The notes below the pieces were generated by a model. It saw only the letters and a program-made list of their open reading frames with translations, had not been told where the DNA came from and did no database searches. A program made the translations under genes and the position numbers. DNA of 63,999 bases, counting the filler, from Basidiobolus ranarum (taxonomy: Eukaryota): NCBI GenBank assembly GCA_040143965.1. It is 16 parts of 16 records of this genome, joined end to end, with 100 filler letters (N's around TTAATTAATTAA, not from the genome) between each part and the next. Parts side by side here need not be neighbours in the genome. Positions count along the whole stretch, not along the records: positions 8,055 to 11,978 come from JASJQH010002212.1; 15 more parts are not named here. The stretch is one strand, 5' to 3'. Shown here one piece after another: positions 1 through 63,999 of this stretch (position 1 is its first letter; each line of letters begins with the position of its first letter).

Positions 1-84
1 GATAACCAAGAACGCTTGAGCCTGTACCCTTCTTGACTCTGATATCCAAGATATTTGATGTCAGCGTGTCAAGCACCCTTGACA

Positions 85-220
85 CATTCCACACGTTAGT
101 TTGTTTACATCTTGACAAAAGGATAAATGTCAACTTTCTACTCAATAAATCAATAAGTGAAAACCACCAACTTCTCTATTTCTCCAAACCACTTCCTACA
201 GGCTCCCAAATACTTTAACA
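85..220 (+). repeat. 3' part of a Copia LTR (family 1)
   Basis: Near-identical to 44217-44320 and similar to 44840-44966. Ends in ...TACTTTAACA. Confidence 0.8.
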
Positions 221-2150
221 GGAATTGGTAGAGTGATTATCCATATAGGTGGTGGTAGATTAGACTATCCTCAGATGAAAAATGATAATCTCTATACTCT
301 CCGCTATGTAGGTATCTATGTAGGTATCTATGTACTTACTACAAAAGGAAACCGCCCGATGTTTGTACACCTATCTCGCCAGTGCCACCTTTTTCAATGA
401 TCGTCACAACATTTGTGTCATTCCATGCTGTAGTGAGAGCTATATTTGCTTCATATCACTACTGGCCGCTGAAGGAATTAATGTAACAGACTGCTAGCCG
501 AGGAGAATATTATTCAGGTCACAAAGTCTGTATTTTCTGCATGCGTATGAATCAGACGTAGTTTCTAATTTAATAATATAGATATAGTGCTCTCTACTTT
601 ATTTGCGACGTTCGGCTCTAACGAACCTAACACCCATGATAAATACCAGTTGATTGCCAATATCGAGATAATTATGGCATAACCTGTAGAGCTGCAGGTT
701 TTTCATTATAGTTGATGTTGTTACCCACGTTTCCCTTATATACCTTATGTTCTAGTAGTAATATTATCAATCTTAGTACATAAGATATCATTTAATATTT
801 ACACTAACCCATTTGACATATGCAAAGTGATCCAAACACCTCTAGCATCATCATGAGTCAATGTCTACTCCATTAGGAATCTGTTTTGTGAGTAATAATC
901 TTGCAAAGCCTTAGTTGAAGAATTCCACAATTACTATGTTTGGACACTATATCAATATTCCTAATTCATTGGTGTATCAAGCGCTTGAAGCCAAAGACGA
1001 AGAAGTGGTAAGCCTAGCCAAGGGCCTTTCTTTACAGACGTTGACAGAAACCACCCGGTATACCGGTCTCTAGTATCTATCTAGCAAGGAAACAGTAATT
1101 CGAAAAACGGGGTATTTAGTACCAAGGAATAATTGCAAGTGCTGACAATTTGAGTGTGATCTGGCCGGTATAGTCTCCCATTAACTAAGCTTCATACGGT
1201 AGTTGTACCAAGGGTTGAAAGAATAACTCTAAATTAGATATCCGTTGGCCTCATGGCATGTAGTAGCGGCTATTCTATTTCTGGAGCATTTTAATATACT
1301 ACCAAGGGTGGACTAGAAAGTATCTTTGCACAGTTTGTGTATGAATTAGGTTCTTAGTTGAGTGCCATACTAATGAAGATGTGATAAAGAATATTCCTCG
1401 ATCGTTGGTAGTTGCCAATCACACAATGTATATGGATTTCCCGTTCCACAACTTGGGCATTCTGGAGGGCAGGCTATTATGGTCTAGAATATTCTATATG
1501 ATCTCTGAGGAAATGACAATAATTGGATGCATCGGATACATCAACATCATAGCGAAAGCAGGTATCCTCACATCGTAAATATCTCGGGGATTGAATTGAT
1601 TCTAACCTCGATCATCACGCAATAACACCAATGAGTCATGAGCATTCAGATTGATCTCGATGATTAGATATATACCTATTCCAGCGGTATGTTGATTATC
1701 TCCATCCTGCTAATCCAATATGTTGGCTAACCCATGTTTGTTCTAATGTTCGGTAATCCCAGTCATTGGTAGTCATGATTCCTTGGTTTGCACCAATAAT
1801 GATAATCAACGAATCTTTCAATGGGCCAATGACTTACGAATGCAAGCTCCTCATAGTAGCTTTTAATAGGTGGTGTCTTATTCTCAATACACAAACTTCC
1901 GAAATAATTGATTACTGAATAGCGGCCGCTAACTCGACTGCGCAATGCTTCCGATTGTTAACCGAAATGAGGCGTAGTTGAGTTTCTAATGAGATTGAAA
2001 TTGAAATCCCCAGGTCAACTACATCCAGCCAATTATACCCGCTTTCTGATTTCTTTTTTCAGTGGCCATTTCGGACTTATATAAGAGTGAGGAGATGTCT
2101 CTTTTTGCTTATTCTACCAAGAGGTAAACGAACACTAGTTATCTGAAGTC

Positions 2151-2841
2151 ATGGTTCAAGAAGTTAAGCAATATCGTATTGGTGTTCTTGGTAAATTGAA
2201 CAAGTATTCTTTTCCTGAACATATGTATTAATCTCAATTTCCATCTCAAAGCTCTGCAAGGTGCTTTCGCCGAGCATATCAACCTATTGAAGCATCTTCC
2301 CGATGTTGCTGAGGTTGTGGAGGTCAGAACCGCCCAACAGCTTGAAGATCCTAGTTTGGATGGCCTCATCATTCCTGGTGGCGAGTCTACCACCATGGCG
2401 TTAGTTGCTGAAGCTTCTGGAGTTTTTGAGCCCCTTCGTAAGTTTGTTCAAACCAAGCCCACCTGGGGTACTTGTGCTGGATTAATCTTATTAGCCAAGG
2501 AAGCTAGCAAGACTAAGAAAGGTGGTCAAAAACTTCTTGGTGCTTTAGATGTTAGCGTTAATCGTAATAACTTTGGTACACAAATCGACTCGTTTATCGC
2601 TAATTTAACTATTCCATGTGTTGGAGAGAAACCCTTTGCTTGTTTCTTCATTCGTGCCCCAGTTATCACTTACATTAACACCGAAACCGTGGAACCCCTA
2701 GTACAACTTGACGATGGAACTATTGTTGCCGTTAGACAAGGTCATTTAGTCGGAACTTCATTCCATCCTGAACTCACAGCCGACGACCGTTTCCATCGTT
2801 ACTTCCTTCAAGTTGTTCGGGAATGCCAGGCTAATGTTTAA
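2151..2841 (+). CDS. PDX2: Pyridoxal 5'-phosphate synthase glutaminase subunit (SNO/PDX2), exons 2151-2190 and 2252-2841
   Basis: Splicing the GT-AG intron 2191-2251 restores IGVLALQGAF. Motifs PGGEST, GTCAG, FIRAP and FHPE (Cys-His-Glu triad) are present. Confidence 0.95.
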
Positions 2842-3739
2842 ATTGAGCCCAGATACATTGAGTTCAATTACTACCTCATTCATAATTATCCATCTACTAC
2901 AGAGAAGATTTGCCAGCGTGATATCGTGGTTTATGTTAGTTAACTTTCATCCAATCCGGTGCACATCTTCTATCTTTCTCCCACACTCCTTCCTGCAGGG
3001 TCCTCATGTAAATTAAAGACTCATCTAATAAATTATAGGCCTCTAAATTTCAGCCATCATAATATTCCCAGGTTCATTTGTAATTCGCAACAAATTTCTT
3101 ACAATTTAGATGTTACTGGTTGTCAATTTTAAATCCATTGGTTCAATGATAGCCAGTGTTAAGCATCAACTGAGTAAATTATCTACCAATTAAAATGCTG
3201 CCAAGTTCTTCAAGTTACAAATGAGTGCGAACTACGAAAATTCGTATGATTATGTATATTCAATTAGTGTTACGGAGGGTAAGTTTATCCAGTAAAGTTT
3301 CAAATTCATTAGAGTTCGTTGAATATCTTCAATTGATATGCAATAATCGTTTCTGACAATGGCCTGAGGGTATTCGCGACATCACTAAGCAGGGGTATTA
3401 AAATGCACTTTTCCTATACCTCCATACTGGTACTAGAGGTAAGGACGTTTGTGTTACAATCACTAGTTGAGTCATATTTACCAATAACTTTGTCAAATTC
3501 ATTCACAATTCTAAAGAGCATTAATGTAGCTTGATTACCTGGATGATATTCTATTCCTTGCATCATTATATTACTAAAATAGCAAATTCTTCAATTGTAA
3601 GATTTATCCAAGGGCTTCTAGAGTCACTAATGATACCATATGTACCTTACAAACTGAGAGACTTGAGCTTCAGTAGTTGAATTTGAAATTTAGGGAAAAG
3701 TTTATATGGATCTTTACATTCCAACGTTTAGTTGATATT

Positions 3740-3927
3740 GTTGTATTTTGGGAGTTGTTGGAAGTGATTTGGAGACCTAGAATAATTGATGGTTTTCACT
3801 TACTGATTTATTGAGTGCAAGTTGACATCAATGTTTTTTTCAAGAAGTAGACAAAATAACATGTAGAATATGGCCAGGAAGGTCCCAGGAATATATGTAC
3901 AAAGTCTGGGGTCTTTTGGACAAGTTT
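3740..3927 (-). repeat. Diverged Copia LTR family 1 fragment
   Basis: Aligns by eye with 53580-53765 and with the reverse complement of 44780-44960. Confidence 0.7.
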
Positions 3928-4027
3928 NNNNNNNNNNNNNNNNNNNNNNNNNNNNNNNNNNNNNNNNNNNNTTAATTAATTAANNNNNNNNNNNNNNNNN
4001 NNNNNNNNNNNNNNNNNNNNNNNNNNN
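3928..4027. other. Artificial contig spacer (N44-TTAATTAATTAA-N44), first of 15
   Basis: Identical 100-bp spacers start at 3928, 7955, 11979, 16003, 20026, 24048, 28068, 32082, 36096, 40107, 44117, 48127, 52134, 56140 and 60144. The 12-mer gives stops in all frames and contig lengths never increase. Confidence 0.98.
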
Positions 4028-4450
4028 CTATTGAGAATAAGCATGTCTAATTAGAGTACTGTCCAACTGAGGATATGACTGCTGAAATCCTTTTCAAACC
4101 ATAACCCAAGCCAAAATTTGAAGAATTAAGATTTAAGTTACGATTAAGATATATGAATATTTAGTTGAGTGGGAGTGATGAAGTTCATCGTCTTTACCAT
4201 ATTTGTTATCTCTATCTTTATACACCTAACTATTTCATGTATCACATATAAGTTAATTAACATTACTTAGTCAAATATCACTTAACCTGTAAATTGGAAC
4301 ATTTATTTATATATATATATGAATAATGTGAGAATTAGCCATTTGATATTGGAAATTTCAAATGAAACCAAATTGCCCCAAAGATAGCTCATTTTACTCC
4401 CACAGATGTTCTGAACACAACCCCAGCACTAGTTTTCTATATTTCCACCA
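4028..4450 (+). mobile_element. Copia RNase H 3' end, PPT and start of an LTR (family 3)
   Basis: Translates as LEYCPTEDMTAEILFKP*PKPKFEELR, followed by GAGTGGGAG and TG. 4331-4395 recurs at about 20695-20760. Right boundary approximate. Confidence 0.7.
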
Positions 4451-5899
4451 CAGTGTATAAATGCTTTATTTCTGGAAAATAAATGATTATCTTACAAAGC
4501 TATTTGCAATTACTTTTTTCTAAAGTTCCTCCAAATGGCCCATATTTTCCCAATATTTTCCTGATTTGCAAAAATCTTGCTCCAGAAGTCTGCCAAATAC
4601 ATGTCACAATAATGAACAGTACTGGGTGTAGACAACAAGGCAAGACAAGACAAGACTGGACAGGGAAGATAATTTGGTCAGAATCTTTTTTGTTAACTGG
4701 CATTGATCAGACCTTAGTCTGTTCAAATAAAACCAGGAGCTTATACAGTTATGGCACGGGGAAACATAATATACTGAATAGGAAATATACTGAGACAAGT
4801 TTAAGTGTTTAGGTGTTGAGCAATACAAGGACCAATACAAAAGGAATCATGTAAGGATAATCAGGTAACTTTTCATGGAGGGCCTAGGCAGAAATCTGCT
4901 ATTCATAGAATGATACAAAAGGTTAGGTTTCATCTAGTATTCCAAAGAACCCAACTTCCCTATAAAACAACCAGGATGAACTAGAAAAGATTGACAAGAG
5001 AAGATGGCACAGCAGATAAAATATTACCGTCTAATAATAGAAGAATTTCATATGCAGTGGATGAGTATGCAAAGATCAAAATCAAGACAAATCAAAACTA
5101 AGAGTCAAATTCTCCATTCATGATTCCAGAGCCTTCTACAGGCCCTGTAACCTGTGTAGCAGGCTAATGAGATTAGTAACTATGTTATCCCCATGGGTAG
5201 TAGGTACTCCTATGTATTCCATGTTTTCAATTAAAGCAGAGCCTCCATTTATCAATGATTTAATCTGTTCCCCTGGCTTTCTTTTTAGGTTAAAGGAATT
5301 TCTTGTCAGAACCATCTAGTTGGCAGCAAAATATGTTTGATAGGTGTTGTTCAAGGCTTTCCATATCTTCTTTGCACTTGGGCCGTCATACATTGAACTA
5401 GCAATTTGCATATAACTTTAACAGCAATTGTGACAAGGCCCTTGTTCATAATTAACCTGGAGTAAAAGTTTGATTTCAGATAGTTTTGCACTATATCCAT
5501 TGCCTACAACAGTGTGGCAAAGTCTTTTTCTGGCAGCAGCATACTCACTTGGATTTTCTAAGCTTGAGAGTTTGCTCTAGCCAATTGTTTAGAAAAAAGA
5601 AAAGCTCCTGAAATTTGTGAAGTAGTCATTAATCTAACTAGAAGCTTACAATTGTGATTTTAAGAAAACCACTGCAATTTTAATCCAATTTGGATTCACA
5701 TTTACTTATTATCATAAAATTGGCAAGCTATATCTGATTTTAATCACTTTTAAAAGTTTCAGGATCAAAATTAGAAATCTTGAAAAGTAGTTGTACATGA
5801 CTGGCTACAATTGCAGAAAACACATGACCCAAATTTGAAACATTTACTACTTGAATGCTAATTTCTCACCTTTGAAATCCCCTGCTTCTTTGATATATT

Positions 5900-6400
5900 T
5901 CCCGGAATATTTGTTTTGAGTTCATCATGCCCAAGGTTTAGTGCATATACAACACATGTTTGTATCAATATCTCCATCAAAGCCCACCATTACATTAATG
6001 TTGCAGAGTTGATATTCTTACAGCTATCTGGTGCATACCCTGAGTTAATGAGCTGTTTGTTATTAAGTTTTCCCAGATATCAGCAGAGTCAACACCAGAC
6101 TGAATGTCAAGTTTTATTTTTGCTGCTCTGTAGGCTTTTTGACAGGTGCCAAGTGTTAGATAAACTTCTGAATTTAGCACTCTTCCAACTGGTGTACTTG
6201 GCTGCATGTTAGAATTAAGCCTCATTGCCGGTATATTTGCTCATATATCCAACTCTCAAAATATAGATCTATAGACTTATTCTAGTTCATTGGGCCAGAT
6301 CAAACTAGCCAACAATGAGCCAGCACAAATTTGCATGGTTAGGTACTATCTGGCACAATGCTATTTACCATTTCTCACTCAGTAGTATTACTTATGTGGT
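5900..6400 (-). mobile_element. Possible highly decayed CACTA/EnSpm-type transposase fragment
   Basis: Minus-strand pieces LCQIVPNHANLCWLIVG and YTSWKSAKFRS loosely resemble the D-x-M-H and WKAxEFR motifs of this family. Many stops. Confidence 0.3.
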
Positions 6401-6672
6401 ACTTATTGGAACAGTGCTTTTAGACACAATTGCATATTCAAAAGATGATAAAAGATTTATTCATAGTTTATTAAATCTAGGGCTCTCAATGGATATCAAA
6501 GAGTATGAATACATTAAGAATCAATCATGCTTTTGACTACTTTGCCTAACTTTGATTGAGGTCCAAAACAGATTTTCCTCTATACTTTCCTGCTTCAATG
6601 CTATATCTCTGTTGCAAACTAAAGCTATGTTCTACTCTTACTCTTAAAAGGGAAAAATTCAATTTAAAGCTC

Positions 6673-7954
6673 TTACCTCTTAGCTGTGACACATCCTAGC
6701 CTTCTGCATTCTTCCTCAATATATTTCAAATCAGCAATAGTCCTCTCATATCTCAAAGAAGGCGCATGCCTTTCAACCCAAAACCTTTTGTCATGTTGTC
6801 TCCCAGGATGTGGCCCACTAAACCAAATGATGTTTGCTTCCAAATTGCAAAAGGCCTGGAGTTTACACAGTGAGCTTTGAACAAGCCAGAGTATAATAGT
6901 TTTAGTTGCTTTTAGGCTTGGTAATTCCCACAGGAAAGATGTCAAGAATACTATGAATACCAACCCTATTGGGAAATAATCCTGGATTTGGAAGGAACTC
7001 AGAGTCGCTGAATCTTTTGTTTTTGATACCCTCAACATCATTCATCACTGAAGCTAGATAATTCTCACTTATTTGAAGCCTTGTATGAAAGCTTTGCCCA
7101 CTTTTACTATCATTAACTCTAACAGAAAAAAAATCAATTTGATTCAGATCAGATCCACCCTTCTGGATCACAAAACCATCAGAGAAATGTTGCAAAATTA
7201 GTGGCTCACTCCATATTTGAGAACTGTTATCACAAACTGCTTGAGAAGTCTTTGACAGCCATGATAAGATGTATTGGGTGGTGTAACAGCAAGCAACTTG
7301 CGAACAGCCTGTTTGGCCAAGGCAATCCTAACTGACAAGTGTTTCTTCACATCAATGCCAGTTTGAGTAAGTGGAAAGCTTACATATGTTGCATCATTCA
7401 TATGAAGAAGCTGAGTATCATACACGGAAATGGTGCAACCAATTGGAATTGTTTTGGCAATTGAAAGCTCAAAGTTATTTTCTGAAAGGTATCTCTGAAT
7501 AGTAGCAGTATCTAGCTGAGGCTGAGAAGTAGAAACTCTGATATCATTGGCAAACAAAGTAAGCAGGGATCCAGGGGACAGCTGAGCAAACTCATTGAGA
7601 AATAACACAAAAAGCAGAGGACCTAGCACTGAACCTTACACCACACCATTGGGCACTGGGTATAGACAGGAAGTGAATCCAGGATGGAGGATTCTGGCTT
7701 TACTGTCAATAAAGAGGGCTCTCACTAGCATAGTGAAGAACTGGGAAGTTAAAGACTGAAGCTTTATCCACAGCAGATCTCTGTCTACTGAGTCAAAGGC
7801 TTTGGTGATATTAAAAAGAATGGCAGCCTGTGGATATTGCAAAGCATTGTCATGACTGAGTACCACAGCCATATCCAAGGAGAGCTTAGGAAGGAAGCCA
7901 AATTGACTAGTGTGAAAGCCTGGAAGACTCTCATGAATGATTTCACCATGAGGA
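6673..7954 (-). mobile_element. Degenerate non-LTR (LINE) retrotransposon reverse transcriptase region
   Basis: RT motifs FNITKAFDSVDRDLLW, GVV*GSVLGPLLF and LFANDI (FADD-like), broken by stops and frameshifts. Confidence 0.88.
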
Positions 7955-8054
7955 NNNNNNNNNNNNNNNNNNNNNNNNNNNNNNNNNNNNNNNNNNNNTT
8001 AATTAATTAANNNNNNNNNNNNNNNNNNNNNNNNNNNNNNNNNNNNNNNNNNNN

Positions 8055-8152
8055 ACTGGAACTACAAGGTCAATGGGGAAGGAGGTCCTTATATCACCAC
8101 TTACGTCACATTCAACACTGGTGAAGGAGTATCATTCATCTGGTATGAGTAG
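8055..8152 (+). CDS. Secreted CHAP-domain protein, copy 1 (3' end only, cut by contig start)
   Basis: WNYKVNGEGGPYITTYVTFNTGEGVSFIWYE*, the same protein sequence as the end of 9092-9631. Confidence 0.88.
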
Positions 8153-9091
8153 ATACCACTCCTGACTTTAGATACCCGCAATATAGCAGGCCACCAGCTA
8201 TCTTTCATTGCTTATTCCCTCTATGTATTCCTACTATAGAACAATTAGAATGTATTGATTACAAAATAAATATACCATTAATGAATTATTTACCACGTTG
8301 GATATTTATTTGCGAAACCTTAGTCTTGTAGGAGTAAAAATAACAGTGCGGCTATTGCTCGGATAAACCTAATACCGTCGAAATATCATTTACTGGATAG
8401 GTCAATTTTTAAATCGATGTTGCATGGTCATAGTTGATATTTCGCATATTTCTGAATATAAAAATACTACATAAATGGTGCTCTTAATAATGAGTATTAG
8501 CAATGAATTAACAATTAAGATCTTATGAACCTGAGATGTATGTAGAAGCGTGTGAGTATGTTGTTTTTACAAATCAATAAAAAGATATTTACGCTTTTAC
8601 AGTAATGTGTCACATTGTATTTTTGTTAACTATGCTTAAGTTCAAGAGCCAATCAATAATATTTCAACTTGATTCTAGTGTATATTAAAAAAAACCTCCG
8701 CATGCTTGTTTGCTTTAATATGATATAGATTTCATCTCAGCTCCAAGTAGGGAGTAAAATCTATGAACCGATCTAGACTGTTCTGAGCTGAATATTTACC
8801 AGTCACAGGATGGAGATTCACTAATATGGTATAGTTGTTCTGATATTCAATCTTGACTCAAAATCATGTTCAGACCGGCCTTACCATGTTTAATATATTC
8901 CCATATATGGCATGGACGATCGGGAACTGAAAATAATTGGATTGAAAATTTAGTTCGGGAGGATTCATTTTGATCGGGATCCGTAAATCATTGGATAGAT
9001 ACTTGCTAGATAGAGGGATTGTTTAGATATAAAGACTGAACTCATGCCACTAATAAACTCACAATCAACTACACTACAAAACAAAATTAAG

Positions 9092-9631
9092 ATGGTCAAA
9101 ATCACCTCTGGTCTATCTTACATTTGCCTTACCGCCACTGCTCTCTTGAGTTTAGCGGTGCAAGCTCTTCCAGCTCCAAGTGATACCTCTGTCACTCAGC
9201 AATTCAACCACACCGAGGTATTAACCGAGAAGAGCATACTCGGCGATATCACCAACTTTGACTCGTGCTCTCTCCAATTTCGTTTTGACAATGGCCAGTG
9301 TACTGACTGGGCCGATGCTCGCTACTACCAACTCACCTGTCAACACACCCAGTGGTGGGGTAACGCTCTCACATGGCCCAATAGCGCGGAGAACACTCAA
9401 GGCTGGGTGGTGTCTGATCAACCCCGAGTTCCTTCCATCATTGCCATCCAGCCAGGATATCAGGGGTGTGACTCATATGGCCATGTTGCTGTAGTCGAAA
9501 GCATCAATGATGACGGAAGTGTATATACGAGTAACTGGAACTACAAGGTCAATGGAGAAGGAGGTCCTTATATCACCACTTACGTCACATTCAACACTGG
9601 TGAAGGAGTGTCATTCATCTGGTATGAATAG
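9092..9631 (+). CDS. Secreted CHAP-domain (Cys/His-dependent amidohydrolase/peptidase) protein, copy 2, intronless, 179 aa
   Basis: Signal peptide MVKITSGLSYICLTATALLSLAVQA. CHAP motifs GQCTDW, WGNAxxW and GHVAVVE. TATAAA about 65 bp upstream. Confidence 0.9.
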   Translation: MVKITSGLSYICLTATALLSLAVQALPAPSDTSVTQQFNHTEVLTEKSILGDITNFDSCSLQFRFDNGQCTDWADARYYQLTCQHTQWWGNALTWPNSAENTQGWVVSDQPRVPSIIAIQPGYQGCDSYGHVAVVESINDDGSVYTSNWNYKVNGEGGPYITTYVTFNTGEGVSFIWYE

Positions 9632-11657
9632 ATAATTCTCCAGACTATAGATACCTATGATAGATAAGATAAATGATCAGTTAATGATACCACCTCGGCC
9701 TATAGATACCCACTTGATGTTTAATCATCTACTATCTTATATTGTTTATTCCCTTTTTGTACTCTCACTATAAGGCAATTAGAATATATTGTATGAAATA
9801 TTTACTACGTTATATGTTTATCTCTAAACTTTAGCCTAGTATTCGTAGCAAGCTTATTTCTTCGATACTTCTAGAACGGTACTAGATAATATGTATACTA
9901 TGCTCATAGCGAAAAGACTATTTATATGCAATAAAAGAGTCCTATTTGAATAGTGTCTTTATAAATTGTGTAGATGAGTTTCCACTTTGTATGAAGCAAC
10001 TTATCCATTTGGTAATTTTCCCATAATCAATGAAGTGAAATCAAGTGTTTTACAGTGATATATAGTAGCAACATTCATTCTTTCAAAGACAAAAGCTTCG
10101 AATGGTAGAATTTCTGTACGAGTAGACCAATCACTCTCCATGCTTATAAGCCTCTGTTCTCCTGTACTGATTTTAAGATCCGAAGATGTTGTGAACTTGA
10201 AGTACGAACAGGCCTAGATCGCTCTGAGCTGAATATTTCCCAGTCATACTGGAGAGAATGAACCACTATATGTGGTATATTTTTTCCAATGTTCAACATA
10301 CTATTTTGGTGAGTACCTGAGCAACTTGTTTAAAAGGATCTAACATTATTTTTAGACTGGCTTTACCATATTTAATCCTAATCCCAAATGTGGCACTGAT
10401 GATCGGGAACTGATATTCATTGGATTAGTATTTCCAGAATAGAAATATCAGGAATTATAAATACTAACCTCACAATCAATTACACTATTGATTACTAAAT
10501 AAATATATCATCGATGAAATATCTACCACGTTCTGCTTGATTTTTTAATCCGGTAGAAGTAAAAGGGATTGTAGCTATTTTTCCTGAATAAATCAGATAG
10601 GTTGGGAACATCACTGGATAGTTTGTATCATAATAACGGCTAAAGGAAATTCTAAGTCTACTTATCAGTGCTGATATACTCCCTCGTCGATAAGATCTTA
10701 TCGCAGAGATTGGCTGTACTAACTATTTGCTCCTTATTCGTGATCACTTAATATTAGCGAGTAAATATTGTCCGTAATAATAATTCGTCGTAATTTTGTT
10801 AGATACTACTTCTCCAATACTATGTGACATAGAAATAACCCGTAGATTCTTGAGCAATTGAACCCTCTACTTACTACTGGTTTTCTGAGTGGAGAGAACC
10901 CTTTTCGGCTCCACTGCAACTCCAGTTAGCAACTAGGATAGCTTTAACAAGGCATTTAAAATGTACCTTTACTCCAGAAAATCCTGAAATAGATATGAAA
11001 TCGTGAAATATGTGCCCTTTACAAATCAGGGAGGAATTCTCTACGTGGTTTACTGTATTAAGTCACATTGGTAATCTCTTGGATTGTCTTTTCAACTACG
11101 AAAATTAAGTACTCTATTCTAACTTCGGGAGCCAACCAATAGCTTGCTAGATTATTCTGGTTTTATATTAAGAAGATTCCCATGTGCTGGTTCCTACATA
11201 TTATAGAGTTCTCCCCAACTCAAAGTGCCGAGTAAAATCTAATCGGAACCGATCTGGACTGTTCCGAGTTGCTCACTTCTTGTGCTGAGAAGAATGAACC
11301 ACTATCTATAGTATAGTTGTTCTGATGTTCAATCTTCGAAATTCGTTTATATTAGGCTACCCGACTTATTTAACAAAGACCCAGAAATATGATTAGACTC
11401 TGGGTTTACCATATCTAATGTTAATCCCAAATCTAGAAAGGATGATCGGGAACCGATATTCATTGGATTAGTATTCCTAGAACAGAGATATCATGAATTG
11501 TAAATACTGAACTCACAATCAATTACAGATTGGCTTTGATCGGGATCCGTAAATCATTGGATAGACATTTGCTAGACGAAGTGATTATTAAGATATAAAG
11601 ACTGAACTCATATCACCATTAAACTCACAATCAATCACACTGTAATACAAAATCAAA

Positions 11658-11978
11658 ATGGTCAAAATCTCATCTGGTCTATCTTACATTTGCCTTACCG
11701 CCACTGTTTTCTTGAGTTTGGCGGTACATGCTCTTCCAGCTCCAAGTGATACCTCTGTCAATCACCAATTCAACCACACCGAGGTATTAGCCGAGAAAAG
11801 CATACTCGGCGATATCACCAACTTTGACTCGTGCTCTCTCCAATTTCGCTTTGACAATGGCCAGTGTACTGACTGGGCCGATGCTCGCTACTACCAACTC
11901 ACCTGCCAACACACTCAGTGGTGGGGTAACGCTCTCACATGGCCCAATAGCGCGGAGAACACTCAAGGCTGGGTGGTG
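11658..11978 (+). CDS. Secreted CHAP-domain protein, copy 3 (5' part, cut by contig end)
   Basis: Near-identical to copy 2. Amino-acid differences lie only in the signal/pro region. Confidence 0.9.
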
Positions 11979-12078
11979 NNNNNNNNNNNNNNNNNNNNNN
12001 NNNNNNNNNNNNNNNNNNNNNNTTAATTAATTAANNNNNNNNNNNNNNNNNNNNNNNNNNNNNNNNNNNNNNNNNNNN

Positions 12079-12189
12079 TTGAGATCAATACAAAAGTGCG
12101 ACAAAAAGTATTTACTGGAGCTTACAAATTCCACAAAAATCCCTCAACTCTTGCAAGAGAGATTTGCATGGTCATTCAGGTCTATATAT
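12079..12189 (+). repeat. 111-bp exact direct repeat, second copy at 15756-15866
   Basis: TTGAGATCAATACAAAAG...GGTCTATATAT occurs at the contig start and again near its end. Confidence 0.9.
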
Positions 12190-12226
12190 AGTCACAAAGC
12201 ACCAACCGAAAAAGGTGCAAAAGGAG

Positions 12227-12322
12227 TGCTCCAGGCGGGGATCGAACCCGCGGCCTTCGCGTGACTCAAGTATAGAGAGTTACTCTATAAGCACGACGCA
12301 TTAACCACTTTGCTACTGGAGC
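12227..12322 (-). tRNA. tRNA-Ile(UAU) with 23-nt intron
   Basis: Cloverleaf GCTCCAG...CTGGAGC-A. Anticodon arm TCGTG-CT-TAT-A[intron]A-CGCGA. Confidence 0.92.
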
Positions 12323-12578
12323 TTGTCACTTACATTTTATTATTTCAATTTTGATTATCATGTGCAGAGTTTTCGTCCAGTAAAAGTTGCTTATTCTCTG
12401 TGGTTTTAATTTGGCTCTTATAATAGTTCGCACATAGTTTCACTAACTATAAAGCTAAACTAAACCAAGTGAGAGGTCAAAGATGATCATCTGTTACTTA
12501 TACCTATCTACCTACAAGCCCTCTATATTATAGAGTCATATTCTCTTGGGAGATTCTGACCTGCTCGTTCACAAAAAC

Positions 12579-12660
12579 CGACGGCCACAGGATTTGAACC
12601 TGTGCGGGCAGAGCCCAACAGATTTCGAGTCTGTCTCCTTAACCACTCGGACAGACCGTC
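12579..12660 (-). tRNA. tRNA-Ser(CGA)
   Basis: 82-nt cloverleaf with long variable arm, ACAGA-CT-CGA-AA-TCTGT. Confidence 0.95.
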
Positions 12661-12933
12661 GTACAGAATGTATCTAGTCTCTAGAAGCAATATTTCCTCA
12701 TGAGCTATGTGCCAAAATCACTCTCCCGACTCTATTAGCACTATCATATACAAATATATTAAAGTATGATCATTTGATACGTCCCGTCCAGCATATTTGG
12801 ATCATGTCAAGCATGTAAGTGCCAGTTGCCTCTAATAATCAGGATGTAGTAAAGCACCTTTGCTCTTTCACAGGACAAACCCAAAACTATAAGGAATGAT
12901 TACCGGCTAAAAGATGAGATGGTTAAAAATTAT

Positions 12934-13015
12934 TGACAAGAGTGGGGTTCGAACCCACGCCTCCGGAGAGACTGCGGCCTAAACGCAGCGCCTTGGACCA
13001 CTCGGCCATCTTGCC
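12934..13015 (-). tRNA. tRNA-Leu(UAG)
   Basis: 82-nt cloverleaf, CTGCG-TT-TAG-GC-CGCAG. Confidence 0.95.
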
Positions 13016-13446
13016 ATATGCACAGTTGATAAAGCGGTTCTCTTCAGGTACACTACCACCATGATTGGAATTTGATCCGATGGCCATTCCTTTTGCCTAT
13101 GCCATCTAATAATACTCTAAATCCACTACTATGCGAAATCTATCCTTTCCAGTTGTATATGGATTTATGCATTATTGGGAACTGTGACAATACCATGTGT
13201 CTACTTGGTTAAAATTCAAGCATCTAATTAAGCTTGTTTGCTTTCTTGCTTTTAGGGCAATGCATTAGTAACAGTTGAGTAGTGCCCAAAGAATTAGCGA
13301 CCGAACAATGTCGATGAATGAATATGCTTGATTGAAATATTTTATCTATAAAAAATGAACTTTTAAGATAGTATTAAGAAATAGAGTACATAAACTTTCG
13401 TAATTTTCATCTAAGAACACCCATTTAGCGGATCACACATAACACT

Positions 13447-13518
13447 CGCCTCAACTAGGATTCGAACCTAGAACCTCTGCCTTGGGAGGGAACGCCATAT
13501 CCATTAGGCTATTAGGGC
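13447..13518 (-). pseudogene. tRNA pseudogene with Arg-like body and apparent CCC anticodon
   Basis: Intact T arm (CTAGG-TTCGAAT-CCTAG) and A box. Anticodon stem shortened and mispaired, one acceptor-stem mismatch. Confidence 0.7.
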
Positions 13519-13824
13519 TTCGGATGGGCGATCTGAAATGCTCAAGCCGGCATTTGCCAATATGAAATGACGAAGTACTACATAGAAGTGAAAGGCCACC
13601 AAAGCATTCCTCTTCCTTATCTCAATATGCAAAGGAATTACTTTGCCCTGCTGTAAGTTAGATAGAAATCAATAATAATCCTTTAAATCTTCAGTTTTGC
13701 GGATAGGAACATGATTCATGTTCGAACAAGATTCTTGTATACACTATTCGGCCATGGTTCTTGGTAAGTACAAACCTTTGGATTATACTGTAAAAACGAG
13801 AGATCCAATGAAATGCAAAAGGAG

Positions 13825-13920
13825 TGCTCCAGGCGGGGATCGAACCCGCGGCCTTCGCGTGACTCAAGTATAGAGAGTTACTCTATAAGCACGACGCATT
13901 AACCACTTTGCTACTGGAGC
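13825..13920 (-). tRNA. tRNA-Ile(UAU) with 23-nt intron, second copy
   Basis: Identical to 12227-12322 including the intron. Confidence 0.92.
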
Positions 13921-14290
13921 TTCTTGGTGGAAGGAGACTATGGATTGAAATCATACTCACTCAAATCGGCTAAGCCCAGATGCTGGCCCGATCTATAGGT
14001 ATCTCAAAAACCAGTATATAGTGATGGCAACAAAGGATGTCGATCTAAAATGAGTTATAAGAAAGAAACGTTTTATGCTTTCAAGACTTTGTCATCACAT
14101 TACTTCATCAAAGAGGAACCAGTTGAGCTCATCTAATGAAGAATGTAACCAACGTGCTTACCGAGAAATAGGAAAAGGCCTCAACCCTAAGATTGCACAA
14201 TAAATAAGACTACGTCTCTTTATCCCTGTTTAGAGATGAATATTTGATAAAAGTACTTACACTCGAATGTGAAGTTAGACGTAGTCAAAA

Positions 14291-14361
14291 TGCATACTCG
14301 GGGAATCGAACCCCGGTCTACCGCGTGGCAGGCGGTAATTATACCACTAAACCAAGTATGC
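14291..14361 (-). tRNA. tRNA-Gly(GCC)
   Basis: 71-nt cloverleaf, ACCGC-CT-GCC-AC-GCGGT. Confidence 0.95.
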
Positions 14362-15274
14362 AACTATAGAAAATAAAGACATAAAATATTCATTGTTCTA
14401 AGTAATAAATACCCAATTAGTTATGACAACCCCTTAAATCCAAGGCATGGAAATTCAGTTATTTGGATACGTAAGGGAGAAATAGCATAATTATTCGTAA
14501 GATCAGATATCTATACATATGCAAGTGTTGAATCGACTCAATTCACCGATTTTGGAAACTTGGGAAATATGAGACCTCCGGACCAATTGTTAACATCATG
14601 ATAATCCTTAAGTTTCTATATTAGTGTATGAGTTCTACATAGCATAGCTAGCCTAATGGTTTAGTTGGAAGGATTAGACAGGGGTATAGGACGCCCGTGG
14701 TTCAAACCCGCTACAAATGTTTGAGAGGTGTGAAAGACGAATAGCAAAACGCACGGGTTATGCTGAAATTTTTCATCAGCAAAAATTGAAACATTTGTCG
14801 TGAACAAAACAAAGGAAATACTTTTTTACCTAACCCTAATCCGATAAAGCATAACTCGCATGTACACAAGTATCCATACAGAGTGAAGTTATGTGGGAAT
14901 GGTATACAGTCTTATTCATGGTTTTCTTTCGTTCTAGAAAAAGGTGCAAATCGCATTTTGTCTCTTGTATTTCAAATGAAATTAGTGAACCATCAACAAA
15001 TTCGTGTTGCTAATTTAAACGACTTTAGCGTGATGGTCCATCTAAAGCGTAATCCCAGATTTTGAGTTATCTTATGCGCAAGAAAAACCAAAATAGCTCA
15101 AGAATTTCTGATATTGACATGGAGATTTCTTCACACATAGGCGTACGTTACTTAAAAAGAAGATTAGGAAATCCTCACATCCTAGATTAGCTTGCGGGCC
15201 GCCCCCATCTGCTGTTAGGGAGCTGAGCATACCGTGGCGAACGTGTATAGATAAAAACCCCCTCAAAAAACAAA

Positions 15275-15356
15275 CGACGGCCACAGGATTTGAACCTGTG
15301 CGGGCAAAGCCCAACAGATTTCGAGTCTGTCTCCTTAACCACTCGGACAGACCGTC
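15275..15356 (-). tRNA. tRNA-Ser(CGA), second copy
   Basis: Same as 12579-12660 except one variable-arm base. Confidence 0.95.
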
Positions 15357-15600
15357 ATATTCACTGGCAAGGCATGCTGGCAAATTTATTTTGACCAGTT
15401 CATATAGATCGAAATAAAGCGTTATCATACTGTTGTATTTTCAATTCAACATCTTAATATGATAGAAAGTCACATGATGTAAGGTTAGTAGCCGATTCAT
15501 ACAAAAGATGTACTTAAATCAGAAGAAATAGTCACTCACAAGCATGACTAGTCTAAGCATACCCAGTCACATCGAGAAGTCAAATATGAGCAAAAATCAA

Positions 15601-15682
15601 TGACAAGAGTGGGGTTCGAACCCACGCCTCCGGAGAGACTGCGGCCTAAACGCAGCGCCTTGGACCACTCGGCCATCTTGCC
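15601..15682 (-). tRNA. tRNA-Leu(UAG), second copy
   Basis: Identical to 12934-13015. Confidence 0.95.
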
Positions 15683-16798
15683 TTACGTACAGCGCTCACT
15701 TGCCTATACGTCGTATCATATTACATTTATAAATACAAAGTGAGAATGACTGTTTTTGAGATCAATACAAAAGTGCGACAAAAAGTATTTACTGGAGCTT
15801 ACAAATTCCACAAAAATCCCTCAACTCTTGCAAGAGAGATTTGCATGGTCATTCAGGTCTATATATCCCGAAGATAATTTTATCTCAAACCAAAATTCGA
15901 ATTTAGTTTAAATGTTAATAATAACCAATTTATTCCGAAACTTGCAAAGCTGTTGAATTAATTGGACGTTTGTTTATATAAACACCAATTGCTATAGACA
16001 TTNNNNNNNNNNNNNNNNNNNNNNNNNNNNNNNNNNNNNNNNNNNNTTAATTAATTAANNNNNNNNNNNNNNNNNNNNNNNNNNNNNNNNNNNNNNNNNN
16101 NNTTGGGGATGTGGTCCTGATGGCAATAGGTGTTGCTTGTGGACTGGTTGCTCTTGACTCATGTATTCAAAGTTGGTTGATTGTTGCGAAATAAACAAAT
16201 ATCTGTTGATCTTGAATTCTATAAGAATGATGGGGCAGATTTTACATTTGATAGATAGTTGGAATGAATTATTCTCTAGTACTCTTATTATGTCAAGAAA
16301 GTGGCAATAACCAGGGTAGATGAGAGAATAAATTTCATGGTGATGCTAAATTTAAGATGCTAATTATGAAACAGGCATCAAAGGCCATTAAATAGAGTGA
16401 ATGTTGAATGGAAATATATGTTCATAAAATTATCTTCGGATAGGTATGTCCTTCAGTGAGATAATCAATTCTTCTCCAGCACAATATGCTATTATTTTTG
16501 AATCATCGGCTAGTGGTTAAATTTAAGCAAGTTGATGATCCACTTGAGAGCAAGATTAGGAACTACATTAAGGTTAGACTGTTAGGCTAGAGGTGTTGGA
16601 ATTTTAGAAATCATAATCAAGGGTGTTAAGTTGAATGAAGTTAGGAAATCCCCCTTTTATTATTGACAATGGACTAGAAATAGAATTGTTATCTCCGGGA
16701 AAGAGATTCACTTTCAAACGGATAATAGATAAGCATCATTATTTGAGGGGCGTATCTTTGAATTTTTAAAGGAGATAGAGTCTCTTTCACAAATTGCG

Positions 16799-17082
16799 CC
16801 TATAGTGCGCCACTTATGTGTATTGCATATAATACCCAGTTCCCGTCCTCAACATAAGAAGAGTGCCCCATCTCCCTGGATGAATGTCCTATTTCTGTTC
16901 AAAAGTGGACCACCCTAAAAGAACTCCGAGTTATCTATCATAGTGAGTTAATTCCATTTGCTAATGTTGAGTGCATATTTAGTATCCTTTCCTCACCAGC
17001 ATTTGCAATTGGATAAAGGGGAATATTGATTTGTACTCCGAAGGGTAACATTTTGTGAGACTGCATCTCTCTGGTTGATGAT
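16799..17082 (+). pseudogene. Pseudogene copy of exon 1 of the MBL-fold hydrolase at 32516
   Basis: Colinear with 32535-32830, with Q-to-TAA and W-to-TGA stops and a small deletion. Confidence 0.88.
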
Positions 17083-17248
17083 TTTGAACAGCTATCTGGG
17101 ATAAATTATGTAGAGAATTACTCATCCGCCATGCTACTACTGCCATTTGTCAGATTAATCTATTTGTAGTAAATCTAACTACTGACAGTGTATCTATCTT
17201 CTGAAATATGGGACCCATTATGATGGAATTGTTTTGATGGTGTGAATT

Positions 17249-17375
17249 TCTCAAGTCAGTAAACGGTAAACTACCCGGGTTGCAATCCGAGCTCACCTGG
17301 GAGATTTTAATCACAATTGAGTAATATTCCCAAATTACATCATTTTGAAAACTAATTGTTATTATAAAATAACAG
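17249..17375 (+). repeat. About 125-bp dispersed repeat, second copy at 19729-19856
   Basis: The ~100-bp core AACTACCCGGGTTGCAATCC...ATTATAAAATAA is identical in both copies. Confidence 0.85.
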
Positions 17376-19265
17376 GTAAAAGTTTCCTACTGAGAATTGA
17401 TTTTCTAGCTACAATTCCTCCTCTTTTTTGACCCAAGAGTGCGATGAGATTTAATTGTGGGATTATAGAATTGGCTTAATTTTGACAAATAGAATAAAAT
17501 CACTACTATCAGTGATAGACTAGGATGTCAGATGATTCCCTCCTCCAAGCTTAATTCTATCACATACATATATGGAAAGTATGTCTTTCAAAGGAATCCC
17601 AACAGTTGGCCTTTTTTTGTACCGGCACTGCGGGTATGGGCATAGAACTAAAGAGTGAGGTTTGTCGCGTGAGAACTATAAAAAAAGTAGCAATGCTTAG
17701 AGTTCGACAAGGCAACCGTAGTAGTTGAATCTTGACTATTTACTATCATCATTGTAACCGATGGACTAGTGCAGGTGATTTGCTCATTTCCTATCAGTCA
17801 CATACAACATGAAATTGAGGGCTGAATTCCAACTTTCATTTGTCGTGTGCGCGATTTTACGTCCCCCTCCCTCAAAAAATATAAGTCAGAGTTTGAGATG
17901 ATGGGAAAAAGAATGGAAATTTGAATTCGTTTCAGCAAAGGGGTACTCTTAAAGTTTCAATTTGATCCTGAAAGATGGCTAGCTAACTTCTTCCTTCTAC
18001 TTCCTTCAAATATAAGTTTGTTTTATTTGGGTTCCAATTTGAAGTTCATAGTTTGTGACACATCAATTTGGTATTCCAAACTTATCTTGCATATATAATT
18101 AAGTAATACCAATTTAGAATGACAGGTATTATAACATGCCATTAATTGGGTTAGAAATTTGGAAACTACTTGTAGTAAGTACCAGAGGTATATCAATAAA
18201 TTTGGTGGAAAGTATATAAAATATTAGCGAGTGAATATTTTGTCACATGACAAGTCAAGCTGACCGCGGTACTGCAATATCTCGCCATTATATACACCAA
18301 GTATATTCCTTTGCCTCCAATACCTGTCAGAGTTTATGCATTCAGTAGTTTCGTGCCCTAGATTATCCAGAATATCATGACTTTGAAAAGAAGATCCCTA
18401 CGATTTGTTAGAAACAACAAAGAATATTAAAATAGAGACACTAGAAGGCATAAGGCTTGTTAACCTAATACTCAGGTTAGTTACTACCTTGCCTAACCTC
18501 TCTATAGCACTACCAAAAAAGTTAATCAATTAACCTACCAAGTAACCAAATTCGGAAATTATACCCACCTTAGGAACACAACTCAACACACTTTTCAAAT
18601 CGTTTTGTTACGATGACAATTTCGGAGACAACATATTGCCTCAATCAATCTAATATATCTGGCGCACATATATCAAACATCGACCGTCACCAAGTTGGAC
18701 GTCCGTTTCTTTTCTACACGCTCCACAAACATCAAAACCATTGCAGAAAATAAACCATCTCTAGAACTACTGGACGAAACATTCGTTTTATTGTGCCTGA
18801 TTCCTGAGGTGAGTACAATGGCGTGTAGGACAGTTAAAGATATAAAACTTGGCCAAAGTTGAGGCTTGGTTATTGGCTATATGTGTGAAAAAATTGAGAT
18901 GATTGAGACATTTTATTGTCTCCGAATTTGCTATCGCTTTTTGTTCAGTAATGCAATTTCGAGCTGAGTGTAATTTCGGGACTCGATTCACTGATAAATT
19001 GAGTGATCAACTTTATTTCGATTATGCTATTTTTATAGGGTGGATCAGGGGGAAAATCAAGTGGCATTCCTGCCGGATTTGGGAGTGTGCTAATTTCGAA
19101 ATATGTATATAACGCTGACGACCCGTTTCTGATGTCTTGTAACTTTTGTCTCCGCTGTCGGTTCATTTTTAAATTTATACTTAGATTAGAATATTAGTAG
19201 GGAATTACCTCTGTAAAGTTTGGTTATAGTTCGTCCAGCAGGTCTGGAGATATATGCACTTCTTC

Positions 19266-19314
19266 TCAGGTCGCAGTCTCTCAGGAGGCGTGGGTTCGAA
19301 CCCCACTCTCATAA
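19266..19314 (+). pseudogene. 3' half of a tRNA-Leu(CAG)
   Basis: TCAGGTCGCAG, variable arm, GTGGG-TTCGAAC-CCCAC, then a T-run. No D arm or 5' acceptor strand upstream. Confidence 0.75.
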
Positions 19315-20759
19315 TTTTTACATTTCGCACACGCTACATATGAGTACCAAGTCTCTTCGTTTTTTAAATACCTCCGTTTAATATAATTCATCTCAACGAT
19401 GAGATGTTACTACGCTTTTCATAGTTGCAAAAATTTTATCCTAGTCCTGCTAATGTGTTGCAATCCATTTACCCAAGCTTTATTAGTACGATATATGAAA
19501 TTCTACTGTGGGTAACCCAACCTTAGTACTACTAACGGAGGAACAGGTCTATCAGTGAGGTGTTACCGAGTTTTTTAATACAGCCAGATATGATTGCATA
19601 CCTTTTACTTAGCTCCACATTAACAATATTCCACATTTAATATGGGTACGTATGGTATATCCGACTTTCAGTTGTGTTCTGAAATATCTACTCAATATAA
19701 TTCAATATTTTGAGAAAAGAGAATATAATCTCGAGTCAGTAATTGATGAACTACCCGGGTTGCAATCCGAGCTCACCTGGGAGATTTTAATCACAATTGA
19801 GTAATATTCCCAAATTACATCATTTTGAAAACTAATTGTTATTATAAAATAATAGGCAACATTAGAGAATCGCTTAGATTAATAACAGCATGATATTTTT
19901 TTATTTCCTAATATTTGCTAGATGAGCTTGAGGCCTGATTCAAGGCTGAATTATCAGTAATTATTGTAGATCAACTCATCGCTTAAAATTCCCCAGGTGT
20001 GAATACAGGCAGGGGAATTTAAGAGNNNNNNNNNNNNNNNNNNNNNNNNNNNNNNNNNNNNNNNNNNNNTTAATTAATTAANNNNNNNNNNNNNNNNNNN
20101 NNNNNNNNNNNNNNNNNNNNNNNNNCCAAGCTGAGTGAAATCATAACAGCAAAGTCAGGGAAGGATGTAATGCAATGGGTTAAAGAGGCTCCAGAGTATA
20201 TTACCCTGCCACCAAAGGGCTCGTTTCAATGTGCTCATGGGTTTTTGCATTGTTTGATCCCAATAATAGCAGCAAAACCCAATCCATGGACTCTGAGTAA
20301 GTACCTTGATAGTTTAGACCGCTTTTTTTCTGTGATAATCTGACAATATATCTAGAAAAACTGCAAGACAGACTTCTTGATTAGATTAATCAAGATACGC
20401 AGTATTATTGCTCTAACTACAGGGTAATCTATTCTGACAATGACACATCATCTTGTAGTAGGACACTTGTTGACTACCAGTTGGAAATATTTTGGCTGAA
20501 ATCTTTACAGCAATGTGCCAAAACCCAAGGGTTTATTTCATTGTGAATGGTACCAAGAGTCAGCTATTTGCCTAGTGTCAGTGCTATTCACAACTTCAGA
20601 TATTAAGCAATTTTTCCACCTGCAGTTTGTTTGTAAAGCATGTTGATGTTGTTGTGAATTTGAAAATATAATTCATATATACTTTATCTATCTGAGAATT
20701 AGCATTGTTGTATTGGAAATTTCAAAGATGTCCAAATTTCCACAAAGATAGCTTATTTG

Positions 20760-21535
20760 GTAGAAATTAGATAAATAGCAACTCATTATTTAGTAGTTGG
20801 TTTATTCATATCCTATTTATTTAGCACTCAATTCTGCCATTTAAAAACATTTGTTTATTGCTTTAATTGATCTTTCTACCTAATATATCACTTTTCCCAG
20901 TTTTCACTATTTTCTTTAACTGCTCCAAATCATCTTATATTGGACTTGTTCTCTGTGATAGTGCCAGATTGTGCTGTATATATCACATTGTATAAAGTAT
21001 TCTAAAATTTATGTGACACAATTTGGCACTATCCATCGCCCTCTGGCATGATCAGTTTCAATCACATTTACTCTAATATATTGATCCAAGGTCCAATAAA
21101 GCTTGGCACAATGGAACAAGTCCATTCTAACCCAAGCTTTTCAGGCATGATTCTTATGATCTAAGTACATTCATTATTCCTACTGCACAGGAAACCAGCA
21201 ATTGGCCATATTCAATATCATAAACTTCAGTATCTAAAACACCAATGCAAATATTGTCCAAAACACTTCCAAAATCTCCTAAACACTTTTATCAAATTGT
21301 GAGTCTCAACCTAGATGTTAAAGGGGTGTCTGCCAGTACTATTACTAAAGTCTTTGCATCCGCAGATAAGTGTAATGGTGAAGAAAACACATTCATTATT
21401 CATATTACATAGCAAGCTAGTAATAATAAATAGCACATATTCAATTAAATAAAACTCTAGTGTTTGATTTACAAATCCAATTCATGTCCAAAAACTTCTA
21501 AATCCCTAAACACTTTTATCTGGTCATGAGCCCTA
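20760..21535 (+). repeat. Fragmented Copia LTR family 2 copies, the last followed by a PBS-like GGTCATGAGCCCT
   Basis: 20762-20940 is the reverse complement of 21826-22003. LTR-end motif AAACACTTTTATC(A/T) near 21296 and 21521. Confidence 0.7.
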
Positions 21536-21655
21536 GGCTAGCTTGGATTATCAAACATCAATATTATCCACATGAAAATTACTCTCAGTTGGGATGAATT
21601 TGGATGATGGTGTGGCTAAAGATGTAAAATGTTTAAAAACTATGGCAGATCAGCT

Positions 21656-24047
21656 AGATAAAAGTGTTTACGGGACTGGGTGGTGTTTGGACAAGATTTT
21701 GATAGGTGCATTAGACAGTCAAGTTTTATTAAATGGAATATGTCCTATTTGTGGTTTACTATGAAATAGGACTATTGGATGAGCCTAGATTGTAACAAAC
21801 ATGCCTGTTAAAAATAGGTAAAAATTTGAGGTGATTTGGAGACGTTTTGAGACAATAGTGAAAATTGGTGAAAGTCAACTAATTGCTATTTCCTTCAATT
21901 AGAGCAAAATACACACATTTTTCAATGACAGAATTAAGTGATAAATAATCAGAATATGAATAAACAACTACTAAATAATGAGTTTCTATTTACCTAATTT
22001 CAACTTTCCCACTCTACTAATTACTTTGTATTTCTCTTAAACTAAACTTAAATCTTAATAGTTCATAATGTGCTTTAGCTCAAGGTTTAGTTAAGATATA
22101 AGCAATCATTTCTTCAGTAGGGCAATAGACAAGCTCAATTATATCATTCTCTGTTTCTTCTCAAACAAAATGATGCCTAATATCTCTATGTTTTGTTGTT
22201 GAATAAATTGCAGGACTTTAGCTTACAAAATACAGCTTGGATTATCTTGAAATACAGTAATAGCACATTTTTGCATGTATTCTAAGTGCATGAATAATTT
22301 ATTAACCACGTAGCTACATGTGAAGTAGCAGGGGCAACCATATACTTTGCTTCTGTAGTGAGAAAGGTTATGGTTGGTTGCTTCTGACTATTCCAGGTTA
22401 TGGCTCCATTAACATTGAGAAGAGTGTACCCAGTTGTCCATCTTCTATCATCAAGGTTTCTTCCCCAATCTGTTTCATTATAGCCTTCAAAAATTTGCAC
22501 ATCAGGAGTAGCAGAGTTTTCTGAACTAGATCTAGAGTTCCTCTCAAATACCTGAATATTCTTTTACTGCAGTTTTTGCTCAGATCCTGGATTTTTGAGA
22601 TTTTGGCTGACAGTTCATATGACCACAGCAATGTTTGGATATGTTCCAACCATGGTATATATTAAACCACCAGCCATGAGCTGATATTGGAACTCCTGGC
22701 TTTGATTTTAGTCATTTTGTGCCAAATTGGACAAAATTTTGATTAATTTCACTCTGGGATCCATTGTTGTTGATACAGGCTTGCTATTCTCCATGTTGAA
22801 GCATTTTAGAATATCTAGGATATATCTAGATTGATGTAGCATGAATTTCTACAGGGTTTATCTCTCTTGATTTGGATACCAAGAAAATAACTTAAGTCAC
22901 CAATATCAGTTACCTGAAATTGGTTTGATAATCAGCTTTTTATCTGATCAAGTGCTTCTAGAACAATTGTGGCTAAGATCAAGGCATCCACATATAGTAC
23001 CAAGATAAGAATCCTATTTCTAGTTGATTTGATATACATACTGTGATCTGCTGTGCATTTTGGAATTCTGGTGATTCAAATATGTGTCTTTCTTGTTGTA
23101 ACTTACCTGGGGTGCTTGCTAAAGTCCATACAGCAATTTGTGCTCTTTACAGAACATATCAGGGTGCTTTGGGTCAATAAATCCATGTGGTAGCTCTACA
23201 TAGATCTCTTCTTCTAGATTTCATTCAGAAAGGCTCTTTTTACATCTTTTGGATATACATCAAGGTTATGGATGGCTGAGAGTTTCAACATCAATTTAAT
23301 GGAACTAAATATGGCTACCCAAGGAAAAGTATCACTAACACCAACTCTTGTAGTCTGGGAAAAACCTTTTGCAACTAATCTGGCTTTGTACCTTTTGATG
23401 TTTCCATCAGCTTAGATAGTGCTGATTGTATTTCTGGATCAAAAACTGTGATTTGAGGAGAAATATATGATTTTTAAAAAAATACATCTCTGCACTTAAA
23501 TAAGATCTGTTTTTGGTAGCAAACAGTCAATTGGCCTTGTATCCATCATAGTAACTAAGAAGTACGCATTTTCTGCTTTTTGGTTCCAATTTGGAGCATT
23601 TTTGGGCTGGAATTTGGCAATGTTCTCTGCAACCAAAGATCCTGAGATGTTCCACAAGTGATTTGATTCATTTGGGGCTTCAAACAAAGTAGAATTTTGT
23701 AGCAATCTTGTTTGGCTTCAATATATGATATGGACCAATGTTGAGACTAATGTAGCCCAATATTGGTAATCTAAATTTTGATCATATAGTATTGATCTTG
23801 CCATCTCCACTATGGTCCTATTAGCACATTCCGCAACTCTATTTTGCTATGGAGTATAAGGTAGAGGACTTTGCTGCTTAATTCCATGTTTGGAACAAAA
23901 ACTAGCAAAGTCTTTATAACAGTATTCTCCATCATTTCACTCCTTAGCACCCTTTTTTGGAGTTAATTCTTTCTCTACCAATGCTTTGTAGTGCTTGAAC
24001 ATACCTACGGCTTCAGATTTTGATTTTAGAAAGGATACCCAAATATA
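21656..24047 (-). mobile_element. Degenerate Ty1/Copia element: integrase, RT, RNase H, PPT and 3' LTR (21656-22005)
   Basis: Copia motifs YKARLVAKGFSQ, DWGRNLDDRRWTTGY, AITWNSQKQ and KRIFRYLRGT, with many stops. Confidence 0.92.
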
Positions 24048-24147
24048 NNNNNNNNNNNNNNNNNNNNNNNNNNNNNNNNNNNNNNNNNNNNTTAATTAAT
24101 TAANNNNNNNNNNNNNNNNNNNNNNNNNNNNNNNNNNNNNNNNNNNN

Positions 24148-26770
24148 TATCTTGTGTTTTTCTTAAATCTAACTTTTATCTTTAAAATTGTAATTATGCT
24201 TTTGCAAAAGGTTTGATTAAGGTGTTAGCACTCACTTTTTCAATAGGGCAATAGACAGGTGTAATTTCATCATTCTCTATGGCTTTTCAAACAAAATGAT
24301 GCTATCCATTGGTTTGACATGAGGCATTTTAGGCTGTATCTAAATTGAATCAGCATGAAAATTGGATTGGTTTTAGCTCTATTGCTTTGGATTCCAGTGA
24401 AACTACCTATTTCCCCTATATCATCATCTAAATTGGTTTGATTGCCAGCTTTAGTCAGATTAAATGCTTGTAGATCATTTGTGGCAATGATCAAATCATT
24501 CACATAGAGTCCCAAGATAAAGATCCTGTTTTTAGTTGTTTTCTTGAAAACATGGTTTCTGTACTGCATTTCTTGAGGTTCAATGCTTGCAAACAGGTAT
24601 TTATCTTTTTGTACCTTGCCTTGGGTGTTTGCTTGAGTCCATATAGCAATTTGTGCAGTTTGCAGACCATGTCAGGGTGTTTTGGGTCAATCACTTCATC
24701 TGGTTGCTCTGTATAGATCTCTTCTAAATTTCCTTTCAGAAACGCTGTTTTTACATTGTTTTGATGTAAATCAAGGTTGTGATTGGCTAAGAGTGCCAGG
24801 ATAGGTCCAATAGAGCCAAATGTAGCTACTGCAGCAAAGGTTCTGCGCCTGATTAACTTCTGACTGCTGGTTTCAGACAGTCTATAGGACTTAGATCCAT
24901 CATATTAACCAAGAAGTTTGCATTTACTGCTTTTGGTTTCCAAATTAGAGTGCTTGTGAGCTTGAATTTGGCAATATGCCATGTGACCAAGATTCTGAGA
25001 TAACCCACATTTAATTTTGATCCATATAGTGCATCAAATGGAATAGCATTTTGCAGCAGTCTTACAAGGCTTCTATTTCCAACATAATAGCAGTGAAGAT
25101 AGTGTCAGCCCAACATCAATCATATAGCAGTTAATCATATTCTCCACCATCATCACCTGTAACACTTTGATTTTTAGTGCTCATACTTCCTCTACAATTG
25201 CTTTGCAGTGCTTGAGTATAGATATGGTTCTAAATTTTGCTCTATTAATGAATACTCAAATCCATGTTGTTCTGTGATGAATAAAGGTCATAAAGTATCT
25301 TTTGCTACCTAGTGATATGTTTTCTAAGGGCCCACATGGATCCAAATGAATCAGGGTAATAATCTGAGTGGATTTGTCTCTCCAGACCATGAAAATGGCT
25401 GTCTGCAGTGTTTTGGTATATACAACCTTCACATAAATCTAATTTGGTGATATTTTCAATTTCCAAGCTCATTGCATGTTGATTTTGGATCATTTGGGCC
25501 AGTATTTGTTTCTAAATTTTGCAAAACTTTTTATGGCACATTTGACAGATCATTTTACTGGTTTTGGCCAAGTTTGCATGCTCAGAATATAGTTGTTAAT
25601 TTCTAGCTTGTATAAGTGATGAGTAGGATTTAAGTTTTGAACTCAGTAGCTTAATTGACATTAATCTGATTTATGACATTTCATCCAGCCTTGCTGAACA
25701 CAAAACTTAGTCCTTGAGTTGTTACTTGGCTGAATGAAAGTAGATTCTTGGCTTTATATGTATAGAGTACATCATCTAATTTTGCATACAATATAGCTGA
25801 ATTCCAGTCTAGATTGAGCACAACAGTGCCTTCACCAACTGCATCTAGTAACCAGTAGTCTCCTAAGTTGTTGTTACTTGTTTGGATGGGTTTAAGCTTG
25901 AAAACCGGTCTTTTGTGTTAGACATTTGCTAGGAAGCTGCTCAATCAATGTGCAATGTTTACAAGTCCTCCTTAGTGGTACTGACCGGGCACACACAAAT
26001 GGATGATCCTATTCAATACTTGATAGAATCACTTGTAGTGATTTTAGATTTCTGGTAAAAATTCTTTTTCTTCCATGTTTGATTAGTGGCCTGGTCAGTG
26101 GCAATACTTGCAGATGACTGATTTCCTATTAGGGGCACTAGTACTGAAGCCTGTTGCATGCTTTACAACTCCAAAAAATGCCTGATCTGTATTATTTTAT
26201 TCAGAATTAGATCTCCTTAGTTCCTAATTCAAAATCCTAGCTCCAACATATCCCATTATTAATGTCTCTGAACCTGTCACTAGGGCAATTATGAGGTTGG
26301 TAAACCCCCCTGGTAGGCTCCCAAGTAGTGTCATGACTATGTCATCTTCATACAGAGATACTCCAATTTTTAAGAGCTGATCTACTGCAGCTTGGATCCA
26401 ATTTCTAAGACTAGCCATGGATTTACCAGAACACATCTGAACTAAGTTACATCTGTGGTATAGCCTATTACCTAGAACTTTAGTCTTGTAAACCTCCTCA
26501 AGTGTTTTCTATGCATTTGGGACATTTTTGGCTGAGTGTATATACCTCAATGGAGAGTCACCCAGATGTGTACAAAGTGTGGAGAGTGCTTTTCTTGGCT
26601 TTGTGTAAAAGGCAAGGATAGCTTCTGGTGGTCCTGTTAACTCTATTTCTTTTCCCATAACAAATCCCCTAAGGTCTTTGTCTTCTAGCACCATTTGCAT
26701 CTTGAACTCGGGAAGACTACTATTACTCAATGAGGTTTTGAATCAAATTACCATCAGGATCATGATTGAC
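24148..26770 (-). mobile_element. Degenerate, internally deleted Ty1/Copia gag-pol
   Basis: Gag FKMQMVLEDKDL and LLGSLPGGFTNLIIAL, pre-integrase CEGCI, RT VCKLHKLLYGLKQTPK and LYVNDLII, in Copia domain order. Confidence 0.92.
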
Positions 26771-27157
26771 TCTGTAGCATCATGTGAGTTCACAACATCC
26801 AAGTTTATTAACAAACCCTGATCCAATTATGACCACAATTTCTACTGCAAATGAAACAGCACACTCAATATTTCAAGTTACAAGCCTTTGAAGATTCCTA
26901 TAGGAGTTTCCTAGGAAAACTTACAAGCTTACTCAATTGAGGGTTGTAACTTTGACTTAGTGCCTTGAAGTAGTTCAGAGTCAGTTCAGTTAAGCTGTCA
27001 GCAAGAATCAATTGATGCTTCAAATTGCTGTATTGCAGTGAAGGCGTCAAAGGATTTCCCATCTGCAATGACAAAAATGTTGCTGGATTATCTGGATGTA
27101 GCCATAAAGGAATGCTAGAGCTTTCACTTGCCTGAGAAGTAGACACAGGCAACAGTG

Positions 27158-28067
27158 TGATTAAAGTGTTTAGGGGATTTGGAAGTGTTTTGGACCAAAT
27201 TTGCATTTGAGAATTAGACACTTAAGTTTTATTGAATTGGATATATCCTTTATGCAGTTTATTGTAAAACAGGACTATTGGACATGCTCAGATCATAACA
27301 AACATGCCTGTTAGGCATGGGTGAAAGGTTGAGGTGATTTGGAGAGGATTTGAGTAAATAGTTAAAATTGGTAAAAGTGTTTTAATTGATACTTCTATTG
27401 ATTAAACACACATTTTTTAATGGCATAATTGAGTGCTAAATAATCAGAATATGAGTAAATTAACTACTAAATAATGAGTTGCTATTTACATAATTTCTAC
27501 ATTCCCACTTGAATAATTTTTTTGTGCTTCTACTGAACCTAACTTTTATCTTAGTAATTCAAATTGTGCTTCTGCTGAAGGTTTGGTTAAGATGTCAGCA
27601 ATCATTTCTTCAGTAGGCAATAGACTAGCTAAATTATATCATTCTTTATTGCTTCTCCAACAAAATGATGCCTAATATCTGTATGTTTGTTCTGGCATGA
27701 AATGTAGGTTTTTAGCTAATGAAATACAACTTTGATTATCTTCATATACATTAATAGCATGTTTTTGCAAGTATCCTATGTCTGTAAATAACTGCCTTAA
27801 ACACATAGCTTCTTTTGTAGTAGCAGAAGCAGCCATCTACTCTGCTTTGGTAGTGAAAAGTGCTATGGTTGGTTGCTTCTTACTATTCCAAGTTATGGCT
27901 CCTTTACCATACACTGGCCAAATCAGATGAAATTTTGATTTTTTTCACATTGGGTTCCATTAGTGTTGAAACATGCCTGCTATTCTCCATGCTGAAGCAT
28001 TGTAGGATGTCTAGGAAGTATCTAGACTGATTCAGCATGATTTTCTGATTGGGTTTATCTCTCTTGA
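27158..28067 (-). mobile_element. Copia 3' end: RT/RNase H remnant, PPT and family 2 LTR (27158-27501)
   Basis: LTR begins TGTAGAAATT after AAGTGGGAA and is homologous to 21656-22005. EMIADILTKP motif present. Confidence 0.88.
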
Positions 28068-30172
28068 NNNNNNNNNNNNNNNNNNNNNNNNNNNNNNNNN
28101 NNNNNNNNNNNTTAATTAATTAANNNNNNNNNNNNNNNNNNNNNNNNNNNNNNNNNNNNNNNNNNNNTCCCCCGCTATTATCGGAGATTTATATTTGTTT
28201 ACTTATAAAACCTAGATAAAATGAATGTCACGCACACTCACATATAAAGTTAGCTATAGAGTTAAGTATTCTAGAATATTAACTGAGAGTGCATGGAGAG
28301 CAATAAAGCGGGGTACGTGGGAATTATTAGATATTTTTGGTGGTAGTTTGTTGATCGATGTTGCATAGTATTTATATAAAGCGATAATAGCGGTATTAAT
28401 GTATCTAAATCATAATTATAACAAGAGATGTAAGTCGCTGTGATTCATTCAAATATTCAACAAGATTTCCCTCAGACATCTCTAATTGAATCAAAATCCA
28501 ATGACTAATCCACTTTCCATCAAAGGAACCATATACACTGATTAAGTTGAAACATATTCAATAAGTGAGACCGTTAAAAAAAGGTTTAAATATAGGGTAA
28601 ACTTCGTTACCCTGTCACCAATCTGGCATCGTATGTGCAACTGCTAATGTATTCTCCTACGTGGATCGCAATGGTATTCATTCGTAACAGAAGCAATCAC
28701 TACTCCATCATTTAAGATATGAATATCGTGTCAATTTTCCTGCTGTCTCGGAGAGATTTTGTTACGGAGTGCTCCGCTCAAAAGGACTTCATTTGCTGTA
28801 GGAAATGAAGACCCGAAGTTTGTATGTAGAATACTGAGATTTGGGTGTTTGAGATCATGTCATGTTATTGGTTATTTACTGACCACATGTTCCTCTGGTA
28901 GGCTTAACTGATCATATGCGAGGCCGATATTCACGCGGCCACCACTCAAGGGCCGATTTGTGACCATTTCTTCAATCTAAGCAAGCTGCCACAATGTATT
29001 ATTCTTATCCAATACAGATGGGCTACTCTGAATGGGCACTGGGTGAACAGTGCAGCACCACCACACACGATTTTCACTATCAATAGAAGCTTGAAGCTAC
29101 TTGATTTGTTTCCCTTGATCAGGTATGCTGTGCGTGATCTACAATGCTTGTTACGCCGGCATCGATGGCCTCTCACAGTCCCATGAGCTGACCTATGTAG
29201 ACATCGTCAGCATTCAATATTTGTGAAGTTGGACCAAGTTCACCAAAGCTGTACATATATTGACCCAGAGTGGCATTTTCCCCCTGTGTACGGAGCGCAG
29301 TCTGCCAACTATGACGATGAGTATCAAAATTCGGCCTGTGACATTGACGATTTCGGTGTAGAGAGGGATATTCGTGAGAGTGACGCCAATTTTGGTTATA
29401 GTATTATTGATAATTAGTAGAGAAGTCGTTGTCTCATTGTCAGTAATGAATGTTCCCCTTGAAGAAGGATAGCGGTGTTGGTGGAGTTCTCGGATAATTC
29501 TTGTTTCTTGAGGATTGGAGAAGCCAGAATTGCTTTAGAAAGAAACGCTAATATTAATTGAAGCACGGCTAGTATTCTAAGCATTTGATCAATATTTCAC
29601 GGAAATATTATTGAGATTGGGCAATCACTTGGCACTAAACGAAATTGTATGCACGTATACCTGTATCTATAGAGATGTACCTAAGAGTGCTCAAATTCCT
29701 AGTGAATTTTGTCGGAAAGGCACTTGACTGACAAGGTTAAGTAATAGGATAAATTTCACCACTTAAATTTATACCGGAAATAAATCGTTCCAGAATAGAT
29801 TATTCCATTATAGTTGGGCTATCATCCAACAGGTCGACCCATGTTTAGAAGCATTAATAATTAGGAATTCGAGAACACCTTGTATAGAAATTGATTCTAA
29901 ACGTTAAAGTTATTTTAAATCCTCTCCTCATTGGCAGTTTCCATATATGGTCACTCGGATTGAATTCATTTTCCCTTGAGGTTGAGATTCAACGTGGAAG
30001 TCAAGTCCCATACCTTCGATGAAATGCTCATATCTTAAAAGAAAAGGGTAGGCTGGGACCCGAATGGGAGTTAATGATTGGATTGAAAGTTGATATAAAA
30101 CCCACCCTTGAGCTATATAAGAAGTTATCACGTCTGAACAGCATAAGTATTCGACAATAACATATACTCAGT

Positions 30173-30702
30173 ATGGTTAAATTCACCTCAATTCTTTCCT
30201 GCGCTATCCTTGGAGTGATCACCTTGATTCCAACGTTCGAAGCCTTCCGGTATCAACCAAAGAGACTGGTAAAGCTGCACAACATTCCCAGGTCAATCAA
30301 GTGAAGAGTAAGTTGGGAAGTATTACAAACTTTGCTTCGTGCTCACTAGATCATCGCTACAATAATGGTGAATGCACCGATTGAGCTGATGCTCGCTATT
30401 ACCAACTCTCCTGCCACCATACTTCTTGGATGGGTGATGCTCGTACCTGGGCCAGCAGTGCCCGAGGTGCTAGTGGCTGGATAGTTTCCAGTCAACCACG
30501 AGTTCCCTCCATCATTGTGATTCAACTCGGGTATCAAGGTTGTGGGGCCACTGGACATGTTGGTGTTGTTGAGCGAATCAACAGTGATGGCAGTGTATAC
30601 ACAAGCAATTGGAACTACGAGTTCAATGGTAAAGGAGGACTATACACCACATCCTACGGCAACTTCAACACTGGCAGTGGAGTTTCATTCATCTGGTATT
30701 AG
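30173..30702 (+). pseudogene. Divergent secreted CHAP-domain paralog, pseudogene
   Basis: MVKFTS... start, frameshift near 30225, GECTD*ADARYYQL with TGA at 30382-30384, intact GHVGVVE...GVSFIWY*. Confidence 0.88.
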
Positions 30703-31037
30703 CAGAGTGGGTTAGGTTTAGGATCTCATAACCATTTAGACGTATAGAAAATACCTTACGATTCAGGAAAGCAATTAATTTTATTCCCTCACTTCTAGAC
30801 CCCGTACTCTTCGAAATCATATGAATGATCCCTCAGTATCAATAAGCCACTTAATTACTAATATGCAATACGAAAGGATTCTGAGGCAATGTTTAAATTC
30901 CAATATGAGAAGTCTACCTACGTGATCATAGACTCCTGCTGTTAGGTAATTATATTTGTTACATATTTTGTTGACAAGGGTTTAATTCAGAGGTAAACTA
31001 CAACAGTACAGTACACTTTTGTGACCACGGATTCTGT

Positions 31038-31609
31038 TTAATGTTGATTTCCAATCTTTGAACGCCATGTATGGGATCGCTCGAAGCCATTGATTCTCAT
31101 GCGATAGTCAGTAAACGTGCGCTGAAAGGCGCTCGCGTGATTCATGGAAAATGGCTCGTATTGAACAATTGGTTTCTTAATTGGTTCACCAGCCACAAGA
31201 ATAAAATGGACCGCCTTCTCCTTGGTCTCTATGCCAACTGCACCGCTAATGTGTAAAATTGGAACCAAAGTTGCGCTCCCCTTCCAGAATATACAAGCCT
31301 TGGTAACTCTCGGGAATGATTTGTTCAAAAATTGGAATTCTTCTCACCCTTAGAGGTTAGATATATGGTAAATGCCTTGGTGACTACAGGACTACTGACT
31401 CCAAAAGACTGACCAGTAATCACTTTATTCACTGCATTGACCCCCGGTGCGGATATTCTTGTAATTTCCTTGTCCAATAAATTCTTCCAGCATTAGGAAA
31501 GGGTCGAAATTTTTGAGTGCGCTAGTTCCAATCCTCCTAACTCGTGACTCGTTCTCAAATTGATATACCTGTTTACGAATGCAATTCTGCTTTGAACCTA
31601 TTGACGCAT
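31038..31609 (-). pseudogene. Pirin pseudogene with internal deletions
   Basis: N-terminal RVRRIGTSALKNFDPFLMLEEF and C-terminal HFILVAGEPIKKPIVQYEPF...NGFERSHTWRSKIG remain. The HPH iron-binding segment is absent. Confidence 0.8.
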
Positions 31610-32181
31610 TCGGAACTGATGATCTATCTATGCTCCTGTAAGTACACTTAGCACTATGATAGGTGTGAAGCTACTATTGTCCACAATTCTACAGAGTGGA
31701 CGCCGTATTCTATTGTACTATTACTATATTTTTTAATCATTCATGTGATGGAAATATGAAGCAAATCACCGTTAGTTGAATCAATCATTGTTAGTCACAA
31801 TGCCTTAGAGAAGGTGAAGATTAATTGATAAAACTCTTGTTCATGAACCAAATAAATGCTGCAATTGATTTTCATTTGATTCCCAAAAATATATCTGACT
31901 CGATTTTCTTGAAATATGTTGTACTTTTAATTATGACGTAGCCCAACTCTATGCAAGTACACTTAGTTTGGCCTTCCTCATAACACACTAAGCGACTACC
32001 TAACAAATTGACTAGCCTAAAGGCTGCTGTATTCTAGAGTCGTCCACATGACTTTACATTTAACCGAATTTTTTTTCAGTTNNNNNNNNNNNNNNNNNNN
32101 NNNNNNNNNNNNNNNNNNNNNNNNNTTAATTAATTAANNNNNNNNNNNNNNNNNNNNNNNNNNNNNNNNNNNNNNNNNNNN

Positions 32182-32224
32182 CCTAGTCCTAATCCTAGTC
32201 CTAATCCTAGTCCTAACCCTAGTC
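32182..32224 (+). repeat. (CCTAGTCCTAAT)n 12-bp tandem repeat at contig start
   Basis: About 3.5 units read directly. Confidence 0.85.
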
Positions 32225-32515
32225 TTGCTATATTTAAAGTTGCCTCTATCATTTAACAAGGAGGTAGTAAGGAGTAATGACATACATGACAAATACGATG
32301 CATTGATTTAAGGTGAATGATGATTAATCATCCGTGCAACGCATGTTACCTACATTTCAAATCAATCAATCATTTCTGGAGCTTATTAGGCCACAACTTG
32401 CTTTCACCAGTGTTTGTATCACTCTATCTGACTAATTCTGCCTCAAAAGATACATGTATATAACGGTTCAGTAGCCTACGATATATGCATAAACCATAAA
32501 AATTCATTGCAGAAA

Positions 32516-33489
32516 ATGTCTTCTACAAACTCTTCCTATAGCGCGCCACTTATGTGTGTTGTATGCGGCACTCAGTTCCCGTCCTCAACACAAGAAGTAT
32601 GCCCCATCTGTCTGGATGAGCGTCAGTATGTGCCTGTGTCTGGTCAAAAGTGGACCACCTTACAAGAACTCCAAGCCACTCATCATAATGAGCTGATTCC
32701 TTTTACTAATGATGAACGCATCTACAGTATCTTCTCTTTGCCCACATTTGCAATTGGACAACGGGGGATATTGATCCGTACCCCGAAGGGTAACATTTTA
32801 TGGGATTGTATCTCCTTGATCGACGATGATACAGTCAGTACAATTCAAGCGCTGGGTGGACTAAAAGCCATTGCAATCTCTCATCCTCATTATTATTCAA
32901 GGTAAAGGATATTTAAAGTAGCTTTGAGATACAAAAAATGAGCATAAATTAACTTGTCCATCATTTAGCATGGTTGAGTGGAGTAAAGCGTTCAACGACA
33001 TCCCCGTATATGTTCATAAAGCTGACGAAGAGTGGATTATGAATCCTGACAAACGTTTGTCCATTTGGGGGGGAGATTCCTTGGATCTTTTAGACGGCGA
33101 GGTAAAAGTCGTTCGCTGTGGAGGCCATTTTGATGGCTCATGCGTTATGAATTGGGAAAATAGTAAGTGTTATTTGACTGTGACGTGATCTTCAATCTCT
33201 AATCAAAGATTTTTGAATAGAGCTATTCGTTGGTGACACCATTAAGGTTCTGCCTGATCGAAACTTTGTCAGCTTCATGTGGTCTTATCCTAATTTGGTC
33301 CCACTTGCTCCTGCAGCAATTAATCAGATATGGGAGGCTGTCAAGCCCCTCAAGTTTGATGAGATGTATAGCGCCTGGGTTGGTGATGATGTGTTCCATA
33401 ACGCTCGTGAAATAGTCTTGAAGTCTGCTCAACGTTACGTCAAAGCTGAAGATTACCATAACGAAGCAATTCTTTTAGAGAAAGCATAA
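32516..33489 (+). CDS. Metallo-beta-lactamase-fold hydrolase (YmaE-like) with N-terminal CxxC pairs, exons 32516-32901, 32969-33162, 33221-33489
   Basis: CVVCGTQF, CPICLDERQYV, ISHPHYYS, GGHF, GD and SFMWSYPN motifs. Two GT-AG introns restore the frame. Confidence 0.9.
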
Positions 33490-33849
33490 GAGAACGCTGC
33501 ATGCACATGCTTTGAATATATATCTGAAATAATCCAGATTATTACTGGAATAGGAGACACGTACAATTGTAATCTTCCAAAAACCAAAAATAAACCATCT
33601 GAGAATGACATGTAAACCTACTTACTGACAGCGGATCAGCTTTCTGAAATAAGTGCATATGATGATTGAATTGTTTTGATTCGGATTAGATGACATATTT
33701 CTATCCATGAAATAATTCTCTTTCATATACTATGGTGGTCATCTGGGATACCGTACGAATGTATTCATTACAAAACCTGCTCTATGTAATAAATACTGTA
33801 TTTCAAACTAATCACAGAGCGGAATAAATCTTCAAAATAGTTTGTATGT

Positions 33850-33931
33850 GATGAGATGCTCGAGTGGTCTAAGGTGTTGTGTTCAGTTCACAATCTCTTC
33901 AGGGGCATAGGTTGGAATCCCATTTTCATCA
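33850..33931 (+). pseudogene. Decayed tRNA-Leu(CAG)
   Basis: 82-nt cloverleaf with paired acceptor and anticodon stems (TTGTG-TT-CAG-TT-CACAA), but T loop is TTGGAAT, position 37 is T and the T stem has a mismatch. Confidence 0.75.
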
Positions 33932-35762
33932 TTTTAATATTTCACATCAGTCACATTCAACATGAAGTTAAGTACGGAATTTTAACTTCATTTGTCGTGT
34001 GTGCAGTTCTACATGCTCCTCAAAGGATATTAGTCAGAGTTTGAGATGATGGAAGAAAGAATGGGAGTTTGCCTTCGTTTCAGTATAACGATACCCCTAA
34101 AGCTTCAATTCAATCTCGAATGACTGCTAGCTAATTAAATAGAAGTTTGTTTTATTTGTGTTCCAATTTGTAAATCATAGTTTGTGTCGCTTCAATTTGG
34201 CATTCCAAACTCATTTCTCATATACAATTATGTTATATAGATTCAGAATGACAAGTATTATAACATGAAAATTTAAACTGCTTGTACTCAAACTCTAGAA
34301 AACACTCAGTATAACTTGAAGAATAGTCGAGGTGTATGAAGTGTCAGAGGTTCCAAAGCACTTGACGGTAGTTCCAGCACGATTTTAACAATATATTGAT
34401 AATTTCAGTGAGAAATATATAAAATACCAGCGAGTGAAAATTGCATCACATGAGGAATCAAGCTGACCGTCGTACAGTAATATCTTGCCATCATACACAC
34501 TAAGTATATTCATCTACCTCCAAAAACTATCAGAATTTATGCATTCAGTAGTTTCGTTATGCATTCAGTAGTTTCGTGTCCTAGATAATCCTAAATACCA
34601 AGTTATTCATGTGATTGGACTTATATATGGAATAGTCAATACCAGCACAAAGAAAGTCAAGAGTACATAGATTTATACATATACAAGCAACCAGGTAGCG
34701 TTTTCTCTTACTAGTGCATATAATCAAATCCGTTGCTCTTCAGAAATTGGAGCAAAATGTAGCAAAAATGTTGCTGTGATGATAGATAGATCTTAGCACG
34801 TGGTCTGAATTATTAAGTGTACTATTTAACTTATTCAATATTGCACTAATACACAAGGAAGTCGGAATACAGTAAATTTCGACAGATATACATAATGGAT
34901 ACAGTAAACTTCGACTCTATTAATCTCTCGAGTCTAGTTAATTTTATCCATATTTACTTCAATTTGTTACTCGTTTTTATCTTATATCTGCAAAACTGGT
35001 CATTCAGGAATTGGGGCTAGGACTATATCTGTCAATCCAAAGTAGATGTGTGGCTAATGCCATTCATAGAAATGTTTGCTTAAGAGCCCGCCACCAGTTT
35101 GATTGAATTCTTTTTACCATTTGTCAGTGTTTCCGGGAAATTGAATAATTGGCTTACTCTCAACAAATAAGCCAGTACTCTCCGTGAAACTCTTCTAATA
35201 GGGTTACAAGTGTCATTGGTCCGTAGTTGTAACAATACATAAGGTTCCCTCCTCAAACTTCATTATACCCCACTCCAATCATGTAGGTCTCGTTGATTGC
35301 TCTTGCCTTCATATGGAATGCAAATTGTTCATAGAATACAAGCAATTGCCCATAAAGTAATGATCCTATCTTATATATTTCCATTTAACATAACCTAAAT
35401 GGTGACACCAAGAGTATGGACAGGAACCAAAAGAACGAGGTCCGTCGCGTGGGAACTGGAGATAAAGTAATAATACAAAATATTAAGGTAACCGTGGACT
35501 CTTCATATTGGCTTTATAACTTCATTGTTGTAACGGATTGGTCGGTACATGTAGTTTGAGTGAGCTAATTGAAATACTCAGTATAGAAAGCAGTTCTCAT
35601 TAGATGGAGTGAGTATACAAAAAAATAATTGACTCCGATTAGATGGTGAACTTTTAGTCATTAAGCAATTCACTTCCGTCCCCTCCTCCACAAAAGACGA
35701 AGTTTTTGTTAAGTATAAGAACATCAGGTGTGTATGATACAATATTATTATACCCATCAATC

Positions 35763-36095
35763 ATGATGTTCTCACTTTGTCATCTAATCATAACCTTCCT
35801 CGTCTTTGTGAAAGTTGCTCTTGCCTTTGATGCCAACACTCTCCTAGCCTTGGTGAATCAACAGCGTCAAAATGCAGGTGTTCCAGCATTGACCATTGAC
35901 CCAAGACTCACCGTGGCCGCTGAAAGGCATACTCTCTACCAAGCCGCTGTCCAGATGATGACCCACGACGAACCCAATAGATCACTAGGACAACGTATCA
36001 GCGAGATTGGCTATGGGTGGAGTAATATTGGAGAAAATGTGGCAGCGGGATTTGGTGACGAAGTGTCAGTAATGAATGCCTGGATGAACTCACCC
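35763..36095 (+). CDS. Secreted CAP/SCP-domain protein of the bacterial YkwD-like subtype (3' truncated)
   Basis: Signal peptide, LVNQQRQNAGVPAL, AAERH, MTHD, GENVAAG and AWMNSP. Confidence 0.88.
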
Positions 36096-36661
36096 NNNNN
36101 NNNNNNNNNNNNNNNNNNNNNNNNNNNNNNNNNNNNNNNTTAATTAATTAANNNNNNNNNNNNNNNNNNNNNNNNNNNNNNNNNNNNNNNNNNNNCCTTC
36201 TTTGATACATTTTACCTATACATAGATAATAAGTACCTGCAATATTAACTGTCTTTCTTAAGGCCTTAGAGTTATGAAGTCTATTCAGTTCATTATTTAA
36301 TAGTTAGATAAATATATCACCCTTTTGATGACTTTTCCTCCAAAGGATATTTATGCCTAATGATATATATAATATAGAGTTTCAGATTTCAATCATACTA
36401 ACTCTATTTATAACATATATATCATAGTGCCCCATTACTAAGTTTGAAAGACAAGTGTGGCTAGGAGATTAATCTTTATTCGAACACCGATGATTGTTAG
36501 ACTGCGGTATATGCTGGTGATTCCTGTGATCAGATATGTAGAAAAATAGCGATAGATTGGCTCTTGCAATTGCATAAACTACGGATTAGAATTTCCTTAT
36601 CCTAAAAGCAGTGTTTGCACCCATTCCCTTCTCATCAGCAATATTACTGTTACTAGTGATA

Positions 36662-37651
36662 ATGTCTACCCTTCGTCCATCTACTGATAATACATTGTCG
36701 TATGACAGCCAAGGGTCGACTTACGTTATTCATTATTTTCAAAACCATGGTATGACAGGAGCCATTAGGGCCTTGCTCTCTCTTGCCCTCAACAAAGACC
36801 AATGGTCTAACCAATTCCAAGACCCTGTGGTAGGTTTTGTTAGAACAGAGTAACAAGAATATATTTTTATCTTTCACGAACTACAACTCACTTAAATAAG
36901 ACTTGGTGGAATGACAAAGACAAGGCACCATGCGGGACACTACCTATTCTTTACGAGACAACTTCCACAGGAGAGGTAATATACATAATGAAAGATTTTT
37001 TAAAGGAAAACTGTACGAATAATACACTCTTATCTCCATTTTATCAGACAATTACAATCCCAGAGTCAGACGCTATTGAAAGGTACCTCGCTCGTAAATA
37101 TGGTTATATGGGGTCGACTCCTTGGGAAGAAACTTTGGTTAATATTTTCCATGCGCAAGCCATGACTGTATTGGTCAAATGGATCCAAAAAGTAGCTTGG
37201 GCGATTGAAGGGACGCGAGAACAAGCGATGGAATCTTTTTTAAAGGTTACTCTTCGGGAATGGATTAATACTTGCGAGAAACAGCTGAGGCACAATGGCA
37301 GCAATGGGCATTTTGTGGGCGATATGGTATGTGAGGAATTTATTCGATTCACTACATAGATTGTGCAGTTAGTTGAACGAGAACTCATGATACTTTTTAT
37401 TGCAAAAGCTTACTCTGGCAGACATCAAGACTGCAACTGTACTCGATGTGTTCTTATCACTAGAATCGTCCAATATTCTAAATGCGGAGACTAGTCCGAA
37501 CCTATGGAAGCTAAAAGAAATGGTAGATTTGCAATCAAACTATGCAGCATATCGTCGCTCCGAAGAGTTCAAGACAATTGACAGCAATGCCAACGCATGC
37601 ATGGGTGGTTTGTTGCCATATGACGCAAAGAAAGCTCACATCTTTACTTAG
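36662..37651 (+). CDS. Glutathione S-transferase, exons 36662-36829, 36901-36975, 37048-37326, 37409-37651
   Basis: APCGTLPIL, IPESDAIERYLARKYG and HFVGDMLTLADI. Three GT-AG introns. Confidence 0.88.
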
Positions 37652-38163
37652 ATTGAATAAGCACTATCTCCCGCCTTGTATCATTACATATGAGATAAGA
37701 AGTCAGTGATTTTACCCCATTTTATACGGGAGAGGTAAGATGCTAAACTAATATCGATCTTTCTTCAGATATCGATCTTTCTTCAGGAATGCCATAATAA
37801 TTCGTGTTTATAGTTCTAACCCCTAAGCCACTGATCAAATGAAGAAATAAAGCCCACCTGTTAATATGTATATATTTATAATATACCACATGATTCATTT
37901 GAATTTCAGCGAACTCCTATCCACTATATTTTTTCTATTAATTCCCTAACCCTAACTCCTTTCACTGGCCATACTTTAGGGCTAGGGGATTAGTAGCTTT
38001 AAGGTTTTTCCCTAACTCTCATCATGTCATATACATATTTTGTTCATTGCTGGTTTTTATTTATATATATTTATATCACACTTAACGATGAACCCTAATT
38101 AGATCGAGAGAAAACTAAGAACATATAGACTGTGTATGGCTAAAGACACTGCTTATTGCTTTT

Positions 38164-38808
38164 TTACTGCTCGTTTATAATCTCCGCATGCTCCCAAAGC
38201 AATTTTTCATTACCATTCGTTGCTATTTTCAACATGACATTTGTCAATTTTGTCACTGAGATCGCAATAGAAGGCAGCAACCATCCAACATAATCGTTGA
38301 AAGTAGAAGCTGACAAGATACCAGCAGGACGGAAGATGTGGACCTTAAGAGAATTATCCTTTAATGTACATAAGTTAGTCAAGTCTTTCTCTGTACGCCC
38401 TTTGATATATCTTGTTGTTTGCTCAAACCAAAAAGATTGGCTTTCCGTAGGGTCAGCACCAGCACCGCTGAGATAGCAAAAGGTAAAGGGTTTACTTAAA
38501 GTAGACATATTTTCTGCTGCTGCAAGAGCATAATCGTGAGTGATTTTGATGTATTCTTCTACAGAGGAAAATTGGGAAGCTTTTCCACCTAAACACCAAA
38601 TACAGGCTACATGGCCCTCTAATTTCTTTATGACTGAGGAGTAGTCGGTAAAATCTTGTAAGATAATAGTGTTCAGCTTATTATGGGTGAGGTTTTCTAT
38701 GGGACGTCTGGAAAGAACAGTGACTGTTTCTATAGAGGAGTTCTCCAAACATTGTATGAGAACTTCATGACCCACAAATCCAGTTGCGCCAGTTACGATA
38801 ATCTTCAT
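38164..38808 (-). CDS. NAD(P)-binding Rossmann-fold protein (atypical SDR), intronless
   Basis: TGATGFVG, LSRR, YLSGAGAD, YIKGRTE and FRPAGI. Confidence 0.9.
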   Translation of the reverse strand: MKIIVTGATGFVGHEVLIQCLENSSIETVTVLSRRPIENLTHNKLNTIILQDFTDYSSVIKKLEGHVACIWCLGGKASQFSSVEEYIKITHDYALAAAENMSTLSKPFTFCYLSGAGADPTESQSFWFEQTTRYIKGRTEKDLTNLCTLKDNSLKVHIFRPAGILSASTFNDYVGWLLPSIAISVTKLTNVMLKIATNGNEKLLWEHAEIINEQ

Positions 38809-39753
38809 TTCCTTTCAAGTGACTTGTACGATGGTGATCCTAACTTATTATATCCTACTAAATACTCGAGAAATAAAACCCCATATTTAGAAAGAAAATT
38901 ATCCAGCCATTTAATATGCAGGTATTGTATTTACTACCAACTTTCTCCATATAAACAGCCTTCAAAAATATGCAGAAAAAAGAATCCGCAGTTCCTATTG
39001 TGAATAGTAAAAGTGAATCCGTAGTCAATCACTGATCTCCGCAGAATTTTAACTATATACAATCCAGCTTCATGTATATAACGTTATTTACTCATATCAT
39101 TACTGCAGGCAATAGTCGTGATTATGTATTTGGCACCTTGACACCAACAGGATTGACCTTCTCAGATACACTAAAGCCGTCCTCTCCAACCATATTGATT
39201 AAATTAGTATGTTTCCATTGATAAAGCTGATTTGGAGGATGACTCTGCTGTTCATGCTTCTACTTCTCCAGCTGTTGATTTTCAAAACGCTTATGATAAA
39301 CAAACAATGATCTAATCCATTTTGGTGACTGTGGCAGGAACATTTCTGCTAGTGATTTCTAATTATACTGGCAGAGTTTACTATTTGATGTAACAGTAAT
39401 CTCTGATTCAGTTGTAGAAATGTGGCTTAGAAGTTAACATGGTTGGAGATATGCAACTGTTCTTAGAGATATTATGTACTGCTTGCTACCACATGAACTT
39501 TGTATTATGAAATACTCATGATCAAACCTTATTCTTGCCGAGTATGTAACACTTGTTTAACTCAGTAAGACCAAGGCTTAGAGTTAGGGCTAGGATCAAT
39601 CTATAAAGAATGTGATGCCTATTCAAATACAGAAGAGTCACTACTAATCGCTTTAGTAGAAAATACTGGGAAATGGTTGATATTTATTTTGATTTCAAGT
39701 GCCTTAGCAGAGATGAGATGAGATGTTGAATATATTCACCACCGTTGGATGAA

Positions 39754-40106
39754 TCATATGTCAGTACAAGTACCGTTATGACGCTGGCATCCACTTGGAC
39801 AAGGTGCTTCAGGGTCGAACTGCCATTTGAACCATTCGTCTGTTTGTTCACGTAGGACATCAGGAACGATCTCGGTGTCAACGAAATGTTCCTTGGGTGA
39901 ACGATGAGTAATCTCCCAACTAGGGATTTGGATCTGCCCACGTCCATACTTGGTGATAGTTGCAATGGAAGAAGCATACACCATACGACCCAAATGAGAA
40001 AACATGATTGCTCCTTGGCACATGGCGCATGGTTCACCAGTGGTATACATGGTTAACTCTTTCCAAAAGTCGTAGTTTATACCGTTACCAGGGTAGATAT
40101 CTGAGC
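39754..40106 (-). CDS. Zinc-dependent nucleoside/guanine deaminase-like protein (5' truncated)
   Basis: LTMYTTGEPCAMCQGAI (PCxxC). Frame is open to the contig end. Confidence 0.85.
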
Positions 40107-40206
40107 NNNNNNNNNNNNNNNNNNNNNNNNNNNNNNNNNNNNNNNNNNNNTTAATTAATTAANNNNNNNNNNNNNNNNNNNNNNNNNNNNNNNNNNNNNN
40201 NNNNNN

Positions 40207-41898
40207 CTCCACCTCTACCTGAACTTAAGAATCCAAAACCGCCACCACCACCTTTACCTAAGTCTAAAGTTTCGAAGCCGACATCTCCATCTTTTGCCAA
40301 GCTTGATGATCCTCAGTCTGTGTTATCAGCTAGAGCCAGTTCACCTAACAAGCTGGACATAAACAAGGAGCCAGACTTGAAGAGTCAGCAAGATACCGTT
40401 TCTATCAAAGACCATCAAAACTTTGCCTTAGCTGGTGTCAAATCCCGGTCATTGGATATATATGAAAAGATTGACCAAGTTGGTGAGGGGACTTATGGGT
40501 AATTATTGATTGATCTCCTATCATCTCTGTTTGATAACATATACTGACGCCGATTAACTCCATCTATCTAGTAAGGTTTATAAGGCAAGAAATAGACATA
40601 CTGGTATTATCGTTGCCCTCAAGCGTATAAGAATGGAAAGTGAGAAAGAAGGGGTAAGTCCAGTTTACTTGTGAATATTGATGTTGTCAACTCTCCTCAC
40701 AACCATACCTTTTCTTAGTTCCCAGTTACTGCAATGAGGGAAATCAAATTACTGCAGAGCATGAACCACAACCATATTATTAAGATCCATGAAATCGCCG
40801 TTAACAAAGGTAGTTTGAACCCATGAAAGTCATCTCATTGAGTTAAGCTAATGTCGAAATGCACAGGCTCTGTTTACATGGTATTGGATTATATGGATTA
40901 TGATTTGACCGGATTTCTTGCTTACCCGAAGCTTGAGCTGACTCATGCCCACATCAAGTGTTTGATGAAACAGATTCTAGAAGGCATTCATTATCTACAC
41001 GTTAAAAACGTTCTTCACAGAGATATCAAAGGTAATTTTAGAATCCCACTTGTTGAGAAGTTTATTTTCTCACCGCTCTTTAGGCTCGAATATCTTAATG
41101 AATAGAAAGGGTGAAATTAAGCTCGCTGATTTTGGACTCGCTCGAATTCATGAGCGAAACCGATTGAAGGATTATACGAATCGCGTTATAACGCTATGGT
41201 ATCGCCCACCCGAGCTGCTATTGGGTGCGACTAAGTATGGCGCAGAAGTAGATATTTGGAGTGTAGGGTAAGTAAGATGTATGACTGATAGCGTATAGCA
41301 TTTACTGAGTGAGACTCTCCCCATAGCTGTATTATGATGGAGTTGTTTTTACGTAAACCCATCTTTCAAGGATCCGATGAGATATCCCAACTCGAACAAA
41401 TATACCGTATCATGGGCGTTCCGAACAAGGCAGATTGGCCTTCCGTAGTGGATCTACCATGGTTTGCATTAGTCCGACCCAAGGATAAATCCGGACGAAA
41501 GTTTAGAGAAAGCTTCAAAAAGTAAGTTAACTTGGATTCATTTTATTCTATCAAGCACTAACCATTGTTGCAGAACCATGACGCCAGCCGCGCTTGATTT
41601 GGCTGAATGGTTACTTACTATGGATCCTTCCAAACGCCCGGTTGCAAAGGAGGCACTGAACCACCCGTACTTCACCACTGAAGAGCCCGAAGCATGTCCT
41701 ATTCAAAAGTAAGGTTTGGTAAAATTTGAGATAGTTGAAACGCTTTTCTAACAGCCTTTAACTAGACTTCCCTCTATTGATGGTGATTGGCATGAATACG
41801 AGAGCAAACAGAGAAAGAAAAAGCAAGCATTAGATCAAGCTAATCGTAATCAATCTCATGCATCCTCACGCACTAGCAAAGAATCACACCCAGCTTGA
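40207..41898 (+). CDS. CTK1: CTD kinase subunit alpha (CTK1/CDK12-like), multi-exon, 5' truncated
   Basis: [45 protein letters not shown] and the C-terminal [10 protein letters not shown] typical of Ctk1/Lsk1. Confidence 0.85.
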
Positions 41899-42404
41899 GA
41901 TGGAGCGCTATCGTCCTCAATAGATATACTTACTGAACACCTCTCTGCCAGTGCTATAGAAATCAAATATTGATGTATACAATTCGAACTATTCAATCCC
42001 GAATAATCTGATTATATTAAGTCTCTTATCAGCGCTATATCCTAGTTTTTGATCCGTTTTGTGAATGTATATTTGTACACTATGGTTTCGCAGGTTGTGA
42101 TAAAACCAATTGGTTGATTCTTTGCACCAAATCATTGCACCAAATCATTAGTCAATTGGATGTTAACTTGTTTGAATGTAAATTGAAGGTATCAAGATAG
42201 ATCCATTTCTTCCATCATTGAAAAACCCATTGAAAACCCCTAATAAAAATCACTTCTGATTACCACAATAGACGCATTGCACATTTAATCAGCCCAAATG
42301 ACGATACTAGAGGTAAGGGCGAGGGATTCGTGGGTATGGCTTCGATTTTAACAGGCAGTTTGTTTACAATTTATGGACAGAAGCCTTATTTCAGCCAACA
42401 TTAT

Positions 42405-42526
42405 CGAAATCTACTATAAACGCATGTTAATTTGAAGCACAACGAAATCTACTATAAACGCATGTTAATTTGAAGCACAACGAAATCTACTATAAACGCA
42501 TGTTAATTTGAAACACAACGAAATCT
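42405..42526 (+). repeat. 38-bp tandem repeat, about 3.2 copies
   Basis: CGAAATCTACTATAAACGCATGTTAATTTGAAGCACAA starts at 42405, 42443 and 42481. Confidence 0.95.
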
Positions 42527-42921
42527 GTGAATAGCCCAACATTTCATCAATTTTGACTGCATTTGGTATATTTTTGATTTATGTTAGTATGGAAGTTGAT
42601 ATAAATATTTAGGACAAGGTTGTTTATGTACCGTGGATGAAGCAACAAACAGTCATGATTGGCTACCAGCTTGTAATTTTTGGTCTGAGATCAAGGCAAT
42701 AAATTACCAAGAACGTGGTTTGTCGCTTTCTCTTTCCTCAATCCACATCCGAAGAGAGGTCCACGACGATACTTCAACATTTGGTGAGTTTAATATACTA
42801 TTACAATCAGCAGTTATACTAGCAAATAGCTTAAACTAGTATCTATATTTTTTGAAGTTTCCATCCATCCACTTATTAATCAGTAACTCATAAATCATAT
42901 TTAGTGGTAAATATAAAGGAC

Positions 42922-43641
42922 ATGTCTCACAAGCCTAGAAACTCTTTCATCGCCCCAGGCATCACCCGCCTCTCTCGTTCTAGCGTTTTTGCCAAGCGTG
43001 CTCTTTACAAGAAGCAAAAGGTTGCTGCTGCCAAGCCTGAGGCTTCCGCTCAATCCACCAAGACTGTTCAAGTTAACGGTGACAAAAATGGAAAAGAACG
43101 TATTGTTGCCTTGAACAAGGCCTCTCGTTGGTATCCTGCTGAAGATGTTGCTCAACCCAAAGCTTCCCGTAAAACTGCCAAGCCTACCAAGATTCGTGCC
43201 TCTATCACCCCTGGTACTGTCCTCGTTCTCTTGGCTGGTCGTTTCCGTGGCAAGAGAGTCGTTTTCTTGAAGCAACTCGCTTCTGGTTTATTATTGGTTA
43301 CTGGTCCCTACAAGGTTAACGGTGTTCCCCTCAGACGTGTCAACCAAGCATATGTTATTGCCACCTCTACCAAGGTTGACCTTTCCAGTGTTAAGGTTGA
43401 TGATAAGTTTGATGATGCTTACTTCAAGAAGGAGAAGACTGCCAAGTCTACCAAGACTGAAGAAGAGTTCTTCGATGAGAAGCAAACCAAGAAGACTGTC
43501 TCTGAGACTCGTTCTGCTGACCAAAAGGTTGTTGATAAGGAGATCTTAGCCGCTGTTGCTCAAGTTCCTCATCTTCGCACATACTTGAACGCTTCCTTCA
43601 CTCTTCGTAAGGGTCAAGCTCCTCATGCCATGAAATTTTAA
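42922..43641 (+). CDS. RPL6: 60S ribosomal protein L6 (eL6), probable 5'UTR intron 42784-42904
   Basis: RASITPGTVLVLLAGRFRGKRVVFLKQL, GVPLRRVNQAYVIATS and strong codon bias. GTGAGT...TAG lies upstream of the ATG. Confidence 0.97.
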   Translation: MSHKPRNSFIAPGITRLSRSSVFAKRALYKKQKVAAAKPEASAQSTKTVQVNGDKNGKERIVALNKASRWYPAEDVAQPKASRKTAKPTKIRASITPGTVLVLLAGRFRGKRVVFLKQLASGLLLVTGPYKVNGVPLRRVNQAYVIATSTKVDLSSVKVDDKFDDAYFKKEKTAKSTKTEEEFFDEKQTKKTVSETRSADQKVVDKEILAAVAQVPHLRTYLNASFTLRKGQAPHAMKF

Positions 43642-43934
43642 CTTGTATAATCTAGTATCGAGTCTTGTTTTAATAAACGGAACAAAGCTGGCGGTGGCAA
43701 AACTCTGCATATGTATATGATATCTGCTAGTTTTTAATTTGAATATAATTGTATCATGGGATGTTCAAACTATGATTTTAAAGCTTGAGTGTATGAATCA
43801 TCATCAACCGCTGATCTTCCATCGATTTATCCTGACTTGGTCATTATTATACGAATGGTATAACACTACAAATTTTACTTCGATTTCAACGTTGACGGAG
43901 GACTATAGCTAGAGTTTCTTTAGATATTAACGAT

Positions 43935-44116
43935 ATGTCGAATAGCGATGCTCCTAGGCGGGTAAGCTCATTGTCGTTTCAAACAAAGAGTTCGATCTCG
44001 GCAAGTCCAAATAAAATCATTTCGTCTGAGCAAAATGAATCGGAAGATATTTCAAAAAGACCAATATCCACAAAACGCCCCCAGTTTTACTCTCAATACT
44101 TCAAAGAATATGAAAT
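43935..44116 (+). CDS. Possible 5' end of an unidentified gene
   Basis: ATG-initiated Ser-rich ORF open to the contig end. No recognisable domain. Confidence 0.35.
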
Positions 44117-44216
44117 NNNNNNNNNNNNNNNNNNNNNNNNNNNNNNNNNNNNNNNNNNNNTTAATTAATTAANNNNNNNNNNNNNNNNNNNNNNNNNNNN
44201 NNNNNNNNNNNNNNNN

Positions 44217-45410
44217 AAAACTATAAATGTCAACTTTCTACTCAATAAATCAATAAGTGAAAACCACCAATTCCTCTAATTCTCCAAACCACTTCCAACA
44301 GGCTCCCAAATACTTTAACAGCTATATGGTTAAAAAAACTCTTAACAGATTTGAGCCACTCCCAATAGTCACCAACTACAATATTTAAAATAATTAAAGC
44401 TGTATTGAATTAGCTAGAAATCCCACATTTCATAATAGAAGCAATATATAGATACTAGACATCACTTTAGTAGAGAAACTGTAGAGAATAAGTTTGTTAA
44501 CTTGTTGTTCTACAGAAAACATGATTGCTAATACATTAACCAAACCATTAGCTAGCCAGAAATTTGAGACATCTAGACCTTACTTAGGATTAGCTTATAA
44601 GACTTAGTTGTGGGAGAGTGTTGAAGCTAGCATTGATTAAGCATCTATATAGTCATATATATCTTAGTTGTTAGTTATCCTATATTTCACTGAGATATTA
44701 TCCATCATTCTTGATCAGAATTTACTTAGAATATTTTTACTAACTTAAAAGTTCTTAGATAAATACATCTTTCAAACTTGTGCTAGAAGCTCTAAACTTT
44801 GTACACATGTTCCTGGGATTTTCCTTAGCAAATCATACATGTTAACTTGTTTACATCTTGACAAAAGTACAAAAGTCAACTTTTTAGTAAATACATCAAT
44901 AAGTGAAGACCACCAATTTCTCTAATTCTTCAAACCACTTCCAACTGGCTCCTTGATACTTTAACAGAGGCCTCTAGCACAAGTTTGAAAATCTATATAT
45001 CTGAGAACTTCAAAGTTGGTAAAAATATTCTAAGTAGATTCCAATTGAGAATAATGGATAATATCTTAGTGAAATATAAGATACCTAAGTACTAAGTTAT
45101 ATATGACTATATAGGTGTTTAGGCCATGCTAATTTCAGCAATATTGTAGTTCAATATAGGATAACTAAATAATAATCTATATATGACTATATAGGTGTTT
45201 AGACAAGGTTAATTTCAACAGAATGTGTTAAGGGAGGTCCTAGGCATATGTGTACAAAGTTTGAGGCTTCTTTGAAAAATCTATATATCTGATAACTTCC
45301 AAGTTGGTTAAAATATTATAAGCATACTACGATTGAGAATAGTGGGTAATGTCTTAGTTCAATATGGAGTAACTAAGTCCTAAGCTAGATATGACTATCT
45401 AGGTGTTTAA
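44217..45410 (+). mobile_element. Copia cluster: LTR end (44217-44320), RNase H tail, PPT, full LTR (44619-44966), then inverted LTR fragments
   Basis: AIWLKKLLTDL...NMIANTLTKPL, GGGAGAG, then TGTT...AACA. 44967-45410 are reverse-complement pieces of the same LTR. Confidence 0.85.
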
Positions 45411-47474
45411 GCTATTTCCGCACTCTTAACCATCAGGGTCTGAGTTCTTTATGTGAAGGACGCATTTATTCCACTTGTATTATTGAAGGAGGTTGTATGA
45501 TATTTGAATACTCACTTTGCTGATGAAGAACATTTTTAATGGTAATTTGAGCTACTCAATAAGTGATTACATACCTCCTTAGCATTATTAGATATGCAAG
45601 ATGCACCATCGCTCAAAACCGATTCACTTTTTTGCATGCATTTTTTCAAATGATAAATCTCATCATAACGCCATGTCTTAATTTACTATTTGTCACACTA
45701 CTTAAGCAGGGCCCAAATGGAATATCTCTAACTACATGACAGATTGCATACCTGAATTTCTAGCACAGTAACCGTCATAAATGTTATACTTTTATATATC
45801 CAAGTAGGTTCAAAGATATGGATAAATTTTCATTAGGTTTGAAGTGAATATTGGTATTTTAGACCTAGTTTGCGTTATCGCAAAAAGTTTGAAAAGTGAA
45901 GTCAGAATGATTAATTCAAAAGAAAATGTGCTGAGGAGTATCTCTGGTTAGGGCCAGTATGCATATCAGGGAGGAAAGAGAGGTTTATTGTTAACAAAAG
46001 TCTTAGAATTCGAAATTCACTGTTACAAAATCGCATGTTATAAGTGATAAGGTAACAGGGCAACTAATAGACCAAAAATCTTCAAAGTCAAAATGGCATT
46101 GCAGACCCAAGGCCAGGAAAAGATATCAGATGTTACTAATTGTTGATATCTCCCCGATTTAGAGTGTTTGAAGTTAAAAAAAAAATCTCCCATATTTGTT
46201 AGGCCTTATCAAAATAGTCTATCGTCAAACAATAGAATTAACGCTTTAGTTTCATCTTTCTTGTTGTGCAATGCCTGTCGTCTGGTGCATATCCCACCAT
46301 TAGAGAACGTTGCTCTTTAGAATAAATGGATGTTGCTCAAGACTTTTCTGTACTCTTAGAGGAAGAAATCAGGACAACCTTATTTACCAGGATATCTCGA
46401 GGGAAGGGATGTTTTCAGTATAGTTAGATTCCATTCTTCCAGGTATCCCACTTCTAATCTAGTTAAACCTCTTATTGGTAGAAGAGTACCAATATATAGC
46501 TGGCGAATAATTATGTCGTAGTCTGTACCTGGAATGGTTAGATTCGAAGATCCAAGCGACTCTAGTGTCTCCTTCCTAGTTTAGTCGTAGATCCTATGAA
46601 ATAGTTTCTAAAAGTAATTTCTGGAACACTGCAGACTATCCAATCAGCGTGCCTTAAATAAAGGGGTTTACCATTTCACAAAGGGTCAGATAATAAAACC
46701 CGAGTATCTGATTGATATGTAGCATTATATGCACTAATTCAACAGCTCCTCTACGCTAATTTATCCCTCGTGGAGAACCTATGTTTATCTCTAGGGTTGA
46801 AAGAAAATGACCAACACTCGGATAAAGAATTTCCGAGTCTAATCAGATTGATAGCGTTCTTTAGATATTCCACCCAAGAAAGGAATATCTTAACAACCCA
46901 GGATCTGGATTGGGTCGAATGATAGCAACGATGATGATTGGATTAGAGCTTTCAGTAACCAGGAAGATTTCGTAGACTTTTATTGGATTGATACTGTAGG
47001 GTAGTTTTTAGTCAACCCGTTGTTTTGCTTCTAATTTTGGGATATAGAATGTGGTATAAACTATGAAATAGGCTGATGAAGATGGGTTCAATGAGTGATA
47101 ATCTTATCCTGAGGGAGTGTAATCTATTATTATGTTGATATACCAAGCCATCAACACATTCCATTATTAATCAAGAGTAGTGCCAGATCAATGGATTTCT
47201 AGCATAAACGTGACCATCAGATCAACATTAATGCTACTTGCTCAGAATTCAACGAATATTCCTTAAATGCGTTGAGAATTACTAATTCACTGACTATTTG
47301 GTATTTACATTATTCCTAATACAATTATAATCAGTAGATGATTACTAATGAATATTTATGGTTACTTTTTGCTCTTTTCTATCAAGCCCTAGTTAGTCTA
47401 ACCTGATTCTTTATAAGTACCTCTCTCTCTCTAACGAAGACGGTATTCTGCTTCTTTGTATCTTTCTTAGTAAT

Positions 47475-48126
47475 ATGCACGCATCAGTTGTAAGTATTAA
47501 ATTTGAATCTCTGCTTTGAAAACTCCCCTCTCATTATTGTGTTCTTTTTATTAGATTATCATTGGTTCTGGTCCTGCTGGCCACACAGCTGCTATTTATA
47601 CTGCTAGAGCAAACTTAAAGCCTGTAATGTTCGAGGGTATGCTTGCTGGTGGTGTCGCTCCTGGTGGTCAATTAACCACTACCACTGAGCTTGAGAACTT
47701 CCCTGGATTTCCCGAAGGTATCACCGGAACAGAAATGATGGATAACTGTCGTAAGCAATCGGAGAAGTTCGGTACTGAAATTATTACCGAAACCATTACC
47801 CGAGTTGACTTCTCCGCTCGTCCATTCAAGATTTGGAGAGAAGGTAGTGACTCAGAAAACGATGAACCAGATACTGCTGATTCTATTATCATCTCCACTG
47901 GTGCTACCGCTAAACGTCTTTTCCTTCCTGGTGAGGATGTTTACTGGCAAAATGGAATCTCAGCCTGTGCCGTTTGTGATGGTGCCGTACCTATTTTCCG
48001 TAACAAACCTTTAGCTGTAGTTGGTGGCATGCAAATTTACCATCAATTTCTATTCTATGTTGATATACGAGTAACCCATTCACTTAGCCAATCTTCAGCC
48101 ATGGAACTCGACACTACTCTTGGCAG
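47475..48126 (+). CDS. TRR1: Thioredoxin reductase (low-Mr, fungal type), 3' truncated, intron 47490-47554
   Basis: [21 protein letters not shown] and [11 protein letters not shown]. Confidence 0.95.
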
Positions 48127-49381
48127 NNNNNNNNNNNNNNNNNNNNNNNNNNNNNNNNNNNNNNNNNNNNTTAATTAATTAANNNNNNNNNNNNNNNNNN
48201 NNNNNNNNNNNNNNNNNNNNNNNNNNATCCTATAGGGGGTTTTCCATTCGGATTAACCACAATTAGCCCAAACTGGGTGCCTAGAATATCTCGCGTATGT
48301 TTAAATTGTAAAGAATTCAAGTTTAATCTTGGCTAAAGTCATGAGAAATCCTCTCCATATTAAACGTGCGTGGCTCATGAAGTACGCTTGTAATCAGTAA
48401 ATCGACTGAACACTCCTGATCTGACTAGCAAAGACTTAGTGGCTAAACATGTGTTCTTTGATGCAATCAGAATATATCCCATTTATGGAGCTCTTTGTAC
48501 ATTATTTATTTATTACTATCGTAAACTCAATGATATGGAGCTATTTAGCCTTTATACATCACGGAAGCTACGTTACGTAACCACCTTCTGGCCTTTGGTT
48601 ACCAAATATCTAGATATCAGTTGAGTTTAGCTAGATCAAGATTTCGTTGGGCACATTGGATCCGCCTGTTGTTAGTATGCCATCATAGGTTAAGGGAGAT
48701 GTTTTGAATGGTGCATGCACTCAATCTAAATACTAGTAAACTGAGTACTGGTAACAATCAACAGTGATCTATTTGGCTACAATCAGTGGTTTGTGGAGCT
48801 ACTTCCTATATTCTGTCACCAGGCGCCAGCTTTGGGCTGTGTTAAGAAATAGCTTTGATTGCTAATAAATCAAGTCAATTTGATGAGCTAAATCAACCAT
48901 AGATCTCAAGACATCACGTTGCTCAAGCTCTATTTGATGCACGGTATCAGCCAAGTGGCTATCTTCGAGATCTAACGATACCACACCAAAATTCAATCTA
49001 CTCTTGAAAATAGGCTTTGACAAAAGTAGAATCCATTTGCCAACTTAGGAATCAACTGAAACCTCTAAAAATATCTTATTACTAGCTGTTGTACAATACC
49101 AAAAAATGCGAAATCTGAAACAGTGATTTGGTATATCATAAAATGGGGACTGATTTGTTAGGATGCTGGCGATTTTCAAGATAGCAGTAGTATGGTCGAT
49201 ATTAAGTGTAGCTGGCTAGTTCATTGGCTAGTTAGGCCCTTTTATTGTCGTTTCCTTGATGGAAAGATCTGTTAGTTTTGGGGAGGAAGGAGAAAGGGAG
49301 GAGTTAGGGGGTTGTTTTAAAAGGGAGGGTTGTTCCATTTGCCGCACATAGTATTCACTTTGACCATCGTCTTCTACAGCC

Positions 49382-50024
49382 ATGCCTTCCCCAATTTTTT
49401 CTACCAGCCTGATCTCCAAAGAGATTCAAGCCAAGCTTCCAGAAGGCTACATTATCAGACCGCTACAGATTGATGACTACGAAAAGGGCTTCTTGGACAC
49501 TCTATCCCAATTGACTGTAGTGGGTGATTACGGCAAGGATAAATTCATCGAAAGATTCGAATATATGAAAAAGCACAACCATGAGTATTTCACCATTGTT
49601 ATTGAAAATACCAAAGAGAAGAGAATCTTCGCCGCTGGTACCGTCTTTATTGAGAGAAAATTCATCAGAGGTGCCGGCCTGGTAAGTAGACCTGTATGAG
49701 TTCAATTGCTCCATGATTTTAACCCTCTTTCTCTTAAGGTTGGTCATATTGAAGATATTGTCGTTCATAAAGATGCCCGCGGTCTAAGCTTTGGCAAATG
49801 GTAATGGTTTACTTGCATTTCAAGAACCGAATATATACTAACATTATTTTATGCAAACTAGGATTATTCTTCAGTTGAAGCACATCGGTGCCAAGGTTGG
49901 CTGTTACAAAATCATCTTAGACTGTTCCAAAGATAACATCCCCTTCTACGAGAAGTGTGGCTTTGATCACAAAGAGTACGAGATGGTTTGGTATTGCAAA
50001 GATACTGTCAAGGCTAAACTCTAA
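49382..50024 (+). CDS. GNA1: Glucosamine-6-phosphate N-acetyltransferase, introns 49682-49738 and 49801-49861
   Basis: ERKFIRGAGLVGHIEDIVV, GCYKIILDCS and FYEKCGF. Ends ...VKAKL*. Confidence 0.95.
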
Positions 50025-50813
50025 ATTAGATAATTGTAAAATGATTCATGCTACACCCTCACCTCCTTGTATTTGACTCTTAATTCACAAACTACCACTT
50101 AGTATTCATCGTGGTTTAAAAATAAACTATCCATAGCTACAAGACTTTTATCTCTCAATACGCATCTATGGATTATAGCCAAGTGAGCTAGGTCTTAGGT
50201 CTAGTATGGTAAACCTCCTTTGCTTCAATAAAACATACGCCACACTAGAGCTCATCGCGCCCAATAAATCGTTTTGAAACCGAACCTACATAATAGGAAA
50301 GGTGTTTCAACGTCAGAATTTACCTAAATGCCAAATCTGGGTAAAGAAACGAAGGGCAGGCTTGATTTGTAGTTACTAATATTATCTTCATAGCATGGGC
50401 ATTGAAACGGCCAATTTATGAGTCAACTTCAGATAACGTGTATTCGGCGAAAGATATACATGATAAACCATGCAAATCTGGACCTGAAAGTACAAAGTAT
50501 ACATAATCAGGTTTACAGATAAATATTATGAGTTTTGTGTATATTGATTGAAGGTGCAGTATATAATGTAGAAACCCAAAAGCAATACAGGTCATGTAAT
50601 CGATATCGGGGTTTGCCATTAAATATGCATGTTATTTTAAAGTAACACACATCATACTTGAATGTTACTAGACTGTCAGAGTAATGACAAAGGGTGGTAA
50701 ACTTGTGCGAAACGTAGTAAAAGCAGGTACATGAGAAACAGTAAAGGTTTGTAGAAGAGCTACTCGAAAACAAATAAATAGATGGGAATTATCAGTGTAC
50801 TAAATATATCGAT

Positions 50814-52000
50814 CTAATACTGAATATATTGAACTTTTTGCGATAGTTGTTGAGGTTCATTTAACAAATAAACAAGCTCACGTGTTTCAACAGAATCCAA
50901 TAGACGAACTGTAAGTTTTCTAGCATCTCCAGTGCCTAATGCCTATATAAAAGGAACATAAATATATTAATCAGCATGCTATTGGTCCATATCATTAGCA
51001 AATCACGAACCTTGACTAATGGAAATAGCTTGGACCCGATCTCTTGCTTTCTTTCAGTCTCAGGCTTGGCATTTAAGATTGTCACTTGTTTCTCTGCTTC
51101 AGGGCTGAGGGGGAATTTTTGAACGAGAGATGCATTGGCAGAATGAGATTGAGTCTCTATTATCCCAAGAGCTTTCTTAGCTTCGTGAACCCGATTTACC
51201 AAATAATCTGGGTTCTGAAGAAGCTGAGCCCGTTCCGCTCTAGTTAAACCAAGGAGTAGTTCCGTAATATCAGCCGATCGTTCTTTTTGAATACCGGAGA
51301 TTAGTTCATTAAGCTGCTGCCTCTCTACCTCAGGGCTAAGAGCTTGTGTAGGCTCATCAAAGTCATTACTTCCTAATGATGCCCGTATCTCCAAAGCCTA
51401 TTAACGTCAAGTTAGAACATGAAGGTGATAGAACGTTCAAATGATAATTTTACCTTTTCTTCAAGAGCATTGGGGAATGAGAGAAGTAAAATAATATCAT
51501 TGACTTTCATTTTTAGTATTGCTTGATTGATTTTTCCAATTTCATTTTCTGATATAGATGCCATGTTACGAAGCTGGGAAGTAAGTCTAGTTCCCAATAT
51601 TTCGTTTCTCGTCTGGGTGGTAAAGGAGGCCAATAAAGCAGGATTCAAAATGAGACCATTATCACCACTGAATCCTCCATTACTTTCATCAATCCTACCA
51701 GAAGTAGATGAGGCAGTACCAAATGTAGCAGTAATTCTAGCTTCACGAATCTGCTTAGGCTCAGCTATACAAACTATGATAGGTTTTGATCGAATGATCC
51801 GTCCATTCATTTCGACTAACGCTTTAGCAGCATCTTCGATATTTCGGAAACTACCGAAACCAAAGCTTTTGGATTTCAAAGTGCTCTCGTTCATCATAAC
51901 ACGGGCACTATTAATATGCCCAAGGTGACGGAACTCGTAGAAAAGATCAGAGCTCATGATAGACGAATCAAGATTTTTGATATACAGATTGGATAGATAT
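50814..52000 (-). CDS. Rrm4-like RNA-binding protein fragment: one RRM plus three MLLE/PABC-like segments; 5' end disrupted or missing
   Basis: NLYIKNLD...KSFGFGSF RRM. The spliced C-terminus reads ERKQEIGSKLFPLVKALGTGDARKLTVRLLDSVETRELVYLLN. Confidence 0.75.
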
Positions 52001-52744
52001 TATCGAAGTGATATTTTTGGTTTAAGAAAATATAAGCTCGAATTCTCCATCCTTGCCATCCTCTTCCTCCCGAAGGATGGGGGCCTCCAGGCTTCCCAGG
52101 GGCCTCCGCTGCCAATGTTCCACCTTGGTAGCCNNNNNNNNNNNNNNNNNNNNNNNNNNNNNNNNNNNNNNNNNNNNTTAATTAATTAANNNNNNNNNNN
52201 NNNNNNNNNNNNNNNNNNNNNNNNNNNNNNNNNCCACCAGTTTTTTCTTACTGAAAATAAGCGAAACCCCGTGGTAATGCCTCCAAACTTCTTTCAAAAC
52301 ACACCTAACTGCTTATGGGTGTGTTGCAAAGTATTTTACTGTATAGGTTTCAATCAAGGAAGCAAGCTCACTTTGTACACATCCATTAGTATGCGAGTTT
52401 TCCTCAAATCTAGCTACAGGCTGTACAACACGTCCCAGTATACTTGATACTATATACAAGTGGCAAAACCCAATGAACAGTTGCGTCAACAGATATACAA
52501 TCGAATTCATACCTAAGCTACAAGATAGTCTTTTTTTTATGGAAATCCCAAAAATGATTAGGGTTAGTGAAGAAAAGTTGAATGAAAGATCTAGGAAACG
52601 GCACAAAAACATAAGATTCAATTGCGTAACATTTTTCCATAATGCCTTTTGGTATTTTCAGCTTTTTGGTGATCACTCTTCTGGTCAACACTGAATCGAA
52701 CCACTGGCATCATCAGTTACCTTTCTTGCACTTATCTAGGAATT

Positions 52745-53570
52745 CCTAGGCCTTAACTTTGCTTACCATTCCAATCATGTCATCCACATACAATAATGCA
52801 TTGATGCATATTTGATTGGCTAGCTGGTAGCCCCCTTTAATCCTACAGAGCTGTTCTGGTAAGTTATCTAGAAAGTCCCAAACAAAAGCAGGCTTAACAA
52901 TGATCCTTGTAGTATTTCTACCTTATTCTTGATCTCTTGTGTCAGGTTGCTATTTACAATTATACAGATCTGGCATTGATCATAAAGACAACACATTGCC
53001 ATAGTGATGTTGCATGGTATTTGTTTTTGCTGACACTTTTGCCATAGTATTGGTCTATTCTCTAAGTCAAACGCTGTGGCAATGTCCAGGAGAATAATAC
53101 TTGTATCATTGGAAGGTAGTTCCTCCATCCATTAGACAATGTGTTGGAAATTAACCAGCTGGTCCATGGTACTTCTGTTTTTCCAAAAACCACCCTGCAC
53201 AATGTCTAAGCAATCAAGTCCAACTTACTTGATATATGTTAGTACAATTTGTTCAAATAATTTGCATGGGATGGTAAGCAGTGAAATTGGTTGGTGGTTT
53301 GCTATGTTGGTTTTAATTCCCTTGCCTTTATGTAAAGGTATCAGCTATACTTGGCACCAGCTTAATTGTGCATATCCCATTTGCAGCATCAAGGTTACTA
53401 TTTCTGCAAATATAGATGCAAAGTGCTTGCTTAAGTTGGGAGTGCAGTCCAGGAATTGTAGAATTTCTCCCAGGAGACTATCTGGTCCTGCCCCCTTACT
53501 AATTGGCAGTTTTCTCCATGCCTCCTGGACCATAGCATGATAGATTGTTAGGTCCAAATTGTGAGGCTTT
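52745..53570 (-). mobile_element. Degenerate LINE reverse transcriptase
   Basis: KGAGPDS, LLDIATAFD and LQGSLLSLLLF motifs, with stops. Confidence 0.85.
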
Positions 53571-53574
53571 TATT

Positions 53575-54390
53575 TATTAAAGTATTTGGGAGTTTGTTGG
53601 GAGTGGTGTGGAGAATTAGAGGAATCACTGGTTTTTACTTATTGATTTATTGAGTAGAAAGTTGATATTTATAGTTTTGTCAAGATGTAAGCAAACAAAC
53701 ATGTAGAATATGCTAAGGAAGGTCCTAGAAACATGTGTGCAAAGTTTGGGGCTTCTAGTACAAGTTTGAAAAATCTATATATCTCAGAACTTCTAAGTTG
53801 GTAAAAAATATTTTAAGTAATTTCCAATTGAGAATAATTGAAAATATCCTAGTAAACTATAAGATAACCAGGTACTAAGCTATATATGATTCTATTGGTA
53901 TTTAGGCAATGCTAATTTCAACACTCTCTCTCAACTAAATAGTCATATAAACTAATCCTAACAAAAGTCTAAATTTCTCAAATTTCTGTCTAGCTAATGG
54001 TTTGTTAATATATCAACAATCATGTCTTCTGTAGAGCAATCAGTTAAGTCAATAATCCTATTCTCTATAGTCTCTCTAATGAAGTGATGCTTAATATCTG
54101 TATGTTTGCTTCTATTATGAAATGTGTGATTTTTGGCTAATTTGCTACAACTTTGATGATCTCAAATCATCATAATTGGTGATTTTTAGGAATAACCTAA
54201 ATCTGTTGAGAGTTTTCTTAACCATATTGCTTCTTTTGTAGCTTCAGAGACAGCCATGTATTCAGCTTCTGTTGGTGAAAGTGCTATGGTAGGTTGTTTC
54301 TATGAATTCCAAGAAATAGCTCCATCACAGCAAAGAAATAAGTATCTTGTTGTAGATCTCCTGTCTTCAATATCTCTTCCCCAATTTGGC
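53575..54390 (-). mobile_element. Copia 3' end: RNase H remnant, PPT and family 1 LTR (53575-53923)
   Basis: AISWNS*KQPTIALSPTEAEYMA, KHTDIKHHFIRE, purine tract, then TGTTGAAATTAG. Confidence 0.9.
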
Positions 54391-54902
54391 ATTAAAATTT
54401 TTAGATGGTAGACTTGGTATAGTTAAATTGCTTAGAAACAGCTTATAGTAAACCAAAATTGCCATCCATTGCCAGAATTATCTTGTAAATCCCCTGATGA
54501 CTCATCTGTGACCCTGTCTCATATTCAGCTGATCATATTGATGGGCTATACCTAAAACACCACCCTTACATAGGAAGTGCTCTTTTTTTCTACAATATCC
54601 TTCTCATGCTGCAACACAAATGTTCAAAGAAGCCCTGCTATTCTTGTCACTAATTCTTGTGCTATGAAAGCCAGAGGCTTCATAGAAAAAATAGTCACAA
54701 GCATGGTTACTGTACAAAGCCACCAGCTGCACTCAGCCAGGTGAATATCTACAGTAATAAGTGCACAAAATTGACTTTAGTTTTGCCCACTCAGTCTACT
54801 GGCTGTGCTTTGCCTGGAAGATTTGGTAACACTGCCAAAAGTCAAGATACTGTGGAGTTATCATAGTTATATGACCAGAATGATGTAGGTAGAAATGCAA
54901 CT

Positions 54903-56012
54903 TTGGCTAAACCAGTAAGTCCAGACAACTTTGCAGATATGCTGCTAGATTTTGACCTTTGTTATTCCAGTACTGATGGTAGTAAATCAGAAGTTGAAGA
55001 AGAAGACAATGGTTTTGTTATGGACTCTTTGTTATTGGCAAGCATTAGTCTACTCATAACACTTACAGTAAAGGAAGCAGCTTTGATTATTGAGGAGTGG
55101 AGAGTTCAATCCAATCTTAGCAACCAGGTGTTTATTGGTTTTCTTACACTTTTACCACAGTTGATTGGCAACTGTTGCTTGCCACAGACCTGGTACAAGT
55201 GGAAAACACTTGTCAATTGTATGACTTATAATCCTTCAGTAATTAAACTACCTTCATGTCCAAATGGTTGTTTGGCTTTCACTGGTGATCTGAAAAACCT
55301 GAAGTCATGTACTGTTTGCACACAATTGGCAATCACTGAATCAGGTAAATATTGTTCATATTTGGCTTACATACCATTGATTCCCCATCTTAAAGTTTTG
55401 ATGAAATCACCCAAATATAGATCATTGATCCAATACCAAAGTACTCACCATAAAGCTGATGGTATTACCAATATACTTGATAGATATCACTACCAGAATC
55501 TGAAAAGTCAAGGTTTCTTTCAGAACATGCGTTATCATGAATTTGCATTGGCTCTGGATGGTTTCTCACTAAACCAATATACCATTGGAAAGGCTTGCTG
55601 GCCAATACTTTTAATTAACTTAAATCTTCCTCCTTCTGAATGGTATAACCGTCATAATATTTTGATACTGTGCATCATATCTCAACCTAAATCACCAATG
55701 CCTTTAGATAGCATCTTGGAGCCTTTGATTGTGGAATTTGAATGTTTATATGATGGGATTCAGATGGGTGAATATTTTATTAAAGCTAATATCATTGTGT
55801 GTATTGGTGACTCTCCTGCCATCAGTAAACTTGGAGGTTTTTGCAGAAACAATGCATTATCATGCTGTAGATTTTGTCAAATCAATGGAGTCTACTCTAT
55901 CAGGCATTTGCATTACTACTATCCAAATACAAAACTAAACTCCATGACTTTGCTGTCAAGAGCCCAGTCAGATTTTGACATGATCACTGATATCAATTCA
56001 TCAAATAGTTAG
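54903..56012 (+). mobile_element. CACTA/EnSpm (Tnp2, Transposase_21-like) transposase, truncated
   Basis: CPNGCLAF..CTVC, YIPLIPHL, LDGF, WPILLINLNLPP, DSPAISKLGG and CRFC. Confidence 0.85.
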
Positions 56013-57357
56013 TCTAACATCAAACTTGGTATTAGCCATAAGCATAAAATTATATTGCTAAAGCCCTAACAAAATTAAAATTGATTTGTCCAGATCAGAT
56101 CCACCCTCCAAAATATCAAAACCATCAGATTGAACTTTGNNNNNNNNNNNNNNNNNNNNNNNNNNNNNNNNNNNNNNNNNNNNTTAATTAATTAANNNNN
56201 NNNNNNNNNNNNNNNNNNNNNNNNNNNNNNNNNNNNNNNTGCAGGAGTAAATAGCTACTTTTCCGAAGTCTTTCCTTTCCTATATTATAACGAAGACATT
56301 AAATAGAGCCCGCAAAAACGGATTCCGAAACACTAAAATCCCCCAAAGATAAAGCTTAATCTTAGATAAGAAATTGACCAATCAAAAGTAGATATCTAGG
56401 AGTTTGGTAACTCGATTGACTTAGATCAAGCAATATAATAATATGGAAACACACTTCGGAATCAGTTCTTCCTTTGGATTCACAAATGTTACCTTAATTC
56501 TCGATAAGAGTTTGTTGTCATATGGCCAATAATATCTGCTACAGAAACCTAATTCGTATGCATTGAGCTTTATACATACTATCAAAGCTACTCCAAGCGT
56601 CAATTAACTTTAATAGGTAGAACGATTGGCAGTAGTCATTTTAAGCATAAACGTGATTCTTTTCATATTTAATTTAAACATGAATACTATAGTAATTTTA
56701 GGCCAAGTAGATTTTTTTCTATTTTTAAAGTGTGACTAAACACCACCATTTTACTTGGATCTTGATTACAATAGACAATAAAAATAGTACGACCAAGGTG
56801 ATCATAGATCTAACGAGATGCATACCCCATAAATACTCAATGCCAATTCTAATTAAAAGTCACTAATTTTCCCATCAATCAATCTATTTACAAATGAACA
56901 TTATTATTATGAATTTAAGCTTTTCAATCAGAATTGACTTGTGAAATGCGACTACAGTTTCTATTTGCCCGTACTGAACTCTTTTTCAATACGGTTCTAA
57001 TGCCTCAACCATATCTGCAGAGGTGGCACCACATATTAGTTGAGAGGTTAACAAGATCCTTTATTTGTTCTAAGTTTGAAGGGCAAAAAAAAGTACTAAG
57101 CCGTAAGGCGCTAGAGGAGAAAGAGAACAGGCTGGGGGATTTAGTCAGGGATACAGTACAGGGAGCAGGGGAGGTGATGGCGTAACATCATACTAATTGC
57201 TGCCGGGAAGGCGGCAATCGTGGGGCCAGCAGAACCATATTTATTTAAGTGCAAATTTGTAAGGTTTGTGTGCAAAGTTTATTATCCTCATAATGCCGAC
57301 GAGGCGGCTTTGTTTGGTGAACTCGGGCTAATATTCGGATATTAGCACTAATCAGTC

Positions 57358-57906
57358 TTAAGTCCCGCCTTGAGAATAAAAGTACTGAATTGTAAGTTCG
57401 GTCAATTTTGTGGCTATTACGGGCGTAATCACGGGAAAAAGGGGAGATCGGAGTCGTTTAAAACATATAGGGCAGTCCTGGGCCTGATGATTCTTGCGCC
57501 TGAGAGCGCGGTGATTCAGGTAGCACGTGGCATGCAAAGTTTGACCACAAGGTAGTAACCATCTGCTAGAATGCATCCTGTTGCCACATACACAGCACCT
57601 TGGTGTCTCTTGCTCGTCTTCTTTGGGTTCTTCGGTAACAACAGGGATTGACTCGAGTTCGCAACTGTTGCGGCTACGGCGTCTCGTGGATGCATCTTGC
57701 AACAGTTGCAGAGTAGCAGGACGAGCTTCCTTCAAAGTGATTGTTTTTACTGGGTGCGGACTGGTATCAGTTATGGAACCAGGTGTTAAATATGAGCGGA
57801 GGGAAGCGGCTACGGATGGGACAATTATCGTCGTGCCAGTTTCATTGGTGATTACGGCTCCTCGTTCAAGGATACGTTGGTGGGCTTCAATCGTCTTTTG
57901 CCAACG
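57358..57906 (-). pseudogene. RING-finger-like coding segment without a clear start
   Basis: CCVC...LPCGQTLHATC...CPIC. Frame open about 55 codons upstream of the listed ORF, up to a TGA. Confidence 0.5.
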
Positions 57907-58361
57907 TCACATTCACCTCAGCAACTATTTAAGATAATGTCCGTTGCGTAACTGTTAATGAACGAATAAAGGGGAAAGAAGAAACTCAAAGAGTTGTAGA
58001 GAATATTGGATGCTTAAAAACTACATAGAATAGCAACAAATCCAGTTAAAATACTACATATATTATCATCACATGTTTTTACTACTAACTACGACACTAC
58101 ATTTCATCTTTAGCATCGATCGTTGATAGCCCATAAGCTGACGGTATGGTCACTATGCCAACTTTAGTACTGTCACATAGGTAATCTGTCTTAAACACAT
58201 TGGTTATGTTCTCTCCCCACTAAAATTATCCTCAGTAAGCAGAATTAAACAATGTGAAATTAAGTAAGGAATGAGTCCTAGTTGAGGTAGGACACTAGTG
58301 GAGGCCATCTCCATTGTCTTGAATTTTTAAGTAATACAGCCTAAATATAACTTCTGTGATA

Positions 58362-58729
58362 TACTATTACTATTACTAATAACTGATTCACTTTTTTCGC
58401 AAGCATTTTTTAAATGTCGATATCTCCGCATCCACTCCATCTTACAATTAGATATCTTTCTTACGACTGATTTAGAGCCCAAATATCTGTCTTCAATATT
58501 ATGAGGGTGATTCTATTAGTTAGAGTATATTGTTATTTCAACTACCATAAATTAATATAACAAAATACGAGTTTATGAGTGGTTTACTAGAAGTACTAAG
58601 TACAAATATATAGCAATAATTTGGGCTCCAATTAAGCTGTATGTTAAATGTGAAGTTAAACCAACCAATGCAAAGATATATTCATTTGAAAAATGCTTGT
58701 AAAAAGTGAATCTTGTTTGAGTAATAGTG
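58362..58729. mobile_element. MITE-like element with about 60-bp imperfect terminal inverted repeats, flanked by TA
   Basis: GATTCACTTTTTTCGCAAGCATTTTTTAAATG versus CATTTGAAAAATGCTTGTAAAAAGTGAATC. Related sequence at about 45620-45905. Confidence 0.7.
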
Positions 58730-59158
58730 TACTTCCTTACTCTTGGTTTCTGTTAACGTGTAGGCTCACTAGAATATGTACCCATCTATCTTGCCTCGGA
58801 TTTGCTAATAAGTGAAATAAATTAACACAAGAAGTGGACTAAATCGCATTCATGTTAATGTTATCCGCATAATTTAGTGACCAAAAAGCTCACATCTGAC
58901 TTCAAATAATTTTTTTTGTAAAGTTTGATATTTACAATCCAAACATTGAACCATATTGTGATTTTCTAAATGCTTTCAAACATGCGAGGAAATAAAATAA
59001 ACCATTTTTGAACTAAACTTGATAAATATTTTGAAGAGACACAAGTTCTATACCCATACAACACTTCAAAATGAGAATCCCAGTATTTCCAGTCCCCGGA
59101 ATACTTGAGCCATTGAGTCAAAGTTATATTTATGATATTTGTATTGGTTTATTTTCAG

Positions 59159-59372
59159 TAATTCTTTAGCTGAAGGAAAAACCAGAAGAGCCGAAGGTAA
59201 TACTGAATACAAGAAAGCTCAAGCTGAAGGTTATGCGCAAGGTGCTGGTGAGAAGCTGAAGGGAAATGTCAAGAACACAGTTGGCAGTGCCGTTGGAAAT
59301 GAGCAAATGGAAGCTGAGGGCAAAGCTGGCTGTGTTAAAGGCGACGCTCATATGGAAGCCAATTCCAATTAG
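59159..59372 (+). CDS. CsbD-like (UPF0337/Hmp1-like) small hydrophilic protein, 5' end unclear
   Basis: AQAEGYAQGAGEKLKGNVKNTVGSAVGNEQMEAEGKA pattern. No matching first exon found. Confidence 0.65.
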
Positions 59373-59949
59373 ATAGAGAGTCAGTTAATTATTGTAAATA
59401 AAATGAACACATATTAACATATGCCATATTATATATATATATACTGGTATTAATACAGTTTCGCCTATTAGTAATATAAATTGATATCCGCACAAAATGG
59501 TTCATAGAAATAAGAATTGTGCTTGAGTATTTTTGCATGAACTCTTATTGACCATTCAGGGTGCCAATTGAGAAAGCCTAATGAATTAATTTCTGATGAA
59601 ACTTCTGATTTGTAAATAAACCGAACAAAGTACCACATTTCTGACATTCATGTAGTGAATAGTTCATTTGACATGCATTTCTTTTGTTTACAGTATCGAC
59701 TGCTTATGATAGCATAAAGTATCAGACCCTTAAATATACTTCTCATACTTTTAAGTAAGGAAAATCAATTGCGACCATGATCATCCAAGCGGTATTTGCG
59801 GATTAGAGGCATTAGCAAGTATATTCCCATTCTACATTTTGAAATATGCATTGTTTGTAATAGTAAAGAACAGACATACAATAAAGTGATTGATTTGAAT
59901 TTTCCATATGGCGTTCTGTTTATTTACATATTGATATCGAAATCGCTCA

Positions 59950-60143
59950 TTAATTGGAATTGGCCTCCATGCGAGCATCGCCTTTAACACGCCCAGCCTT
60001 GCCCTCAGCTTCCATTTGCTCATTTCCAACGGCACTGCCAACTGTGTTCTTGACATTTCCCTTCAGTTTCTCACCAGCACCTTGCGTATAACCTTCAGCT
60101 TGAGCTTTCTTGTATTCAGCATTACCCTCAGCTCTTCTGGCTT
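59950..60143 (-). CDS. CsbD-like protein, inverted near-identical copy (5' cut by contig end)
   Basis: Reverse complement matches 59179-59372 with few substitutions and ends MEANSN*. Confidence 0.75.
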
Positions 60144-60243
60144 NNNNNNNNNNNNNNNNNNNNNNNNNNNNNNNNNNNNNNNNNNNNTTAATTAATTAAN
60201 NNNNNNNNNNNNNNNNNNNNNNNNNNNNNNNNNNNNNNNNNNN

Positions 60244-62302
60244 TACTTATTGCTACCAATTAAGCCCTCGCGTAATTTTTCCGTCAACAGGTGACTCTTT
60301 AATCCACTTATAAACTCCAGTTTCTCATCAACAGTTCCGTCCTTATTCTCTGACACCTGAGGAATGGGGTCAATTGATGTGGGCTTGGTGTTCGAAACGT
60401 ATTTTACTTGGTTTGCGGGTACATCACTTTCTTCGGTAGAGTTCATATTCGGTAGAAATAATTTCTTTCCTGGTGCTCTCTTTAGTCCATGCTTCACCCA
60501 ATATTCCTCCGATAATTTTCTAACCTGATCACATTGTTTGAAGCGAGTATGGTTTATCATATTCTCGAGGTGTGTGGATATTATAGTGCCTAGGTAGGCG
60601 CAAGCCGTACGAGCCTGATATGTAACTGGATGTGCCTCGAAGTGATGGCTGTGAAAATTTTGAATAACGAAGCAATACGTAAGATAAATTTGTGGACTAT
60701 GAAAACAGAGTACTCAATGTATATCGATGGACCACTTACCAACAGATTAGCCCCCATAACACACCATAGACTACAACACCAATACTCATGCTAGATTCGA
60801 CACCCATGTTTTTCAAATATATTAAATGAATAGGGCTCATTGCTCTCAAATGACAGTACGTCATATCAACAGGCTTACCATACGGAACTGGAAATGAATT
60901 AGCAGATTTAGAGGGTTTCGTTAGGTAGTTTGGGTGAGCAGGAAAAGGTGGTTGGAAAGGATGCACAGAGATACCATCAGATACGCCTCTAGTAGCGTGA
61001 GAACCAACTGGACCAGTGCGTAATTTGGCTTTATCCCGCATGTTCAGAGTATCGTTTGAAGTTGGCGAGCGGTCAGCCTGGAGAATTTGTGCAGTAGGTG
61101 CGCTTCTATCAACAAGATATCGGGATTTGTTGAGAAGATAAAGCTCTCTGAATTCAATTTAACAAGAGGTATCGTTAAGAATCTGGGTTGCAATAACCGA
61201 ACTGAGGTCATCAATTTATGAAACATTTACCGGGCTTGCTTTGGTATATCGGAGGCAGGAAAATGAATACCTAGATATCTTTCAACATCGGAATCTTCGT
61301 CTATTTCTTCAGCTACAATTCGTTATAAGTCAAATATAAAATCAGTAAATATTCATCACAAGATTTGGCTTTCCGTGCCTCGTTTCAAGGAGGTAAAGAA
61401 CACTCATATTATCACATAGACTCACGAAGTACAGAATGTACTTGTCAATAAAAAAGGCTTACCAATTACAACCCCGTGCCAGTCCTCGTCAAACTGATAC
61501 ATCATGACTCTATCATAACCTGTTACAGTTTTAATATATTTGACAGCTAGTGTGCACAACTCTTGGGTGTCCTTGGCTGACTCAAAGGAATGGACCAGAG
61601 AATTCATTGAAAAGAAATACTTGTCATACGCTTGATGAGAGAGAGTATTGTATTCTTCAAATTCGAGTACAATCAGATTAGGATTTCTGGTAGTCTTATG
61701 CAAGCTGCAATAGAAAGAAATCTCAAATTCAGCAGTATCATCATCTGAGCTTTCATATTCATGGTAAGTGCGACTTTGGCTTGAAGTGGAAGACTTTGAA
61801 AGAGCTAAAGGTGGAACAGGTTGGTTTTTTGAAGCAGTTGACAGAAATTTTGTAAGAATATCATGGTCATACCATATGGCGGCGGCGAATGACTATAATG
61901 GCATTGTAGCGCATCTTGATATTTTGAAGACTTCCAAAATAGAGTGGTATCTATTTGAATGACAAAACCTTCAGCACCAGTTTTAGAGGCGTCTCGAAGG
62001 GAATCAAGACGTCGCCGAAAGTTGTCACGCTGAGAGTCAGCGAGTAGCTTATTAAAGCTTCGTAATTCAAAAAAATCTTGTGGGTTTATGTGAGGGATTC
62101 CAAAGTAAGTTGGTAAATTATCACTCATATACTCGATGCGAAGGGTACTAGCCGAAATTACCATTAGCGCCCCGTGTGACTGAATTGCTCCAGGAACATG
62201 GATGGGTTCTTTTTCGCAAGGTATGAAATCATCATTATGTTTAAAATAGAATTCACTATCAACAACAGTTACAAGATCTTCTGGAAATATTTGTTTCGCC
62301 AT
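60244..62302 (-). CDS. Phytochrome photosensory module (PAS-GAF, running toward PHY), at least 4 introns, 3' truncated
   Basis: PCEKEPIHVPGAIQSHG, TGYDRVMMYQFDEDWHG, YLGIHFPASDIPKQARELY, LRAMSPIHLIYLKNMGV and LWGLICCHH after splicing. Confidence 0.95.
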
Positions 62303-63999
62303 TAGAAGTGAGGTATGCTTCCAGGGCTTACAAGGATAATAAAGTCTGTATATGGGTAGCTCAGTATTTCATTCGACGCCAAAAACTCAAGAAATTGCCT
62401 TTATATAAGATAAGCATCGAAAGTCATCGGCAAGGTTGCTAAATGTAGACAAACCGGTCAATATAGATATTTCCACATATAAGGTAATTTTGCATCCAAT
62501 CATGGAACCGAATCTCAGATGCAACCAGTGATTGGCATTTTATAGAGTAGTATAAGGCCACATTTAGGTAAAGCCACCGTAGTTACTATGCGGGTGAAAG
62601 ACAACCCGCGAGGTAGAGGTGACGCAGTCGACACCGATTACCATTACATCGGCAACTGGCATTGTGAACATGGTATTCATGGGATCGCGGAAACCATAGA
62701 GAATAGAAATTGTTGACTTGATATCAACCATTGGTGATTTCGCCTAGGAGCTAACGCACCTGTACAGTGGACCGAGATCTCTGTTCTCAAATGCAGCAAA
62801 GCCATCCATAGCACAACCCGGAACATGAATATTGCCATCTCAAGAACTCTGACACCGACAGGTAACATACTATGTTTATCCTCATCGGCGCATTAACGAT
62901 TTCGATATAATATAATTGTCTGCCACTATTACATCATCGCACATGAGCTAACACTAAATCAACCACTATGATCGCATCGATCTTTTCTACCAATTAGTAT
63001 TACTAGGTGAAGTATCTGCTTATGTCAGCATTGGTCACCATCCAGTGGTGTTAGATATTAAGATAATCCTTGAAGCTGTGAAAAAACAACACATGCAAAA
63101 GGAAGGAGGGACAAATGTTAAACCAGAACGGGGCTTACAAGGCCTCAATAATGCAGCGATTATTTTACGAATATCAATTCTAGGTTTGCTCATATGAACT
63201 CTACTGTATGTCCCCCAACAGCCTCTTCTGTGTAACAGATCGAGGTCTGCAATGGCTCGCTAACTAATGATGGCAGTAATTAACGAACACATCCGGTACT
63301 CTGAATGTATTCCCACAGATACCTTTGAATCAAGATCCCTATGTTATTGGAGTGTATTTCAACCTACTTCAAATAAGAGGGCAGAATGAAAGTGCCGTGG
63401 AGGTGAGTTCTTGTGAGTATTTTTGAACTATCGGGAATATATCGTTGCAGTGTAGTAAATTATGCTAAAAAGAAGAAATGGTGGATATTGCGCACAACCC
63501 TCCCTACTTTCGTGGTATAGTCAGGTGAGAAGCCCATGGCCATAGTTTAATCTAGACTACAATCTATGCCACATCCGGTAGGATTATAGCAATCTATCAG
63601 AAAATAGTCACCACATCAAATACTAAACCTAATAACTTTCAAGTTGGAGAGGTGCAGCTAACAATCCTGCAATCCATTCACAAGCAATATTTTCATGACT
63701 CGATTCCTCGTTCAGGATTTTTGATTACACTGCAGCGAGTTCAAGATGGGAGCGTTTTTAATTTGCAGCTTGCCCAATCAGATAATCACAGCATATCTAT
63801 AAGAATCATATAATTAATCATGCAATGGCTCTTTTGTACAACATGTAACATTAGGTGTCAATCCAGTCGACTTACCATAAGTTGCTCTGATATAAGTGCT
63901 TTGACGATATATGAAATGGTAGTGGTTTTGCCGGTTCCAGGCATACCCAAAATTAATGCATAGTCCCTAGCTATCAACCATCATCGACTAGAATTAGAT

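Follow-up and report, generated by a model that had tools for sequence, protein, structure and literature searches.

A tandem array of small intronless CHAP cysteine hydrolases, probably secreted and bacterially acquired, in the fungus Basidiobolus ranarum

CHAP domains – with a catalytic cysteine and histidine as their defining residues – belong overwhelmingly to a family of bacteria and phages. Wall-degrading enzymes acquired horizontally and domesticated as secreted antibacterials include the GH25 muramidases of fungi and other organisms and the Dae amidases of ticks. Tabima et al. 2020 reportedly list 806 HGT candidates. Our literature searches found no published acquired hydrolase of the CHAP type in fungi. 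Trichomonas vaginalis is reported to have laterally acquired NlpC/P60 peptidoglycan hydrolases that are experimentally active (PMC6299479, PMC10461829). In Saprolegnia parasitica, seven secreted CHAP genes are described in PMC3681718, where they are unexpected to the authors, attributed to bacteria, and expanded by repeated duplication.

Basidiobolus has been discussed as structuring the gut bacteria of herptiles through horizontally gained functions, with specialised metabolites invoked (PMC10964425, PMC12400927); the terms CHAP, peptidoglycan and lysozyme each have zero occurrences in these two papers. Here, we analyse a window of 63,999 nt from B. ranarum – the whole stretch of DNA under study – made up of about 16 short contigs joined by N44-TTAATTAATTAA-N44 spacers. 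One contig carries what we judge, with a probability of roughly 70%, to be an array of tandem, intronless genes that evolves by birth and death and encodes small secreted CHAP cysteine hydrolases, acquired from bacteria and probably cutting bacterial walls.

Positions 8055-11978 (3.9 kb) are exactly one contig, and its three CHAP copies all lie on the + strand, as the initial annotation reported; also as reported, the contig begins within one copy and runs out within another. Copy A (8055-8152) contributes its last 32 codons with the TAG stop, in a reading frame starting at 8057. Copy B (9092-9631) is a complete intronless CDS of 179 aa, with its ATG at 9092 and its stop at 9629-9631; we place the start here because an upstream ATG at 9044 is absent from copy C. 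Copy C (11658-11978) comprises the first 107 codons, which cover the signal peptide, the linker and the CHAP domain to beyond Cys70. Every copy had been credited with a signal peptide, a catalytic Cys and a catalytic His; this holds for B, is limited to the signal peptide and Cys in C, and in A neither the signal peptide nor the Cys is visible. The translation of A is identical to the C-terminus of B (tblastn, 100% over 31 aa), with three synonymous and no non-synonymous differences, and self-blastn gives 93.4% nucleotide identity over 122 nt. B and C share 93.5% amino acid identity, and 92.6% nucleotide identity over 444 nt that include 123 nt of 5′ flank (self-blastn). Both similarities, A to B and B to C, are far above chance.

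The N-terminal segment of B (approximately residues 1-25; 9092-9166, + strand) reads by eye as a putative signal peptide, with a hydrophobic stretch and an A-x-A-type cleavage context. It is followed by a disordered linker (residues 26-60, + strand) that bears an N-H-T sequon, and by a CHAP domain (residues 61-179, + strand; PF05257) that AF2 models at pLDDT 91-98. The linker had been called 'pro-like', a description we drop: the model gives it low confidence, and on inspection B is without a dibasic processing site. In the profile comparison proposed with the initial annotation, B matches CHAP (Pfam PF05257; MEROPS C51) with E 1.9e-16 and 60.8 bits, above the curated cut-off of 26 and over profile positions 7-79 of 81, and its alignment with annotated proteins of Basidiobolus (179-181 aa) covers the full length. 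Cys70 (codon TGT, 9299-9301, + strand) sits at the N-terminus of helix 70-82 of the AF2 model and His131 (codon CAT, 9482-9484, + strand) at the start of strand 131-138. Both are invariant in all 81 rows of our alignment, as are Ser147 and Asn150, which upholds the assignment of one CHAP domain with catalytic Cys and His. Cys70 aligns to the Cys of 2k3a, 5t1q and 9eum, and the GHVA motif aligns to solved CHAPs.

B is predicted from its model to adopt the papain-like alpha+beta CHAP fold. Foldseek returned 18 PDB matches with E <= 0.001, the best being CHAP-domain proteins and mostly peptidoglycan hydrolases; the matches include the S. aureus amidase 5t1q, tail lysins of phages phi812 and Andhra, LysGH15, LysK, PcsB and PlyPy, with target-normalised TM-scores of up to 0.69 (2lrj) and 0.53 (9eum). 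Five PDB entries match by sequence, most of them bacterial or phage cell-wall hydrolases, and together with the Pfam profile these matches bear out the bacterial-type CHAP first proposed for this fungus. Copy B also falls within a short subclade that has three extra cysteines (C59, C83 and C126); these and the N-glycosylation sequon are fungal additions.

Alignments with 2k3a, 5t1q and 9eum confirm a further early remark, that Asn replaces the usual Glu (TSNWN): at Asn148-Trp149-Asn150 (9533-9541, + strand) B has S-N-W-N where solved CHAPs have S-E-x-N, Asn148 occupying the Glu site. B thus lacks the canonical third polar residue, and across the 81 rows the residue at position 148 varies among N, D, A, G, S and H and is Glu in none. 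That Glu characterises the solved staphylococcal and phage CHAPs, the family as such being defined by its Cys and His, and Cys-His-Asn is the papain arrangement; Asn148 therefore lowers the similarity to LysK-type enzymes and leaves CHAP membership unaffected. The catalytic geometry may differ from that of solved CHAP lysins, because the Glu of all those aligned is absent and the position is variable. The Asn148 state is common to the fungal proteins and their bacterial relatives, and we rejected a Glu-to-Asn change as a fungal adaptation for this reason.

From family and fold we infer that these proteins serve in the killing or digestion of bacteria, and B is predicted to be a peptidoglycan amidase or endopeptidase. 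They could instead be real secreted CHAP hydrolases with a substrate other than peptidoglycan, such as proteins of the fungal wall itself, material from a host or insect, or gamma-glutamyl or spermidine-type conjugates. Gsp and trypanothione amidases are also CHAP proteins and turn up, at E 0.02-0.1, as lesser structural matches; the usual Glu is absent from a variable position; and the family includes forms with N-rich linkers, a 6-Cys N-terminal module or a GPI-like tail that could reflect new substrates. (The 6-Cys module, found in some Basidiobolus paralogs, has no Pfam family, and its sole PDB sequence match, at E 0.065, is meaningless.) We consider such a substrate unlikely, as most of the 18 structural matches and most of the five sequence matches are bacterial or phage cell-wall hydrolases, Asn148 is shared with extracytoplasmic, membrane-anchored proteins of bacteria that bear peptidoglycan, and fungi, to our knowledge, have no peptidoglycan of their own.

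The copies are separated by long AT-rich spacers (33-34% GC, versus 48.7% in the CDS) that contain no ORF of 60 aa or more; the non-coding spacers described at the outset stand, as do the upstream TATA boxes of B and C. Spacer 1 (8153-9091, +; 939 nt, 32.6% GC) holds the 3′ flank of A, with an AATAAA at 8265, and the 5′ flank of B, which has a TATA box at 9028-9033 and is conserved with that of C. Spacer 2 (9632-11657, +; 2026 nt, 34.2% GC) begins with the 3′ flank of B and ends with the 5′ flank of C, where a TATA box occupies 11594-11599. In B and C alike, the TATA box precedes the ATG by 64 nt, and coding density on the contig is one 540-nt CDS per 1.5-2.6 kb. The array as first described was incomplete, since spacer 2 also carries a fourth unit devoid of CDS (10214-10532, +), in which a promoter/leader-like part (10214-10484) is joined directly to a 3′-flank-like part (10486-10532) and the coding part is missing. 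By self-blastn, 10352-10484 matches 11393-11527 at 85%, 10342-10426 matches 8860-8943 at 79%, and 10486-10532 matches 8253-8299 at 87%.

A paralog on a different contig (30173-30702, +) belongs to another subgroup and is broken as assembled. In three-frame translation the reading frame shifts near 30241, once the signal peptide has ended, and where CTDW should have its Trp there is an in-frame TGA (30382-30384). It scores 43.8 bits against PF05257, has a TATA box 59 nt before its ATG, and is 80-89% identical to members of the same subgroup in B. ranarum and B. meristosporus. All three extra cysteines are present, as the initial annotation had it, although the gene itself is disrupted. Because the array contig spans 3.9 kb, carries no neighbouring fungal gene and comes from a fragmented assembly, both the copy number and the damage to this paralog could stem from assembly effects. 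Amplification, as proposed, is also seen outside the contig: B. meristosporus has 19 or more paralogs and B. ranarum 15 or more, and consecutive locus tags in the latter (K7432_016307/016308 and 005503/005504) mark tandem pairs.

We read the array as birth-and-death amplification, with the CDS-less unit and the broken paralog as evidence of turnover. These same two elements, and contig ends that fall inside copies as expected of an assembler failing on repeats, could also signify a largely decayed array or an assembly artefact, with few or no functional copies in the genome. Such an outcome seems quite improbable given that copy B is intact and full-length relative to its orthologs and that promoter elements are conserved between B and C. 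Moreover, all seven non-synonymous differences between B and C fall within residues 1-45, residues 46-107 having four synonymous and none non-synonymous; within the domain A, B and C together differ at seven synonymous and no non-synonymous sites, a tally that we count under selection.

An exhaustive phmmer search gave 950 matches, in which the 12 at E <= 1e-30 are all of the fungal type and the next are mostly of bacterial architecture, a TM segment followed by CHAP. A single-protein query against bacterial genomes confirmed 0 of 77 stretches, and an alignment query was needed; the latter gave 601 candidate stretches in GTDB genomes, of which 485 could be confirmed. The top 67 loci all belong to Ktedonobacteria or Chloroflexota (67/67; 43-58% identity), which substantiates the resemblance to Ktedonobacteria suggested initially. 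Atlas searches returned only generic bacterial CHAP clusters. On the eukaryotic side, P0180 shares 85% identity with a protein of Conidiobolus coronatus; among the representatives P0043, P0044, P0046-P0048, P0170, P0180 and P0184, P0180 is the one tied to Conidiobolus, via P0186. Among the homolog rows examined there are no other eukaryotes, and all relatives outside the Basidiobolus and Conidiobolus-type rows look bacterial.

Before tree building we removed 10 short domains, and redundancy was reduced at 80% and then 62% identity among the bacterial rows and at 88% among the eukaryotic ones. In the careful maximum-likelihood tree, one split separates 33 eukaryotic from 68 bacterial rows (UFBoot 97, SH-aLRT 92), with Basidiobolus as one clade (95/89); the eukaryotic rows, patchy in distribution (just Basidiobolus and Conidiobolus-type proteins), form one group. 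When a remote CHAP type of Ktedonobacteria serves as outgroup in a quick tree, all 74 bacterial rows fall into a clade (SH-aLRT 89), with the fungal rows placed beyond it rather than nested within. The root falls among long Conidiobolus-like rows with support of 58-65, and the outgroup branch is 2.5 changes per site long. Because the fungal rows are outside the bacterial clade and the root is weakly supported, the tree as inferred from these sequences fixes neither a donor within crown Ktedonobacteria nor, strictly, even the direction of transfer. Horizontal acquisition from bacteria, as originally suggested, is favoured by a single branch with all eukaryotic rows on one side and by other relatives that look bacterial, and nesting was not seen.

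Since NCBI taxonomy now places Basidiobolus and Conidiobolus in different phyla and they nevertheless share the family, the family is old; the transfer we favour is likewise old, common to Basidiobolus species and probably to Conidiobolus, and not peculiar to the genome of the window. This age, together with the monophyly of the bacteria and the basal, paraphyletic eukaryotic rows of the outgroup-rooted tree, would also suit an ancient eukaryotic gene lost nearly everywhere, or a passage from fungus to Ktedonobacteria. Either is very improbable in our estimation, as the outgroup branch is long, the basal support is low and long Conidiobolus-like rows drawn to the root are the usual signature of long-branch attraction, while CHAP is at home in bacteria and phages, no other eukaryote is present in the rows examined, and Ktedonobacteria genomes carry 4-14 CHAP matches each, of several subtypes that include the outgroup type.

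The fungal origin of the DNA, claimed from the start, is corroborated by the best 29 protein matches of B, which come from B. meristosporus and B. ranarum, and by other contigs of the window, which encode L6e, a poly(A)-binding protein (RRM+MLLE), a CAP-family protein and other eukaryotic genes. In a word-index search, 30 of the 40 matches listed are annotated proteins from Basidiobolus, encoded on contigs as long as 204 kb, and one further match lies on a 268-kb contig. The copy B CDS has a GC3 of 0.52, versus 0.32-0.45 in eight other ORFs of the window, a difference that may be a remaining trace of foreign origin or an effect of codon bias. A comparison of CDS GC with the B. meristosporus gene mean was dropped, other ORFs of the window genome being less GC-rich. 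Bacterial contamination of the assembly, to which the bacterial family, a short contig without an unambiguously fungal gene and the raised GC3 might point, is hardly credible beside nearest proteins (52-74% identity) annotated on those long Basidiobolus contigs, low gene density with AT-rich, ORF-free spacers, a TATA box conserved at -64, a eukaryote-type signal peptide (read by eye) and N-x-T sequon in place of the bacterial TM anchor, and a top bacterial identity of only 58%, over the domain alone.

Under the acquisition we favour, an ancestor of Basidiobolus would have taken the family from bacteria, probably early enough to share it with Conidiobolus, and the living relatives of the donor would be filamentous soil Ktedonobacteria (Chloroflexota). 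In the fungus, the bacterial membrane anchor would have given way to a signal peptide that can be cleaved off and a short linker open to glycosylation, each unit would be driven by its own TATA promoter, and the short subclade including copy B would have gained C59, C83 and C126. We infer that the protein is secreted, and that Cys70 is the nucleophile on an amide bond in the stem or cross-bridge of peptidoglycan, with His131 as base, oriented by Asn148 and/or Asn150 in a papain-like Cys-His-Asn arrangement. The walls of neighbouring bacteria would be cut for competition, feeding or both.

A large conserved family of secreted wall hydrolases would offer a direct, bench-testable enzymatic mechanism for shaping gut bacteria. 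The capture of genes for wall-degrading enzymes is already known in eukaryotes, and what the array adds is a fungal CHAP case, with soil Ktedonobacteria as nearest relatives and not the gut bacteria usually invoked. A broader and rather doubtful scenario is that a Chloroflexota-derived CHAP was captured before the Basidiobolus/Conidiobolus split and radiated in Basidiobolus into a fast-turnover arsenal in which secreted, wall-anchored and module-fused enzymes number 15-20 or more per genome, a main means, beyond the HGT-derived secondary metabolites alone that are currently proposed, of lysing and shaping the gut bacteria of amphibians and reptiles. The three cysteines, glycosylation and the 6-Cys module would then have adapted an autolysin-type domain into a stable extracellular lysin with new target ranges. 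Small single-domain fungal enzymes with putative disulfides could also have practical interest as lysins.

Compared with known systems, the staphylococcal and phage CHAPs (SAOUHSC_02979 5t1q, S. saprophyticus 2k3a, the phi812 hub 9eum, LysK and LysGH15) have the same fold and the same Cys and His positions as B (Foldseek E 1.7e-7 to 1.9e-4; phmmer E 9.5e-11 to 1.2e-5), but are just 18-32% identical and have Glu at the Asn148 site; these autolysins of bacteria and lysins of phages frequently carry wall-binding or further catalytic domains as well. The GH25 muramidases and Dae amidases follow the same evolutionary logic with other folds and cleave other bonds. Trichomonas is likewise reported as a eukaryote among bacteria that has multiplied a bacterial papain-like cysteine peptidoglycan hydrolase targeting bacteria. 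It differs in being a protist and in using NlpC/P60, of the same superfamily, instead of CHAP, and activity is experimental there whereas the Basidiobolus CHAPs are known from sequence. The Saprolegnia CHAP family differs in that its host is an oomycete, not a fungus, and no donor is named in the available text of PMC3681718.

The nearest non-fungal relatives are the membrane-anchored CHAPs of Ktedonobacteria (Tengunoibacter tsumagoiensis P0040, and loci of Thermogemmatispora, Dictyobacter and Ktedonobacter), with 43-58% identity over the 115-aa domain. Like the fungal proteins they have S-N/D-x-N instead of S-E-x-N, share many flanking motifs, and are multi-copy, with adjacent pairs in the genome. 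Unlike them, they are 250-400 aa long, with a Pro/Gln-rich N-terminal region, one TM segment, a conserved juxtamembrane motif and a C-terminal CHAP. The fungal proteins do not have this anchored architecture, with its cytoplasmic N-terminal region, and share with it the catalytic domain alone, which they combine with a signal peptide and short linker, extra cysteines, a sequon, a eukaryotic promoter and AT-rich spacers.

The array lies on positions 8055-11978, which coincide exactly with one contig of the window, the latter being made up of about 16 contigs, each 3.9-4.0 kb long, with joiners of the form N44-TTAATTAATTAA-N44, and not one stretch of chromosome. Three co-oriented gene parts are present on the + strand: the last 32 codons and stop of copy A (8057-8152), the complete 179-codon open reading frame of copy B (9092-9631), and copy C, a third gene of which the opening 107 codons are present (11658-11978). 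The copy B frame can be extended to an upstream ATG at 9044, but we place its start at 9092 because the 9044 ATG is absent from copy C and homologs begin at the MVK of 9092. By self-comparison, copies B and C share 92.6% identity over 444 nt (123 nt of them 5′ flank), and copies A and B share 93.4% over 122 nt; the repeat is real and far beyond chance, and the tandem copies described in the initial annotation are upheld. The spacers (939 and 2026 nt) are 33-34% GC and neither contains an open reading frame of at least 60 aa, and a TATA box is located 64 nt upstream of the ATG in both B and C. The motif that combines promoter core and leader (a TA-rich box, then a ...CTCACAATCAAT... leader) apparently occurs twice in the 5′ flank of C (11490-11640) and, as read from the sequence, once only in that of B. 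The coding sequence is 48.7% GC, and for copy B (9092-9631) both GC (0.487) and GC3 (0.517) exceed those of all eight other Pfam-supported ORFs in the window (GC 0.38-0.46, GC3 0.32-0.45); the raised GC3 could be a residual foreign signal or the codon bias of a highly expressed gene.

The copy B protein scores 60.8 bits against the Pfam CHAP family PF05257 (cut-off 26), and an AlphaFold2 model computed from an 81-row alignment has pLDDT values of 91-98 at residues 61-179 and 48-67 at residues 1-60. Foldseek comparison with the PDB gave 18 matches at E ≤ 0.001, the best of which are CHAP-domain proteins, mostly peptidoglycan hydrolases; the top structures are the S. aureus amidase 5t1q, the phage phi812 hub, the Andhra tail lysins, LysGH15, LysK, PcsB and PlyPy. 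Cys70 and His131, which in the model start a helix (70-82) and a strand (131-138), respectively, do not vary in any of the 81 rows, and neither do Ser147 and Asn150. The initial annotation was right that Asn stands where Glu is usual, because S-N-W-N of copy B is opposite S-E-x-N of 2k3a, 5t1q and 9eum in HMMER alignments. Position 148 is taken by N, D, A, G, S or H, and by Glu in none of the 81 fungal and bacterial rows, so that this is not a fungal change but a state common to the bacterial relatives. Cys-His-Asn is the arrangement in papain, and the missing Glu therefore does not imply lost activity. Residues 1-25 are a predicted eukaryotic signal peptide, in which a basic start leading into a hydrophobic core, and then a small-x-small context preceding L-P, can be read by eye, and residues 26-60 are a disordered linker carrying an N-x-T sequon. 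The 'pro-like region' also proposed is not borne out for copy B, in which inspection found no dibasic site.

The best-supported reading is that of a secreted peptidoglycan-cutting enzyme, although secretion, substrate and role are all inferred: a cysteine amidase or endopeptidase that would cleave the peptidoglycan of bacteria, whether to compete with them or to feed. Fungi themselves lack peptidoglycan, and this reading draws on that, on the conserved domain, on a large family that is turning over, and on a fungus living among dense bacteria. The main alternative, that the substrate is something other than bacterial peptidoglycan, carries a small, appreciable probability; Gsp and trypanothione amidases are found among the Foldseek matches, at E values of 0.02-0.1 only.

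That the array is decayed or artefactual is a minor alternative and an unlikely one. Signs of loss are present, in that spacer 2 contains a remnant fourth unit (10214-10532) with promoter/leader-like sequence (10214-10484) fused directly to 3′-flank-like sequence (10486-10532), the coding part missing as if about 640 nt with the whole coding sequence had been deleted. The CHAP paralog at 30173-30702, of another subgroup, shifts frame near 30241 as assembled, has an in-frame TGA (30382-30384) replacing the Trp that adjoins the catalytic Cys, and reads QLG versus QPG in its relatives; the lesions make it a pseudogene, unless they are assembly errors. It lies on a separate contig, and so has no physical linkage to the array. 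Within the array, all seven non-synonymous differences between B and C fall in residues 1-45, and across the CHAP domain copies A, B and C differ by seven synonymous and no non-synonymous changes, which points to purifying selection on the domain, or to homogenisation. The broken paralog has the extra cysteines (C59, C83 and C126) that it was said to keep, and is 80-89% identical to B. ranarum and B. meristosporus members of another subgroup, indicating that the subgroups are older than the species and that the source is Basidiobolus or a close relative.

An exhaustive phmmer search over 1.84 billion representatives gave 950 matches at E ≤ 0.001, of which 247 reach E ≤ 1e-10 and 12 reach E ≤ 1e-30. 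The top 12 are all fungal-type, with seven Basidiobolus by name, followed by a step down to proteins that mostly have the bacterial architecture, in which a Pro/Gln-rich N-terminus precedes one TM segment, a conserved juxtamembrane motif and, at the C-terminus, the CHAP domain. An alignment query was run against GTDB genomes, one for each species, and 485 of its 601 candidate stretches were confirmed; the best 80 matches represent 67 loci, every one in Ktedonobacteria or in MAGs labelled Chloroflexota/Chloroflexia, although the scan patterns were built from an alignment rich in Ktedonobacteria-type sequences and are biased toward them. These 67 loci are 43-58% identical over about residues 64-178, and include the genera Thermogemmatispora, Dictyobacter, Ktedonobacter, Tengunoibacter, Thermosporothrix and Ktedonospora. 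The unbiased phmmer search agrees on this affinity, and the Ktedonobacteria resemblance suggested in the initial annotation is thus supported. Ktedonobacteria, too, have CHAP genes in adjacent pairs (loci L026/L054, L052/L066, L070/L079 and L075/L083), and three Ktedonobacteria genomes have 4, 14 and 6 CHAP matches, some of them adjacent and among them a distant subtype of 680-890 aa with T-Y-Q-N at the motif.

In a quick tree of 193 domains, one branch (SH-aLRT 90) sets apart the 35 Basidiobolus-type rows, and these together with P0170, P0180 and P0184 are separated from 155 bacterial rows (SH-aLRT 98). The latter three proteins are probably eukaryotic, judging from their signal peptides and N/Q/P-rich repeats, and one of them, P0180, shares 85% identity with CONCODRAFT_2635 of Conidiobolus coronatus. 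After thinning to 101 rows x 125 columns, a careful IQ-TREE analysis recovered a single split of 33 eukaryotic from 68 bacterial rows (UFBoot 97, SH-aLRT 92, with a bootstrap not fully settled), and Basidiobolus as a clade (95/89). These suggest that the family was acquired once, long ago, or once with an additional move between fungi, from a donor that we read as a relative of Ktedonobacteria not placed within the sampled crown group. Basidiobolus and Conidiobolus belong to different phyla in the current NCBI taxonomy, which underlines the age of the family. When rooted with a distant Ktedonobacteria CHAP type (on a branch of 2.5 changes), the 74 bacterial rows form a clade (SH-aLRT 89) and the root falls among long Conidiobolus-like rows with support of 58-65; this rooting is not reliable enough for the tree alone to fix the direction of transfer. 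CHAP domains are distributed in bacteria and phages, which argues for movement from bacterium to fungus, and descent without horizontal transfer, or transfer in reverse, is a minor and distinctly unlikely alternative.

Of the 40 matches listed in a word-index protein search with copy B, the best 29, at 52-74% identity, are annotated proteins encoded on contigs as long as 204 kb in Basidiobolus meristosporus CBS 931.73 and B. ranarum; one more, weak, match brings Basidiobolus to 30 of the 40 listed, and a second search added four further Basidiobolus proteins. The family numbers at least 19 distinct proteins in B. meristosporus and 15 or more in B. ranarum, where consecutive locus tags show tandem pairs; existing database entries name these proteins hypothetical or 'Peptidase C51 domain-containing'. 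Pfam matches on other contigs of the window identify ribosomal protein L6e (42904-43641, +), an RRM + MLLE poly(A)-binding-type protein (50936-51957, -) and a PAS_2 ORF of phytochrome N-terminal type (61805-62302, -), which confirm a eukaryotic genome, as well as a CAP-family protein and a tnp2-family Transposase_21 element (54903-56012, +; ORF of 369 aa). ORFs at 7198-7878 (-), on the contig next to that of the array in the window, look by eye like a mobile-element remnant, and the ORF at 7198-7626 had no Pfam match. Bacterial contamination of the assembly, a minor alternative, is very unlikely given the Basidiobolus nearest proteins on long contigs and the eukaryotic genes.

The Basidiobolus proteins form two subclades in the quick tree. 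That of the array consists of short forms (165-219 aa), in which C59, C83 and C126 occur together in 13 of 13 aligned rows; they are missing elsewhere, except that one B. ranarum protein has C126 by itself and a few non-fungal rows have a Cys at the position of C59. The other subclade retains the bacterial Gly and Ala/Val/Thr at these positions, and its members have a long N-rich linker or, at the N-terminus, a module with six conserved cysteines. In P0016, P0017, P0019 and P0027 this module (~55 aa, six invariant cysteines, a G-N-G-L-Y-C-G motif) is joined to CHAP through an Asn-rich linker; it matches no Pfam family and has no meaningful PDB sequence match, and may be a binding module. One B. 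ranarum short form, P0007, has a C-terminal Ser/Thr-rich stalk ending in a hydrophobic tail that resembles a GPI signal by eye and would point to a form of the enzyme displayed at the cell surface.

Between 2 and 5% of Basidiobolus genes are horizontal transfer candidates, with emphasis on secondary metabolism, in the main text of Tabima et al. 2020 (PMC7466969), where CHAP, peptidoglycan, C51, amidase, Chloroflexi and Ktedonobacter are all absent. Papers on Basidiobolus in herptile guts (PMC10964425, PMC12400927) contain neither CHAP, peptidoglycan nor lysozyme; in the available portion of a survey of expanded families across early-diverging fungi, the CHAP domain goes unmentioned and peptidoglycan comes up for GH24 lysozymes only; and CHAP is absent among the matches listed in literature on CHAP/C51 with entomophthoralean names. 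As far as computation allows, the interpretation as a bacterial wall hydrolase domesticated by a eukaryote is supported and the observation confirmed; it is of a known kind, and its interest lies in the fungal CHAP type, the family size, the Ktedonobacteria affinity and the ecological setting. Precedents outside Basidiobolus, from the available portions of these reports, are the seven secreted CHAP genes of presumed bacterial origin in Saprolegnia parasitica (PMC3681718) and the laterally acquired NlpC/P60 hydrolases of Trichomonas vaginalis (PMC6299479, PMC10461829).
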